Shown piece by piece: positions 1-64,000 of a DNA stretch of 64,000 bases. Location: positions 960,001 through 1,024,000 of the forward strand of contig CP084167.1 of NCBI GenBank assembly GCA_021513715.1, read 5' to 3'. Position 1 is the stretch's first letter. Every line of letters begins with the position of its first letter. The notes under the pieces are model-generated. The model worked only from the letters and a program-made list of their open reading frames with translations. It ran no database searches and was not told the DNA's origin. Position numbers and translations under genes: made by a program. Source of the DNA: Candidatus Heimdallarchaeum endolithica. GTDB taxonomy: Archaea; Asgardarchaeota; Heimdallarchaeia; Heimdallarchaeales; Heimdallarchaeaceae.

Positions 1-42
1 ACAAAAATATATTTCTAAATACAAAAAAGAATATTAGAATAA

Positions 43-50
43 TTTATAAA
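43..50 (+). promoter_or_regulatory. Archaeal TATA box, probable leaderless transcript
   Basis: TTTATAAA ending 24 nt before the ATG at 74; similar spacing upstream of several other genes. Confidence 0.5.
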
Positions 51-73
51 TCCAACTTAGTTACTCAAAAACA

Positions 74-1549
74 ATGAACAAACTAGGTTCTGGTTTTATT
101 TTTATATCTGCATCTCAAATGATAACAGTTCTTGGCGGACTTATCATTAACATTTTTCTCTCACGATATTTAGGAAAAGAAGGATATGGAATATACAGCT
201 TAATTATTTCAGGTATAATGATGGTAGGTATCACCTTAGTTACAAATGGTTTTCCTCAAACGCTCTCAAAATATATATCTGAAGGAAAATATGAGCTAAA
301 AGCATTCATAACAAAAATGCTTTTAATGCAAATAATAGAATCATTAATAATTCTTATCTTATATATTGCTTTCAGCCCGATATTATCAATAATATTAAAA
401 GAAGATGATCTTTTTGGTTATTTACTAATTGCTTCTTTCATTATACCGACTCAAGCTATTGTTTCCTTTCTAGTTGGCTTATATAATGGGCTTCGCATGT
501 TTGGAAATCAAGCTGCTCTTGTTTCTTTGTTTTCATTTTTTAAAGTAACTTGTATTATTTCTTTTACTTATTTATTTGGAATCAAAGGTGCAATTTTTGG
601 CTTTTTTATGTCGACATTATTAGTAAGTCTGTTATTTGTTTTTAAAGCAAGAAAATATTTTACTAGAAGATTTAATTTTATTGTTATAAAAGATATTATG
701 CCATTTTTTTTAAGAATTACTTTATTCAGCATTGAATTGAGTTTACTTCTTTCATTAGACCTAAATTGTTTAAAATTGTTCTTAAACTATAATCAAAATG
801 AGCAATTGGGAATTTACAGTGCAGGGGCTGTTATAGCAAAGACAAGTTTTTTTCTTATAATATCTTTCTCAGGGGTTATGTTCCCTATTATTTCAAATTT
901 ACTTGCTAATGATAAATTAAATGAAGCTCAGCAACAGATAGGAAATATGATAAAAATATCATCTGTATTTCTGTTGCCTATAGTGACAACTTTAGTTTTT
1001 TTAAGTCCAATTTTAGTTAATCTATTCTATGGAGTTGAATATTCATCTTCTTCATCTATAGTTTCTATTTTGGTTTTTAGTTATTCAATTCTAGGTTACT
1101 TTGTGATCTTTGCAAATATTTTAAATAGTATTGGAGAAGTCAAAACAATAAATATTATATCTATAATTACAATTGCAATAGATATAGTTTTATTATATTT
1201 TTTAATTAAAGCACTATCAATTAAAGGAGCAGCAATTGCAACTACAATTTCAAGTTCAATTGGATTGATTAGCCTAATTATAATACTCTTACAAAAAATA
1301 GGTATTAAGATGGAGACAATGTCAATTTTACGGATTTCGATTATAGGTTTGATTATTTTTGGTATATCTAATGCCTTTTTAGTTTTTTTAACAAAAAATG
1401 TCATATTCTGGATTGGAATTCTGATAATCGAAACAATACTTTATTTTACTGTTTTGCACTTTACCAATGATTTCTATGTTTTACACGTTATCAGAGAATA
1501 TTATAGCAAATACTTGAAATGGTTAAAAAATCAACGAAAGAATAATTAA
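74..1549 (+). CDS. Wzx/MOP-family oligosaccharide flippase
   Basis: 491 aa, ~12-14 hydrophobic segments; 'SRYLGKEGYGIY', 'LGIYSAG', 'IKGAAIAT' typical of Wzx; glycan context. Confidence 0.85.
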   Translation: MNKLGSGFIFISASQMITVLGGLIINIFLSRYLGKEGYGIYSLIISGIMMVGITLVTNGFPQTLSKYISEGKYELKAFITKMLLMQIIESLIILILYIAFSPILSIILKEDDLFGYLLIASFIIPTQAIVSFLVGLYNGLRMFGNQAALVSLFSFFKVTCIISFTYLFGIKGAIFGFFMSTLLVSLLFVFKARKYFTRRFNFIVIKDIMPFFLRITLFSIELSLLLSLDLNCLKLFLNYNQNEQLGIYSAGAVIAKTSFFLIISFSGVMFPIISNLLANDKLNEAQQQIGNMIKISSVFLLPIVTTLVFLSPILVNLFYGVEYSSSSSIVSILVFSYSILGYFVIFANILNSIGEVKTINIISIITIAIDIVLLYFLIKALSIKGAAIATTISSSIGLISLIIILLQKIGIKMETMSILRISIIGLIIFGISNAFLVFLTKNVIFWIGILIIETILYFTVLHFTNDFYVLHVIREYYSKYLKWLKNQRKNN

Positions 1550-1616
1550 AAAAATTATGTTACAACATCTATGCCAAAGAACTAATGTGGAAATTCATGT
1601 TTTTCATTTTTTCAAA

Positions 1617-2630
1617 TTATCCCCGTCCCATATACTTTATTGTACGGAAAATAGGCCTAAACGACTGATATTTGAAAATTTCTTTATCGCTCACTTTTCT
1701 GCTTTTCTGTACTTGTTTTCTTGCTTCAAAACATTTGTTTAGATTTTTAAAAAAATAGACATACGCACTAATTGTAGCTTTTAAAATGTCCTTTCTTACT
1801 ATCGAATAAATAACTTTTGTGAAACATAGAATAAAGTAAATAGGTAAAAGAAGCAATAATGACTTTAACGAAAGATTTTTTGTTAAGACATACAAGCAGC
1901 TAAACTCCCTATGATACACTTTAAAAGGATTCTTTTTCTTACCTGTAGAAACACTTAATTTATGAAATGCAAAAGCATTTTTTACGATATGTATTTTATG
2001 ATTGGATAGTCTTACTCTCCAGCTTATATCAACATCATCCCAATATAGAAAAATATTTTCATCAAAGTAATTAACTTCTTTTAATACTCTAGAAGTAACG
2101 AGAAAACATGAACCTGGAGCAGAAAAAAATTTATTATTTATTTCGTTCTTTATATCTGAATAATTTTTATTAAAGCCTTTATCATTTGAAAATCCAAAAA
2201 CGCAGAATTCACCACCAATTGAATTTATCAGGTTTTCATTTTTGTTGCTATATAAAAAAATAACCGGAAAAACAATACCAATCGATTTATTACTTTTAAT
2301 ATGAACTATTAGTTTTTCTATTGTGTTGGGTTCAATTATAACATCATTATTTAGAATTAAAAAATAATTTGAACCTAATTTTTCTGCATATTTTATACCA
2401 ATGTTATTACCATAGCCATAACCACCATTTCTTTCAGAACGTACTAGTATGACTTTTTCATAGCTGTTAAATCTTTGTTTTAGTGTGCTATAGACTTCCT
2501 CTTTAGAACCATTATCAACTAAAATGATGTTAAAATTCTTATAAGTACTAACAAGAACCGATTCAATGCATTCAATAGTATCTTTTATATTATTATAATT
2601 AACAATAATAACGCTTAACTTTACATTCAT
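1617..2630 (-). CDS. GT2 glycosyltransferase (rhamnosyltransferase-like)
   Basis: SVIIVNYN, VDNGS, N.GYGYGNN, LILNND, FLYWDDVD; downstream of rml genes. Confidence 0.9.
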   Translation of the reverse strand: MNVKLSVIIVNYNNIKDTIECIESVLVSTYKNFNIILVDNGSKEEVYSTLKQRFNSYEKVILVRSERNGGYGYGNNIGIKYAEKLGSNYFLILNNDVIIEPNTIEKLIVHIKSNKSIGIVFPVIFLYSNKNENLINSIGGEFCVFGFSNDKGFNKNYSDIKNEINNKFFSAPGSCFLVTSRVLKEVNYFDENIFLYWDDVDISWRVRLSNHKIHIVKNAFAFHKLSVSTGKKKNPFKVYHREFSCLYVLTKNLSLKSLLLLLPIYFILCFTKVIYSIVRKDILKATISAYVYFFKNLNKCFEARKQVQKSRKVSDKEIFKYQSFRPIFRTIKYMGRG

Positions 2631-2906
2631 AGAAGTTACATCCTATTCTTCTTAATAATTATTATAGCTTAACATTAAAAACTGAATTTATTATATAAAT
2701 GTACTTTTCTGGCAGTATATTCAATAATTATAATAGAAATTACTATCACTTTTCTAAAAACTTATACTCAGATAAGTTATGATTAACAATAAATGTTGCT
2801 TAAAGTAAAAAAACAGTTAAAAGTAAATTAGAGAATGAAGTACGAGTAAAAAACAAGGATTAAACAAAAAACATGAATAAAAACAAAAAATGATTGAAAT
2901 TTAATA

Positions 2907-3974
2907 TTATATTTTTTCGTTACTATAATCTTTATTTTTTTTCAAGTACTCTTTGGTTTCTATATTCTTTAACCATTCCTCATTTTTTAAATACCAATCT
3001 ATTGTTAGTTGAATACCTTCTTCAAAATCGATTGTTGAATACCAGTTCAGTTCATTTTTTATCTTTGAAATATCGATTGCATATCTTCTATCGTGCCCTA
3101 ATCTGTCTTTAACGTGTTTAATTAAAGTTTCATTAATTTTAGTATCTTTCGTTTTCTCTGATAAATAAGAAATTATTTTTTTTACAACATATATATTCTT
3201 TCTCTCATTTTGTGCACCAATGTTATATATTTCACCTACCTTTCCTTTTTCAAATACCAAATCGATTGCTCTACAATGATCTGTGACATAAATCCAATCT
3301 CTTACTTGATTTCCATCTCCATATACAGGTAGATCCTTATGGTTCAATGCATTTTGTATCATTAACGGAATTAATTTTTCTGGAAATTGGTAGGGACCGT
3401 AGTTGTTAGAACATCTAGTAATATTTACTGGCATCTTATATGTATCAAAGTAAGCTTTTACTATTAAATCTGCAGATGCTTTACTTGCTGAATAAGGACT
3501 ATGTGGATCAAGAGGAGTTTTTTCTGTAAAAGCACCTGTAGGACCTAGAGAACCATATACTTCATCTGTTGATATTTGTAAGAATTTTTTATTTTCTATC
3601 CATTCTTCATTGTGATACCAATATTTCTTGCATATTTCAAGAAGTGTATGTGTGCCTAAAATATTTGTTTGGAGAAATATTTGTGGATTATCGATGGATC
3701 TATCAACATGGGATTCTGCAGCAAAATTAATAACTCCATCTATATCTTTATAGGTTTCAAATATTTTCTTTAATAACTCAAAATTATTAATATCCCCTTT
3801 AATAAAAGTAAACCTTGACTTTTGATCTTCTGATAAATTGTTCCAATTTTCGACGTTACCAGCATAAGTAAGTTTGTCGATACCAATTATTTCTCTATCA
3901 GGATATTTATCTAGGTAATAATAAAGAAAATTACTTCCAATAAATCCTGCAACTCCAGTTACTAATATTTTCAT
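2907..3974 (-). CDS. rmlB: dTDP-glucose 4,6-dehydratase
   Basis: TGVAGFIGSN, NFAAESHVDRS, ISTDEVYG, PYSASKA, CSNNYGPYQFPEKLIP; start set at MKILVTG. Confidence 0.97.
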   Translation of the reverse strand: MKILVTGVAGFIGSNFLYYYLDKYPDREIIGIDKLTYAGNVENWNNLSEDQKSRFTFIKGDINNFELLKKIFETYKDIDGVINFAAESHVDRSIDNPQIFLQTNILGTHTLLEICKKYWYHNEEWIENKKFLQISTDEVYGSLGPTGAFTEKTPLDPHSPYSASKASADLIVKAYFDTYKMPVNITRCSNNYGPYQFPEKLIPLMIQNALNHKDLPVYGDGNQVRDWIYVTDHCRAIDLVFEKGKVGEIYNIGAQNERKNIYVVKKIISYLSEKTKDTKINETLIKHVKDRLGHDRRYAIDISKIKNELNWYSTIDFEEGIQLTIDWYLKNEEWLKNIETKEYLKKNKDYSNEKI

Positions 3975-3997
3975 TTTTAATATTTCCTCCATGTTTT

Positions 3998-4846
3998 TTA
4001 TTTAATCAATCCAATTTCTTTTAAAAAATTATTAGTAGCATCTTGCCAAGAAGGTAGTTTATATCCAATTACCTCTTCCAAACCAAATGAGTCTAAAACC
4101 GATAAAAAAGGTCTTTTAGCTGGTGTATGAAACTCATGAGAAAGAGCAGGAAGAAGCTCTCCTTCCCAGTTTATTTTGTCTAATATATATTTAGCCCATT
4201 GATATCGTGAACAATATCCAGAATTTGTCATATGATACAATCCATAATTTTCTGTTTTTATCAGGTTATAAGTTGCTTTTACAATATCGTTTGTATAACT
4301 TGGCGATGATATCTGATCAATAACGATCCTTAGTTTATTTTTATTTCTACTCCATTTTATAGTTTTAGTTATGAAGTTATCATTCCCTTTCCCAAAAACC
4401 CAGCTTAATCTTACTAGAAAAAATCTATTAGCTATATTTTGCACATTCCTTTCTCCAAGTGCTTTACTTTCTCCGTATTTTGAAATTGGAGATGGTTTAT
4501 CATAAATTGTATAGAGAAAACCTTTATGTCCATCAAAAACATAATCTGTAGAATAATGGACAAGTACAGCCTTTAATTCATTCGCAAGTAAAGCTAAGTT
4601 TTTTGGACCAAGCCCATTTATTCGATAAGCAGATTGCCAATCATTTTCAGCGTTATCTACAGCATTATAGGCAGCACAATTAATAATTATATCAATATCT
4701 TTATTTGAAACATATTCTCGCAGTTTTTTAAAATTTGTAATATCTAATTCGACATCGGTTGCAAAAAAATTAATCCCTTCTTTTTTAAAAAAGGTTTGGA
4801 ATGATTGACCTAATTGACCTTTTGATCCTGTAATTAATATTCCCAT
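3998..4846 (-). CDS. rmlD: dTDP-4-dehydrorhamnose reductase
   Basis: GSKGQLG, NCAAYNAVD, STDYVFDG, YGESK. Confidence 0.96.
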   Translation of the reverse strand: MGILITGSKGQLGQSFQTFFKKEGINFFATDVELDITNFKKLREYVSNKDIDIIINCAAYNAVDNAENDWQSAYRINGLGPKNLALLANELKAVLVHYSTDYVFDGHKGFLYTIYDKPSPISKYGESKALGERNVQNIANRFFLVRLSWVFGKGNDNFITKTIKWSRNKNKLRIVIDQISSPSYTNDIVKATYNLIKTENYGLYHMTNSGYCSRYQWAKYILDKINWEGELLPALSHEFHTPAKRPFLSVLDSFGLEEVIGYKLPSWQDATNNFLKEIGLIK

Positions 4847-4993
4847 ATAAGCACTATTAAATTTCCATAAATATATTTTTTGTTTGATTTTTTTGAATTA
4901 CTAAAATGTAACTCGTTATTTAAAAAATTTTCTCAAATGATAGTATATATTCATTTTTTGGATACATGTATTTTTTAGTCTTAATTTCTTAAA

Positions 4994-5569
4994 TTAGCCC
5001 TTCTTATATTCAAAAGGTGATTCAATATCTTTCAAGAATGGTAAATTAGAATCTTTCTCTGAAAGAATTAATCTTGAATCTTCAATCTTGTCTAAAGGCC
5101 ATTTAATGTTTATATCTGGATCATTCCACCTGATTCCTCTATCATAAGCAGAATAATAATAATCAGTTGTTTTGTAAACAAATTCAGATTCTTCAAGAGC
5201 AAGAAAACCATGAGCAAAACCTTCTGGAATATAAAACATACGTTTGTTTTTTTCAGAGAGTTCTACACCATAATACTGACCAAAATTGGGAGAGCCAACT
5301 CTTAAATCTACAGCAACATCAAACACTCTTCCTTTAATTACACGTACTAATTTTCCTTGAGGATGTTTGGATTGATAATGTAACCCCCGTAGAACTCCTT
5401 TTGAAGATTTAGAGTGGTTATCTTGAACAAAATCAACGTCTAAACCAATCTTAGTAAACTCTCTTTTATTATAAGTTTCCATAAAAAATCCTCTTTCGTC
5501 GCTAAAAATTGCGGGTTCAATAATAAATACCCCGTCTAATGTTGTTTTAATTTTATTAAATTTTATCAT
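4994..5569 (-). CDS. rmlC: dTDP-4-dehydrorhamnose 3,5-epimerase
   Basis: DERGFFME, QDNHSKS..GVLRGLHYQ, IPEGFAHGF. Confidence 0.97.
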   Translation of the reverse strand: MIKFNKIKTTLDGVFIIEPAIFSDERGFFMETYNKREFTKIGLDVDFVQDNHSKSSKGVLRGLHYQSKHPQGKLVRVIKGRVFDVAVDLRVGSPNFGQYYGVELSEKNKRMFYIPEGFAHGFLALEESEFVYKTTDYYYSAYDRGIRWNDPDINIKWPLDKIEDSRLILSEKDSNLPFLKDIESPFEYKKG

Positions 5570-5713
5570 ATTACCACCTTAAAGCTTTACTACAAATTTA
5601 GATTATTTTTATTTCATAATTATTTTTATTACATAGTCACTGTTTTGCTATTAAATAAATTGATTATATTGTATTTATTTGTTGCATTATTATTACATGT
5701 AGCTAAAAGTTTT

Positions 5714-6577
5714 TTAAATAAGACTTAATAAATACCGTCCATAATCAGAATTTGAGTGCTCTTTTGCTAAATGTTCAAGTTGTTCATCGTCAATATATCC
5801 AAGTCTATATGCGATTTCTTCTAAACAAGCAATATAATATCCTTGTCTTTTTTGAATAGCTGCAACAAAATTACTAGCTTCTATCAAACCATCAAATGTT
5901 CCAGTATCAAACCAAGCTAATCCACGGCCTAACAATTCAACTTTCAACTTACCTCTTTTTAAATATTCAATATTAAGATCAGTAATTTCCAACTCTCCTC
6001 GAGGAGATGGTTTAAGATTCTCAGCAAACTTAATTACATTATTATCATAGAAATATAAACCAGGGATAGCATAGTTTGATTTTGGAAAAGCTGGTTTCTC
6101 TTCTAAGGAGATAACATCCATTGTTTCTTCATCGAATTCTACAACACCAAAAGCAGTTGGATTATTAACATAGTAGCCAAAGATTAATGCTCCTTCCTTT
6201 AAAGTGGCTGCTTTTCTTAAAATTGAAGAAAAACCTTGACCATAAAAGATATTATCACCTAAAATTAATGCAACATTATCAGAACCAATAAATTCTTTAC
6301 CAACAATAAAAGCATCAGCTAAACCTCTTGGTTTTTCTTGGATTTTATAGGAAAACTGAACACCAAGTTGAGAACCATCTTTTAATAAGTTCTTGTAGTC
6401 TGTAATATCTCTTGCAGTTGAGATAATTAAAATATCTTTTATCCCTGCAAGAAGAAGTGAAGACAGTGAGTAATAAATCATAGGTTTGTCATAAACTGGC
6501 AGAATTTGCTTTGAAATTGCTTTTGTTATAGGATATAATCTTGTTCCTGCTCCTCCTGCTAATACAATCCCTTTCAT
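5714..6577 (-). CDS. rmlA: Glucose-1-phosphate thymidylyltransferase
   Basis: [44 protein letters not shown]. Confidence 0.97.
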
Positions 6578-6630
6578 TTCGATTATAAGGAGAAGTACCC
6601 TATACTATAAAGTTTTCGTAAGCACTAATC

Positions 6631-7393
6631 TGTAGTGTCTAGTTTTTATACCACCTCCTAGGTAAAAAGGAACTAAGGGGAGGATGTCCCAAGCTCTGAT
6701 GAGGACGAACGAAATTATAATGGAGCATAAAGAGAGTAAGAAAACCAGAAAGATGAGTAGAGCCATAGACGGCACGGATAGGACAAGTGCAGTGGAGAAT
6801 AGAATGAAACCAACGATAACTCTTAAGGGTGGCATTAAAACGTTCAATATAGGAGCGTAAACCACCTTTGATAACGGAGATTTTGATACCTAGACGAAGT
6901 AAGACAGGATACCATACCCCTGCATCTGTAACGACAATACGAGGCTTAAAACCCCAACATTTGAACCAATAACGGAAAGTTAGTAAACATTCAAGATTAC
7001 TCCGTCCTTTAGTAATACTAAAACCCAGTAAAGTCTTGTTGTAAGGATCTAACGCGAACCACAGATATATTGAGCCTTGAGAGGTCCTAATCTCTGTTTC
7101 ATCTACTACTATAATCTCTGGTATTCCCCCTCTCTCTGCTACAATTCTATGTAAACTTTCCCTAAAGAGCCTGAACTTCTTTACCCAATACAATAATGTT
7201 TGATGCGTTAAACCATTCTTCCATGCTACTGTCCTCAACCCATTCTTTGAACCAATATATTCATAAATAGCTTTTATTATTATTTTTTTGGGGACTCTGC
7301 ATCTCTTAAAAAGAGCAGATAGTTTTTGTGTTTTCATATCTTACTATTAGAGTCCCCACAAATATTTTTGTCGGAAGAAAACTAGACACTACC
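6631..7393 (-). mobile_element. IS6-family insertion sequence, apparently intact
   Basis: TIRs (t/g)GTAGTGTCTAGTTTT at 6631-6646 and 7378-7393; direct repeat GCACTAATC at 6622-6630 and 7394-7402. Confidence 0.9.
6639..7337 (-). CDS. IS6-family DDE transposase
   Basis: 232 aa; VVDET, VTDAG.WY, IERFNATLK, YNFVRPHQSL. Confidence 0.88.
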   Translation of the reverse strand: MKTQKLSALFKRCRVPKKIIIKAIYEYIGSKNGLRTVAWKNGLTHQTLLYWVKKFRLFRESLHRIVAERGGIPEIIVVDETEIRTSQGSIYLWFALDPYNKTLLGFSITKGRSNLECLLTFRYWFKCWGFKPRIVVTDAGVWYPVLLRLGIKISVIKGGLRSYIERFNATLKSYRWFHSILHCTCPIRAVYGSTHLSGFLTLFMLHYNFVRPHQSLGHPPLSSFLPRRWYKN

Positions 7394-7499
7394 GCACTAA
7401 TCTATGTGAAAAATCAATAATAAAAAGTAACATTTTAGCAATGAAGATTAAAATAAAGAATTAATAAATCTTTAAAAAGGTCAAAGAGAGATTGTCATA

Positions 7500-8195
7500 T
7501 TAAATTTTGAACAGTTCTTCTGCTAGTATTTCAGACAATTTAAGATCAATGATATTGTCGATGTCTATTGATCGTTCTAAAGGCATTTCATAATATGTAG
7601 AATGTTCTTCTTTTAAAAAAACTGAATCTTTTAGAAATTTTTGGACATAAACAGTATATATTGCACCATTTATTCTATAAAACTTTGGAAAATCTTGTCT
7701 TCTAAAATATTCATTTTTATTGTTGAATAAAAATTTTATGTACTTATCCTCTTTTGACACTGCTAGAAAAGGATGTGGTTCAAATTCACAAATTGAAATG
7801 CATGAATGGAAACTTCCTGAACATAAAAGTTCTATAGTTTTATCTACATCTTCGCTAGTTCTTAAAGGACTTGTAGGTTGCAATAACACAAATATCTCAT
7901 AACCCTTTTTTATTTCCAAAGTATGTAATATTACATCTTTCATTGGAGAAGTATCTGAAGCAAGAGTTTCAGGGCGCTCAATGGTACAAATTTCATTTTT
8001 TTTACCAATTTCTATTGCTTTTTCATCATCAGTTGTAAGTACAATTTCATCAATATATTTACTTTTTTTTGCATGTAAAATCGACCATTCAATAAGTGTT
8101 CGATTCTTTAATACTTGTAGGTTTTTGTTTTTTATTCCTTTAGAACCCCTTCTTGCAGGAATAATAGCTAAGATGTGATAATTTTTGAATGTCAT
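7500..8195 (-). CDS. neuA: CMP-nonulosonate synthetase (acylneuraminate cytidylyltransferase)
   Basis: IIPARRGSKGIKNKN, LLQPTSPLR, NGAIY, SIDID. Confidence 0.93.
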   Translation of the reverse strand: MTFKNYHILAIIPARRGSKGIKNKNLQVLKNRTLIEWSILHAKKSKYIDEIVLTTDDEKAIEIGKKNEICTIERPETLASDTSPMKDVILHTLEIKKGYEIFVLLQPTSPLRTSEDVDKTIELLCSGSFHSCISICEFEPHPFLAVSKEDKYIKFLFNNKNEYFRRQDFPKFYRINGAIYTVYVQKFLKDSVFLKEEHSTYYEMPLERSIDIDNIIDLKLSEILAEELFKI

Positions 8196-8851
8196 TGCTG
8201 TCCATTCCTCTTTTTTTCTTTCGCTGGAACGCCTACAACTAAAGTTTGCTCTGGTACATCTCTAATTACTGCTGCTCCTGCTCCAATCATAGACCAAGAG
8301 CCAATTTTTAAGTTTTGTATAATACTTGCTCCAATTCCTATTTTTGAACCTTTTTTAACTTCAACATTTCCTGCAATGCCTACACTAGGAGCTATCGTAA
8401 CATAATCTTCTAATTTACAATCATGACCAATTACAGAGTTGTAATTAATAAGAACATGATTTCCAATCTTAACATCAGGTAATATTTTTACTCCTGGCGC
8501 AATAATGTTATCTGTACCAAGCTCAATAGTATCAAAATCAATAACTGCTAAAGGAGAAATAATATTTTCAAAAGGGAGACCTATTTTTTCTATTTTTTTC
8601 TTAACCTCTAATTTCACTTTTGGATTTCCCAAAGCAATAACACAATACCAATTTTTACCATAATACTCAAGTAAATGGTCAATATCTCCAGCTACTTTGA
8701 TTCCGTTAATGAATTTACCATGTAAATTTTTATTGTCGTCAAAAAATAAAATCTGATCAAACTTTTTATCAATTTGGTTAATTTGTCTAACATAAAATAG
8801 TGTCTCCTTCCCTTGACCTCCAGCACCAATAATAGCAATGTTTCTTCTCAT
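8192..8851 (-). CDS. NeuD/PglD-family sugar acetyltransferase
   Basis: GAGGQG N-terminus, hexapeptide repeats, GHDC, VGVPAK. Confidence 0.9.
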   Translation of the reverse strand: MRRNIAIIGAGGQGKETLFYVRQINQIDKKFDQILFFDDNKNLHGKFINGIKVAGDIDHLLEYYGKNWYCVIALGNPKVKLEVKKKIEKIGLPFENIISPLAVIDFDTIELGTDNIIAPGVKILPDVKIGNHVLINYNSVIGHDCKLEDYVTIAPSVGIAGNVEVKKGSKIGIGASIIQNLKIGSWSMIGAGAAVIRDVPEQTLVVGVPAKEKKRNGQQ

Positions 8852-8974
8852 ATAAAGAACGAAAAAAATACAGAAATATAAGTTTTAATGTTAAAAGAAT
8901 CTCAATGTCAAAAATTATTAATAAAAAATAAATTAAGAAACTTTTTAATTCCATCTATTATTTTCAATCTAGTG

Positions 8975-10009
8975 ATGAATAGCAATATTTTCAAAGAAAA
9001 AACAATATTAATTACTGGGGGAACAGGAACAATAGGTTCAGCTCTTTGTAAGGAATTACTAAAGTATAACCCTAAACAAATACGCATTTATAGTCGAGAT
9101 GATACAAAGCAGTTTGACTTAGCATCTGAATTAGATGAGTATGAAAATATTAGATATTTAATTGGAGATGTGAGAGATCGAGAACGGTTATTTAGAGCTA
9201 CAGAAGGAGTAGATTACATTTTTCATGTTGCTGCATTGAAACATGTTGGGATATGTGAATACAATCCTTTTGAAGCTATTAAAACCAATGTAATTGGAAC
9301 ACAGAATACAATAGATGCCGCAATAAAAAACAATATTGACAAATATCTTTTGATTAGTACTGATAAAGCTACAAATCCTACAAATACCATGGGAGCAACA
9401 AAACTTTTAGCTGAAAGATTGACAATATCTGCAAATTTATACAAGGGAGTTGCTGAAACAAAATTTTCTGTTGTGCGTTTTGGTAATGTGTTTTTTTCTA
9501 GAGGGTCAGTTATTCCTCTCTTCATTAAACAAATAAAAAAGAAAAAAGAGATTACGATTACAGATAAAGAAATGACACGCTTCATAATGTCAATTGAAGA
9601 AGCTGCAGAATTTGTAATATCATCGATGATACAATCAGTTGGCGGAGAAATTTTTATCAAAAAAATGAGGGCAATTCAAATTGATTCATTGGCTGAAGCA
9701 GTTATTGAAGTTGTTTTGAAGCAATTGAACATTGAAAAAAAGAGTATAAGAAAGAAGATAATGGGACAGAAACCAGGAGAAAGAAAGCACGAACTGTTAT
9801 TCACAGCTTATGAATCTCATAAATGTTATGAAATGGAAGATAGATATGTTATAATACCTGAACAATATTTAAGAGATAGAGATTACTCTATTTACCATAA
9901 TTATCCTAAAACAGGAGTTCTTGAACTATCATCAGAAAAGGTAGAACAAATAACTAAAGAAGAAATCAAAGAAATGCTAAAAAAAGAAATAGCCAAAATC
10001 AGTGAATAG
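8975..10009 (+). CDS. UDP-GlcNAc 4,6-dehydratase (PseB/CapE-like)
   Basis: TGGTGTIG, SRDDTKQ, AALKHV, STDKA.NP, MGATK, RFGNV..SRGSV; start set at MNSNIF. Confidence 0.88.
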   Translation: MNSNIFKEKTILITGGTGTIGSALCKELLKYNPKQIRIYSRDDTKQFDLASELDEYENIRYLIGDVRDRERLFRATEGVDYIFHVAALKHVGICEYNPFEAIKTNVIGTQNTIDAAIKNNIDKYLLISTDKATNPTNTMGATKLLAERLTISANLYKGVAETKFSVVRFGNVFFSRGSVIPLFIKQIKKKKEITITDKEMTRFIMSIEEAAEFVISSMIQSVGGEIFIKKMRAIQIDSLAEAVIEVVLKQLNIEKKSIRKKIMGQKPGERKHELLFTAYESHKCYEMEDRYVIIPEQYLRDRDYSIYHNYPKTGVLELSSEKVEQITKEEIKEMLKKEIAKISE

Positions 10010-10023
10010 TCACCAATCTTGAA

Positions 10024-11139
10024 CTAAATTTTATCTAAAACTCCTTTTATTAATAACATTTCTTCTTCTTTTATTTCTGGATGAAAAGGTAAAGACAAAA
10101 TTTCTTCTGAAACTCTTTCAGTATTTTGAAGAACAGGACTTTTTGTTCCAAAGAGTTTTTTATAAAAAGGAGATAGATGTACAGGATCAAAATAAATTTT
10201 GCTAGCAATTTTATGTTCCTTTAGAGTATCAATTACAATCTGCCTTTTACCTTCTTTAACAAAAATGCTATAAAGTTGATAAACATGGAAATAGCTTCTT
10301 GGAGGTTTTAGTGGCTCAATAAATGAAATATCATCTAACAAATTATTGTAATATTTTGCCTTTTCTTGTCTTTTTTTAATAATTAAATCAACTTTTTTTA
10401 ATTGTGAAACACCTAGTGCAGCCAAAATATTTGATAATCTAAAATTGTATCCAAGTTGAATATAAGAAAAACCATCATTTGAGGTAAAATAATTTGTTTT
10501 TTCTAATCTTCCATGAGACCTGATTAACTTAAGTTTTTCATAGATTTCTTCTGAATCAGTAACTATAGCTCCTCCTTCTCCTGTTGTAATTATCTTATTT
10601 TGGCAAAAACTTAACATTGCAGAATCTCCAAAAGAACCTACTTTTTTATCATTGATTCTTGCTCCAAAAGATTCTGCAGCATCTTCTAATAATAACAAAT
10701 TATAATCCTCTGCAATTTCCTTCAATTCCTTAATCTTACAAGGACAACCTGCATAATGAACAGGAATTATAGTTTTTGTTTTTGGAGTAATTTTTTCTAC
10801 TACGTCTTCAGGTTCAAGCCCTAGACACTCAAGTTCTATATCTGCAAAAACAGGTTTTCCTCCAGCCATTAATACAGAATTAGCAGTTGAAATGAAAGTG
10901 AAAGAAGGAACAATGACTTCGTCACCATTTTTTATACCATAAGCTAATAAAAGAGAAAACAACGCAGAAGTTCCAGAATTGAAACTTATAGCATAATTTC
11001 TTTCAAAATAGTTAGCAAGCATTTTTTCAAATGTATCATTGTATTCACCTATTGCCCAATTTTTTCCTGATTCAATTACATTTTTTACAATTTCAGAGTC
11101 TTCTTCATCGTGATAGATTCTAAAGAGTGGAATAGACAT
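10024..11139 (-). CDS. DegT/DnrJ/EryC1/StrS PLP aminotransferase
   Basis: NSGTSAL, EDAAESFG, SFCQNKIITTGEGG (PLP Lys); start set at MSIPLF. Confidence 0.92.
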   Translation of the reverse strand: MSIPLFRIYHDEEDSEIVKNVIESGKNWAIGEYNDTFEKMLANYFERNYAISFNSGTSALFSLLLAYGIKNGDEVIVPSFTFISTANSVLMAGGKPVFADIELECLGLEPEDVVEKITPKTKTIIPVHYAGCPCKIKELKEIAEDYNLLLLEDAAESFGARINDKKVGSFGDSAMLSFCQNKIITTGEGGAIVTDSEEIYEKLKLIRSHGRLEKTNYFTSNDGFSYIQLGYNFRLSNILAALGVSQLKKVDLIIKKRQEKAKYYNNLLDDISFIEPLKPPRSYFHVYQLYSIFVKEGKRQIVIDTLKEHKIASKIYFDPVHLSPFYKKLFGTKSPVLQNTERVSEEILSLPFHPEIKEEEMLLIKGVLDKI

Positions 11140-11203
11140 GAATTTGATTGTACTTTTATTCTTTTTACTTTTTCTATCTAAAGCCTTAAAATAAACTAAA
11201 ATT

Positions 11204-11227
11204 TCTAAATCTAAATCTAAATCTAAA
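11204..11227. repeat. TCTAAA hexamer tandem repeat (x4)
   Basis: tctaaatctaaatctaaatctaaa between the neuB stop and the aminotransferase start. Confidence 0.75.
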
Positions 11228-11254
11228 ATATTTGAATCATTGAAAAAATAGTAA

Positions 11255-12307
11255 CTATTCAACCATATCCCATGTAATTAAACTATCTTTTGGAATATCT
11301 TTTGATGCTTTTTTACCAATTATAAGTTCAATATTTTTTGGTTCCATACCAAAACCTGGTCTTCGAATAGATATATTATCATAAGTAAAATATTCACCTT
11401 TACTAATATCCATTGAAGAAGTAAGACTTTTTCTCGCTACTTTTGATATTTCTAATTCAGACGGAATGGGTTTTTTTATTCCACTTCCTAATGCTTGTTC
11501 TGCTAAACGAACAGCTTCAACCATTTCTTTAAATTCATGAAGGTCTAAAGATGCTTTATGATCCGGGCCTTCCATTGATTTATCAAGTGTAAGGTGTTTT
11601 TCTACAACTACACTATCTAAAGCAACACTCATAACTGGAATAATATAACCCGGGGAATGATCAGAGATTCCAGTTAAATGACCAAAAGTCTTACGAAGAG
11701 TATCAATAGACTTCAAATTATAATCTTCTACTCTTGCAGGATAATTAGACACACAATGAAGAAGAATAATCTTGCTATTTCTTTCACTGTAAAAACAATT
11801 CAAAGCATATTCGATATCACATAAATTTGCCATTCCTGTTGACATAATTATTGGTTTTCCAGTTTTTGCTACTTGCTTAAGAAGTGGGGGATTAATTATT
11901 TCTCCAGAAGGGATTTTATAGGCACTAACATTAAGTTGAGATAGGAATTTTGCGCTTTCTACATCAAAAGGAGAAGAAAGGAAAATGATTCCTTTTTCAT
12001 CACAGTATTCCTTTAAATACTCGAAATCAGAGAAAGAAAGCTCATATTTTTTTAATAATTTGAATTGATCTTCTATTTTCGCAGCTTCAACCTTTTGATA
12101 TTTAGCTAAAGGTGCATCCTTTATAACTAAATTTTCAGTTTTATAGGTTTGAAACTTAACAGCATCTGCTCCACTTTTTTTTGCTTCATTAATTAGTTTT
12201 GTAGCAATGTCTAAATCTCCATTGTGATTGATCCCTGCTTCTGCTATAATAAAAACTTGTCCAGATTTTAATTCTTTATTTTCAATTTTTATGGGTTGTA
12301 TAACCAT
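11255..12307 (-). CDS. neuB: Nonulosonic acid synthase (NeuB/LegI) with SAF domain
   Basis: IIAEAGINHNG, ADAVKFQ, LLHCVSNYP, SDHS, EKHLTLDK, GPDH, RKSL...RPG.G. Confidence 0.94.
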   Translation of the reverse strand: MVIQPIKIENKELKSGQVFIIAEAGINHNGDLDIATKLINEAKKSGADAVKFQTYKTENLVIKDAPLAKYQKVEAAKIEDQFKLLKKYELSFSDFEYLKEYCDEKGIIFLSSPFDVESAKFLSQLNVSAYKIPSGEIINPPLLKQVAKTGKPIIMSTGMANLCDIEYALNCFYSERNSKIILLHCVSNYPARVEDYNLKSIDTLRKTFGHLTGISDHSPGYIIPVMSVALDSVVVEKHLTLDKSMEGPDHKASLDLHEFKEMVEAVRLAEQALGSGIKKPIPSELEISKVARKSLTSSMDISKGEYFTYDNISIRRPGFGMEPKNIELIIGKKASKDIPKDSLITWDMVE

Positions 12308-12389
12308 AGGAATTAGTAACATTTTAACTTCATAATTATTTTGGTATATTGAAGAAAAGACATAAAAAGTAAAATAAAACTGTATCTTT

Positions 12390-13532
12390 ATGCAAATATG
12401 CGTTTTTACATGTTCACGCTCCGAATATTCTCTTCTATTTCCAATAATGAAAGAAATTGAAAAAAGCGAAAGTCTTTCTTTACAATTAGCAATAACAGGG
12501 ACTCACTTATTGCCTGAATTCGGAATGTCAAAGAATATAATTCAAGAAAATGGGTTTAATATCGATTTAGAAATACAAGTACCTCAATATGAAGATACGC
12601 TAGAATTCCAAACTGAAGTCGCAAGTTCTGTTTTAAAGAAACTTGGAGAAAACTTAAAGAAATTTAAGACTGACATACTTTTAGTTTTAGGAGATAGATA
12701 TGAAGTACTTCCTGCTGTTTATGCAGCATTTTTGTTGAATATACCTATAGCTCATATTCATGGTGGAGATCTTTCTGGAAATATCGATAACTCAATAAGA
12801 TTTGCTATATCAAGGCTTTCTCATATCCATTTTTGTGCAACAGAATTAAGCGCTAACAGATTAAGAAAAATTGGAGAAGAAGAATGGAGAATATATGTTG
12901 TTGGAAGTCCATCAATTGACAATGTTAAAAACGTTCCAATGGAAGAAAACAAAATCAGAAAAAAATATGGTATTCCATTAGATAAAGAGTTTCTTTTAGT
13001 AGTCTTACACCCAGAAACGGGAGGAGAGGCAAAACCTCAAGAAAATTTTGTTAAAATTGCTCTGGATGCAATAAAAGAATTAAAACAAGAAACAGTATTC
13101 ATATACCCTAATTACGATTATGGAAGTTCACAAATTACAAATGAAATAAAGAAACTAGAAAAAGTTGAGTGGTTTCACATTTTGAAGAATGTCCCACACA
13201 CAGATTATATAAATCTCTTAAGGTCTTGTTTCTTATTGGTGGGAAATTCAAGTAGTGGGATTATTGAAGCTTCAGCAATAAAAAAACCAGTCATAAATTT
13301 AGGAAATAGACAAGATGGAAGAGAAAGAGCAGGAAATGTTATTGATTTACCTTTTGATAAAGATATAATAGTTAAAACAATTAAAAAACTGCAAAAAGAC
13401 AAAAATAGTTATTTGAAATATACAAACACTAAAAATATTTACGGAAAAGGAAATTCCGCGCAAAAAATTGTAAAAATCTTGGAAAGTATAAAAGTAAATC
13501 AAAAATTATTAAAAAAACACATAATATTATAA
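12390..13532 (+). CDS. neuC: Hydrolysing UDP-GlcNAc 2-epimerase (NeuC/LegG)
   Basis: RSEY, LGDRYE, HIHGGD, HP, GNSSSGIIEA, GNRQDGR. Confidence 0.92.
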   Translation: MQICVFTCSRSEYSLLFPIMKEIEKSESLSLQLAITGTHLLPEFGMSKNIIQENGFNIDLEIQVPQYEDTLEFQTEVASSVLKKLGENLKKFKTDILLVLGDRYEVLPAVYAAFLLNIPIAHIHGGDLSGNIDNSIRFAISRLSHIHFCATELSANRLRKIGEEEWRIYVVGSPSIDNVKNVPMEENKIRKKYGIPLDKEFLLVVLHPETGGEAKPQENFVKIALDAIKELKQETVFIYPNYDYGSSQITNEIKKLEKVEWFHILKNVPHTDYINLLRSCFLLVGNSSSGIIEASAIKKPVINLGNRQDGRERAGNVIDLPFDKDIIVKTIKKLQKDKNSYLKYTNTKNIYGKGNSAQKIVKILESIKVNQKLLKKHIIL

Positions 13533-14981
13533 ACTATAATGCAAATCAATAATTTCATAGATTTTTTTCTTTATATTCTCAATTGAATCGCTCTCAAAAA
13601 AGTAATTGTAATCAATCTTTTTTTCTAAAGGATTATTTATTTGTTCTTTTAAATCCGCTAAATTAGTGATTTTTTGAGCAAAACCTTGTTCAATTAGATT
13701 TTCAACATGTTCTATTCCTGGAGAATCTAACAAAAAAACCTTCAATCCGAAATTTAAACCCTCGTAAATAGCTGTTGAATATACACCTACTAAAATTTTT
13801 GATTCAGCAAAAAGCTGATAAAGATTTTTTTCTTGACTGATAATTTCTATTTTACTATTTTTCAAATGAGGATAAAGTTCTGCCCATTTCTTACTTTCTC
13901 TTGGGTGAAGTTTGTATACTATATGATAGTCAATTGAATTATCTTTACTTAATTCTATTGCAAGTTTAGAAAGCTTTTCTCCAACTGTTATTTGAGAGAT
14001 AAATAAAATTTGATTTTTCTTTTGTATATTACTATAAAATTCCTTTTTTTTCTCTAGTTCAGGAAAACCTACAGAAATAATTTTATTTTGTTCAATTGGA
14101 AATTTCACGCTTTTTTTCCAATAATCTCCAAAAACGAAAAGATAATCTGGAAAAGTATATTTTCTAGCACCTTTACTCTCAAAAGAGTAACCTAAGTGGT
14201 ATTTAGATATCACACCATGTTGAAGCTCTATTACTGGAATATTTTTTATTTTGCAAGCTTCAATAAAATCTTCTTTACCATAACTGCAAATAATCAAAAC
14301 AACTTTGGGTTTTATCCTTTCTAAAACTTTTATAAATAGTGGGAGAATACGCGCTCTTATGGATAATCTTACTTCTACTTTTGATCTAATATCAATTTTT
14401 GACCCAAATTTTTTATAAATTTCGTCTGATAGAAAGTTAAGATATTCCACTTCATCGTTGTTGAGTTTTACTTTTCCAATTCCAAATAGTTTCTTTAATT
14501 TAACTAAAAAGTAAACAAAAGAAAAATATCTGATATTTTTTGTTTTAGGGGGTTTATAATAAAAAAGAGTATTATCACCTTCTAGTGTCAGTGTTGAATA
14601 TTTCAAATCATTTGAGAAATGATCCGTGTAAATATCCCACCATTTTCCATCTGGTTGAATTTTTCTTCTTGGATGACTAATAATAACAATATCGTGTTCT
14701 TTAGCCAAGAAAGGATTTTGTTTAAAAGATATAATAGATAACAAGTAATTTTTTAACTTAGTAAGGTAATTTCGTAAAATAGTAGAAGTGGAAAGTTTCT
14801 TGCCTTGAGCAACATCTACATTAGTTACTGTATTATCTTCAAGAATTAAACGATAGACAGTGAATCGAATTCTCTCCCAAACTAAAACTCCTTGGATCTT
14901 TTTTTTAAATAAGTTATTCTCTTCTTCAAACGTAACTAGATCAGAGTAAAGTTGTTTAATATTAAAATTCTCTCTTGACAT
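13527..14981 (-). CDS. Putative GT-B glycosyltransferase, candidate nonulosonate transferase
   Basis: IELQHG, FGDYW, LFISQ, YKLHPRE, STAIYEG; adjacent to the neu genes. Confidence 0.55.
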   Translation of the reverse strand: MSRENFNIKQLYSDLVTFEEENNLFKKKIQGVLVWERIRFTVYRLILEDNTVTNVDVAQGKKLSTSTILRNYLTKLKNYLLSIISFKQNPFLAKEHDIVIISHPRRKIQPDGKWWDIYTDHFSNDLKYSTLTLEGDNTLFYYKPPKTKNIRYFSFVYFLVKLKKLFGIGKVKLNNDEVEYLNFLSDEIYKKFGSKIDIRSKVEVRLSIRARILPLFIKVLERIKPKVVLIICSYGKEDFIEACKIKNIPVIELQHGVISKYHLGYSFESKGARKYTFPDYLFVFGDYWKKSVKFPIEQNKIISVGFPELEKKKEFYSNIQKKNQILFISQITVGEKLSKLAIELSKDNSIDYHIVYKLHPRESKKWAELYPHLKNSKIEIISQEKNLYQLFAESKILVGVYSTAIYEGLNFGLKVFLLDSPGIEHVENLIEQGFAQKITNLADLKEQINNPLEKKIDYNYFFESDSIENIKKKIYEIIDLHYSL

Positions 14982-15093
14982 AGGGTTCTATGATTGTTTT
15001 AATTCTTTACTTTTAAATTTTTCAAATTGGCAAGTTTTTCTTTAGATAGTTTTAAAAAGTCATTATATTGTTTTTCATTACTTGGTGCAATAG

Positions 15094-16650
15094 ATGAAGT
15101 TAAAGAGAGAGAACTCGTTAATAAATCAAGGAAGATCATCAAAATTTTTGATTGTTTTCATTTTAACTTTTGTCGTTGCAAAAGGATTTGGAATTGCTTT
15201 TACAAAAATTTTTACCAATGTTTTAGACCAGAATGAAATGGGACAATATCAAGTAGTTATTTCAGCAATTTCTTTAATACTTTCTTTTTCTGCAATTGGT
15301 TTCCCAACAGCTTTAAATCGATACGCAATTAGATACAAAACTAAAAATCAAATAAAAGAATTAAAAGATTTTATTTTTTCAGGTTTTATAATATTCATTA
15401 TCCTAGAATTTCTTATACTTGTCACTTTATTAATTCTTTATTACTCTTTTAGTATTAAACCTTGGTTCTTACAAGTAGAATTTTATGTTAAAACGCTATT
15501 TCTTATAGCAATTGTTGTTTTAACTCAATTTATAAACACAATGTGTTATGTTATTTCATCATCTTTGCAAAACAGTAAATATTACGGAATTATCATGGTA
15601 ATGAGAATATTATTACAGATTCCATTCGGAATGTTATTTGTTCTAAAATATGACCTAGGGCCTTTTGGTTTAATTTTTGGTTTAGCGGTATCTGAGTCAT
15701 TAGTAGCAGTTTATAGTATGTTTATAATTATAAGTGACATCGGAATTGGAAAATTCTCTTTTAAAGAATTGAAAAAAATACTTGAATTCTCACTTCCAGT
15801 ATACGTAAACGGATTTTTAATGATGGGATTCAATCTAATCATTTTAATTTATGTCATATATGTTGATCCAATAAATGGAAATAATACTATCGCATTGTAC
15901 AACTACGGAGCATTATCAGTGGTCAACTTAATTTTACTTGCAGGAAACGTTTTTAGGATGGTTTATCGCCCTATTGTTTACAAATATTATGAAAGAAACC
16001 AATATAATGAAATGATTGAACTAACTGTTAGGGTTCTTAAGATATTTTTAATTCTGATATTTTTTCTTTCTATTTTCATCTTTGCTTTCTCCCCCCTTCT
16101 TATACAGTTTTTCACTCAATCCTCTTATTTACCTAGTTTAGTTGCAATTCCTATATTACTCATATCAGTTATTTTTACTTATCTTCCAAACATAATCTCT
16201 TATGGACATTCACTATACTTTAAGAATTATTGGAATTTAATTGCAAGCTTAATAAGTCTACTTTTAGCATCACTTATAGGTTATTTTATAATCCCAAAAA
16301 ATGGTTTATTAGGAATAAGTTTTGCTTACTTGACATTAAGAGTTTTTTACTTCATTGGATTAACAATAATTTCACAACAGTATTTTAGAATAAAATATGA
16401 TATTAAACTCATTTCAAAGATAATATTAGCTATAATTTTATCAATACTAATAGGAATCGTTCTATACTTGTTTGCCTTCAGTTTTTTGGGTATATATACA
16501 AACATCATTATCTCATTTAGCATCTCAGGCATTGGATTTGTTGCAATCATATTTTTATCAAAAATTATAACTAAAGACGATTTTCAATTTTTAAAGAACA
16601 TTTTCGATGTTTATATACAAGCGATAAAAAGCAGAATTAATTCAAAATAA
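15094..16650 (+). CDS. Wzx/MOP-family flippase
   Basis: ~14 hydrophobic segments; 'EMGQY', 'GLLGISFA'. Confidence 0.8.
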   Translation: MKLKRENSLINQGRSSKFLIVFILTFVVAKGFGIAFTKIFTNVLDQNEMGQYQVVISAISLILSFSAIGFPTALNRYAIRYKTKNQIKELKDFIFSGFIIFIILEFLILVTLLILYYSFSIKPWFLQVEFYVKTLFLIAIVVLTQFINTMCYVISSSLQNSKYYGIIMVMRILLQIPFGMLFVLKYDLGPFGLIFGLAVSESLVAVYSMFIIISDIGIGKFSFKELKKILEFSLPVYVNGFLMMGFNLIILIYVIYVDPINGNNTIALYNYGALSVVNLILLAGNVFRMVYRPIVYKYYERNQYNEMIELTVRVLKIFLILIFFLSIFIFAFSPLLIQFFTQSSYLPSLVAIPILLISVIFTYLPNIISYGHSLYFKNYWNLIASLISLLLASLIGYFIIPKNGLLGISFAYLTLRVFYFIGLTIISQQYFRIKYDIKLISKIILAIILSILIGIVLYLFAFSFLGIYTNIIISFSISGIGFVAIIFLSKIITKDDFQFLKNIFDVYIQAIKSRINSK

Positions 16651-16760
16651 CAGAACAGCACATATCAAAATTGTTAGATCCTTCATTCATTACAGAAAAT
16701 AATAATTAGATATAACATAAATAAGTAGAATTTAAAAGTAGTACATTTTTTTTTATTATA

Positions 16761-17744
16761 ATGGAATTCAAAAACAGATACATTAAATACGTCCATAGGA
16801 AATTTATTAAACCACTAACAATTGAAGAAAAGGATTTTATTTCATCCCAAAGTAGTAATTTTTTCCTTAGTGGTATATCAGGAAGAACCGGTACAACATG
16901 GGTGATGAGGCTAATCGGAGATTTGTTAAATCACCTCAACTATACTTCCATTGGTGAGTCTGGTTTTTTTGTATTTGGTCAATTTAGGAATGCACCTGTA
17001 GAATATTTTCAAATTACACCAGGAACAGAAAAAAATAAAACAGCATATCTTAATTTTTTCTACAAATTTGTTTCAAAATGGGCTTATGACAGAAGAAAGA
17101 TCTATAAAGGAGGTTTACAAGGACTAAAAATTTTTGTTCCTAAAAAAGCTATAAAGATGTCATTTGAAAACCTAAAAAAAGAACTAGAAAAAAAAGAGAC
17201 ACTTGATGAAATATATCAGTGTTTTGGAAATTTTTACTCAAACATTCTAAATTACCACTCATTGTTACAAAATAATTCTCTACGATGGATAAGTAAAGAA
17301 CCAGGATACGCTAGGCATGCAGATGATTTATATCGACTAATTCCAAAAAGTAAAAATGTTGTTTTAGTACGAGAAGGTAGAGATGTTGCTCTATCAATGA
17401 AAAATAGAGGATGGGAAGATGCAAATCTTAAAAGATGTATATTAAGATGGAAAACTTTCACAGAAATGTCATTATCAGCAATAGAAAAAGTTCCAAGTGA
17501 AAATATTAAACTTGTCAAATATGAAGAACTGGTAGATAACTTTCAAGAAATGACTTTAGAAATATTAGAATTCTACGGATTTAAACCAGATGAAATTATA
17601 GAAGAAAAACTCAATGATGAGAATTATAGATTTAAACCTCTTAAAGGAAATTATGGAAAGTGGAAAGAAATCTATACAAGTGATGAGAAAAAGTTCTTTG
17701 AAGATTCTTGCAGCACAATCATGGAAAAACTAAATTATCTTTAA
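16761..17744 (+). CDS. PAPS-dependent sulfotransferase
   Basis: 5'-PSB GISGRTGTTW, SKEP, 3'-PB VREGRDVALS, KYEELV, GKWK. Confidence 0.85.
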   Translation: MEFKNRYIKYVHRKFIKPLTIEEKDFISSQSSNFFLSGISGRTGTTWVMRLIGDLLNHLNYTSIGESGFFVFGQFRNAPVEYFQITPGTEKNKTAYLNFFYKFVSKWAYDRRKIYKGGLQGLKIFVPKKAIKMSFENLKKELEKKETLDEIYQCFGNFYSNILNYHSLLQNNSLRWISKEPGYARHADDLYRLIPKSKNVVLVREGRDVALSMKNRGWEDANLKRCILRWKTFTEMSLSAIEKVPSENIKLVKYEELVDNFQEMTLEILEFYGFKPDEIIEEKLNDENYRFKPLKGNYGKWKEIYTSDEKKFFEDSCSTIMEKLNYL

Positions 17745-17824
17745 ACCTAAAATATAGATACTTTTTCTTTACTTATCTTTCACCCTTTCCAAACATATTT
17801 AAAAAATAAAAAAAAAAAAGAGAT

Positions 17825-18910
17825 ATGAAAGTTTTAATGCTAGCAAGCTGCTTTCCAACTGAAAAAGAACCATATTTATGTTTATTTCTTAAAGAACTAG
17901 AAGAACAGTTAGTAAATTATGTTCCAGAGCATTTTGTAATAAGCCTTCATGGGTACAATAAACTAAAATTGTTTAAAAGATTATTAGAAATTAAAAAATT
18001 TAATAAGGAGCATAATATTAACATTATTCACGCTCAGTTTGGTTATTCTGCAGGTTTCTATGGATCATTAATAAAGAGAAAAAAACAAGCATTTATTGTA
18101 ACTGTCCATCGATTTGAACTTTTTGAGAAAAGTAAAAGACCATTTGTTAATTTTGGGTTAAAAAGAGCAGATTTGATCATAGCTGTTAGTAATTATATTC
18201 GTAAAGAGATAATTAAACTTAATAGTAAACTAGCAAACAAAACAATTGTTTTACCTAACGGAGTAAATACAGAAAAATTTGCTAAAGAAGAGATACGATT
18301 AGTAAAAGAAAAACAAGAAATAAAAATAGGTACTTTGGCCCACCACAGCAAAAGAAAAGGAATTGATAAATTAATTAAAGCATTTAAGTTGTTAGAAGAA
18401 GAAAACAATAATGTTTCTTTACACATTGGAGGTAAAGGACCAGAAACAGATAACCTTAGGAAACTAGCAGAAGAAAAAGGAATAAAAAACATTCACTTTC
18501 ATGGAAGTTTATCAGAGGAAGAAAAAGTAAAATTCTATCAAATGCTAGATATTTTCGTCTTATCTTCTGATTCTGAAGGACATCCAGTTGCTCTACTTGA
18601 ATCAATGTGTGTAGGAGTTTGTCCTGTAGTTTCAAATATTCCATCAATAGAAAATACAGTAATTGACAAAGAAAATGGAAGAATTTTTGAACTGGAAGAT
18701 ATAGATGAACTATCTTCAATTTTAAAAGAATTAACAGAGAATGTAGAAATGATTAACAAATACAAGATTAGTTCTCGAAAAAAAGTTCTAGAAGAATATG
18801 ACTTAAAAAAGAGAGCTGATAAATTAAGTCAGATTTACAAAAATATTTATGAAAAAAAAAGTTATTTCTTGAAGCGTTCAAATAACAATTCAGCAAAAAT
18901 ACGAGATTGA
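17825..18910 (+). CDS. GT4 glycosyltransferase
   Basis: PNGVN, RKGID, EGHPVALLESM. Confidence 0.92.
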   Translation: MKVLMLASCFPTEKEPYLCLFLKELEEQLVNYVPEHFVISLHGYNKLKLFKRLLEIKKFNKEHNINIIHAQFGYSAGFYGSLIKRKKQAFIVTVHRFELFEKSKRPFVNFGLKRADLIIAVSNYIRKEIIKLNSKLANKTIVLPNGVNTEKFAKEEIRLVKEKQEIKIGTLAHHSKRKGIDKLIKAFKLLEEENNNVSLHIGGKGPETDNLRKLAEEKGIKNIHFHGSLSEEEKVKFYQMLDIFVLSSDSEGHPVALLESMCVGVCPVVSNIPSIENTVIDKENGRIFELEDIDELSSILKELTENVEMINKYKISSRKKVLEEYDLKKRADKLSQIYKNIYEKKSYFLKRSNNNSAKIRD

Positions 18911-20109
18911 TTCTTTCTACTGAAAAAACTTAATTTTTCTCTATTACATCCATATTCTAACTTTCCTTTTTTCCATAAAGCCCACAGATTTTCTAATTTA
19001 GCAGAAATTTCATCTACTTTTTCAGTTACTTGAGAGAACTTCTGTTCTATTTTAAAACAAAGCTTGTCTATTTCTCCTTTTTCTCCCACTAAAAGAATAT
19101 GAGAATTTGCAGAAGCATAGTCATATACTTTGGTGTGCAACATATATTCTGTTTTTTTAGGAACAACGTCAATAACTATATGAGAACGGTCTATTGCATT
19201 AAATAACTCTTCTTTTGAAAGGTATCCCAGATCAGAGAAATAATCTAAACTAATATTTGCTCTCTTTAACATTCTTTTCAAAACTTTCCTTGAAGTATTT
19301 CCTGCATATTGAAATACTAGTTCATCACTATCTATTCTGTTTTCTTTAATAAATTTCCCTAAGCCAAAAAAGAAATGTTGCATTGTCTTTTTCTGTAGCA
19401 AATAAAAGTTCCCAAAATAAGAGATCACAAACTTGTTTTCACCTTTCTTAGAAAAAGTAGTTGGTATTGTATCCAAAGAAAATCCATTATAGACTATCTT
19501 AATGGAATCTAAGGGTATATCAATTGATTTTGAGATTAGCTTTGCGCACTCCTCTCCAACAGTAACAATTAAATCAGCACTTTCTGCTATTTTCTTCTCT
19601 ATTTTCTTTACTCTTCTTTTACCTAATGAAAAAGGAAATTTAATAAAAGGATTCCCACTCCAAGGATCGCGATAGTCAAGAACTAGTGGTACATTAAATT
19701 CTTTGGCTAATTTATATCCTATAATTATAGAAGAATATGGGGGAGCTGTAGCTATTATTGCATCCAGTTTTATATCAGATAGCTTTTCTTGAGCTTCTCT
19801 TAAAGCGGATTTTATCCATTGAAAATAAATATCAGGAAAAAATAATAATTGGTCAAGTTTAAATAATTCTAACAAAACTAAAATTTTTGTTTTGTAACCT
19901 ATTTCTCGAAGTTTAGGGCGCTTTGAGCATATTGGAGTAATAGAAGTTTTTGATGAAATGTCTTCATTATTAATGCAAACATTTCTATTACTTGTTAGTA
20001 AAAATACGTTCACATCATTTTCAGCAAGGTATTTACAAAAACTAGAAGGTCTTATTCTTCCTACAGCTTTATCGGGAGGATAAAAGTAAGAAACAAATAG
20101 CACATTCAT
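18862..20109 (-). CDS. GT4-like glycosyltransferase
   Basis: YFYPP, ATAPP, DYRDPW, NGF, TKVYDY. Confidence 0.85.
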   Translation of the reverse strand: MNVLFVSYFYPPDKAVGRIRPSSFCKYLAENDVNVFLLTSNRNVCINNEDISSKTSITPICSKRPKLREIGYKTKILVLLELFKLDQLLFFPDIYFQWIKSALREAQEKLSDIKLDAIIATAPPYSSIIIGYKLAKEFNVPLVLDYRDPWSGNPFIKFPFSLGKRRVKKIEKKIAESADLIVTVGEECAKLISKSIDIPLDSIKIVYNGFSLDTIPTTFSKKGENKFVISYFGNFYLLQKKTMQHFFFGLGKFIKENRIDSDELVFQYAGNTSRKVLKRMLKRANISLDYFSDLGYLSKEELFNAIDRSHIVIDVVPKKTEYMLHTKVYDYASANSHILLVGEKGEIDKLCFKIEQKFSQVTEKVDEISAKLENLWALWKKGKLEYGCNREKLSFFSRKNQSRIFAELLFERFKK

Positions 20110-20213
20110 AATACAACAAGAAATAATCATTTTATATCTTTTATCTTTACATTTTCTAAATAAACAGATGCTCTATATGATAAGTTTAAAAAGAGTGATA
20201 TTCTTTTGAATTT

Positions 20214-21293
20214 ATGATTCCAAGAACAACTGTAGACATTAGTGATGAAGAAAAAAATGCCATTAATAGAGTAATCGAAAGTGGTCAGTTTGTTAAGGGA
20301 AAAGAATGCGAAGAATTTGAAAAAGAGTTCAGTTCATATCAAGGAGTAAAATATGGGGCGGGAGTGAATTCTGGAACGTCAGCTCTTCATTTATCGTTAT
20401 TAGCTCTAGATTTAAAGCCGGGAGATGAAGTAATAACTGTCCCAAATACTTTTGCAGCTACTATCAATGCAATAATTATAGCAGGAGGAAAACCTGTTTT
20501 TATAGATATAGATCCAGAAACTTTTACAATTAATGTGGAAAAAATAGCAGAAAAAATAACAGAAAAAACAAAAGTAATTTTACCCGTACATCTTTATGGG
20601 TTAATGGCAGATATGAAACATATTAAAGATATTGCTGAAGACAATAATTTGTTGATTCTAGAAGATGCTTGTCAAGCTCATGGAGCAGAGATAGATGGAA
20701 AAAAAGCTGGACAATTTGGAGATTTAGCAGCATTCTCATTCTTTCCTACAAAAAATATAACTGTTGCTGGCGATGGAGGAATGGTTATTTCTAATAATGA
20801 AGAGCTTATCCAAAAAATAAAAGCATTAAGAGATCATGGTAGAATAAATAAAAAACATGTTATGGCAGGACTAAATAATAGAATGAGTGAAATATTAGCA
20901 GCTATAGGAAGAGAACATCTAAAAAAAATAGACAAATTCACACAACACAGGAGAAAAATAGCTGAATTGTATAAGAATAAATTAGAAGACATTGAACAGA
21001 TAACTTTGCCCATAGAACCGAGAAATTATAAACATGTTTATCATTTATACACAATAAGAGGAAATGATAGAGACGATTTGAAATCTTATCTATACTCCAA
21101 TAATATTGGTTCAAGTATAATGTACGCAGAACAGCTAAATAAGCTGGATTATGTTATTCAAGTTGCAGGAATACAAAACACTCCAATAAATGAGCAAATA
21201 AACAAAGAGATCTTATCTATACCAATCTCTGGAACACTTGATATAGATCTAGTAGAACAGACAATAGATACAATACTTAAGAGATACAACTAA
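20214..21293 (+). CDS. DegT-family aminotransferase (WbpE-like)
   Basis: NSGTSAL, PVHLYG, EDACQAHG, SFFPTKN. Confidence 0.9.
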   Translation: MIPRTTVDISDEEKNAINRVIESGQFVKGKECEEFEKEFSSYQGVKYGAGVNSGTSALHLSLLALDLKPGDEVITVPNTFAATINAIIIAGGKPVFIDIDPETFTINVEKIAEKITEKTKVILPVHLYGLMADMKHIKDIAEDNNLLILEDACQAHGAEIDGKKAGQFGDLAAFSFFPTKNITVAGDGGMVISNNEELIQKIKALRDHGRINKKHVMAGLNNRMSEILAAIGREHLKKIDKFTQHRRKIAELYKNKLEDIEQITLPIEPRNYKHVYHLYTIRGNDRDDLKSYLYSNNIGSSIMYAEQLNKLDYVIQVAGIQNTPINEQINKEILSIPISGTLDIDLVEQTIDTILKRYN

Positions 21294-21377
21294 ATAAATA
21301 TCACATTGAAAAATCTGAAAGTTCAACAACATGTTTAAAAAACAGACATTTTTTTTTGTTTTAGATTATATCAGAGA

Positions 21378-22013
21378 GTGTTAAACTTGTGGACAAAAGC
21401 TAGCGATTTTGTAAAGATAGGAGAAAATGTAGTTATAGGAGCATATTCTGTGCTTGGTGTAAAACCTAGGAGTGAACAGATTACAGATCTAATAATTGGG
21501 GATAACAGCATTATTCGTTCTCATTCAGTTTTATATACAAATACTAAAATCGGAGAAAAATTTCAAACAGGACACGGGGTTTTAATTAGAGAAAACAACA
21601 TAATTGGGAAAAATGTTAGTTTTGGTTCTCATAGCATTATTGAGAGAGATGCTTTTATAGGAAATAATGTAAGAATTCATTCAAATGTTTTTATTCCAGA
21701 ATATACTCACATTGAAGATAACGCGTGGATAGGACCCAATGTTGTTATAACTAATGCTTATCATCCATTGTGTAAAAAAGCTAAAGAATGTATGAAAGGA
21801 CCAACAATCAAGAAACATGCGATTATAGGCGCAAATACAACTATTTTACCATATGTAGTTATCGGAGAAAAAGCTTTTGTTGCAGCGGGTTCTGTTGTAA
21901 CAAGAGATGTACCTAACGGAAAAGTTGTAGCTGGAAATCCTGCAAAAATTATTAATAATACAAAAAATTTAGAATGTAAAACGGGAATCTTAGGAAAAAA
22001 TCCATACAGGTGA
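21378..22013 (+). CDS. Hexapeptide N-acetyltransferase (WbpD-like)
   Basis: Left-handed beta-helix repeats, IGPNVVITN, AGSVVTRDV, GNPAK. Confidence 0.88.
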   Translation: MLNLWTKASDFVKIGENVVIGAYSVLGVKPRSEQITDLIIGDNSIIRSHSVLYTNTKIGEKFQTGHGVLIRENNIIGKNVSFGSHSIIERDAFIGNNVRIHSNVFIPEYTHIEDNAWIGPNVVITNAYHPLCKKAKECMKGPTIKKHAIIGANTTILPYVVIGEKAFVAAGSVVTRDVPNGKVVAGNPAKIINNTKNLECKTGILGKNPYR

Positions 22014-22017
22014 ATTT

Positions 22018-23013
22018 ATGTCAAAAATAGCTCTAGTTGGTTTTGGTTATTGGGGAAAAAATCATTTTAAAACTTTAAAAAAACTAAAAGATGAAGGAAT
22101 AATAGAAAAAATAACTGTTTGTGATTTAAACAAAAATGCATTAAGAAATTTAGAAAAAGAAGATGAAATAGAGATATGCTATGATTGGAAAAAACTCCTT
22201 ACGAGTGATATTGACCTAGTTTCGATAGTATCTCCAACCCCATTACACTACGAAATGGCTAAAGAATTTATGCTGAGAGGTAAAGATGTATTAGTTGAAA
22301 AACCTCTAGCAATGAACGCTAATGAATGTGATGAACTTATAGAAATCTCAGAAAAAGCAGGTTCAGGGTTGATGGTTGGACATATTTTTAGATTCCACCC
22401 AGGAGTAGTAGAGTTAAGAAACATGATAAGAAAAGGAGATTTTGGTAATATATTAAATATTTTTATTAGAAGACAGACTCTACGAGTACCCAGAAAAGAT
22501 ATGGGAGTATTGCTTGCACTAGGAATCCATGAAGTAGATATAGCTTGCTTCCTCCTAAATGAAGAATTACCAGAAACAATATATGCAGATATAAATAGTT
22601 ATTTTGGAAATGCAGAAGAAATGGCTCTAATAATCCAAAAGTTCAAGAATACAACAGCTTATTTTTACGAAAGCTGGATAGACCCATCTAAAGGTAAATT
22701 CAGAGAATTAACTTTAATTGGAACAAATGGAACTGCAAGCCTGAATTTTTCAGAACCTGATAGAATTACAATTCATCAGTCTTATCTAGAAAGAAAACAA
22801 GAAGAAAATTTCAGTGTTGTAAACGGCGGAGACTTTATAGTTAGGCTCGAATATTCCGAACCATTATATAATGAGTTAAAACATTTTATTGAAGAAAGTA
22901 ATAACAAAAAAAATTATCATTCAAATGGTTATGTGGGCAAAAGAGCTGTAGAGTTAATTGAGAAAGCTTTACTTTCAAACAAACAACAAACTTTCATTGA
23001 AGTAAAGAATTAA
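22018..23013 (+). CDS. Gfo/Idh/MocA oxidoreductase (WbpB-like 3-dehydrogenase)
   Basis: GFGYWG, VEKPLA, VGHIFRF, IHEVD. Confidence 0.88.
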   Translation: MSKIALVGFGYWGKNHFKTLKKLKDEGIIEKITVCDLNKNALRNLEKEDEIEICYDWKKLLTSDIDLVSIVSPTPLHYEMAKEFMLRGKDVLVEKPLAMNANECDELIEISEKAGSGLMVGHIFRFHPGVVELRNMIRKGDFGNILNIFIRRQTLRVPRKDMGVLLALGIHEVDIACFLLNEELPETIYADINSYFGNAEEMALIIQKFKNTTAYFYESWIDPSKGKFRELTLIGTNGTASLNFSEPDRITIHQSYLERKQEENFSVVNGGDFIVRLEYSEPLYNELKHFIEESNNKKNYHSNGYVGKRAVELIEKALLSNKQQTFIEVKN

Positions 23014-23307
23014 TTTCATTAAGAAACTTTTAATTTTCAATGGGAATATTAATTGTGCTATAGAAAGATACTTTTTTGGTTCCATTAATACAGTTAACAA
23101 AAAAAAGAAAAAATCAATTGAAAAAAAATTAGAGTTTATGGAAATAGTTTTTAAGAAATACTAAAACTAACAAGAGAAAATAACGAAATAAGAAAAAAAG
23201 TACACGAAGAAAAGAAGTGAAAAAGTTATAGATTTAGTTTAGTTAATCTGCAATCCTTTTACAGATATTTGATTATCCTATTCTATTAAAACAATAAGTA
23301 AAATTTA

Positions 23308-24261
23308 CTAAAAATTAGTCTGTATTGGAGAAGAATCAGTAGAATAAATTTTATCAAGTTCAAAGAGAGAAAGAATATCAGCTATTTTCTCTTTTTCCAC
23401 TTTAGTAAGATCTCTTTTCCATTTGTCAATTAGACTATCACCAGTTAAAAGAGCACTGTCTTTTCTAACTTCAGGAGAGGGTTTTTTCATAATTTTACAA
23501 ATAGACTTATCATAATCTCTCCCAATGAAAGAAAATAATTTTTCCAATTCTTCTTCTGGATAAAGCACTAAATGCTCATAAAAAATCAAGTGAAAATCAT
23601 TGTCTGATAATTGTTTAAGGGGAACATAATTTTCAATACACCAAAGAAAAAGGCTTTTTTCGAATTGCGTATCAGCTTTCTCAATGTCTCTCTTAAACTC
23701 ATTTAGATAGTCATCCATTAGTAGTGGTTGAGAAAGAAAAGTAGACAAATCAGTCACCCAGTTTTGTTTAATACGAGAAACAATTACTGCTCCAGGATGA
23801 CGCATTAAAAAAATAAGTTTGATTTCAGGAAAATGAACCTTAATTCATTTTAGCATAAGATTTGTGCGAATATCCTTAACCAGTCTTTTTGTGCAAAAAA
23901 ACTTCTTGTTAAAACGATCAATCCAACTATTACGTATTGCTCCAGAAAGAATTTTCTCTGCGGGAAGCAAAAAAGAACTTTCATTATTATCTGGTCTAAG
24001 ATACTGTCTGTAGTAAAAATGAATACAAAGAGGAACTTTTTTAGAATGAAAAGGTTCGAAAAGATAACGATATTCGTTTCTATAATTAATAATATTAGAC
24101 AACCAAGTTGTTCCACTACGACCTGTTCCAGCTAAAAAAATAGTGTTGCGATAATCAGTGTCTAAGTTAATGTAAACTTTACTAAAAAGACGCATTTTAA
24201 TAGAATCAACTAAAGTACCCTCTTTTCTTTTGCGATTAATTTTTTGTATAAACTCACTCAT
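23308..24261 (-). pseudogene. Sulfotransferase interrupted by one in-frame TGA
   Basis: ORFs 23845-24261 (GTGRSGTTW, FEPF) and 23308-23805 (RHP, FYE, KWK) share a frame; reads NLMLK*IKVHFPEIKLIFLMRHP with TGA at 23845-23847. Confidence 0.85.
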
Positions 24262-24494
24262 ATAATCACTTTAAGAAGATTTGAACAATTGACTTTTTTA
24301 CAAAACTCAAAGAAACAAAGTTCATAGCCGAATTTCAAGAGTATCTGCAAAGAAACACTATCATTAGTTATCTTAACTATAAAGATGAAAGTAACTTCAT
24401 AAAAAATAACAGTTATTTCTTTTTAATTCTTACCATATGAATTAAACAATTAATAGTTAAGTAAACTTTTTATTTTCTATCCTAATTTTAAATT

Positions 24495-26327
24495 GTGAGA
24501 TATAAAGATCCTTTTCTTATTCCAATAACGCAAATTAGTAAAACAAAGAAATTAAGGAAGGAAGAAAAGATACAATTAATAGAAAATATCTTTCAAAAAA
24601 TAATACAACTAACTGGAGAAAATGAAGAAATAATAAAAAAAATAGAAGAAATAAGGAAAATAATAGCGAAGAGCGGAATAGAAATTAATATAGAAAAAGA
24701 ATATCTCAAGAATTTAAAAAATTTAAAAAATTTAAAAAATTTAAACAGAAAATTCAACTTTAGTTTAGACGAAAAAAAATCAAATATTTTTATTACCCCC
24801 TATCATCTTTCATTAATAACAAGCATTTGCTTAATAGACCCAGAAAGCAATGGAGAGTTTAACACACCATTCTATATAGCTGAATATATGGCAAAAAGAG
24901 CAATAAAATACTATTTAACAAAAAACAAATCAGAAGAAAAAACAGAAAAAAACAAACTATTAAGATTTAAGTTTGCAGATATAGCTAGTGGAACAGGAAA
25001 CTTAATAATCGCTCTCTTATATGAAATAGAAGAGAGAATAGAAAAAGAAGAAGAGTTAGAAAATGAAGAATTAATAGAGTTTATCAGTAACAACATTTAT
25101 TGTTACGATAATAACCAGCTAGCATTAAAAATAAATGAGCTTAGACTACTCTTATTAATCAAATATTCTCTGGAAGAAGCAGGATTAAGAAAAATAAATT
25201 TTAAAACAATAAAAACAAATACTTTGGATAAAGAAAAAATAAAGAAAAACAATTATTTTGATATTATTTTAATAAATCCACCCTTCAAAACTTATGGATT
25301 AAGAAATGGACAAAAATATAGCCAAGAATTAAAAAACTATTTAAGAAGAGAATATAAGACAGCAGAGTATAAACTCCCACTTTATCCACTATTCATGGAA
25401 AGAGCGATAGAACTACTAAAAAAAAGAGGAGTGCTCGGAGTAGTCAGCCCAGATAGTTTTTTGTTAGGTAAATATTACTCAAAAATAAGAAAATATATAC
25501 TCAATAACACTACAATTAAAGAAATAACATTATTAGACTATGAACCCTTTGAAAAAGTAACACTAGGAAGAACAGCACTAACTTTCTATATGAAAAAAAA
25601 TGAAAAAGAAAAAATATATAGTCAAATAATCACAAAAAGAATAGGCAATTATCAATCTTTTACAAACAAAAATGAGATTAAAAGATATTTAAACGACGAA
25701 AAAAAATTCCTAAATAATGATCGAAATAGATTTTTTCTGTTCTTTAATGAGAAAGAAGAAAAAATGGTAGAAAAATGGATAGAAAAAGCAGATTGTAAAT
25801 TGGAAGATTTAGTAACAATACATACAGGAATAAGAAGCAAAATAGGACAAAAAAAGATCATTAGCTTAAAAAAACATGATGAAAATTGGAAAAAAGGAAT
25901 AATATCAGGAAAACAGATAAAACCTTATTACCTAGAGTATAAAGGACATTGGATAAAAGTTGATCCATCAGTATTATGGGCTGGAGGGTATAAAAAAGAA
26001 ATAATAGAAAAACCGAAAATATTTATTAGACAGACAGGAGATAAGATAATAGCTTGCGTAGATCAAGAAGGATATTACCACTTAAATAATATTCACTCTC
26101 TAGCCCCAAGAGATGAAACAATTGATCTTTACTCTTTATCTGTTATATTAAATTCTAAAGAATTTAACCAAATATACCAAATATTAAGTATGGAAAAAGG
26201 AAGAAATTTTGCTCAGATAGATATAGATTTCTTATTAAGGATGCCAATAATTAATTTCTCAAATGAGAAAAAGAGAAAGCTACAAAAATTTTACTACCTT
26301 CAAAATGATAAGAAAAAAATGGAATAA
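24495..26327 (+). CDS. N6-adenine DNA methyltransferase (TaqI/Eco57I-like with C-terminal TRD), copy 1
   Basis: GEFNTP, motif I DIASGTGN, motif IV NPPF, PDSFLLG, KI.IRQT; no nuclease nearby. Confidence 0.88.
   Translation: MRYKDPFLIPITQISKTKKLRKEEKIQLIENIFQKIIQLTGENEEIIKKIEEIRKIIAKSGIEINIEKEYLKNLKNLKNLKNLNRKFNFSLDEKKSNIFITPYHLSLITSICLIDPESNGEFNTPFYIAEYMAKRAIKYYLTKNKSEEKTEKNKLLRFKFADIASGTGNLIIALLYEIEERIEKEEELENEELIEFISNNIYCYDNNQLALKINELRLLLLIKYSLEEAGLRKINFKTIKTNTLDKEKIKKNNYFDIILINPPFKTYGLRNGQKYSQELKNYLRREYKTAEYKLPLYPLFMERAIELLKKRGVLGVVSPDSFLLGKYYSKIRKYILNNTTIKEITLLDYEPFEKVTLGRTALTFYMKKNEKEKIYSQIITKRIGNYQSFTNKNEIKRYLNDEKKFLNNDRNRFFLFFNEKEEKMVEKWIEKADCKLEDLVTIHTGIRSKIGQKKIISLKKHDENWKKGIISGKQIKPYYLEYKGHWIKVDPSVLWAGGYKKEIIEKPKIFIRQTGDKIIACVDQEGYYHLNNIHSLAPRDETIDLYSLSVILNSKEFNQIYQILSMEKGRNFAQIDIDFLLRMPIINFSNEKKRKLQKFYYLQNDKKKME
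24708..24743 (+). repeat. In-frame 9-bp tandem repeat (KNL x4)
   Basis: aagaattta aaaaattta aaaaattta aaaaattta; absent from the paralog. Confidence 0.8.
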
Positions 26328-26675
26328 CGTTAAAACGAATAGCGTAAAATTTGTATTTAAAAAACAATTTTTTGCTTAAAATCATTAATATTGTTTATAT
26401 TAAAAAACTGAAAGAAGGATTAAAAGCAAGATGAGAATTCAACCAAGAAAAACGGTAAATGTTAAATCTAAATTATTTTGAATTTATTAAATTTTTACTT
26501 TTTCTAATAGCATAAATTTAAAATAATAGAAATATATGTATGATACTAACAAACTCTACTTGGTTTTATAATGTTACACCAACAACGAATTTAAAGATCC
26601 TATTTAACTTTTTAAAAATCACAAAAATAAAAAACATAGAAAAAAATAAATACAAAACAAATAACGAGTCCTATT

Positions 26676-27623
26676 ATGAATAAACTACTAATCACAGGTG
26701 GATTAGGTTTCATTGGAACTAATTTAATACAGAATCTTTTAAAGGAAAATGAGTTTAATATAGTAAGCGTAGATAATAACTTTATTAATGTGAAACCAAC
26801 AATATTTCAAAAAAGAATAACAACGTATTTTTGTGATATTACAGACAGAAAAAAGTTAGAATATATCTTTAAAAAAGAAAGACCAGATATAGTAGTGCAT
26901 CTTGCTGCTATACATTATATACCTTATTGCATTTCAAGGCCATCAGAAACGATAATGAATAATGTTATTGGAACAGAGTCTGTACTTAATGCAGCCAAAA
27001 AAAATAATGTCTTAAAAGTGATTTTTGCTTCCTCTGCCGCAGTTTATAAACCTTCAGATTACAAACACAAAGAAAATGATGAATTAAAACCTTTAGAAAT
27101 CTATGGAGAATCAAAGTTATTCGGAGAATATATATTACAAAGATATTCAAAAGAAACAGATATAAAATCAATAGCTTTAAGATTATTTAATGTCTATGGA
27201 GATTATGAGACTAACCCACATCTGATCCCTGATCTTGTTAAACAAATAAAAGATGGTAAGACAAAAATTACTCTAGGGAATCTTGAACCAAAAAGAGATT
27301 ACATTCATGTAAATGACGTTGTTCATGCGATTCAGATGTTAATAAACTTTGAAACAAAAGATGAATTTCAAGTCTATAATGTAGGAACAGGTATAGGGAC
27401 ATCAGTTGAAAAAATTGCAGAATATTTGGAAGAAAATTGTAAGAATAAACTAATTTTTAACTCTATTTCTAAAAAAAAGAGAAAGAATGATCGTATGAAT
27501 TTAGTAGCAGATATATCTAAAATCAAAGAAGAACTTGGTTGGTATCCAAAAATTAATGTTAAGGAAGGAATTGCAAAACTGTTAGAAAGTGATAACTACT
27601 TTCAACAAAAGAATAGTGATTAA
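26676..27623 (+). CDS. NAD-dependent sugar epimerase/dehydratase
   Basis: TGGLGFIG, HLAAIHYIP, SSAAVY, YGESK, FNVYG. Confidence 0.9.
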   Translation: MNKLLITGGLGFIGTNLIQNLLKENEFNIVSVDNNFINVKPTIFQKRITTYFCDITDRKKLEYIFKKERPDIVVHLAAIHYIPYCISRPSETIMNNVIGTESVLNAAKKNNVLKVIFASSAAVYKPSDYKHKENDELKPLEIYGESKLFGEYILQRYSKETDIKSIALRLFNVYGDYETNPHLIPDLVKQIKDGKTKITLGNLEPKRDYIHVNDVVHAIQMLINFETKDEFQVYNVGTGIGTSVEKIAEYLEENCKNKLIFNSISKKKRKNDRMNLVADISKIKEELGWYPKINVKEGIAKLLESDNYFQQKNSD

Positions 27624-27624
27624 A

Positions 27625-28755
27625 ATGAGAATAGCGATGTTAAATAGATATTTTTATCCTGCAATAGGAGGAGTAGAAAATCATATAAAAAATCTCTCTA
27701 GAGAACTAATAAAGATGGGGCATGAAATTGTCATTATTTGTTCAAATAGAAACTTTAAAGGAGAAAAAATAGAAAAAAAACATGAAAATATTCAAGGTAT
27801 CAACATATTTAGGTATAATAAATTCAAAGAAATACATAAATTGTTAAAAAAACTAAAAGTTGACATTGTACACATTCATTTATATAGATCAACACATACA
27901 CCATTCTTATTTCGAGAAGCAAAAAAAGCAAAATTACCTATTATTCATACACCACACTGCATATACCCCCCAAAATCATTTGTTGACTTATTGAAGAAGA
28001 AAATATATGATTTTCTTTTTTCTTCATTAATAATTAATTCATCAAGTGTCATAATAAATCTAACAAAACAAGACCAAATGGATATGATGAAGCTAGGAAT
28101 GAAAAAGGAAAAGTCTATCATTATTCCAAATTCTATAATAATACCGCCAGAAACTAAAAAAGAGACTAATGTTTTTAAGAAGTATAAACTAGCGGAAAAT
28201 TATATTTTATACGTTGGAAGAATTGATTGGAATAAAGGAATAGATAAATTGATATATGTAGTCAAAAAAGTACAAGAACTAGATTCAAGATGTATAGAAT
28301 TAGCGATTGTTGGTGAAGATATAAGTGAAAAAAAGAAATTATTAAAACTAATTAAAAAATTGAATCTAGAAGAAAAAGTAAAGTTCTTAGGTTTTGTTCC
28401 AAGCAATGATTTAATTAGCTTATATAAATATGCTACCTGTTTTATATTATTGAGTGCATATGAAGGGTTACCAACAGTAGTATTAGAAGCAATGTTTCAT
28501 TCTACTGTAACTATTGCAACAGCTGAAGGGGGAACAAAATTTGTAATAGAAAATGGAGTAGATGGTTTTTTAGTTGACAAAGAAGATATTAATAATATTG
28601 CAGAGATTATAATAAAATTAGTAAAAAACAGACAAGAAGGAGTAGAAATTGGAAAAAGAGCAAAAGAAAAAATAATTAATAATTATTTATGGGAAAAAAA
28701 TTCTGTTAAAATGAAAGATATATATTATAGAATTGTTAGGAAGAATGAACTTTAA
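27625..28755 (+). CDS. GT4 glycosyltransferase
   Basis: GGVE, IPNS, GRID.NKG, EGLPTVVLEAM; start set at MRIAML. Confidence 0.92.
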   Translation: MRIAMLNRYFYPAIGGVENHIKNLSRELIKMGHEIVIICSNRNFKGEKIEKKHENIQGINIFRYNKFKEIHKLLKKLKVDIVHIHLYRSTHTPFLFREAKKAKLPIIHTPHCIYPPKSFVDLLKKKIYDFLFSSLIINSSSVIINLTKQDQMDMMKLGMKKEKSIIIPNSIIIPPETKKETNVFKKYKLAENYILYVGRIDWNKGIDKLIYVVKKVQELDSRCIELAIVGEDISEKKKLLKLIKKLNLEEKVKFLGFVPSNDLISLYKYATCFILLSAYEGLPTVVLEAMFHSTVTIATAEGGTKFVIENGVDGFLVDKEDINNIAEIIIKLVKNRQEGVEIGKRAKEKIINNYLWEKNSVKMKDIYYRIVRKNEL

Positions 28756-29335
28756 TATTTTAAAATTGTTTTTAGAAGAAGATCAAAGAGCTACTACTTA
28801 AACTCATGTCAATTTATATTTTGATTAGTCTAAACTTATTTTTACTCTTTATTTCAATAAATAGAGATATAAAAATAGTTAAAGTCAAGAAACTAAACTT
28901 TTTGAACCTATTTTCATAATTGTATTGTATGCGGTCACATATAGAAGTAAGTACTCTTACCTTCACAATTTTTTTGTTCGATTTATCATTTTCTTTTTGT
29001 ATCAAGTCCTGAAGGTTGTAATTTCAAGTTCTTTTGTACTATTAATTCAGTATTACTATTAATATTATTTATCTAAAGAATGAAAAACAAATATTATTAG
29101 ACTTTGGTAAAAATCATCCTTTGACTTCGTCTACAAAGATTATTAATTATTTCAAACAAACATTTATTTTTATTTATTCTGAATTTAGTTTTATTGGGTT
29201 TACCTTCTGTATTTGTTAATGTTTTGTGATCTTAACTTTGATTTACAGAATTGGATACTTAAATCCTTTTTATAATAATTTTTAAAAAAAGTTATATTAT
29301 TCCGCAGTAAAAGAAAAGATATGATTAATGCTAAT

Positions 29336-30628
29336 TTATTCAAGATTATTTTTTATAATATATTCTGGTTTTTTTAATTTTTTATATAAAAAAGAGATAT
29401 TCATCATCATAGTTATTATATGTGCCAAAAACCAAGATAATGAGATTATCTCTAAATTATTTAAGATTTGCAACATAGTCCAAGAACACATAATAGAAAC
29501 AAACGATATTAGGCTTTCATTTACAAGAAGAAGTTTTCTATAATTAAAACTTCTATAGATAGATCCAGAGATTCTGTTTATCAAGTATGGTAACGCAGAT
29601 AATAATAGAATGCGAAATGGTCTTAACCCTTTTTCTTCAACTTCTGTACTATATAATACTAATATGTGTTTTGATAATGGTAATAGAATAGAAATACCTA
29701 TAATAAAAGCTATTTCCAAGATTACTATTATTTTATATATATTCGTTTTGTTTAGAGAATCTCTTTCAGACAACTTAGAATATATAGCATTTGAGATAGA
29801 GCCAACACTTAAAAACACTAGGTTTGATAAAGACCAAATTGTTGTAAAAACACCATTTTCTGCCATACCTATATATTTAATGATCAGAATAGTATAAATA
29901 AAACCTGGCATTCTTGCTATTAATATTGATAAATAATTAACAAACGAGTATTTAAAAAACTCACAAATATTAATATTGTGCGATTCACTTTTTTCTATAC
30001 TATTCAATAATTTTAGTATTTTCTTGATATCAAAAATGATCATTAAAAAAAATGATATCAAATATGATAAGATTAAAGTTAATAAAATACCATATACTAA
30101 GAACTTTAAAAAATAGATAAATAGGATCTTTAATATCATTAATATTAATTCTCTTATAAATATGTAATTTGATCTCTTAAAGCCTAAATATATAGATTCT
30201 TGTAAAATATGTAGAACAATAGAGAATGTAATAAGAACAATTGAGATTATATATATATTTCTATGCTTCTCACCAGAATATATAAAAACAATGTAATAAA
30301 ATGAAGATAATACTGACATTACTACTGATAAAAGTAACACTATTGAAAACGCCTTTTTTATTAAATTAGAAATGATATAATCTGATTTGAATAAACCTTT
30401 TCTAATATAGTGGATTAATGACATGTCAACTCCAAATATTGATAATGTAGAAGAAAACAGTCCAATTGATATTATGAAACCTGCAATCCCAATTGATTCC
30501 AGACTATAAAACCTATTTCCAATTAACCAAAAAATAAAGTTAGTTATAGCACTTATAATTAACCTTAACAGCAAGAAAAAAGAATCTTTGAATATTTGGT
30601 TTTCCTTGAGATTTTTAATTTCCAGCAT
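29336..30628 (-). CDS. Wzx/MOP-family flippase
   Basis: Polytopic membrane protein; 'NFIFW...RFYS...IG', 'ENGVF'. Confidence 0.78.
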   Translation of the reverse strand: MLEIKNLKENQIFKDSFFLLLRLIISAITNFIFWLIGNRFYSLESIGIAGFIISIGLFSSTLSIFGVDMSLIHYIRKGLFKSDYIISNLIKKAFSIVLLLSVVMSVLSSFYYIVFIYSGEKHRNIYIISIVLITFSIVLHILQESIYLGFKRSNYIFIRELILMILKILFIYFLKFLVYGILLTLILSYLISFFLMIIFDIKKILKLLNSIEKSESHNINICEFFKYSFVNYLSILIARMPGFIYTILIIKYIGMAENGVFTTIWSLSNLVFLSVGSISNAIYSKLSERDSLNKTNIYKIIVILEIAFIIGISILLPLSKHILVLYSTEVEEKGLRPFRILLLSALPYLINRISGSIYRSFNYRKLLLVNESLISFVSIMCSWTMLQILNNLEIISLSWFLAHIITMMMNISFLYKKLKKPEYIIKNNLE

Positions 30629-30944
30629 ACTATTTTCCCTTCTAATCATTATTAAAAAAATTATCATTTCAGTACATTGTCTATGGATTCAATAAGAGAA
30701 CTAAAATTCATAGTTTTTAATCAGATATTATAAATATAGAGGAAATAAAAACCTATCGAATTTTCGATTGGTTTTGAAACTTATAGTTCATCATAACTAA
30801 AGTGAGTACTTTCTCTAGTATGTTAATTATTATTTAAAAGAATATAAAAGTTTTGATTTTATGTGTAGTAGAGAGAGAAAATCTTTTTCCTACAATAATA
30901 TAAATTATAAAAAACAATATTATATAGATAATATTATATAGATA

Positions 30945-31951
30945 AAGCATGTCCAAAATTCTTTTTCACCTACTAAACGGTCCGAAGGAGTAAAAGGTAG
31001 TTGTAACAGAGAGAGAACTGTACAAGGTAGAAAGAATGGTAGAGGGTAAACGATCAAGGATCGGGGGAAGAGAGAGTTTGAGGAGACTAATCCAAAGACA
31101 TGTTTGACACTACTACGATACTCGGGGTGATGATTATGACGATAGAGACTAGGGTAGAGACGATGAGCTTGAACTATTGGTCCGGGGAGAGGAGGAGAGG
31201 GATAACGAGTATCACTTTTTGGGGGAATGATGGGGAAGAAGGAATGTTGTTTTAGAAGTCCCACGATATTTTCTGTCCAGTAGTTACAATCTCCATAAAA
31301 TCGCAAGAAAGGTTTTAAGAGTGCAGAAGGAAGTTTCTGCCAGAGTAAACCGAAGACTTTACTATCGTGAGTGTTACTAGCAGAATGAGCTAGAGAGACT
31401 ATAGCTCGAGAGGGTAAACCTACTATAAGATGTATCTTCCAGAAAAGTTGGGTTGGGAAGTTTTCTTTAGTCCTCCTCTTGCCCACTTGAGAAAACGCCA
31501 AACAGAAGCTTGAAGAATTTTAAACCCTGAACTGTCCACCGCTATAGCTCTCAAGCCTTTTTTTTTCACTATTTCCCTACCTAAGTTTATTATCCACCGC
31601 TATAAGATTTTACTTTCTGTCGTTCTCCACACAGCATGAAAGATTTAGAAGGAATCTTCTTCATCTACCCCTCTTCTATCAAAAAATTGCATAGAGACAA
31701 CTTTTCCTCTAATTTTCTCCAAGCTATTCCTTCTATTCTTGCGATAATCGCTAAAGCCAGTATCACCCATCGTTCCGCTATTCTTTTTCTTCCTCTCTTA
31801 CTTTCTCTCAGTTTTTCATCCACCAGTTTCTTAAGGAAAGGTTCATCAATGATTATGAATTCTCTTACTTTGTGGATTCTATGATCTGAAAGAAATTCAT
31901 AATTCAGACATAATCCCCCACATTAATAAAAATTAATTTTTGTACATGCTT
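30945..31951 (-). mobile_element. IS5/IS4-like DDE insertion sequence, transposase pseudogene
   Basis: TIRs AAGCATGT(C/A)CAAAA at 30945 and 31951; AGATA at 30940-30944 and 31952-31956; frameshifted fragments AVDSSG, WKIHL, HDS, YGDCNY, YRSSVKHVFG. Confidence 0.82.
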
Positions 31952-32020
31952 AGATAATTGATTACAACTAGTTAATTAATATAAATTATCATTAAATTAA
32001 ACTTAGTTACCCTTTTTTTT

Positions 32021-33226
32021 CTATTGATTACTATAATTTAAGCATTCGTGTAATTCTTTTTCAATCTTGTCAAAATAACTGTCCCAAGTAGGAAGCTCCA
32101 TTTTAAATGAATTAATTGTTTCAGTTGTTTTTAGTAAATTTAATAAATTCTCAGAAAATGCATTCATGTTTGGCTCTGATATTTTTACTAAAGGATTTTT
32201 ACAAAGAATTTCATGAACAAAGGAATCATTTGCTATCAAAACTTTTTTTTTCATTACAACAGCTTCTATCGGTGTTAAACCATATGCACACCACATTGGA
32301 CTTACAAAAATATCACATGACTTGTACAAAAACTTTAAGTCATCTTCTGAAACAAATCCTGTAAAGATAATTTTACTACCATATTCTAATTTTTTCTTTA
32401 ATTTCATTATTTCAGAAAGATAGTTTCCTCTACCAGCGATTACTAAAAAAATATCATCTCTTTTATTACATAATTCATTAAATGCTTTCATAACGAGATC
32501 TAAACGTTTATTTTTTTCAATTCTATTAACACAAAGAATCATCTTATTTTCATTTCCAATTTTTTCCATCATTTCTATGATATCTTTTGTTGGTGAGATA
32601 TTCTTCTTTAAGTAAAACTCCTTTGATACTCCGGGTCTAGAGACTATTGTTTTTGTCTTATACATTAGCTCTAATTCCCATTTTACCTGTTTTGTTAAAG
32701 TTATTAAAAATAAAGAATTTTTTACGCCAAAGTATTCTATTAAAGATCTTAATTCCAACTTCATTTTTTCTATAATTGAAAAATTCCTGTGTTTAGGATA
32801 GTTTTCTTGATGTCCTATAACTGAATAATATATTTTATCAAACACTTTTCTAAATAGAAACGAGTATTTGATTTTTTCTTTCCTATCCCAAAATTTTGAA
32901 CCGTGTATATGTGTAATATAAGGGATATTTAATCCCCTTGTAGCTAAGTAAGCTAAAGCTGCACCTCCAGCTCCATTTGCAATAATAAGGTCGTGTGGTT
33001 TTTTTTTAAAAAACAATCTCAATTGTAATATATCAGTTAAGTATGATTTCCCTCTTTTAAATTGTACTACATTTATTTTTTGACCAAATAAAGATCTTTT
33101 ATCAAATTCAAATGTAAGTACACTAACTGTATTTCCTTTATTTTGAAAATATTTTACTTCTTCAATAAGCAATCTTTCTCCCCCGCCTGAATTTACTAAT
33201 TGATAATATATAATCGCAATATTCAT
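32021..33226 (-). CDS. GT4 glycosyltransferase
   Basis: GGGER, NRIEKNKR, YGLTPIEA. Confidence 0.9.
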   Translation of the reverse strand: MNIAIIYYQLVNSGGGERLLIEEVKYFQNKGNTVSVLTFEFDKRSLFGQKINVVQFKRGKSYLTDILQLRLFFKKKPHDLIIANGAGGAALAYLATRGLNIPYITHIHGSKFWDRKEKIKYSFLFRKVFDKIYYSVIGHQENYPKHRNFSIIEKMKLELRSLIEYFGVKNSLFLITLTKQVKWELELMYKTKTIVSRPGVSKEFYLKKNISPTKDIIEMMEKIGNENKMILCVNRIEKNKRLDLVMKAFNELCNKRDDIFLVIAGRGNYLSEIMKLKKKLEYGSKIIFTGFVSEDDLKFLYKSCDIFVSPMWCAYGLTPIEAVVMKKKVLIANDSFVHEILCKNPLVKISEPNMNAFSENLLNLLKTTETINSFKMELPTWDSYFDKIEKELHECLNYSNQ

Positions 33227-33289
33227 CTTTTGATGAATATTGCTTTTTGATTTATATTTTTTTGTATTCTTAATTAACTACAAGGATTA

Positions 33290-33955
33290 GAAAGGCATAT
33301 AACATGATATAAACAATAATAGTTAAAAAATATCCATTAATAATAGAGGAGAATGGTAAATAGAGAGAGATTTAAAAATTTAAGTTCATGAGTCTAACTA
33401 GAAAAGTGAGTAAGAAAAACTATAATTCAGGAAGGCAAGAAGATAATAAGGTTTAGATTACAGAAAATTTTAGAAGTCTTATTCAATAAACCTTTAGTCA
33501 ATTTGCGAAAGCTTCTGAAACTAGTTTGACAAATTAGATACCCATCTGTCAAGAGCTAAAGTTTTTGTTTCTTCTTTTGTATCTACTCTTTGACCAACCT
33601 ATGTTGTTCATTTTTCTATTGGACTGCTATATGTTAGCTCTCATGCTACATGAATACTATATTTACAAGAATTAATCTTTATCTATGCAGTCTTTAAGAA
33701 AAATACAAAACCTATTTTCTTCTTTATCCTTTTCAGAGAACATTTGTCTCATCTAAAATTCAGCAGTAAAAATACTACTTCACATCGTTTAGTTATTCTC
33801 GTCTTACTTTCTCTTTTCTCTCTTATTCTTTTTTCTATTTCTTAAGCATAATTTTTCTAGTGATTATGAACTTTTAGTTGTAGTGATTTAATGATTAAGA
33901 CTCTATTTTGTTCTGTATTAAACCTTCATACTAATAAAAGTTGTTTTGGACATAT
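33290..33955. mobile_element. Highly decayed IS remnant
   Basis: TTTTGGACAT at 33944-33953 matches the IS5-like TIR; same purine-to-pyrimidine switch as the other ISs; no ORF. Confidence 0.35.
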
Positions 33956-33996
33956 TGCTTTCACAATGATTTACTTAATTAAATAAACTTTTATAA

Positions 33997-36084
33997 TTAA
34001 TAACAAATATTTGTAGAGCTAACTTTAGCATTAAAAAATTTTGAAAATAAATTAAATTTTATGATGAAAACTGACTTGTTTTCATATATAAGGGTAAAAT
34101 TGTTAAGATTTTTGTATAATAGAGGTTCATATTGGAAATTATATCTTTCCATCATCAATTTTGAAAAATTTTGCCATCCAGAGACGTAATAGTCAAAATT
34201 TACTGAAAGAAAAATATACTCTATTGAATAATTAATCAATAATTCATAACCGTTTGTAGGTTCTTCAATTAGTTTATATAAAATTTCTAAGGTTATATCC
34301 CTACCTCGAATTTCATCTTCAGATCCTGTAATAAATGGAAATGTAATACGTAAAGAACTAAGAACAGGAATCCATTGACCAGATGCATCATTTAATACAA
34401 TACTTCCTTTTTTAGTGTTTTCTTTTAAGAAGTATATTGCATTGAGGATATCATTGTTGTATGAAGGTCTTGTGTTAAAAAATTCATTATAATAGTACGG
34501 CGTTGAGAATATAACGATTAAACCAATTACCAATACTTTTCTTTTGACTTTTTTTATTTTTAAGATTTTTAGTTTTGGAAAAATATTTAGTATAATTCGA
34601 GTAAAAACTTCAATACAAATTGCTGAAAAGGGTGCAAATGTAAAAATCAATGTTAGAGGAATAATGCGTTCCATCTTAAATATAAGACTTGCAAAAGTGA
34701 GCTGTATTTTTATGAATTGGAACATCAATATTGTTGGAAAATAAAAAATTGCATTCCATAAAAATAAAATCTTAATGTAGGTTTTGTTTACCTCAATCTT
34801 ATATTTATTTAAGTACTTTTTATTTAAATAAAAATAAAAACCAATAATTCCTAAACAAAACGAAAGATATAAATTTTTAGTTAAAAAGGTAACAATAGTA
34901 AGAAATGAATTGCCATTAGGTTTCCAAGGAGAAACAATAGAATAATATTCTCCCATAAATAATGAAAAGTCTGGTTTTACTAACAAAATAAGAGATGGCT
35001 TAAATAAATATAATATAACTCCTGTGAAAAAAGAAATTACAATAATACACAATATTATGAAATACATTCTTTTGTTTCTTTTGTTGAAAAAACCTGAAGA
35101 TATTTTTTTTGAAAGATCTAGTTTTTGCAAAAATAAAGCTGCTATTAGTGATATAATTGGAATAAATGTATAGATATGAATAAAAAAAGAAAGAAATATG
35201 TCAAAAACAAGGAGAAAAAGGAATAAATTATCATTTTTTTCTTCTAAATAATTATCAAACAAAAAAACAACATTTAAGTTTAAAAAACCAAATAGTTCTG
35301 AGAAACCACCCCAATGAGTGAAATACCAAAAATGTGGAGTTAGAAATAATAATGAAAACAAACTTAATGTTTTAATTTTACTATTTTTAAATAGTTCATA
35401 AAAAGAATAAAAAGATAAGATTGTTATGAGGAAAATAAAACGCATGTATATGTTAAGAAATGTGCCTGCATTTATATCCATAAATAATTGACAAACAAGA
35501 TAAATATTTGCAGCGCTAAAATGAGATAATAAAGTATAACTCCGTAATTTTGTATTTATAAAGCCAGGTGCGATATAATTTGTTAAATATAAGTTAAAGC
35601 TTTTTTGTTCTGAGATAATTTTTATAAATAAAGAATGATATTTTGTATCTGATTCTGGTGGGAGTGGTAAGTATAGAGACAAAAATAAAACAGGAATTAC
35701 AATGAGTAAAACTAAAATTAAATCTACATAATTTCTTTCAAGATAAAGAGTTATTCTTTTTTTACAAGATATATATTTATTAAGATCAAAGGTTTTTGTA
35801 CCATTTCTATTTCTATTTCTTATAACCTGTAAAATAAGACATAAAATAAAAATTACCAAATACATACAAAAAATAACTTTTCCGTTAAATAAATCTAAAA
35901 CAATAAAAAAAACAATTTGAAAAACATTTACCACTTGACTTATATAAAATGAGAAAGTTAAAACAGCAGAAGTTGTCATATTTGGATATTTCTTTTTTTT
36001 AATTATTTTTGCTATTATATAACCAGGAATAAAAGAAATGACAATACAAAGGAAATATATTACTATAAAAGCTTTAACTTGCAT
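33997..36084 (-). CDS. Polytopic membrane protein, GT-C/STT3-like architecture
   Basis: Many TM segments; 'PPESDTKYH' after the N-terminal TMs; soluble C-terminus 'AIYFLKENT...VLND...YIF...LIYEN..VFI'. Confidence 0.6.
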   Translation of the reverse strand: MQVKAFIVIYFLCIVISFIPGYIIAKIIKKKKYPNMTTSAVLTFSFYISQVVNVFQIVFFIVLDLFNGKVIFCMYLVIFILCLILQVIRNRNRNGTKTFDLNKYISCKKRITLYLERNYVDLILVLLIVIPVLFLSLYLPLPPESDTKYHSLFIKIISEQKSFNLYLTNYIAPGFINTKLRSYTLLSHFSAANIYLVCQLFMDINAGTFLNIYMRFIFLITILSFYSFYELFKNSKIKTLSLFSLLFLTPHFWYFTHWGGFSELFGFLNLNVVFLFDNYLEEKNDNLFLFLLVFDIFLSFFIHIYTFIPIISLIAALFLQKLDLSKKISSGFFNKRNKRMYFIILCIIVISFFTGVILYLFKPSLILLVKPDFSLFMGEYYSIVSPWKPNGNSFLTIVTFLTKNLYLSFCLGIIGFYFYLNKKYLNKYKIEVNKTYIKILFLWNAIFYFPTILMFQFIKIQLTFASLIFKMERIIPLTLIFTFAPFSAICIEVFTRIILNIFPKLKILKIKKVKRKVLVIGLIVIFSTPYYYNEFFNTRPSYNNDILNAIYFLKENTKKGSIVLNDASGQWIPVLSSLRITFPFITGSEDEIRGRDITLEILYKLIEEPTNGYELLINYSIEYIFLSVNFDYYVSGWQNFSKLMMERYNFQYEPLLYKNLNNFTLIYENKSVFIIKFNLFSKFFNAKVSSTNICY

Positions 36085-36128
36085 AGACTACGTTCTACCT
36101 TTGGTTATAAATATTTTTTTTTATAAAT

Positions 36129-37346
36129 TAGTACTTCCGAATTATAGTAAAAGTTATGGGTTGAAAGCCCGACAATAATAGTATGAAACACTGTAACTTC
36201 AACCTATTAAAATCGGTCAAAAGTTTTTTAGAAAAACGCTTTCAACCCACAAGAGAAGATAGGAAAACAAGTATAAAAGTTTGTCACTGGATAAGAAAGA
36301 TGGATTTTCCGCACAAAGGACAGAGGAAAAGAGGGGAAACAAAAGAAGAAGTTAAGAAGACCGTCTTGGGAGCAGTGGTGGAACAAACATCTATTGAGCA
36401 GTCAGCTGAACAATTTTCGACTAAAGACGGGGATACAATACGTTATCACTTGAACAAATTGGATATAAATAGGATATCAGAGGTTTTCATCTCTTCATTT
36501 CAGAAGTGTGGGGAACTATTGAAAAGAAAGAAGAAAATAAAGAGTCCATTAATACTAGCAGTAGACACGATGGACATACGATATTATGGAAAAAGAAGAG
36601 ATGAGTATATTCATCAGTATAAAAATGAATGATTTTATCGATATATCACGGTTTCAACAGTCAAATCACCTTATGGTGCTCTTCCTTTAGGTGCATTTCC
36701 CGTGTCAACTTTTGATTCTAAAGAGGGACTATTAGAATCGCTCTTCAACAAGTTTAGTCTTAAAAACAGGAACATAAAGGTGTTGTATGCAGATAGAGGT
36801 TTTTATTCTGTTGAAGTAGTGAAACTACTACAAGCCTACACTATTCCTTTCGTCATTTGAGCGCGGAAAAATAAGAAGATTAGGTCATACCTGGAAACCT
36901 TTCCTAAAACAGGTAAAATAACTTCTGTTCCTTACACTATGAAAAGTGGACAAGGTGAAACTACGGAAGTTATGTTACATGCTTATTGGCTCCCAAAGCG
37001 GAAAGATTGGTTTGTGTGTATCAGTTGGCATATCTCTTCAGAGCAACAGATCTACGATTATTGTCATCGGTGGGGTATAGAGACGTCCTACCGTCTTCTC
37101 AAGAGCATTAGTGTTTCTACAACTACGAATAATGCCACCGTCAGGTTCTTGTATCTTTGTTTTTCTCTTCTCGTCCTCGCTTTATATGTCTGTTTTCGCT
37201 CTTCTGTTATTCCTCCTTTTTTCACCTCCCCGTCTAACAAACCGCTCTTGAAACGCTCAAGACCTGTTACGCTCTATTTCACCTTGAGGTGTTTACGCTC
37301 AAGTTTGTATGGAGGTGAGATAGTCTAAGTTATTGCGGAAGTACTA
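36129..37346 (+). mobile_element. ISH3-family (IS4-like) insertion sequence; transposase with two in-frame TGA
   Basis: TIR TAGTACTTCCG at both ends; ATAAAT at 36123-36128 and 37347-37352; ORF 36183-37328 with LAVDT, YADRGF, RWGIETSYR; TGA at 36630 and 36858. Confidence 0.87.
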
Positions 37347-37399
37347 ATAAATAAATAGTCTACCGAAGCTAGAATTTATGTGTGAATATACCAAAAAAC

Positions 37400-38400
37400 T
37401 GGTTATTAACTAATTCCACATAGTACACAGTAGGAACCTAACAAAGGGTACACGAGGATTATGACAAAATAATAAAAGATTCTCGTGACGCTGAAAGGTT
37501 AAGGAAAGGTGTTGTTAAATAAATTGATTAAAAGAAAAAATTAGTTGTATAGAAAGACAGTAAGAGAATATTGAGTGACGATAAGATTTGTGAGTTATTG
37601 GCTGCAAAGACATAAAAAAGAGCTAGGAGGACAGTGGAAAAGGGAAGAACAAAAGCAGAAGGCAAAAAGATGTAACAGAAAAGTAAGAGAAAAACAAAGA
37701 AGAAAATAGTAAAATTAAATATCATCTATTTAATAAAGCTATAGAGTGGGAGAAGAAAGTGAAAATATCATACATAATCACGCATACTGAAGATCCTTAA
37801 ACAAGAAGGAGAAGAAATAAAGAGAAAGAAAAAAAGTAGAGGAAAAAAAGATATGAAAATCAAAAACAGAATAATTTATTGTAGAGAAACTTTAAAGAAC
37901 CACTTTGCATAGAAGAGAAATATGAGAACAATGTCTTTACATGATAAATATTAGAGAAACTATACAACTCCAGTTCCATCCTCTATACAAAATTTTACAC
38001 TCAACCTATAACTATAAGGCGGATAATAGAAGTGTCAGAACAACTAGTAAATATAAATACTAACTTAACAAGATCTATTGGACAATAATACACATTTTTA
38101 TGTTGTTAAAGGAGGAACAAGTAGTTTTACCAGTTTATATAATGTCCAAGATACTAAATACATCTGTCATAGAGCTTATCACAATGAAACTTGCGAAAAA
38201 GTAGAGAGAGTATATTTTACCATTCTCCATAAAAGTAAAGCCTTTGGGAAATTAAACTCTGTCAAAACTTACTTTAAAAAATTTAAAAACTTCTTTACGC
38301 TTTATAAAGATAACCTATAACTAAAGTGATAAAACTATTTGGTTACTCTTATTCAACACTCTCTCTATCTTACTATCACCTCAAAAGTGTGTTTAATTTC
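37400..38400 (+). mobile_element. Decayed IS481-like remnant
   Basis: Fragment DNNTHFYVVKGGTSSF...RAYHNETCEKVER parallels the 41.3-42.3 kb element (TFYSVRGGTSTF...FHPETCGKV-ER). Confidence 0.65.
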
Positions 38401-38620
38401 TTCTGTTCTTCTTGACTCTTTGATTTATTTTATTTATCGTCGTCCATTCTATTCTTTAAATTAGTAATCACTACTTTGAATATTGTAATAGTGGTAAACA
38501 TGTTTTTATTTAGGTCATCAAGTTTTCTCTTCTTGCTCTCGATTGTCCATCACTACTGTCTTTCATTTTATAAGTCCTCTAACTTGTAGTTATTATCAAC
38601 ATCCAATTCAAAACTCTATA
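38400..38620 (+). mobile_element. 3' fragment of a second IS5-like copy
   Basis: EYCNSGKHVF..IKFSL resembles EYRSSVKHVFGL.KLSL of the 30.9-31.9 kb element; DNA similarity visible by eye. Confidence 0.5.
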
Positions 38621-38646
38621 TAATGAGAAAGAACTACTGGATAAAC

Positions 38647-39333
38647 TTAACAATATTTTATTATTGTTTTTAAAATTTTATATCCATCTTTAAAAGGATT
38701 AAGCTTTGAGTAGCCATTACGACATTTATAACTAACAGGAACTTCTCCAAATTTAAGACCTTTTTTAGCCCCTTTGATGATCATTTCAGTTTCAATATCA
38801 AAACCTGAAGATTCTAGACAGTTTGAATATATAATTGTTGCTTTTTTAGATAATAGTCGAAGACCAGATTGTGAATCTGTAATTTTTACTTTAGTTATTA
38901 ATCTAATTAAGAAAGAAAATAAATAATTACCAATTATGTTTACAAATTTAATAGAGTTTTTTTCTCTATTTGGTAATCTGTTACCTATTATTACATCAAG
39001 TTTTTTCTCTTCTAACATTTTGTTAAGTAAAAGTTTTATGTCATTAGGGTCATATGTACTATCTCCATCCAAATATGCGATATAATCAATATTTGGCTTT
39101 TCTAGTACATATTTTAAACCTTTTATAATGGCATTACCTTTCCCTTTTTTCTTGCAATAAACCACTTCTGCTCCTTCTTTTTTAGCAATATCCACTGTAT
39201 CATCAACCGATAAACCATCAACAACTATTATATTGTTGGTCAATTTTTTACATGAATTAATTATATAACCTATAGAATCTTCTTCATTAAGAGTTGGAAT
39301 TATTATAAGTAGATTGTCATATTTTTCAATCAT
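38647..39333 (-). CDS. Dpm1-like polyprenol-phosphate glycosyltransferase (GT2)
   Basis: IPTLNEE, VDGLS.D.T, GKG, LDGDSTY, TDSQSGLR, F.IETEM, SKL.PFKDG. Confidence 0.9.
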   Translation of the reverse strand: MIEKYDNLLIIIPTLNEEDSIGYIINSCKKLTNNIIVVDGLSVDDTVDIAKKEGAEVVYCKKKGKGNAIIKGLKYVLEKPNIDYIAYLDGDSTYDPNDIKLLLNKMLEEKKLDVIIGNRLPNREKNSIKFVNIIGNYLFSFLIRLITKVKITDSQSGLRLLSKKATIIYSNCLESSGFDIETEMIIKGAKKGLKFGEVPVSYKCRNGYSKLNPFKDGYKILKTIIKYC

Positions 39334-40142
39334 AAATTTCCCCCAGCAAATGATTATGTTTTTATTTTCTTTAATAAATTTATTTGTCTATATTTTATAT
39401 TAGGGTTTTTGTTATTCTATAATTAAATATAATATATTTAATCATCAATTTATAAAAAACTTTTTTGTGCCGATTTAGATTGATTAGTATTATTTCAAGA
39501 TTTTAACATCATAATTTATTAAAATTAATTTAAAATTTTCTCTTTTTACAACCAAAGAGAAAAAATAAGGACTAAAAAAATATGTTTAGCTAAGAAATAT
39601 CATAATGAATAAAATGAAATCAGATCTTATAATAAGTAATAATTCTGTCTAAAAAAATAGAGAACCAGAACCAAATAGAAACACTGCTTAAATGTCTTAT
39701 TCCTTTTCTAATTTAACCAAAGTTAAAATCAAATCAATATTATGTTCAGGTAAGAATTAGAAAATTACAATATCACATACTAAAAAGAAAAATTATTATC
39801 CTATAAATTTTGTAAAGAATAATATTTGCAAAAATTCAAATTGTTTTTTTTTAAAGAAATTAAAAATTAATATTTCTTCTAAAAACATAATCTGTGCGAA
39901 AATTAAATAATAAATGCAGAGTGTTAATTACAGTAAAATAAATTGTAAAAAAAGTTCAAACTGATTCCAAAAAGTTGTAAAAAAAATTCAAATATTAATT
40001 ATTTCTCTTTGCGTATAATAGCGAAAGTAGAATGTTCTTATATTTATTAAATTAGAATGAGAAATCCAATTTATTATTAAATATTATAGTCTTATATAAA
40101 TATAAACCTAATCTTTATAAAATTATTGTCAATCTTCTTTTT

Positions 40143-41273
40143 ATGGATAAAGTTGTAATAATTGGTCCTTCTTCAAAGTTCTTAAGTGGTATTACTTATT
40201 ACACTATTAATATAGCAAATTTGTTAAGGACTAACAAAAAAATTATTGTTTTTGAAATAGATCAATTATTACCAAGATTTTTATTTCCTGGTTCGAAAAG
40301 AGTAGGTAAAGTAAAAATAAATTCAACATATAAGAAAGAAGTCTCAATTAGTAAAATTAAAATAAAATATTATTCATTTCTTTCGATAATTAAAACAGCA
40401 AAAGCTATAAATTTAATAAAGCCAAAGGTAATTATCTTTCAATGGTGGTCATGTACTGTAGCACATATTTATTATCTTTTAATAAAATTTATTTCGAAAA
40501 AGATTAAAATTATCTTTGAGTTCCATGAAATTTTGGATGTAAGTGAAGCTTCTTTTTATCCACTAAAGGTATATTCTAATTTAATGCTTAAATTATTATT
40601 GAGAAATGTTACAGTATTTATTACTCATTCAATTTCAGACAAACAAAAAGTGATAAAGGCTTATAAAATAGATAGTGCAAAAATTCAAGTTGTTCCCCAT
40701 CTAACAACTACAACATATTCTTTAATAGACAAAAATGAAGCAAGAAATAGATTGAATTTACCTAATAATTCAATTGTTTTGGTTTATTTTGGATTAATTA
40801 GAAAATATAAAGGTGTAAATCTTTTAGTCAAAGCTTTTGATCAATTAGAAATAAGCAGTTTAGAAAAACCTTTATTAGTTGTTGCAGGAGAAATTTGGGA
40901 TCCTTTAGAAAAAAGGACATATGAAATAATAAACAAAAATGAAAATATTATTCTTATAGACAAATACTTAACCGATAAGGAAATAGAATCTTTAATTTCT
41001 GTTGCAGATTGTTTTATATTACCATATACTAGAGCTTCTCAAAGTGGAGTACTAAGTATAATACATAATACTGGAAAGCCTGTAATATTATCAAATATAA
41101 ATGAATTCAAGGAAGCTTCAAAGAATTATTTTAACTCTATTTTCTTCAAGAAAAATGATATTGCAAATCTAAAATCAAAAATAGAATTTTTTGTAAAAAA
41201 TCATAAAGATTTTAATACTAAACCAGATAATAATCATGAAATGGTTAAGGAACTATTTCTCTCTTTTATATAA
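40143..41273 (+). CDS. GT4 glycosyltransferase
   Basis: SGITYY, FGLIRKYKG, PY..ASQSGV. Confidence 0.9.
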   Translation: MDKVVIIGPSSKFLSGITYYTINIANLLRTNKKIIVFEIDQLLPRFLFPGSKRVGKVKINSTYKKEVSISKIKIKYYSFLSIIKTAKAINLIKPKVIIFQWWSCTVAHIYYLLIKFISKKIKIIFEFHEILDVSEASFYPLKVYSNLMLKLLLRNVTVFITHSISDKQKVIKAYKIDSAKIQVVPHLTTTTYSLIDKNEARNRLNLPNNSIVLVYFGLIRKYKGVNLLVKAFDQLEISSLEKPLLVVAGEIWDPLEKRTYEIINKNENIILIDKYLTDKEIESLISVADCFILPYTRASQSGVLSIIHNTGKPVILSNINEFKEASKNYFNSIFFKKNDIANLKSKIEFFVKNHKDFNTKPDNNHEMVKELFLSFI

Positions 41274-41308
41274 TTATGTATAAAAGGTTTATTCATTATT
41301 TCACTATA

Positions 41309-42331
41309 TGTTTACTCTACCCACGTTGGTAACAAATAAATAGAAAGTGGGTTACGAGGGTAAGTGACTAAACATGAATAAACCCAAACGTAACCTAGAG
41401 AGACTAAGAAAGATTGTGGTTAAAAAAGCTTTGGAAGGAGAGAAGATAAAAGAGGTAGCCCACAGGTTTATGGTGAGTAGAAAGTTTGTTTACAAGTGGT
41501 TGAAAAGGTTTGAGGAGAACCCTGAAGGAGAATGGTTAGTGAAAAGATAGATCATCTAGACCTAAAACTATACACAGGAAAGTAGATGAGGAGTTAAGAG
41601 AGAGGATAAGGGAGCTAAGAGTAAAGCAAGGAATGAACGTGGAGAAGATAGTTTATCTGTTAAAGAAAGAAGGGAGAGCATTATCACAAAACACAGTAGT
41701 TAAAGTAATAGGAGAGTTAGGTCTTCCTCTGTGGAGTAATAGAAAAAAGAGAAACATTACTCAATACAAAAGATTTGAGCGCTCATCTCCTAACGAACTC
41801 TGGCAGATAGATGTAAAAAGACCATTCTGGGTAGAAGAACAAGGACAACACCTTTATCTCATAACTCTGATAGACGACTAACCACTCACGATTCTGTCTG
41901 GGAGCTAAACTCCACCCTTTTGCACCAAAAAAAGAGCAGATAATAAGTTTGTTAGAAGAAGCAATAGAAAAATATGGACAACCAGAGTCTATCCTCACTG
42001 ACAAAGAAGCACGTTCTACTCCGTTAGAGGAGGAACAAGTACCTTCTCCCGTTGGTGTCAAACAGAAGGAATAAAACACATAAGAGCTAGAGTTTTTCAC
42101 CCCGAAACATGTGGAAAAGTTATGTAGAGAGACTACATGGAACCATCATCCGTGAGATGAGAAGACTAGGACTAACCTACTGTAACTCCGACCTCTCCTT
42201 CTACCGCTCATACTACAATTTTAGCCGCCCTCACCAGTCTCTTAACCTCCTTACCCCTGGAGAAAAATTTATGAATCACCCCTATGTTTCTCTAGTGCCC
42301 AAAAGTGTAACCCAGGTCTATTGAGTGAACA
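41309..42331 (+). mobile_element. IS481-family insertion sequence, frameshifted transposase
   Basis: TGT...ACA ends with imperfect ~26-bp TIR; ORF from ATG 41374 with HTH, PNELWQID, IDD-HSR, LTD, GKV-ER, YNFSRPHQSL broken by small indels. Confidence 0.85.
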
Positions 42332-42383
42332 GTTTAAAATACGTGCCATTAAATTTAAAAATTATACGAGTAATAATTCACTT

Positions 42384-43478
42384 ATGCTTTCAGAAGATGA
42401 AATATATCAAAAAATATATGAAAAACATCAAAAACTCTTAATAGACCCACATAATATTGATAATTACATTAATAAATTTCCAAAAGAAAAAAAAGACCTA
42501 TTTAACAAGTCGTATTTTCATCAAAAGAGGATTTTAATTACGGGTATTTCAGGATTTGTAGGAAGTACTTTAGTCGAAAAATTGTTATCAATTGATCAAG
42601 AAGTAGAAATTTATGGTATTGTAAGAAGGCAATCTAGTCCGACATACCCTAAAATAGATAAGTTTCTAAATAGAATTGTGATTAAAGAAGCTAATCTTTT
42701 TGATTACTCTTCATTAGAAACTACAATAAAAGAAGTCCAGCCGGATTATATATTTCATTTAGCTGCACAGTCTTTTGTACCATCCTCATTTAGGGGCCCA
42801 ATTGAAGTTGTACGCACAAATATTGAGGGTACTGTAAATCTTTTAGAAATAATAAGAAAATTAGATTTAGATATTGACTGCATTCATGTTGCAGGAAGTA
42901 GTGAAGAATATGGTTTAGTATTCCCTGACGAAATCCCTATTAAGGAATCTAATCCTTTTAGACCACAATCTCCATATGCTGCCAGTAAAATAGCTACTGA
43001 ACATTTTAGTCTTGCATATCATCGTATGTATGGAATTCCTATTGTTGTAACAAGAGGATTTAATCACACAGGCCCAAATAGAGGAGTCATGTTTGTAACT
43101 TCAGTAATTGCAAACCAAATTGCTAAGATCTTAAGAAAAGAAATTAAAGAAATAATTATTGGTAATCCCAATCCAATTAGAGATTTTACAGACATTAGAG
43201 ATATGATCCAAGGTTATTTATTGGCTATAACAGTTGGAAAAAAAGGTGATGTATACAATTTAGGTCATGGAATGGGTATTAGCATTAAGAACCTAATAGA
43301 ACTTACTGCCACCCTATACAATGTTAAATATACGATTAAGATAGATAGAACAAGGTTTAGACCAGCAGAAGTTCCTGTTTTATTATGTGACTATGCAAAA
43401 GCAAAAAATCATATTGGCTATTATCCTCAATATCCCATAACAGAAACAATGCAAAACTTAGTTAAATCATATTTATAA
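42384..43478 (+). CDS. GDP-mannose 4,6-dehydratase (Gmd/Rmd family)
   Basis: TGISGFVG, HLAAQSFV, GSSEEYG, SPYAASK, FNHTGP, RFRPAEV; start set at MLSEDE. Confidence 0.82.
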   Translation: MLSEDEIYQKIYEKHQKLLIDPHNIDNYINKFPKEKKDLFNKSYFHQKRILITGISGFVGSTLVEKLLSIDQEVEIYGIVRRQSSPTYPKIDKFLNRIVIKEANLFDYSSLETTIKEVQPDYIFHLAAQSFVPSSFRGPIEVVRTNIEGTVNLLEIIRKLDLDIDCIHVAGSSEEYGLVFPDEIPIKESNPFRPQSPYAASKIATEHFSLAYHRMYGIPIVVTRGFNHTGPNRGVMFVTSVIANQIAKILRKEIKEIIIGNPNPIRDFTDIRDMIQGYLLAITVGKKGDVYNLGHGMGISIKNLIELTATLYNVKYTIKIDRTRFRPAEVPVLLCDYAKAKNHIGYYPQYPITETMQNLVKSYL

Positions 43479-43487
43479 AAAGGAAAA

Positions 43488-44765
43488 ATGGTGAAAAAAG
43501 TGGATAAAAAAGAAGCTATGAAAAAAATCAAACCAATCATTCAAGAGTATTTCAATAGCAATGACTTTACAGAAAGCAGTAAAATAAAGTTGGTTGTTCC
43601 ATCATATGGAGAACATGAAGTACTAGAAGTAATCGATTCTTTATTATCTACTTATGTCACAATGGGAGAAAAAGTATATTCTTTTGAAGAACAATTTTCA
43701 AAATATATTGGGTGTAAATATGCAACAATGGTTAATTCTGGTTCTAGTGCAAATTTATTAGCATTACAAGCACTAGCAAATCCAACACTTGAAAATCCTA
43801 TCAAGCCAGGAGATGAAATAATTACAACTTCGTTAACATGGTCAACTTCTGTTTTTCCAATTTTTGATATAAATGCTATTCCAGTTTTTGTTGATGTTAA
43901 CAAAGATTCTTTAACAATAGATGTAAAACAACTTGAAACAGCATTAACTTCTAAAACAAAAGCTGTTCTTGCTGTTCATTTATTAGGACATCCGTGTCAA
44001 ATGGACGTTTTAGTAGATTTCTGTGAAAAAAATGATTTATATTTAATCGAAGACTGTTGTGAAGCACATGGAGCAGAATGGAATGGAAAAAAAGTTGGAA
44101 GTTTTGGTCATATAAGTACGTATAGTTTTTTCTTTTCTCATCATATTTCAACAATTGAAGGAGGAATTGTACTCACAAACATTGATGAAATAAATCAATT
44201 ATTAAAGTCATTAAGAGCTCACGGGTGGATTCGTGAAAGAAATGATAAGACTGAATTAGCTAGAAAGTATAATCACATCGACCCTAGATTTCTTTTTGTT
44301 AACAAAGGATATAATTTACGACCAACTGAAATACAAGGTGCATTTGGGATACATCAACTAAAGAAGCTAGAAACTTTTTTAAAAATTAGAGAAGAAAATG
44401 CTAAATTTTGGATTGATAATCTAGAAGAATATAGAAAATTTATCCATATTCCAAAAATAGAAGAAAATATTAGACATGCTTGGTTTGGATTCCCTATTAT
44501 TATTTCTGAAAAAGCTGGATTTAAACGAGAAAATTTCGTAAAACATCTTGAGAAAAACAATATTGAAACTCGTCCAATTATGGCGGGAAATATAATTGAA
44601 CAGCCAGCCATGAACTATTACAAATGGAAACAAATAGGACCATTAGAAAATTCTTCAAGAATAATGAAAAATGGTTTTTTCTTTGGAAATCATAGTGGTA
44701 TCAAACAAAAAGAAAGAGAATATATACTTAAAATAATACAATCTTTTCTAGATCACTACATATAA
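43488..44765 (+). CDS. ColD-like GDP-4-keto-6-deoxymannose 3-dehydratase (DegT fold)
   Basis: NSGSSANL, EDCCE, FFFSHHISTIEGG (His at the PLP-Lys site), LRAHGW, GYNLRP, ETRPI.AGN. Confidence 0.8.
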   Translation: MVKKVDKKEAMKKIKPIIQEYFNSNDFTESSKIKLVVPSYGEHEVLEVIDSLLSTYVTMGEKVYSFEEQFSKYIGCKYATMVNSGSSANLLALQALANPTLENPIKPGDEIITTSLTWSTSVFPIFDINAIPVFVDVNKDSLTIDVKQLETALTSKTKAVLAVHLLGHPCQMDVLVDFCEKNDLYLIEDCCEAHGAEWNGKKVGSFGHISTYSFFFSHHISTIEGGIVLTNIDEINQLLKSLRAHGWIRERNDKTELARKYNHIDPRFLFVNKGYNLRPTEIQGAFGIHQLKKLETFLKIREENAKFWIDNLEEYRKFIHIPKIEENIRHAWFGFPIIISEKAGFKRENFVKHLEKNNIETRPIMAGNIIEQPAMNYYKWKQIGPLENSSRIMKNGFFFGNHSGIKQKEREYILKIIQSFLDHYI

Positions 44766-44834
44766 TATTTTTTAATTCATATAATTTTTCATAAAAACAT
44801 TAACTATTTATATTTATTATACAGATAACCACCA

Positions 44835-45980
44835 ATGAAAATTGCAATAATTAACCAATTCACAACTCCTGAAGCTGGAGGGCACGAAATAAATTTAGCC
44901 AATCTGTTATACAAAAAAGGCCATGAACCAATAATAATAACTTCAGAATATAAAACTCCTAACCTGACAAATTATAAGTACATTAAAGCAGACAAAAAAA
45001 AAGATAAAGAGCTTTGTCCATTCGAAATTGTAAGACTAAAAACAGTATTTATTTATTCAGAATTTCCAATTGTGAAAGGTATGAATAAAATAATAGCTGA
45101 TTTTCAACCAGACATTATTAATATTCATGAATTTTTTCAATATACAAGCTACAAAGGATTCAAGATAGGTAAAAAAAATAAAATACCTATTGTTTTAACT
45201 CAGCATTGTTACTACTTTCCGCCTAGTTTTATAAATAGGTTAGGTATGAAAATTACAACGAAACTTTGGGGAAAAAAACTTATTGAAAATAGTGATAGCC
45301 TTATAGCTATTGCAGAAAGTTCAAGCAAATTTCTAAAAGAAGTTTCAAAAAATCCCACATTGAAAGTAAATATAATACCAACCCCCTTAGAACTAGATCA
45401 ATTTCTTGAAATTAATCCTGATTTTATTGAAAATCCCAAAAATAATACATTTAGAATATTATATGTTGGGAGAGTAGATGAAAGAAAAGGTCTAAAATAT
45501 CTAGTGGATGCTACATCCATATTAACTAAAAGATTCAATAAACATCAAATTGTATTGGATATTGTAGGAAAAGGAAAAGACTTTGATAAGTTGAAGAGTT
45601 ACGCAGAAGAGAAAAATATTAATGCAAGGTTTCATGGATTTGTAGAGCATAAAAACATTTCAAAGTTCTATAAAAGAGCTAACGTTTTTGTATTACCTAC
45701 AATTACAAAAGAACCGTTTGGTAATGTGGCTGTAGAAGCTTTAGCTTCTGGTATCCCTGTTATAGCAAGTAAACTGGGTGGATTAGTGAACATTATTCAA
45801 GAAGGTACTGGTTTTTTAGTTCAACCGAAAAATGCTGATGAAATTGCTAATGCAATCACAAAATTTTTGCAAAACCCACTCTTATTAAAAAAGTACAGCA
45901 AAAATGCAAAAAAGCTTGGAATAAAATTTGCACATGTACCTATAAATTCTATTATTGACATTTTTCAAGATCTTATTTAA
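44835..45980 (+). CDS. GT4 glycosyltransferase
   Basis: GGHE, GRVDERKG, EPFGNVAVEA. Confidence 0.92.
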   Translation: MKIAIINQFTTPEAGGHEINLANLLYKKGHEPIIITSEYKTPNLTNYKYIKADKKKDKELCPFEIVRLKTVFIYSEFPIVKGMNKIIADFQPDIINIHEFFQYTSYKGFKIGKKNKIPIVLTQHCYYFPPSFINRLGMKITTKLWGKKLIENSDSLIAIAESSSKFLKEVSKNPTLKVNIIPTPLELDQFLEINPDFIENPKNNTFRILYVGRVDERKGLKYLVDATSILTKRFNKHQIVLDIVGKGKDFDKLKSYAEEKNINARFHGFVEHKNISKFYKRANVFVLPTITKEPFGNVAVEALASGIPVIASKLGGLVNIIQEGTGFLVQPKNADEIANAITKFLQNPLLLKKYSKNAKKLGIKFAHVPINSIIDIFQDLI

Positions 45981-46031
45981 ATTTTTTAAAAGGATACATT
46001 TTAAACATTAACAAAGAGATAGGTATTAAAA

Positions 46032-46976
46032 ATGGAAGAAACTGACTTTGAAAATAAAAACATTTTAATAATTGGAGCTGATGGTTTTATAGGTTCTCAT
46101 CTTTTTCTAAGACTTAAAAGTCTAAGTAAAAATATTGTAAGAACAGTTTATACCAGTGGCTCTGAAAAAAATCAGGTGTATAAAGTCGATATAAGAGATA
46201 AAGAAAAAGTAAAAGATATATTTAAAAAAAAGAATTTTAATACAATATACTATCTAGCGGGTTTGATTAATGTTTATGAATCTCTAAAAAATCCAGAACT
46301 TTATTATCAAGTAAACACGTTTGGTACTTTAAATATAATGGAAAATATTAGAAAATATCAAGAAAATTCAAAAATTATCTTTGCATCTTCAGCTCTTGTA
46401 TATGGTAAACCCATGTATTTACCTATAGATGAAACTCATCCATTAAATCCTATTACTCCATATTCATCATCTAAATCATCTGCAGAGCAAATTATTCATG
46501 GATATAGCAAAACATACGGTATTAGAGCTGTTATACTAAGAATTTTTAATGTTTATGGACCAAAACAAAATTATAATCTATTTATACCCGCATTTATTAG
46601 ACGTTGCTTAGAATCTAAGCAAATTTTAATTGGGAATATAAATGTTACAAGAGATTATATTTTTATAAACGATTTAGTAGAAGCAATGTTAAAGGTTGCA
46701 TTATATTCCAATAATGAGATTGAATATTTTAATATAGGTTCGGGAAAAGAAATACAGTTAGAAACTATTGTAAACTACATACTACAACTATCAAAAAGAG
46801 ACAAATCTTTCTTACATAAAAGCCAAGATCTTGTAAGAGAGAACAAAAATGAAATTTCTCGAATTTATGCCGATATTACAAAAGCTAAGAACAAACTAAA
46901 TTGGACTCCAAAAACTAGCTTAAAAGAAGGACTAAATATAACCTATAAATATTATAAACAAAATAAAATTTCTTAA
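46032..46976 (+). CDS. NAD-dependent sugar epimerase/reductase
   Basis: GADGFIG, SSALVYG, PYSSSK, FNVYGP, RDYIFI. Confidence 0.9.
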   Translation: MEETDFENKNILIIGADGFIGSHLFLRLKSLSKNIVRTVYTSGSEKNQVYKVDIRDKEKVKDIFKKKNFNTIYYLAGLINVYESLKNPELYYQVNTFGTLNIMENIRKYQENSKIIFASSALVYGKPMYLPIDETHPLNPITPYSSSKSSAEQIIHGYSKTYGIRAVILRIFNVYGPKQNYNLFIPAFIRRCLESKQILIGNINVTRDYIFINDLVEAMLKVALYSNNEIEYFNIGSGKEIQLETIVNYILQLSKRDKSFLHKSQDLVRENKNEISRIYADITKAKNKLNWTPKTSLKEGLNITYKYYKQNKIS

Positions 46977-47379
46977 CCTCTTATTTTTCAAATTATTAAA
47001 CTTTAAGCAAAAAAGTACATGAATTCTAAAAATCAGAAGAAAAAACTATGCGTTTTAATAAATATTATACAACCAAAGTAAGTTCTAATTAATGAAATAA
47101 TATATTGTCATTTTTACAGTCCCAACTCTGTCATAACACTCACAATGATTCCTCTTTGACCAACTTGATCTTAAAATAATGAATCGAAATTAATTGGAAA
47201 AATACATTCTTTTGCTTTATTTTATTTTTACTGATTATTTTGTATAACTACTATGTATCTTTTTCTTGTTCCTGCTTTAATTTCTATATATTCACACTCT
47301 TTTTTTTCACAATACAGCTTAAACATTTTTTCTAATTGTTTTTTGTGATATTTTTAAAAATATTACTTGCTATTTTGTA

Positions 47380-47852
47380 TGTTCTTTGTGCCCGTCCATG
47401 CTCAAATGTATGACCTTTTCGTCGTCGTAGGTTACCCCAAAAATGTTAGAAAAGATAAAGGAAAAGGGAAAGAAAAAAGTACTCGTTATTTTCGCAGAAA
47501 ACTTCACCAGTGGAATTTTTCTTTAGTTCTTTCTCTTCTCCGTCGAGCATTGATATTAGAAGGTTTTGCTCCTCATCGTATTCTTATAATAGACGAAAGA
47601 GGAACATCTTCTCATTGTTCCCGTTGTGGAAAAGAAGTTTCTCGTCCCGTTAGAGGGTTAGTACACTGTCCCTTTTGTAACTATACTTACCACTCTGATT
47701 TAACAGGAGCTAGAAATATTGCTCGTAAGTTCCTTAGTCATCTTTTTCGTCCCCGTGCTACAACTATTGCTGATTACTTTACTGGTCAAAAATTCAGTCT
47801 TACTCATTACACTGTTTGCCGAGGACTCAGCCATTGGTTGCAGTCCCAGTAG
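47380..47852 (+). pseudogene. tnpB: 5'-truncated TnpB (RuvC-II, Zn finger, RuvC-III)
   Basis: VVVGYP, DERGTSSHCSRCG, CPFC, HSDLTGARNI; WED and RuvC-I absent. Confidence 0.85.
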
Positions 47853-48085
47853 ACAAAAAGAAATAATTACTCTTATATTCAAGGGCTAGTTATTCTTTCA
47901 TTTTTGTCTCTCGTGGAGTGAAGAAAAGAGCTTACAACTCTTTTTTTCTTTATGATTCCCCCGATTCGTGTATGACGTCTGTCTTAATCCTTCTTCTTTC
48001 ATTGTATGTTAGGATTAAGTTCTCAAGAAACTGACAATTATCTATCTTTGTTTTTTTCTTGAAAGACTGAGTTCGACAAACTTCG
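47820..48085 (+). ncRNA. Candidate TnpB omega-RNA scaffold / transposon right end
   Basis: Stems at 47823-47846, 47851-47909, 47921-47950, CTTAATCCT/AGGATTAAG (47983-48019), TCAAGAAA/TTTCTTGA (48023-48062) directly after tnpB. Confidence 0.6.
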
Positions 48086-48135
48086 CAAAAAGTAAATCAT
48101 GCTTAAAAAAAAGAGAAAAATTTAATGATACAATT

Positions 48136-48552
48136 TTAAATCTGTATTCTTATCCAATAGGCAGGATGGTCTGACTGTCCTTCTTCAACATATTGTGCGT
48201 CTAATACAGTAAAACCACTACTAAGAAAGATATGATCGATATTATTTTCAGCAACTGTTCCACATCTTAACATCCAAGAGTCTTCAAAGACAGCAACGGT
48301 GACGTTATATTCTATTGAATAAGGACAGAAGTTAAAATCTCCTATAAAGATAACATTAGAGAGACCTTCAGTCCTACTCACCATTTGTTGTTGTTGATAA
48401 ATGGTTGTTTGTTTCTCCTCTCCTGCAGGATGATTAACAAAAACATTGAAAATGTGATTACCCACTGTTATCTGTGCTTGTGCTGAGCCAATATGCTCTT
48501 GGTCACTATAAGTAAAAACTCGTTGGAGGAAGGTAACCCATTCATTAGGCAA
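48136..48552 (-). pseudogene. C-terminal fragment of an EEP (endonuclease/exonuclease/phosphatase) protein
   Basis: NH, GDFN, IDHIF, SDH motifs; N-terminal half missing. Confidence 0.7.
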
Positions 48553-48657
48553 GACTTGAACGAAAACCGTAGAAGATGTTTTTACGTAAAAATTGTTTTC
48601 TTTCTTATTAATTTATTCTTCTCAATAACTTTATATTTTCTAAAAAGATACAAGCTT

Positions 48658-50511
48658 GTGCGTTACCAAGACTCATTTAACTCTTCATTATACTCTATTA
48701 TTCCACAAAGCAAATTAAAAGGGGAGGTTAAAAAAGCAATTCTATTTGAATTACTAAAAAATTTTAGTCAATTTAAGAAAGAGGGAGAAAATGAATTAAT
48801 TTACAAAACTACTGAAGCGATCAAAAAACTAGTGGAAGAAAGAGAATATAAAACAAGCAATAAGCATTTAAACAAAAGAGTAGAAGTTAAAACTTACATA
48901 GAAAAGGTAAAACGAAAAATTTCACTTGATGAAATGCATTCGACAAATAAAATCACCCCCTACCATCTTTCACTTCTAGTAAATCAAAGCGAAGAAATAA
49001 AAAAAGCCAAAGGTGAATTCAATACTCCTTATTATATTGGAAAATTTTTACACAAACAAATTTTTTCTTTTTATTTAAAAGAACAGAAGAAAAGCTTGAT
49101 AGAGCTATCTCAAACTAATTGGGCAGATCTTGCCTGCGGTACTGGAAATTTAGTTATGACAAATTTTTATGAGACAAAAAGAAAAGCTGAGAAAAGTGAA
49201 ATAGATCAAGAAGAATTTTTTTATAATCTCTTAAAGAACCTCTATGCTACAGAGATTGATCCTCTTTCTCTTGCTCTCTGCAAACTAAGAATTCTACTTT
49301 TTTTCTCCTATTTTTTTCCTGATATACCCATCCAAAACAAAGATATAACACTGGAGAAGAAAAATATCTTAGTTAAAGAACAAGAAGAACCTTTTCTTGA
49401 CTACATCTTGCTTAACCCTCCTTTTATGACCTATGGATTAAGAAATGGTCAAGAGTACAACGAAGAATTGAAGCAATATTTACGTTCTCACTATTTTTCA
49501 GCCGAATATAAGCTTCCACTCTATACTCTTTTCATCGAGCGTTCTATCGATTTATTAAAAGAGGGAGGATTACTTGGTATTATCAGTCCTGACAGTTTTC
49601 TGTTAGGGAGATATTATTCCAAGATAAGAAAGTTTATCCTTAACAATAGCCAAATCAAACAGATTAGTTTATTAGATTACGAAGCGTTTGACAAAGTCAC
49701 TTTAGGAAGAACAGCTATATCATTCTTTGAAAAAAAGAAAAACAAAAAGGATAACAAAAAACAAGAATTTTACTCATATTTTTTTCCCTCTTATAATCAT
49801 TTTATTAGAAAAGATAGGAAACAAGGCTATAAAAACAATTTATCTCAAACATGGTTAGAAAAAAATGAATTTTGCCGTTTCTACATGTTTTTTGATGAGA
49901 AAGAAGAAAAAATAGTTGAAAATTGGTTTGGAAAAGCAGAACAGAGATTAGCGGAACTTGTCACAATTCATACAGGGGTTAGAAGCAAAATAGGACAAAA
50001 GAAAATAATATCCACGGAAAAATTAGGTTCTAACTGGAAAAAGGGTCTAATAAAAGGAAAACAAGTCTTACCATATGGTTGTATATACAAGGGACTTTGG
50101 TTGAACATCGATCGTACTCTTTTATGGTCTGGTGGGTTTAACCCTGAAATCGTGGAAAAAACTAAAATTTTACTAAGACAGACAGGCGATAGACTTATAG
50201 CTTGTGTTGATACAGATAACTATTACCATTTAAACAACATACATTCTCTTGTTCCAAAAAAGAAAAACGTTGATCTTTACTCTTTAGCAGTTATTTTAAA
50301 TTCTGAAGAATTCAATCAAGTTTATCAAATTCTAAGTATGGAAAGGGGAAGAACTTTTGCCCAAATAGATATGGATTTTTTACTTGAACTCCCAATCATA
50401 GAACTAACAAACAACCAGAAAGAGAGATTAAGAAAATTCTACCTAAAACAAAAGGAGAGGAGAGAGAAAGGAGAGGAGTTAGAACCTACAAAACTAAGCA
50501 ATCTACTATGA
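48658..50511 (+). CDS. N6-adenine DNA methyltransferase, copy 2
   Basis: DLACGTGN, NPPF; GTG start (VRYQD) inferred from copy 1 (VRYKD). Confidence 0.88.
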   Translation: MRYQDSFNSSLYSIIPQSKLKGEVKKAILFELLKNFSQFKKEGENELIYKTTEAIKKLVEEREYKTSNKHLNKRVEVKTYIEKVKRKISLDEMHSTNKITPYHLSLLVNQSEEIKKAKGEFNTPYYIGKFLHKQIFSFYLKEQKKSLIELSQTNWADLACGTGNLVMTNFYETKRKAEKSEIDQEEFFYNLLKNLYATEIDPLSLALCKLRILLFFSYFFPDIPIQNKDITLEKKNILVKEQEEPFLDYILLNPPFMTYGLRNGQEYNEELKQYLRSHYFSAEYKLPLYTLFIERSIDLLKEGGLLGIISPDSFLLGRYYSKIRKFILNNSQIKQISLLDYEAFDKVTLGRTAISFFEKKKNKKDNKKQEFYSYFFPSYNHFIRKDRKQGYKNNLSQTWLEKNEFCRFYMFFDEKEEKIVENWFGKAEQRLAELVTIHTGVRSKIGQKKIISTEKLGSNWKKGLIKGKQVLPYGCIYKGLWLNIDRTLLWSGGFNPEIVEKTKILLRQTGDRLIACVDTDNYYHLNNIHSLVPKKKNVDLYSLAVILNSEEFNQVYQILSMERGRTFAQIDMDFLLELPIIELTNNQKERLRKFYLKQKERREKGEELEPTKLSNLL

Positions 50512-51323
50512 GAAGTGAAAAAATGAAAGAGAAGCCAATATTAACCATTGATGCAAAGTATTTGGGAATGAAATTTGACGAATTAATAAGGAACTATCCA
50601 TATTTAAGTAAATTTTTGATCAGCTCTAGACCACCTAAATTTGATTTAGGAGAGCCATTAACTCTTTCAGAACTGAACAAGTGTCTCTTCAAAGAATTAA
50701 GTGAACTAGATATAGAAGTGCCATTCAATCATTTAATTCCAGCCTATAGTCTCAGAGCTGCGAATGCACAAGCAATAAATGAACTAGTAAAAAGTGATGA
50801 GCCAATTATAGAAATTGGTACAGGGGCAAGTGGAGCAATAGCATTAATATTAGCAAAGAAGTACGGAAAGAGAATTATAGCTACAGAAATAAATGCTGAA
50901 TCTTATGAAAGTGCAAAAAAGAATATCCAGCAAAATAAGTTGGAAAAGAAAATAACTTTATTCAAATCTAATGGAGAAATAATTAAAGGAATAATACCGA
51001 AAGGAAATTATGCTGCTCTAGTAAGTTATCCGCCTATTTATCCTTCTGATTTAACCAAACTTAAGAAACGAAGAGGGTGGAAGGGAGTTAAAACTGAGCT
51101 AATCGCAGGAAAGAATGAACTAGATTTTGCTATCCAACTAGTCAATGAATCTTTAAATAGCAAGGATGTGGAAATAGATTTTGTTACTGTTCAAGTAATG
51201 AATAAAGTTCAACTATTCAAGCTTCTTAATCTTTTTTCTGATAGAAAAGAGTGTTATTTTATTGAGATTATAGCAGGAACGAGAAAAAGATACATACTAG
51301 TTGTAGACAATAGATACAAATAG
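50508..51323 (+). CDS. RlmF-related SAM-dependent methyltransferase
   Basis: HLIP, EIGTGASG, ATEI, SYPPIY; ATGA overlap with MTase copy 2. Confidence 0.75.
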   Translation: MRSEKMKEKPILTIDAKYLGMKFDELIRNYPYLSKFLISSRPPKFDLGEPLTLSELNKCLFKELSELDIEVPFNHLIPAYSLRAANAQAINELVKSDEPIIEIGTGASGAIALILAKKYGKRIIATEINAESYESAKKNIQQNKLEKKITLFKSNGEIIKGIIPKGNYAALVSYPPIYPSDLTKLKKRRGWKGVKTELIAGKNELDFAIQLVNESLNSKDVEIDFVTVQVMNKVQLFKLLNLFSDRKECYFIEIIAGTRKRYILVVDNRYK

Positions 51324-51347
51324 TTCTCAATGGACAAAGTTGAAACG

Positions 51348-51517
51348 ATCAAGAAAATTTAAACTTAGGTTTTTAAATTTAAAAATTAAAGTTTAAAAAT
51401 TTTAAATTTGGTCTTTCTTTCTTAATTTGAATTTTCTTTGATATTGCTTTGACAATATATTTTTTAGTAACACTGGAAGATTAAACTTAGGTTATTTGAG
51501 TTTAAATTTTCTTTGAT
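51348..51517. repeat. AT-rich inverted/direct repeat block between convergent genes
   Basis: ATCAAGAAAATTTAAACT (51348) versus AGTTTAAATTTTCTTTGAT (51499); TTAAACTTAGGTT twice; AATTTTCTTTGATAT twice. Confidence 0.55.
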
Positions 51518-51746
51518 ATGTTTTTAATTTTCTTATTTTTGCTGATTGTGTAGTTTTACTATTTTTCTCATTTTATCTTTCTTTGTATTTTTTCCAATAA
51601 GTTGTTAGATTTCAGAGTATAATAATTCTATTCTTCTAAACAAATTTGTTTAACTTTTGTTGTTTTTCAGTAATTAGAAATAGATTATTAGATTTGTAAT
51701 GCTTCAAATTTTTCTGATAAAAAAACCTCTAGTTTTTTGTTAATTG

Positions 51747-52646
51747 TTACTCTTGTAATTTATTTTCTTTAGTCTTTTCTGAATTTGTCCACTTTCTGAA
51801 ACTTGTATCCAACAGATCTAGAAATTCACTTCCCACTTCTTTTTTCTCATTATTCTCTGTAGAAGTTATTATTATTGAATCTCTATCTAGTTTTATTGGT
51901 AATCCCATTGCTTTATCTTCTATAATCCACTTTTTTATTTTTTCTATATCTTTTTCACCTAAAAATTCTGCTAGTTCTTCTATTTTTATTCTATGGTAAG
52001 CGTCCATTATTTTTTCGAATCTTTCTTTCCATTCTTTTATTTTCTTTAATCTTTCAAAGTGTTTATTTTTTTCTTCTTTAATATTTTTATATTTTTCAGG
52101 GAATTCTTTTATCTCTGATTTTATTTTATTTATTACTTCTTTTGCTTGTCCTAGCTCAACCTTTGTTGAACTTACGAGGAAAAATGGGAAACTTATCTTC
52201 GAGAATTTTGATAAGATATCATTGTATTTTTTTTCCCACTGTTCTAATTTTTCTTCAGTATCACATTTTTCATTGTAGCTCGACAAGAATATTTCTACAT
52301 ATTTTTCTACAGTTTTTTTGAGATTTTCTAAAAGGTTAAAACAACATTGATAAAACTCTTCTTCCAGTTCTATTAATGTAGCATTTACATTTTGCTTTTT
52401 ATTTAACAATTCTAAATAGAATTGGTCATTTTCTTGGTTTGCATCTGCTAACAATTGTTTAGAATAGTTATTCATTGTTTCAATTAGCGATGAAACTTTA
52501 TACCTTACCTGTCTTATTTGTTCATATATTTCTTCTATTTGTCCATAATTTATAGAAGGTAGAATCTGTTTTATTTTACTAAGTTTTTTTTCTAAACTCG
52601 AATACTCTTCATAGGTTTGTTTCATTTCTTGTAGTGCAATAGACAT
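51747..52646 (-). CDS. Coiled-coil protein with C-terminal PCI/winged-helix-like domain
   Basis: Long E/K heptads, then IKIEELAEFLG...IKKWII...IKLDRDSIII and an amphipathic tail. Confidence 0.55.
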   Translation of the reverse strand: MSIALQEMKQTYEEYSSLEKKLSKIKQILPSINYGQIEEIYEQIRQVRYKVSSLIETMNNYSKQLLADANQENDQFYLELLNKKQNVNATLIELEEEFYQCCFNLLENLKKTVEKYVEIFLSSYNEKCDTEEKLEQWEKKYNDILSKFSKISFPFFLVSSTKVELGQAKEVINKIKSEIKEFPEKYKNIKEEKNKHFERLKKIKEWKERFEKIMDAYHRIKIEELAEFLGEKDIEKIKKWIIEDKAMGLPIKLDRDSIIITSTENNEKKEVGSEFLDLLDTSFRKWTNSEKTKENKLQE

Positions 52647-53062
52647 TTTTCACTAAAGTGAATCATTTTTTACCTTTAAATCTTTTTAACTATTATTTCT
52701 ATTCTAATTAGAAAAAATATTTTTTCTTTTCTCTTGATCTTGAATAATTTGTCATTTTTATCTGGGAAATCATTTTTTTTCTATATAATTCACACAAACA
52801 AATCAAACTTGACCTAAAAATAAACTATATAATCTTACTACTCAACAAAATCATTTTTTTATTTTTTTATTTCTTATTTTATTGCTATTTTGGTTATTCT
52901 TTCTCCACTTCTACCTTTTGTTCTTTTTTTCTCTTTTATTCTTCTACTTTCTATCTTTCAAATTTATTGATACTTTCAGTTATTAAATTCACCTTTTATT
53001 TTACTATTCCAAAAGATTTATAGTTTCAAAGTCCAAACTACGCGCTTAAATAAGGTGTTATT

Positions 53063-54715
53063 ATGAAAGCACATTTAAGTTTCCAATCCACTTTAAAGGA
53101 TATTTCTGTTTCTCCCAGTAAATGGACGAGAGAATCGATAATTTTACAACGAACAATAATAAAGGAGTTTGAAAATTATTTTGCTTCCTTAGAAAGGATT
53201 GACCAACAACGTAAGAAGTTTATCCTTCTTTCTGTCTTTTCTTACTCTTTTTTTGCTATATTAGCCATAATTTTAGGCGTTTTTGTAGGCTATGTTTTTC
53301 TTTCTCTCCTTGCACTCAGTGGACTTGGCTATTTATTCCAGTGGTTAGCAAAAAACAAGAAAGTAGAATATGATAGTTTGGAGCCTGAAAGTAAAATTAC
53401 AGGGCTATTCACTCTTAAATATCCTATTTTCAGTTATTTTCTGCCAGATAATGAGCTTTTTCTTTACGATGGAGGAGGACTTTTACCTTTTGTTGAAATC
53501 TCTATTCCTTTCTTCAAAGACTATCAAAAAATCGAAGAAGCACTTTATGAGCACCAACAATCTGACGAATTTATGCAACTTTATCTTGAGGGTGACCAGC
53601 TTGCTCTTTATAATTGGATTAAAGAGAACCCTTCGCTTAAAGATAAATTATCCCAACACGATATTGACGCTATTTGGGAATATCTTTACAACAAGATCAA
53701 GAAATCTACTGATAGATCCAACCAAGTTCATCAAGTTTTTGAGTTGCCTATTATTCAGCGTGAATCTTCTGTTTATAACGATATTTTACGTATTTCTCCT
53801 TTTCTTACCAAGGAGGCTGTTAATCCTGATGAAGAGTTTGATATTCTTAACAGTTGTCTAACTGAATACAGTATTAATAAAATAGAATTATGGAACAATG
53901 AAATTAAGGAGATGTATCGTTCTATCCAAGGTGAGCCCATTGTTCATACTTTAAGAAACACCGTGGGTCGAATTAACCGTGAAACTGCTAATATTTTAGA
54001 AATGCTTGGTGGAGATTTAAAGGAGATAGTTAGTTCTACTGTTCCTATTGACAACACTCTTTTTTCTGATTTTCACTATATTCGCTTATGTCCTGTTTGT
54101 GGCGAGAAAAGAATAGCTATAGAGCGCAATACTTCTGACTTTGAAACTTGGATTAATAACAAGGTTCTTGGAGGAGTTTTGGAAGACATTGATTTACAGA
54201 ATCCTGCACCAGAAGCCAAAGATAAAATTGACACAATGCGTTACGAATTACAGGAATTTATTAACAAAACTATTCCTGTTTCTAAAGAAATAATCCCCTA
54301 TATTAATGCTGATTTAACTTTGATGGAACTTGGAATGGATGGTCGTTATTATTGTCCTAAATGCTCTAACAGTTCTGAATATCTTGAAATTATCGATGCT
54401 TATATTCCCTTAGCTCATGCTTATGAAGTTAGGATGTATGAGTCACAAGATATTATGTTAGAAAATGCCAGAGCTATTATTCAAAACATTGCTAGTATAG
54501 TCAATACCAAAAATAACAGAATGACCAATTTAGCTCCATTACAGGTTGAACTTGAAGAGAGTAAGAGTGAATACTTGAAAATAGCTGCAGAGCGTAAGAA
54601 AGCTTCAGAGATGAACAAGTTACTCAGGAACTTGACTAAAGAGTCTGAAAAAGCAATGAAAGAACTTGAATCTGTTCGAAGAAAAGTAGAAAAAATAAGG
54701 AGCAGGGTGAGTTAA
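53063..54715 (+). CDS. Membrane-anchored protein: TM hairpin, two CxxC, C-terminal coiled coil
   Basis: Hydrophobic aa ~53-95; CPVC and CPKC; heptad-rich C-terminus. Confidence 0.7.
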   Translation: MKAHLSFQSTLKDISVSPSKWTRESIILQRTIIKEFENYFASLERIDQQRKKFILLSVFSYSFFAILAIILGVFVGYVFLSLLALSGLGYLFQWLAKNKKVEYDSLEPESKITGLFTLKYPIFSYFLPDNELFLYDGGGLLPFVEISIPFFKDYQKIEEALYEHQQSDEFMQLYLEGDQLALYNWIKENPSLKDKLSQHDIDAIWEYLYNKIKKSTDRSNQVHQVFELPIIQRESSVYNDILRISPFLTKEAVNPDEEFDILNSCLTEYSINKIELWNNEIKEMYRSIQGEPIVHTLRNTVGRINRETANILEMLGGDLKEIVSSTVPIDNTLFSDFHYIRLCPVCGEKRIAIERNTSDFETWINNKVLGGVLEDIDLQNPAPEAKDKIDTMRYELQEFINKTIPVSKEIIPYINADLTLMELGMDGRYYCPKCSNSSEYLEIIDAYIPLAHAYEVRMYESQDIMLENARAIIQNIASIVNTKNNRMTNLAPLQVELEESKSEYLKIAAERKKASEMNKLLRNLTKESEKAMKELESVRRKVEKIRSRVS

Positions 54716-54716
54716 A

Positions 54717-55796
54717 ATGTCAGAGAGAACAGATAATTTACTTTCTAGAGTTTTATCAGAGTTACAGAAGATGAACAACCGTATCATGGAACTGAACAAA
54801 TCAATGAGCCACATTAGTAGTCAATATGAAAAAGTTGTCAAGATGCAGGATCAGTCTATCAAGGTTCAAAAAGACCAGAAAAGTCTAATTGATGCTCAGT
54901 TAGACTATTTGTATACTACAGCTGAGTCAATTAATCGTATGACCATTATGGACTTAAACACCCAACTTATCGAGACTGATATTACCAAACAAACTTCTGA
55001 AACTCTTGAAGTTGAAGCTAAATTGAGAATGGAGAGAGCCATAGAGAAGTACAGAGATGAATATGGAAAAATTATTAGAGATTTTGTTAATGGTATTGTA
55101 GCAAATATTAAACACTTTGCCAAACTTAATGAAGAACATATCAGGCCTTTATTCGAAATCTTAGACAATTTAGAAAGAGTTTACAAGATTCTCAGTTCTT
55201 TTACTGCTGAGCATCCTGATTTAGAAATTTTGGATTATGCTGTTAGTACCTTTGATGAAAGGAAAAACAGGATAGATCAATCATATTCAGAAACAAAAGA
55301 AGTTTTGACTGAATTTATTACTAAAAGAGAGGAAGCTGAAGACACAATTAACACTTTCTATGTTAAAAATGAGGAGTTGAATTTAGAAGATATTCCTGAA
55401 GAAACGATTTCTTTAATATCCATTCCTTTTGCTTTTACTTTCTTAGAAAACGATAATGGATTAAGATTAAACATTAATGGTCCACTTAAACAAGAGCCAG
55501 ATTTTCTCTCTTCTTATAAAGTTCAATTTAAAGATCTTTGTCCATCGATGAGTAATGACTTATATTCTAATAAGAATACAAAAAAGAAGGTTTTAAGAAA
55601 AGTGAATGATCAACAGAATTTAATCAAACAGGGGAATATGGCTCACATAATTGAAGACTTAACCGAGCTCTTGACTTCTTCTGGTTTTTATCCTAAACAT
55701 CTCAAAAAACTCTCTAAACTTTTCAAGAGTCCTAATATTTCATTTAATGACACACAAGCTGAGTTAGGGACACAATTTGGAGGAGATGAACAATGA
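54717..55796 (+). CDS. Coiled-coil hypothetical protein
   Basis: Heptad-rich N-terminal ~200 aa; starts 1 nt after the upstream stop. Confidence 0.7.
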   Translation: MSERTDNLLSRVLSELQKMNNRIMELNKSMSHISSQYEKVVKMQDQSIKVQKDQKSLIDAQLDYLYTTAESINRMTIMDLNTQLIETDITKQTSETLEVEAKLRMERAIEKYRDEYGKIIRDFVNGIVANIKHFAKLNEEHIRPLFEILDNLERVYKILSSFTAEHPDLEILDYAVSTFDERKNRIDQSYSETKEVLTEFITKREEAEDTINTFYVKNEELNLEDIPEETISLISIPFAFTFLENDNGLRLNINGPLKQEPDFLSSYKVQFKDLCPSMSNDLYSNKNTKKKVLRKVNDQQNLIKQGNMAHIIEDLTELLTSSGFYPKHLKKLSKLFKSPNISFNDTQAELGTQFGGDEQ

Positions 55797-57004
55797 GAGA
55801 ATATTATCAGAAAGTTGAAGGTCTCAACATTGATCCTGCAGGAAAGAAATGTCTAGTTACTTCTAAATTTGAAGGTGTTACTCCTATAGTTGATTTTGAT
55901 GTTATTTCTATTAACTCCAATGCCAAAGTTTCTGGAAGTGTTTATGCCAAAAGGCTTGTTTCTATTGAACCTGGAGCAATAATTAGCAGACCTATTGTTT
56001 CATTGGATAGCATAGAGATCAGGAGCGGAAAAGTGGAAGGAAAAGCCAATCATCCTACAATAATCATCGGTGACGTTTCTGCACTTGAAAAGATTAAAGT
56101 TTCTAAATTAAGCAACAGCGAGGAGCCCATTATTATCTATGGTAATGTTTTAAGTAAACACATCGAAATTGATGGGCCATTATTTGTAAGAGGAAATATC
56201 TATGTTTCAGATTCTTTAATTATTAATGAGCCTACATTTATTGCTGGAGAGATCAGAGCAGGACTGCCTACTACTGATGCAGAAGTTTTTCTACAAAATG
56301 CTTCCTTTATTTCTTTGTATTGTCAAGGAAAAGTAGAACTTGGACCTAATAACACTACTTTAGCTCCTGTACTTGTAGGTACAGATCAAATTAAGATGGA
56401 AAAGGACGGTAAAATAAGAGTAATTATTGACCGATGTCTAAATTGCAAGCTTAACTCTCCTAATCCTTTTCTCTGTCCTCTTTATCTTGAAGGTAAATGT
56501 GAGGAGTTTGAGTTTCTTTCTGAAAACGACATCTACAAGTATAAGGGTAAATACTTTCTTAACCTCTATTGGCGAGCAAATTACAAAATAATAGCTAACC
56601 ATTTCTTAATGAACCAAATTCAAAGAAACGTTTACAAACGTTTGAGAGCGCAAACTGCTTCTACCTCTACTATAGGAACTTATAACTATAAGAATTTGCT
56701 CAAACAGATGTATAACGATCTTTTATCTTTTCCTGTTTCAACTAAATACATTGATGAGTGGATACAAAAGAAGTTACAAGAAGTTAAAGAAAAAAGATTA
56801 AAGGCAAAGAAAATAGAAGCACTTGAAGAGACAGAACAATCAACAGAAGAAGAACAAGAACAAACAACAGAAGAAAGAGAAGAGGAACAAGAAATAGAAT
56901 TTGAGGAAGTAACAGTGGATACAGGGGAAGAAGAGGAGGAATTAAAACAATTAGACGATGAACTGTTTAAGCAACTAGAAAACAAACTAAAGTTTGATGA
57001 TTAA
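55793..57004 (+). CDS. Bactofilin-like / polymer-forming beta-helix protein with Cys cluster and acidic tail
   Basis: Repeats V.GSVYA, IIGDVSA, IYGNVLS, VRGNIYV, IAGEI; C-x2-C-x8-C-x6-C; Glu-rich C-terminus; ATGA overlap. Confidence 0.6.
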   Translation: MREYYQKVEGLNIDPAGKKCLVTSKFEGVTPIVDFDVISINSNAKVSGSVYAKRLVSIEPGAIISRPIVSLDSIEIRSGKVEGKANHPTIIIGDVSALEKIKVSKLSNSEEPIIIYGNVLSKHIEIDGPLFVRGNIYVSDSLIINEPTFIAGEIRAGLPTTDAEVFLQNASFISLYCQGKVELGPNNTTLAPVLVGTDQIKMEKDGKIRVIIDRCLNCKLNSPNPFLCPLYLEGKCEEFEFLSENDIYKYKGKYFLNLYWRANYKIIANHFLMNQIQRNVYKRLRAQTASTSTIGTYNYKNLLKQMYNDLLSFPVSTKYIDEWIQKKLQEVKEKRLKAKKIEALEETEQSTEEEQEQTTEEREEEQEIEFEEVTVDTGEEEEELKQLDDELFKQLENKLKFDD

Positions 57005-57157
57005 GTTTTTTTTATTTCTATTCTTTTTTCCAATAATTAGATGTTTTTTCATACTTTTCTTTTTTTAAACTATTCTTTGACTAGTAGTATAGTATTCTTT
57101 TTATTCTCTTGTTTAGCTATTTTACACAATAAACAAAGCTATAGGAGAAGTTCGAGA

Positions 57158-58390
57158 ATGGAAGAAGATAAGGACTACTTTTATGATATCCAATTAGACA
57201 AAAAAAACTTCTTGAATGATACAATAAAAGAAACTCTTCAATCTTTCATTAATTTTTTTCCTTTCTATGTTATGCTTATTGATGAGGATCATCACATTCA
57301 GCTTGCTAACAACGCTATCTTAGACCAATTGAAAATGGATCCTACTGCTATTGTTGGTTGTTATTGCCCTTCCAAAATTCACGGTTTAGATTCTCCTTTT
57401 CCTGGTTGTCCTCTTGAAGCATCTAAATCTTCTCTTAAAGCTATAGAGCGAGAATTTTATTTTAAAGAAGAAGATAGGTGGATTCGCTCTACTGCTTACC
57501 CTACTAATTTTTTTACTTCTGAAAACAAACGTCTTTTTATTCATCTTACTATTGACATTACTGCTCAGAAAAATGCTGAAAATAAGTTGAAGTGTTCTGA
57601 GGAAAAGTATCGTCTTCTTGCTTCTAAACTACAGAAGCTTAATGATTTACATAAGAAATTGAATGAGATCCAAGAGATTTTTATTTACGAACGAGATAAG
57701 ACTTCTTTAATTCGTCGTATATGTTCAAAGTTGTCAGAACTTATTAGTTATGATCTTTGTTGGATAGGTATTTTAGATTCGGGTAAGTTAAAGATTTTGG
57801 CTAGTTCTAGTTCTGATTCTGATTCTGGTTCTAGTTCAAGTTCTAGAATTAAAGACTTTTTTACTACTGAGATTGACCTTCATTCTAATGGTAGTTATTC
57901 TTGTTTACATGAGGTTATTGAACAAAAACAATTAATTGTTATTAACAAGGACAATTTTTCTTGTTCTGATTGTCTATTCCACGACACTTCTTCACCTAAT
58001 TCTATCTTAATTTTTCCTATGATTGTTAACGACAATGTTTATGGTATTATCAGTTTATATAAGTCTGAGAGTCACATTTCTAAAAACGAGATATCTATTT
58101 TACAGACTGTTGCTAATGCTTTAGCTTTTGCTCTTCAATCTATTGAATTAATTGAAAGTCAGGATGAAGCTTTTTCTCAGCTTAAGAGAAATATTGATTA
58201 TTTAGAAGATATAATCGATAAAATTAGAAATCCTCTTACTGTTATTCAAGGTTTCGTTGAACTTTATATGAATGACAAAAATAGTACAGATATTGTTAAA
58301 GAGCATATTAACCAAATTGTAGAGATTCTTTCTAAAGTTGACGAAAAATATATTCGTTCTACAGACTTATTCAAACAGTATACTGAATAA
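57158..58390 (+). CDS. PAS-GAF sensor with degenerate HisKA-like helix and no HATPase
   Basis: PAS (AN...G..C...HG...CP...DITAQK), GAF (WIG...PM...YG.I...LA), DKIRNPLTVIQG; start set at MEEDKD. Confidence 0.8.
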   Translation: MEEDKDYFYDIQLDKKNFLNDTIKETLQSFINFFPFYVMLIDEDHHIQLANNAILDQLKMDPTAIVGCYCPSKIHGLDSPFPGCPLEASKSSLKAIEREFYFKEEDRWIRSTAYPTNFFTSENKRLFIHLTIDITAQKNAENKLKCSEEKYRLLASKLQKLNDLHKKLNEIQEIFIYERDKTSLIRRICSKLSELISYDLCWIGILDSGKLKILASSSSDSDSGSSSSSRIKDFFTTEIDLHSNGSYSCLHEVIEQKQLIVINKDNFSCSDCLFHDTSSPNSILIFPMIVNDNVYGIISLYKSESHISKNEISILQTVANALAFALQSIELIESQDEAFSQLKRNIDYLEDIIDKIRNPLTVIQGFVELYMNDKNSTDIVKEHINQIVEILSKVDEKYIRSTDLFKQYTE

Positions 58391-58666
58391 GTAATTTTAA
58401 CTTTCTTTTACAGCTCTATTATAGTTAACAGTCTTAACAATTAATTTATTTTATCTGTATTTATGATTTTTACTTTTTATGTTTCTTACCTGTTGAAGAG
58501 ATAAGAAAACATTTGAACATTAGTAATAATGTAAATGGTTCTATAGAAAAATATCTATTTACGCTTGAGATTTAAATGAATTAAAAAACTCTTTTCAAAT
58601 ATCTCAAATTTACTTAAATATTTCTAAACTTTGACTTTTTGGAGTAAACCTCGATTTAATTTTTTA

Positions 58667-58870
58667 CTATCCTTCTGTTATCTTTCGCTTTTTGACCTTT
58701 GTGATTTGAATAGTTTCATCATAAAAAAGTATCCATCTAATTTTATCTCCATTTTTAAGTTCTAGAGCTTCCACAATCTCTTTTGGGACAGTTGTTCTTC
58801 TCCTACTTTCGCGTATTGTCAATGTTGTTTCTGTTACGAATTCTACTTCGTCTAAATCTACTTTTGGCAT
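58667..58870 (-). CDS. AbrB/MazE/SpoVT-type DNA-binding protein
   Basis: RTTVPKEIVEALELKNGDKIRW. Confidence 0.85.
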   Translation of the reverse strand: MPKVDLDEVEFVTETTLTIRESRRRTTVPKEIVEALELKNGDKIRWILFYDETIQITKVKKRKITEG

Positions 58871-59078
58871 GTTTATGTGATAAATTTATAACATATATAT
58901 TTTTTGGTTGCAATCCAAACTTTTTTGCTAATAAGATAATTAATGTTATCAGAACACATACATGTATTGTCAATTTTTATTCGTTACAAGAACAACTTTA
59001 TACTCCACATTACATTGGTGTGACGTAATACTTATATGGTCAATTACCAACAGCCATCAAAACAAGGATAGTTAGATA

Positions 59079-60023
59079 ATGATGGATTCTATTATAACTT
59101 TTTCATTTGGATTATATCTTTTGTTTGCATTTATAGCTTTAATCTGTGAATATATTGATTCAGCTTTAGGTGGGGGATATGGGACTATTCTTGTTCCCGT
59201 CATGATGATCGCTTTTAATATTGATAAGAAATTCCTTATTCCTGCTGTTCTTGTCAGCGAGACTGTAACTGGTCTTGGTTCAGCATTGCTTCATCATTAT
59301 GTAGGTAATGCAAATTTTAATATACGAAAAATGAATGTTTCAAGTGATTTCAATAAAACAAGTCATATTTTAAAGAGAAACAATTCTTCATCAGGCACAA
59401 TTAAAGAATACTGTTACTATCAAAACTTTCTCCATATACCTTTAATCACTCGTGCTAAAGATTTTCTTAATAGTTTTAAGGTCTCAGACGACTTTAAAGT
59501 TTCAATGATTTTAGGATTCTTTGGCATTATTGGTGGCATTTCAGCTGCTTTTCTTTCTTTAAGATTATCTCAAACTTTCGTCAAGATATATATTGGAGCA
59601 CTTGTCTTTTTAGTCGGTTTATTTGTTCTAATAGGTTTCAAATGGAAATTCACGTGGGTTAAAATCTCCATTATTGGTCTAGTTGCAGCGTTTAATAAAG
59701 GTTTATCAGGTGGAGGATATGGACCTCTTATTTCCTCAGGTCAGATTGTTGTAAACCGCAATCCTCGCCAAGCTGTTGCTTCAACTTCACTAGCTGAAGC
59801 TTTAGTATGTATCTCTTCCTTGGTTGTTTATTTTTCTTACCCAGAAATTACCTTTAATTTTGGTTTCTTGTTTCTCTTACTTTCTCTTTTTATAGGAGCA
59901 ATCCTTTCTGTCCCTCTAGCGGTTCTAACTGTAAAGTATATACCACTTAAGAAAATGCAACCAATTGTTGGACTTGTAACCATGTTATTAGGAATTATTA
60001 CGTTGGTTAAAGTCTTCATTTGA
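59079..60023 (+). CDS. TauE/SafE sulfite exporter family protein
   Basis: DSALGGGYG..LVP, GLSGGGYGP, AVASTS, G...SVP. Confidence 0.88.
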   Translation: MMDSIITFSFGLYLLFAFIALICEYIDSALGGGYGTILVPVMMIAFNIDKKFLIPAVLVSETVTGLGSALLHHYVGNANFNIRKMNVSSDFNKTSHILKRNNSSSGTIKEYCYYQNFLHIPLITRAKDFLNSFKVSDDFKVSMILGFFGIIGGISAAFLSLRLSQTFVKIYIGALVFLVGLFVLIGFKWKFTWVKISIIGLVAAFNKGLSGGGYGPLISSGQIVVNRNPRQAVASTSLAEALVCISSLVVYFSYPEITFNFGFLFLLLSLFIGAILSVPLAVLTVKYIPLKKMQPIVGLVTMLLGIITLVKVFI

Positions 60024-60343
60024 AACAAATTTTTATTAATTATTTTATTTACAGCAAAAGTTCTCTTACTTCAGGTGGAGATAGTTAATACTGCAATTTT
60101 CACTTTTCACTTGGTGGATACAAAAAACGAAATAGTAAATTAGTAAAGTAAAAGCAATTAAAACTAGACTTCTTCACTAAAGAATAGGATATGCTAAATC
60201 CCTATACTCTATTCTCTTCTCTTTTCTTGGATGTATGCATAATCTTTTAATTTGTTAATAACCACACTTATCATTCATTCAAGTTGTCTAATAAATGCCT
60301 ATAGAAATACTCTTTAAGTGATGTTGTTAGATTTTATTTACTT

Positions 60344-60904
60344 ATGCATTTTGTAATTATTTTTGGTCCTCCTGCTGTTGGTAAAATGGCTGTTGGTAAA
60401 GAACTAGCCAATATTACCGGTTTCAAATTATTTCATAATCATATGTCTATTGAACTCGTTTTGACTCTTTTTGATTATGGCACTCCTGAATTTAAGCAAC
60501 TGAATTCTTCTATCCGCAGATTAATTTTCGAAACTGTTTCTTCTAGTAACTTAAGTGGGTTTATTTTTACTTTTGTTTGGGCTTTTAACGTCCCTGAAGA
60601 TAAACAATATGTTAAATTTGTTTCTGAAATTTTCAGAAAGAATAATTGGGAAGTTTATTTTGTTGAATTACAGTGTAGTCTTCAAGAGCGTTTAAGAAGA
60701 AATAAAACTGAAGAACGATTAAGAAAAAAACCTTCCAAACGTTCAATTAAAGAATCAGAGCGAAGGTTACTAGAGTGCGAAAAAAAATATGTTCTAAACA
60801 CTCGGGAAGATTTTTATTTTACTGAAAAATATATTAAAATTGACAATACTTCTCTTTCTGCTATTGAAGTAGCTGAGAGAATTAAGAGTTATTTCAACTT
60901 TTAA
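60344..60904 (+). CDS. P-loop small-molecule kinase (shikimate kinase-like)
   Basis: GPPAVGKM, LFHNH, ERLRRN, IDNT.LS. Confidence 0.82.
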   Translation: MHFVIIFGPPAVGKMAVGKELANITGFKLFHNHMSIELVLTLFDYGTPEFKQLNSSIRRLIFETVSSSNLSGFIFTFVWAFNVPEDKQYVKFVSEIFRKNNWEVYFVELQCSLQERLRRNKTEERLRKKPSKRSIKESERRLLECEKKYVLNTREDFYFTEKYIKIDNTSLSAIEVAERIKSYFNF

Positions 60905-61188
60905 GTCGTATAGTAATTTATTGTGTGTTCTTTGCTATTTTCACTGTTTTTTACAGCTACTAATTTTTTTCTCAAGTGTTTTATTCTTCTTGTTCTTTCA
61001 GGTTTAGAAGATTTGTTTATTAGGATCCTTTATTTCATACAGTTGATTTTTTCTAATAAACTATCAAGTGTAAGGAAAACGATTAATTCAATTTAATCAA
61101 ATAAATTGTCTTTAGTTTCTGACTCTTAGTTTCAAAATTCTTATTTTTTTAACTAAAAACTTTTAAGATTTATTCAGAAAATAACTAT

Positions 61189-62286
61189 ATGGGTCAACTT
61201 AACAACACCCTTGAGCTATTAACAATCTTAAGCAACCATAATGGTCCAATTTCATCTATTAGGACAGATAGAACCTATCTTTTTTCTGGTTCTAAAGATG
61301 CTACTTTAAGAATTTTTAAAAAAAGTAATTGGGAAGAGGTTACTTCTTTAGTTCATTCTTCTTGGGTTAATTGTATCGAAGCAGATTCAGAAAAACTTTA
61401 CTCTGGTTCTAGTGATTCAACAGTTAGAGCTTGGAAAAAAGGTTCTTGGGGTTTAGTTTCTTCTATTAAACATTCTCGTTTTTCTATTATCAAAGACTTA
61501 GCTGTTGATAAAGAAAACTGTTATGTTGTTCTAACTGATCGCTCTTTGATTATCTATTCTAAACAAAAATTCGTTCAACAGGAAAAACTTAACCATACTG
61601 GTATAGTTCAATCAGTAGAGGTTGATAACACTAACATTTATTCATCTCTTAGTGATGGAACAGTTGTTATCTGGAAAAAGAATAATTACGAAGTGGAGAA
61701 AGTATTAACTCTTTCTTCTTTTAAAACAATAGAACAGCTGGAAATAGATAACGCTTACATCTATACTTCTGTAGGTAAGAACATTAAAGTTTTTGATAAG
61801 AGAAAAAAGGAAATGGTTAAAGAATTAAAAATAAACAAAAGTATAGTTTCTTTAGCAGTAGACGACTCACTTTTACTTGTTGCTTCTAAAGACAAGAAAG
61901 TATACTTGTGGAAAAAAGGTACTTACAAGGAGTATTCTCCGCTGGTTATTGAAAAAGCAGTAACTTGTATTTATTCTGACAATGACTTTATTTATGTAGG
62001 TTGCAAAAACGGAGAAATAAAGATTTATGCCCATCCAATGAAAGGAAAAACTACTAAAAAACAGCCTGCAGGAGCAAAAAAGGTTACTAAAAAAGCTGAA
62101 AAAACCCAAAAAACAGAAGAATCTACTAAAAAAACTAAAGAAGATAAAAAAGAAAAGAAAAAATCCAAGGATTACACTGTTAAAGAAGCAAAAGAACTTA
62201 TGAGTAAAATGAGCTATGAAGAGATACTAGAGTTTACAGAAGGAGATAAAAGAGTAACAATACAGAAGTATCGAAAAAAAGGATAA
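61189..62286 (+). CDS. WD40 beta-propeller protein with Lys-rich linker and small C-terminal domain
   Basis: ~7 repeats of H...I......SGS.D.T.R.W. Confidence 0.88.
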   Translation: MGQLNNTLELLTILSNHNGPISSIRTDRTYLFSGSKDATLRIFKKSNWEEVTSLVHSSWVNCIEADSEKLYSGSSDSTVRAWKKGSWGLVSSIKHSRFSIIKDLAVDKENCYVVLTDRSLIIYSKQKFVQQEKLNHTGIVQSVEVDNTNIYSSLSDGTVVIWKKNNYEVEKVLTLSSFKTIEQLEIDNAYIYTSVGKNIKVFDKRKKEMVKELKINKSIVSLAVDDSLLLVASKDKKVYLWKKGTYKEYSPLVIEKAVTCIYSDNDFIYVGCKNGEIKIYAHPMKGKTTKKQPAGAKKVTKKAEKTQKTEESTKKTKEDKKEKKKSKDYTVKEAKELMSKMSYEEILEFTEGDKRVTIQKYRKKG

Positions 62287-62448
62287 AAATAATTTGTTCT
62301 TTCTTCTAATCCCTTTCAATTTCTCTAATTTTACTAATAGTATTTTTTTTCTCAAATTAGAAGAAAATTTACTTTCCCATTTAAACCTTACAACTCCTTT
62401 CTTTTTCTTTAAGTTCACCGAAAGACTGAAAAAAAACATTTTGTTTTT

Positions 62449-63177
62449 TTGTACATGACCGTTTTTGGCTCATTACTTTCAACTTTTGCAAATCTTAATC
62501 GCAAGAACATTCTTGAGCTCTTGAATGTAACATCTAGTACTATGACTGATTTAGCTAAGAAACTTGAAATATCCAATTCTGAAGTTTCTCGCCACCTTTC
62601 AATGTTATCTGAACATGGTTTCGTAATTAAAAATGCAAGAGATAATAAATATTCTATAAGTGCGTTTGGTCGTTTATCTTTGACAGTTGTCAAACCTTTA
62701 GATTTCATTTTTTCACATAAACAGTTTTTTGAAAATCACATCTTTACTACTTTAGAAGAAGATTTTGTTAAAACTTTAGATTCTCTGTCAGATAGTGAAT
62801 TGATTGAAGGTACAGGAAAAGTTATGATGAATATAAAACAAGCTTTTGATGAAACTAAAGAGCGAGCTTTAATTATAACCGATCAGATGCTCCCTTTTGG
62901 GAAAGAAGGAATAAGCTGTAAATATTTGGTAACTCCTGAAATGGTCAAATATTCAGAAAATGTTCCACAAACTGTTAAAATAGAGGGAGCAGCATTTCTA
63001 AATGATCTTCCTTTAGGCTTGTTAATTTTAGATAACAAGAAAGCTTTAGTTTTTTTTAAAAATTTGAATAATGAGATGGACTACAATTATTGCTTTATCG
63101 TAGAAGACGAAAGGGGTTTAAGATGGGTAAGTAAAATTTGGGAGTTCTACTGGAAAAAAGCTAAAAAGGTCTTGTAG
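62449..63177 (+). CDS. ArsR-like wHTH transcriptional regulator (archaeal type, C-terminal effector domain)
   Basis: ANLNRKNILELL...LAKKL...EVSRHLSML...GFV...YS; W...WEFYW tail. Confidence 0.82.
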   Translation: MYMTVFGSLLSTFANLNRKNILELLNVTSSTMTDLAKKLEISNSEVSRHLSMLSEHGFVIKNARDNKYSISAFGRLSLTVVKPLDFIFSHKQFFENHIFTTLEEDFVKTLDSLSDSELIEGTGKVMMNIKQAFDETKERALIITDQMLPFGKEGISCKYLVTPEMVKYSENVPQTVKIEGAAFLNDLPLGLLILDNKKALVFFKNLNNEMDYNYCFIVEDERGLRWVSKIWEFYWKKAKKVL

Positions 63178-63197
63178 TTTATTTTTATCCTTAATTT

Positions 63198-63212
63198 TTC
63201 GGAATTTCCGAA
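63198..63212. promoter_or_regulatory. Perfect palindrome, candidate operator
   Basis: TTCGGAA-T-TTCCGAA between the regulator and the next operon. Confidence 0.55.
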
Positions 63213-63275
63213 TTATTATCTAATCTTGTAAAATAGGCTTTTTAGAATATAATTCTGACATTTACTTGATAATTT

Positions 63276-63500
63276 ATGTCAAGGAGAAACCATCTCATAC
63301 TACGGCTTAGAGAAACATCCATTATTCAAGAGATAAGTTTGAATAGAGATTTATCTCCTGAAATAGTCCTAAATATAGATATAGGTGCAGTTTTAAAAGT
63401 AGAGATACTTGAAAATACTATTTTACGTATTATTTACGAAAAAGGTGAGATGGTATGTGACTTTGATATAAAATATGTTAATCTTTTGAAAGGTGATTAA
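63276..63500 (+). CDS. Small hypothetical protein
   Basis: 74-aa ORF abutting the next gene. Confidence 0.6.
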   Translation: MSRRNHLILRLRETSIIQEISLNRDLSPEIVLNIDIGAVLKVEILENTILRIIYEKGEMVCDFDIKYVNLLKGD

Positions 63501-64000
63501 ATGTCAAATTTTGTAGAATCTTCTGAACATCCTTTAAGTATTGAAGGTCTAAAATCTAGATTAGTAATTGGAATAGCAGCTATTTTAGCTGGTTTTGTGC
63601 AGTTAATAGTAATTATTTTTGGCCCTTTATTTGGTAAAAACATTATCCAATATCATTTCTCTGATAGCTCTTTAATTCAATTGTATGGACAAGAAATAGT
63701 TAGTTTGATCCTAGTAGTTCCTGCACTTATTATTGGTGGTATATTGTGGATAATGAGAAATGATATATCCACCTATCTTCTTGCTTTTTCTTCTGGAAAT
63801 ATTATTTACAATGGTTTAACTTACGGTCTATTCAGTGATTTTGCTATTCCAGGAAACAGTGAGCGATTTTCATTGTTATTCATATTTCTAATAAACGTAG
63901 GTCTTATCCTCGTTGTTACAAGTTACAGAGCTTTCAATCAAAAGAAAATCGATTACAACCAAATAAAAAGAAAGCAGATAACTATAATCATCATTGCTTT
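63501..64000 (+). CDS. Polytopic membrane protein, runs off the window
   Basis: Open frame MSNFVESSEHP...IGIAAILAG...GPLFG...GQEIVSLILVVP to the window end. Confidence 0.75.
   Translation, partial: MSNFVESSEHPLSIEGLKSRLVIGIAAILAGFVQLIVIIFGPLFGKNIIQYHFSDSSLIQLYGQEIVSLILVVPALIIGGILWIMRNDISTYLLAFSSGNIIYNGLTYGLFSDFAIPGNSERFSLLFIFLINVGLILVVTSYRAFNQKKIDYNQIKRKQITIIIIA

Follow-up and report, generated by a model that had tools for sequence, protein, structure and literature searches.

Do the three tightly packed genes at positions 53063 to 57004 of the window (the whole stretch of 64,000 nucleotides that was analysed, from Candidatus Heimdallarchaeum endolithica) encode parts of one complex, and what would such a complex do? 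The original prediction took them for an operon of a membrane anchor, a coiled-coil adaptor and a bactofilin-like beta-helix, which together would form a membrane-tethered cytoskeletal scaffold. The packing itself was reproduced: gene 1 (53063..54715, 550 aa) and gene 2 (54717..55796, 359 aa) are separated by a single nucleotide (54716), gene 2 and gene 3 (55793..57004, 403 aa) overlap in an ATGA at 55793-55796, and all three open reading frames lie on the plus strand. A putative archaeal-type promoter (BRE/TATA, CAAAAGA-TTTATA, 53010-53022) and a putative ribosome-binding site (AGGTG, 53053-53057) were read on the same strand before gene 1, and a terminator-like oligo-T tract (57005..57036) lies 3′ of gene 3.

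Single-sequence searches gave only one or two relatives, and profile searches were needed. The order 1-2-3 is kept at 20 loci in Asgard archaea, Thermoproteota and other lineages, so that a fortuitous juxtaposition of unrelated genes is extremely improbable and the three genes are indeed conserved together elsewhere. Gene 1 matches eight of 400 Asgard genomes; gene 2 adjoins it in all eight and gene 3 is present in seven, the eighth contig ending within gene 2, which places the trio in 7-8 of the 400 genomes (about 2%). The trees of genes 1, 2 and 3 have their well-supported pairs in common. The trio was not found in a genome of the same genus with syntenic flanks, and it is gained or lost as a 5.4-kb block. 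Because of this rarity the trio is not part of the core Asgard cytoskeleton and its weight is limited. We found no description of it in the literature outside subscription journals.

The sequence of gene 1 supports its role as a membrane anchor. It contains a single strongly hydrophobic stretch (19-residue Kyte-Doolittle windows starting at 51-78, maximum 2.71), read as a transmembrane hairpin (about residues 51-96) inserted into an N-terminal head, and a hydrophobic hairpin was kept in 15 of the 15 homologues checked. Then follow beta-strands (122-151), a helical region, two CxxC pairs (343/346 and 431/434) predicted to form a split zinc site, and a terminal helix at 447-549 in the monomer model, which is mediocre (pLDDT 65, pTM 0.41); the hairpin, the cysteine pairs and, as this helix, the terminal coiled coil that had been foreseen were all recovered. 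Gene 2, described earlier as mostly coiled coil, does begin with long helices, but it ends in a conserved alpha/beta head (strand 231-236) with invariant P237 and P256.

Taken together, genes 1 and 2 resemble a soluble archaeal protein with a head/coiled-coil/head outline (G117 type; G000 C1:3062540-3064171) that has been split in two and anchored in the membrane. In hhalign comparisons the C-terminal head of this single-chain family matched gene 2 at 93.5% (E 2e-7), and the gene 1 head matched the family at E 0.0017, with N-terminal motifs matching around the inserted hairpin; the homology appears good for gene 2 and weak for gene 1. Unlike the trio, the family consists of one soluble chain without the transmembrane hairpin or the zinc site and has no adjoining beta-helix gene in the loci seen; it is itself uncharacterised. 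The idea that genes 1 and 2 are paralogues of each other was rejected (hhalign 1.7-1.8%). The outline of two heads joined by an antiparallel coiled coil is shared with SMC, Rad50, arcadin-4 and ASRP, which are ATPases (PMC9389158), but identity with arcadin-4 or SMC was likewise rejected, as the conserved columns hold no Walker A/B or signature motif and NCBIfam and Pfam gave no significant match. Both genes represent families without annotation. A profile search of the PDB matched neither, Foldseek against the PDB returned nothing significant for gene 1, and the VIA and Atlas structure sets yielded generic helical hairpins for gene 1 (Z up to 9.3, with the mediocre query model) and nothing usable for gene 2, results that do not imply novel folds.

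When the three chains were modelled together with ESMFold2 and gene 2 was scored as the partner, the trimer reached 0.74 against 0.00 for the best of three controls, a mark that 58 of 80 solved complexes attain, as do 2 of 110 mismatched pairs; these figures apply here only roughly. Since only gene 2 was scored as partner and gene 3 was kept in all of the controls, the gene 3 interface is less tested; also, the halves of split genes tend to pass this test, although the searches turned up no solved structure from this family. At least 90% of contacts recur between runs, with a partner pLDDT of at least 74. In the model, genes 1 and 2 pair antiparallel into a rod and share a sheet (gene 1 120-125 with gene 2 231-236; gene 1 446-529 with gene 2 155-73), and gene 3 lies along the rod, its contacts forming one stripe that includes the invariant P192 and W260 (98%). 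Gene 2 does touch both other chains, as would an adaptor, but it looks more like the latter half of a divided protein, folding jointly with gene 1.

We propose a mechanism whose first step, supported by the model, would be a heterodimer of genes 1 and 2, with the terminal helix of gene 1 running antiparallel to the N-terminal helices of gene 2 and a gene 2 strand completing the sheet of the gene 1 head. The two appear to be the halves of an older soluble head/coiled-coil/head protein, the hairpin and the zinc site having been added to the first half. In a second step, also supported by the model and less well controlled, the beta-helix of gene 3 would bind sideways along the rod, using one face and its Cys-knuckle/WR end for contact, instead of stacking end to end as bactofilins do.

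Gene 3 (AF2 model pLDDT 86) comprises a right-handed beta-helix at about residues 7-212, a Cys4 knuckle, a W260-R261 hairpin, helices and a variable acidic tail. The predicted [VI]xG[DNS][VI] solenoid repeats were found at 46, 91, 115 and 132. The four-cysteine cluster is present at the C-terminal end of the beta-helix (C215-x2-C218-x9-C228-x7-C236; 56435..56500, plus strand), with spacings of x9 and x7 instead of the x8 and x6 first given; it is a predicted metal site, and all four cysteines are at least 90% conserved in 44 sequences. The Glu-rich tail is real in this protein (34% Glu in the last 70 residues) but is not a conserved trait, given that homologues have a zinc ribbon, a winged helix or a different tail at this end.

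The expected bactofilin-like fold held at the level of structure and fell just short at the level of profiles. Over a core of residues 37-157 (55901..56263, plus strand), 100 of 101 residues of the Thermus bactofilin TtBac (6RIB_A) align at an rmsd of 1.6 A (Z 9.3), whereas PF04519 scores 27.2 bits against a cut-off of 27.9, with 27.6 for the closest homologue. A left-handed hexapeptide acyltransferase, to which weak Foldseek (E >=0.33) and profile (E 0.005) matches to LpxA/GlmU could point, is refuted at the model level and can be given next to no probability, as LpxA, LpxD and GlmU superpose at 11-14 A compared with 1.6-3.5 A for right-handed helices and there is a single hexapeptide-type tandem match. 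For gene 3, Foldseek found no significant match in the PDB, which does not imply a novel fold, and the top structural matches of gene 3 were Cthe_2159 (Z 14.8, rmsd 2.8, 187 aligned), SRRP and tapirin. These matches, together with glycosylation genes that lie upstream of the trio in the window, would suit a ligand-binding or catalytic beta-helix of the polysaccharide-lyase or adhesin type on a membrane stalk. However, these matches have identities of 9-14% and are of a kind that right-handed beta-helices in general attract, the invariant columns (Gly, Pro, Cys, Trp, one Arg pair and one Asp) form no catalytic cluster on the helix faces, and gene 3 is probably cytoplasmic because it has neither signal peptide nor hydrophobic segment (maximum 1.01); we regard this reading as very unlikely.

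Whether gene 3 polymerises as a bactofilin, tethered through genes 1 and 2 and shaping the cell, is the central point of the original prediction. The geometry of the core speaks for it, as do weak PF04519 matches in 15 of 44 family members, the names CcmA or bactofilin that some members carry in databases, and the precedent of HalA and HalB, which polymerise although AlphaFold did not predict filaments (PMC11459167). However, bactofilins polymerise by stacking their beta-helices end to end (10.1101/617639), and the gene 3 core is internal, with strands 11-36 before it and extra windings, the Cys knuckle, the WR hairpin and a helix (158-280) after it, elements that would cap it, judging by their order and not by inspected coordinates. 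End-to-end filaments are doubtful because the core is internal and the Pfam score lies just under the cut-off; moreover, the family is rare and accessory, not found in the same-genus genome, and a separate bactofilin above the cut-off is encoded in this genome. A polymerising cytoskeleton thus seems unlikely to us.

Compared with canonical bactofilins (PF04519; TtBac 6RIB, C. crescentus BacA) and the archaeal halofilins HalA/HalB, gene 3 shares the right-handed three-faced beta-helix and an expected membrane-linked role, but its helix is longer (about 200 residues) with flanking extras and the knuckle, it has neither an amphipathic tail nor its own transmembrane domain, and it is rare and always encoded with two dedicated partners, with predicted sideways binding. 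HalA consists of two head-to-head bactofilin domains linked by a helical hairpin, and HalB of a signal peptide, a bactofilin domain and five transmembrane segments (PMC11459167); by these descriptions gene 3 is neither, as it has no helix between residues 7 and 212, no duplication, no signal peptide and no 5-TM domain.

A fourth gene had been missed when the locus was read as a three-gene operon. On the minus strand, divergent from the trio, 51747..52646 encodes 299 aa with a coiled coil, a PCI-like winged helix and a short acidic/aromatic tail. Its homologue in L036 (28% over 251 aa, E 4e-33) sits in the equivalent place and is likewise divergent, as is the fourth gene in L037, a PCI-positive relative is convergent in L004, L032 has the winged-helix module joined to gene 3 in one protein (iE 7e-12), and fourth gene and trio are absent together in G001. 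It is likely an accessory partner of the trio; the module has about 17 relatives within this genome.

In other genomes the trio has neighbours of which the original prediction had no view. An SPFH gene and a double zinc ribbon lie immediately 3′ of it in L042 and L082, kinases lie nearby in L038, L042, L044 and L046, vWA and metallophosphoesterase genes in L038, FHA and PP2C genes near gene 3 in L045, and WD40 genes elsewhere. In L081 the trio is directly followed by two Snf7 genes (36.5 bits, above the cut-off, and 24.1 bits) and a CdvC/Vps4-like AAA ATPase. In this window no SPFH, kinase or ESCRT gene adjoins the trio and no ESCRT-III/PspA effector was found, and no homologue of the L042 kinase was found in this genome. 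Because the relatives adjoin membrane-repair and signalling genes in other microbes, a docking platform for membrane remodelling is more likely than a cell-shape filament. We favour, with a probability of about one half, an accessory platform of three proteins on the membrane, most likely at its cytoplasmic face, on which machinery for remodelling or stress signalling would dock. In a third step, suggested by these neighbourhoods, the variable tail of gene 3 and a swappable fourth partner (a winged helix here; a kinase, SPFH scaffold, WD40, STAND-like ATPase or ESCRT-III/Vps4 elsewhere) would recruit or regulate membrane-remodelling and phosphorylation machinery. By analogy with the logic of PspA-YdjGHI or of ESCRT-I/II-style upstream recruiters, the role would most likely be to sense or patch local membrane stress or damage.

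The Psp modules, such as pspA-ydjGHI (samGHI) of Bacillus subtilis, share the logic of a membrane anchor, zinc ribbon, SPFH and ESCRT-III-superfamily effector, and their loci typically hold right-handed beta-helix (Toastrack) scaffolds and SPFH-zinc-ribbon proteins (PMC11237479). In contrast, SPFH and Snf7 are optional neighbours of the trio, seen only in other genomes, and the trio matched none of the PspA, YdjG, YdjH and Toastrack families. Archaeal ESCRT systems and the eukaryotic ESCRT-I stalk and ESCRT-II winged helices resemble the trio in having a hetero-oligomeric coiled-coil stalk with a winged-helix partner, and archaeal ESCRT loci typically hold SPFH, kinase/phosphatase and winged-helix genes (Makarova et al., PMC11188069), as do some trio loci. 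This likeness appears to be functional only: in the searches with genes 1 and 2, which for structure gave generic helical hairpins, neither Vps23/37/28 nor CdvA came up as a match by sequence or fold, and PMC11188069 makes no mention of bactofilins. The ESCRT link would rest on the single locus L081, whose homologues of genes 1 and 2 are remote (domain iE 2e-5 and E 5e-4 in a set of 11 proteins).

More tentatively, and with the odds against it, the trio could act upstream of membrane remodelling as a portable recruiter that has not been described before, a prokaryotic counterpart in function of ESCRT-0/I/II that would occur in Heimdallarchaeia and pass between archaea and possibly bacteria. 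In it, a split coiled-coil rod anchored in the membrane would be clamped by a repurposed, non-polymerising bactofilin fold and would hand off via winged helices to ESCRT-III/Vps4 or SPFH under kinase control. The bactofilin fold may have turned from filament into adaptor. The targeting and control of membrane remodelling in Asgard archaea bear on the origin of the eukaryotic endomembrane system, and with the trio there is a concrete complex of three proteins that can be tested, its interface residues being predicted.

The patchy distribution as a gained or lost block, the variable partners and tails, the caspase, pseudo-kinase and STAND-like neighbours in L081 and L040, and the variable region of the trio, with IS/TnpB remnants and methyltransferases in the window, could also be read as a membrane-based defence or conflict module, whose rod would sense virus entry or toxins while kinase, caspase-like, STAND and ESCRT partners respond. 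We consider this improbable, given that PADLOC has no family matching any of genes 1-3, the core holds no nuclease, NADase or pore effector, the queries used found no relatives in viral contigs, and many loci have housekeeping neighbours. Plasmids, too, gave no relatives with these queries. Finally, a 13-nt direct repeat has copies at 51588 and, inside the oligo-T tract, at 57024. It is not cleanly supported as an attachment site: the G001 site holds 265 unrelated bases, the left-flank homology continues 15 nt beyond the repeat, and the same word occurs 14 times in this AT-rich genome.

Genes 1 (53063-54715, 550 aa), 2 (54717-55796, 359 aa) and 3 (55793-57004, 403 aa), all on the + strand, follow one another with the 1-nt gap and ATGA overlap originally described, and a BRE/TATA-like element upstream (53010-53022), an AGGTG ribosome site before gene 1 and an oligo-T tract 3′ of gene 3, all read from the sequence, would frame them as a unit. 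The order 1-2-3 was found in 20 loci (this window, L004, L005, L029-L032, L036-L038, L040-L042, L044, L046, L048 and L081-L084), not all of them independent since contig ends truncate some and others are close kin; the trio is co-conserved, as the original prediction required. Gene 1 occurs in 8 of 400 Asgard genomes, adjoined by gene 2 in all eight and accompanied by gene 3 in seven, the eighth contig stopping inside gene 2; among loci having upstream DNA, none carried gene 3 without genes 1 and 2. After clustering at 50%, the gene 3 profile search gave 54 representatives, 33 of them with E ≤1e-10, and named members come from Njordarchaeia, Bathyarchaeota, Thermofilum and Thermoplasmatota. 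A sequence 96% identical to gene 1 carries the label Candidatus Heimdallarchaeaceae, which places this genome among the Asgard archaea. Well-supported pairs are common to the three gene trees, and pairwise identities correlate at 0.66-0.77, values inflated by kinship. The trio is an accessory module: the single-contig genome of a congener, G001, aligns with the window on either side of the trio (51522-51615, and from 57047 on; 82-95%), with only 265 other bases in between and no trio. The sequences show a rare unit of three genes in fixed association, which includes a membrane anchor and has swappable partners.

The AlphaFold2 model of gene 3, built from 44 sequences (pLDDT 86, pTM 0.79), shows a beta-helix at about residues 7-212, then a knuckle with four Cys, a hairpin that ends in W260-R261, and helices. 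The Cys spacing is x2-x9-x7 rather than the x2-x8-x6 first reported, and the Glu-rich tail is present here but not conserved among homologues. Right-handed helices superpose on the model at 2.6-4 Å as against 11-14 Å for left-handed acyltransferases, which on the modelled fold rules out the latter, as originally expected; an acyltransferase, or chance packing, is highly improbable, and a glycan-binding role for the beta-helix improbable. By rmsd, the best match was the Thermus bactofilin 6RIB (100 of 101 residues at 1.6 Å, onto residues 37-157), so that the bactofilin likeness first proposed stands for the core geometry, but the PF04519 score (27.2) falls below the cut-off of 27.9. Bactofilins polymerise through their helix ends (10.1101/617639). 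In gene 3 the part that matches lies inside the longer helix, and the 44-sequence alignment shows conservation on either side of it; the ends are therefore probably capped, which argues against a polymerising filament that shapes the cell; halofilins, however, form polymers although predictions were negative (PMC11459167), and we regard a filament as unlikely. The genome, one 3.33-Mb contig, also encodes a separate bactofilin above the PF04519 cut-off (C1:2320551-2321441, equal to L066:1015-1905; 296 aa, 43 bits in 3 stretches, N-terminal helical extension). Several Asgard families have similar proteins of 230-300 aa (L033-L035), with a tandem pair in L035.

For genes 1 and 2, family profile, PDB profile and structure searches returned no family, no PDB relative and no distinctive fold match. 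An N-terminal hydrophobic hairpin in 15 of 15 gene 1 homologues checked, all with at least two CxxC/H motifs, supports the predicted role of gene 1 as membrane anchor, and gene 2, first read as mostly coiled coil, does contain one but also has an alpha/beta head that is conserved. A weak match of the gene 2 profile was a 520-aa protein of a single-chain family (soluble head/coiled-coil/head) that is present in two other Asgard families, in 11 of 11 genomes searched (relatives L070-L080), and in this genome (C1:3062540-3064171). In hhalign the gene 2 head matched the family C-head (93.5%, E 2e-7) and the gene 1 strand pair its N-head (E 0.0017), with N-terminal motifs aligning on both sides of the inserted hairpin. 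That genes 1 and 2 are a split, membrane-anchored derivative of this family is well supported for gene 2 and weakly for gene 1. The single-chain gene here lies near tldD/pmbA-like genes, which also adjoin the trio in L036 and L040.

Run on residues 100-530 of gene 1, 1-285 of gene 3 and 45-325 of gene 2 (the partner that is scored), ESMFold2 gave a score of 0.74 against 0.00 for the best of three controls, a level that 58 of 80 solved complexes attain, as do 2 of 110 mismatched pairs, figures that apply only roughly here; split genes often pass a test of this kind, and the controls kept gene 3 throughout. At least 90% of contacts agreed between runs, and gene 2 had a pLDDT of at least 74, dropping to 44 when gene 1 was replaced. 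In the best modelled contacts, strand 120-125 of gene 1 lies against strand 231-236 of gene 2, an arrangement expected of a split gene, and helix 446-529 of gene 1 runs antiparallel to residues 155-73 of gene 2. On gene 3, the residues that touch gene 2 form one stripe (34, 53, 69, 71, 96, 98, 120, 137, 139, 155-160, 176, 178, 192-195, 248-266) that takes in invariant P192 and W260. The model supports, and does not show, mutual binding of the three proteins, in which genes 1 and 2 would form a rod and gene 3 would bind it sideways.

For a fourth, divergent gene (51747-52646, −; 299 aa, coiled coil and PCI-like winged helix), L036 and L037 have full-length counterparts in the equivalent position, and in L004 a relative adjoins the trio; the winged-helix module forms a fusion with gene 3 in L032, and G001, which lacks the trio, lacks this gene as well. 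It likely travels with the trio, but not certainly, because a similar module recurs in about 17 ORFs of this genome. In other loci the trio is followed by a gene for a STAND-like ATPase (L040), an SPFH protein with double zinc ribbon (L042, L082), a kinase (L038, L046) or a WD40-zinc ribbon protein (L029-L031), and vWA, metallophosphoesterase, FHA, PP2C and TPR/HEAT genes lie in the vicinity. SPFH, kinase/phosphatase and winged-helix genes are characteristic of archaeal ESCRT loci (PMC11188069), and beta-helix and SPFH-zinc-ribbon proteins of Psp loci (PMC11237479). In L081 (6633-13126; Logan SRR24204449) a pair of Snf7/ESCRT-III genes and a gene for a Vps4/CdvC-like AAA ATPase come directly after distant homologues of the trio, with caspase, kinase-like, DUF4384 and Sel1-like repeat genes around them; this unclassified contig looks bacterial, in which case such a set would be unusual. 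We favour, at roughly 50%, a cytoplasmic docking platform that would recruit membrane-remodelling or phosphorylation machinery upon local membrane stress. That it acts upstream as recruiter for ESCRT machinery specifically is a tentative extension, and a defence module, for which PADLOC gave no match to any of the three genes, seems as unlikely as a filament. We class the trio as a variant of bactofilin-fold membrane scaffolds outside the bactofilin, halofilin, SMC and ESCRT families; literature searches found no paper describing it. New here are the three-chain model with its controls, the proposed origin of genes 1 and 2 by gene splitting, the winged-helix gene that likely accompanies the trio, the trio-less site of the congener and the ESCRT-III/Vps4 locus.

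A perfect 13-nt direct repeat (51588-51600 and 57024-57036), also present in L037, brackets the four-gene block, whose counterpart in G001 is no clean empty site. Downstream, 57158-58390 encodes a PAS-GAF-HisKA protein with no recognisable ATPase domain (a kinase-less sensor; about 95% DNA identity in G001). To the left of the module the DNA is rearranged between the congeners; the stretch 47367-51323 holds a TnpB/IS remnant with many copies in the genome and two methyltransferase genes, one N6-type-like with an NPPF motif (48493-50511), the other (50508-51323) inverted in G001. Long gene 3 forms of 937-972 aa (L005:6231-9071, L048:3984-6902, L032:1044-3857) carry additional zinc ribbons as well as winged-helix-like regions; in L032 the final ~80 residues resemble, by eye, a small beta-grasp domain. 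In L083 (163-1928) the gene 1 homologue is broken into two ORFs beside intact genes 2 and 3, through decay or assembly error. Finally, near the trio in loci of Thermoplasmata type, several proteins that are otherwise unrelated (L041:5148-6029, 11541-12515; L045:1971-3863, 4155-4649; L082:11491-12459; L083:5115-5792, 5805-6728) share a C-terminal tail of ~35 residues (GFDV..LE.LL...KQIEG), a candidate docking motif.
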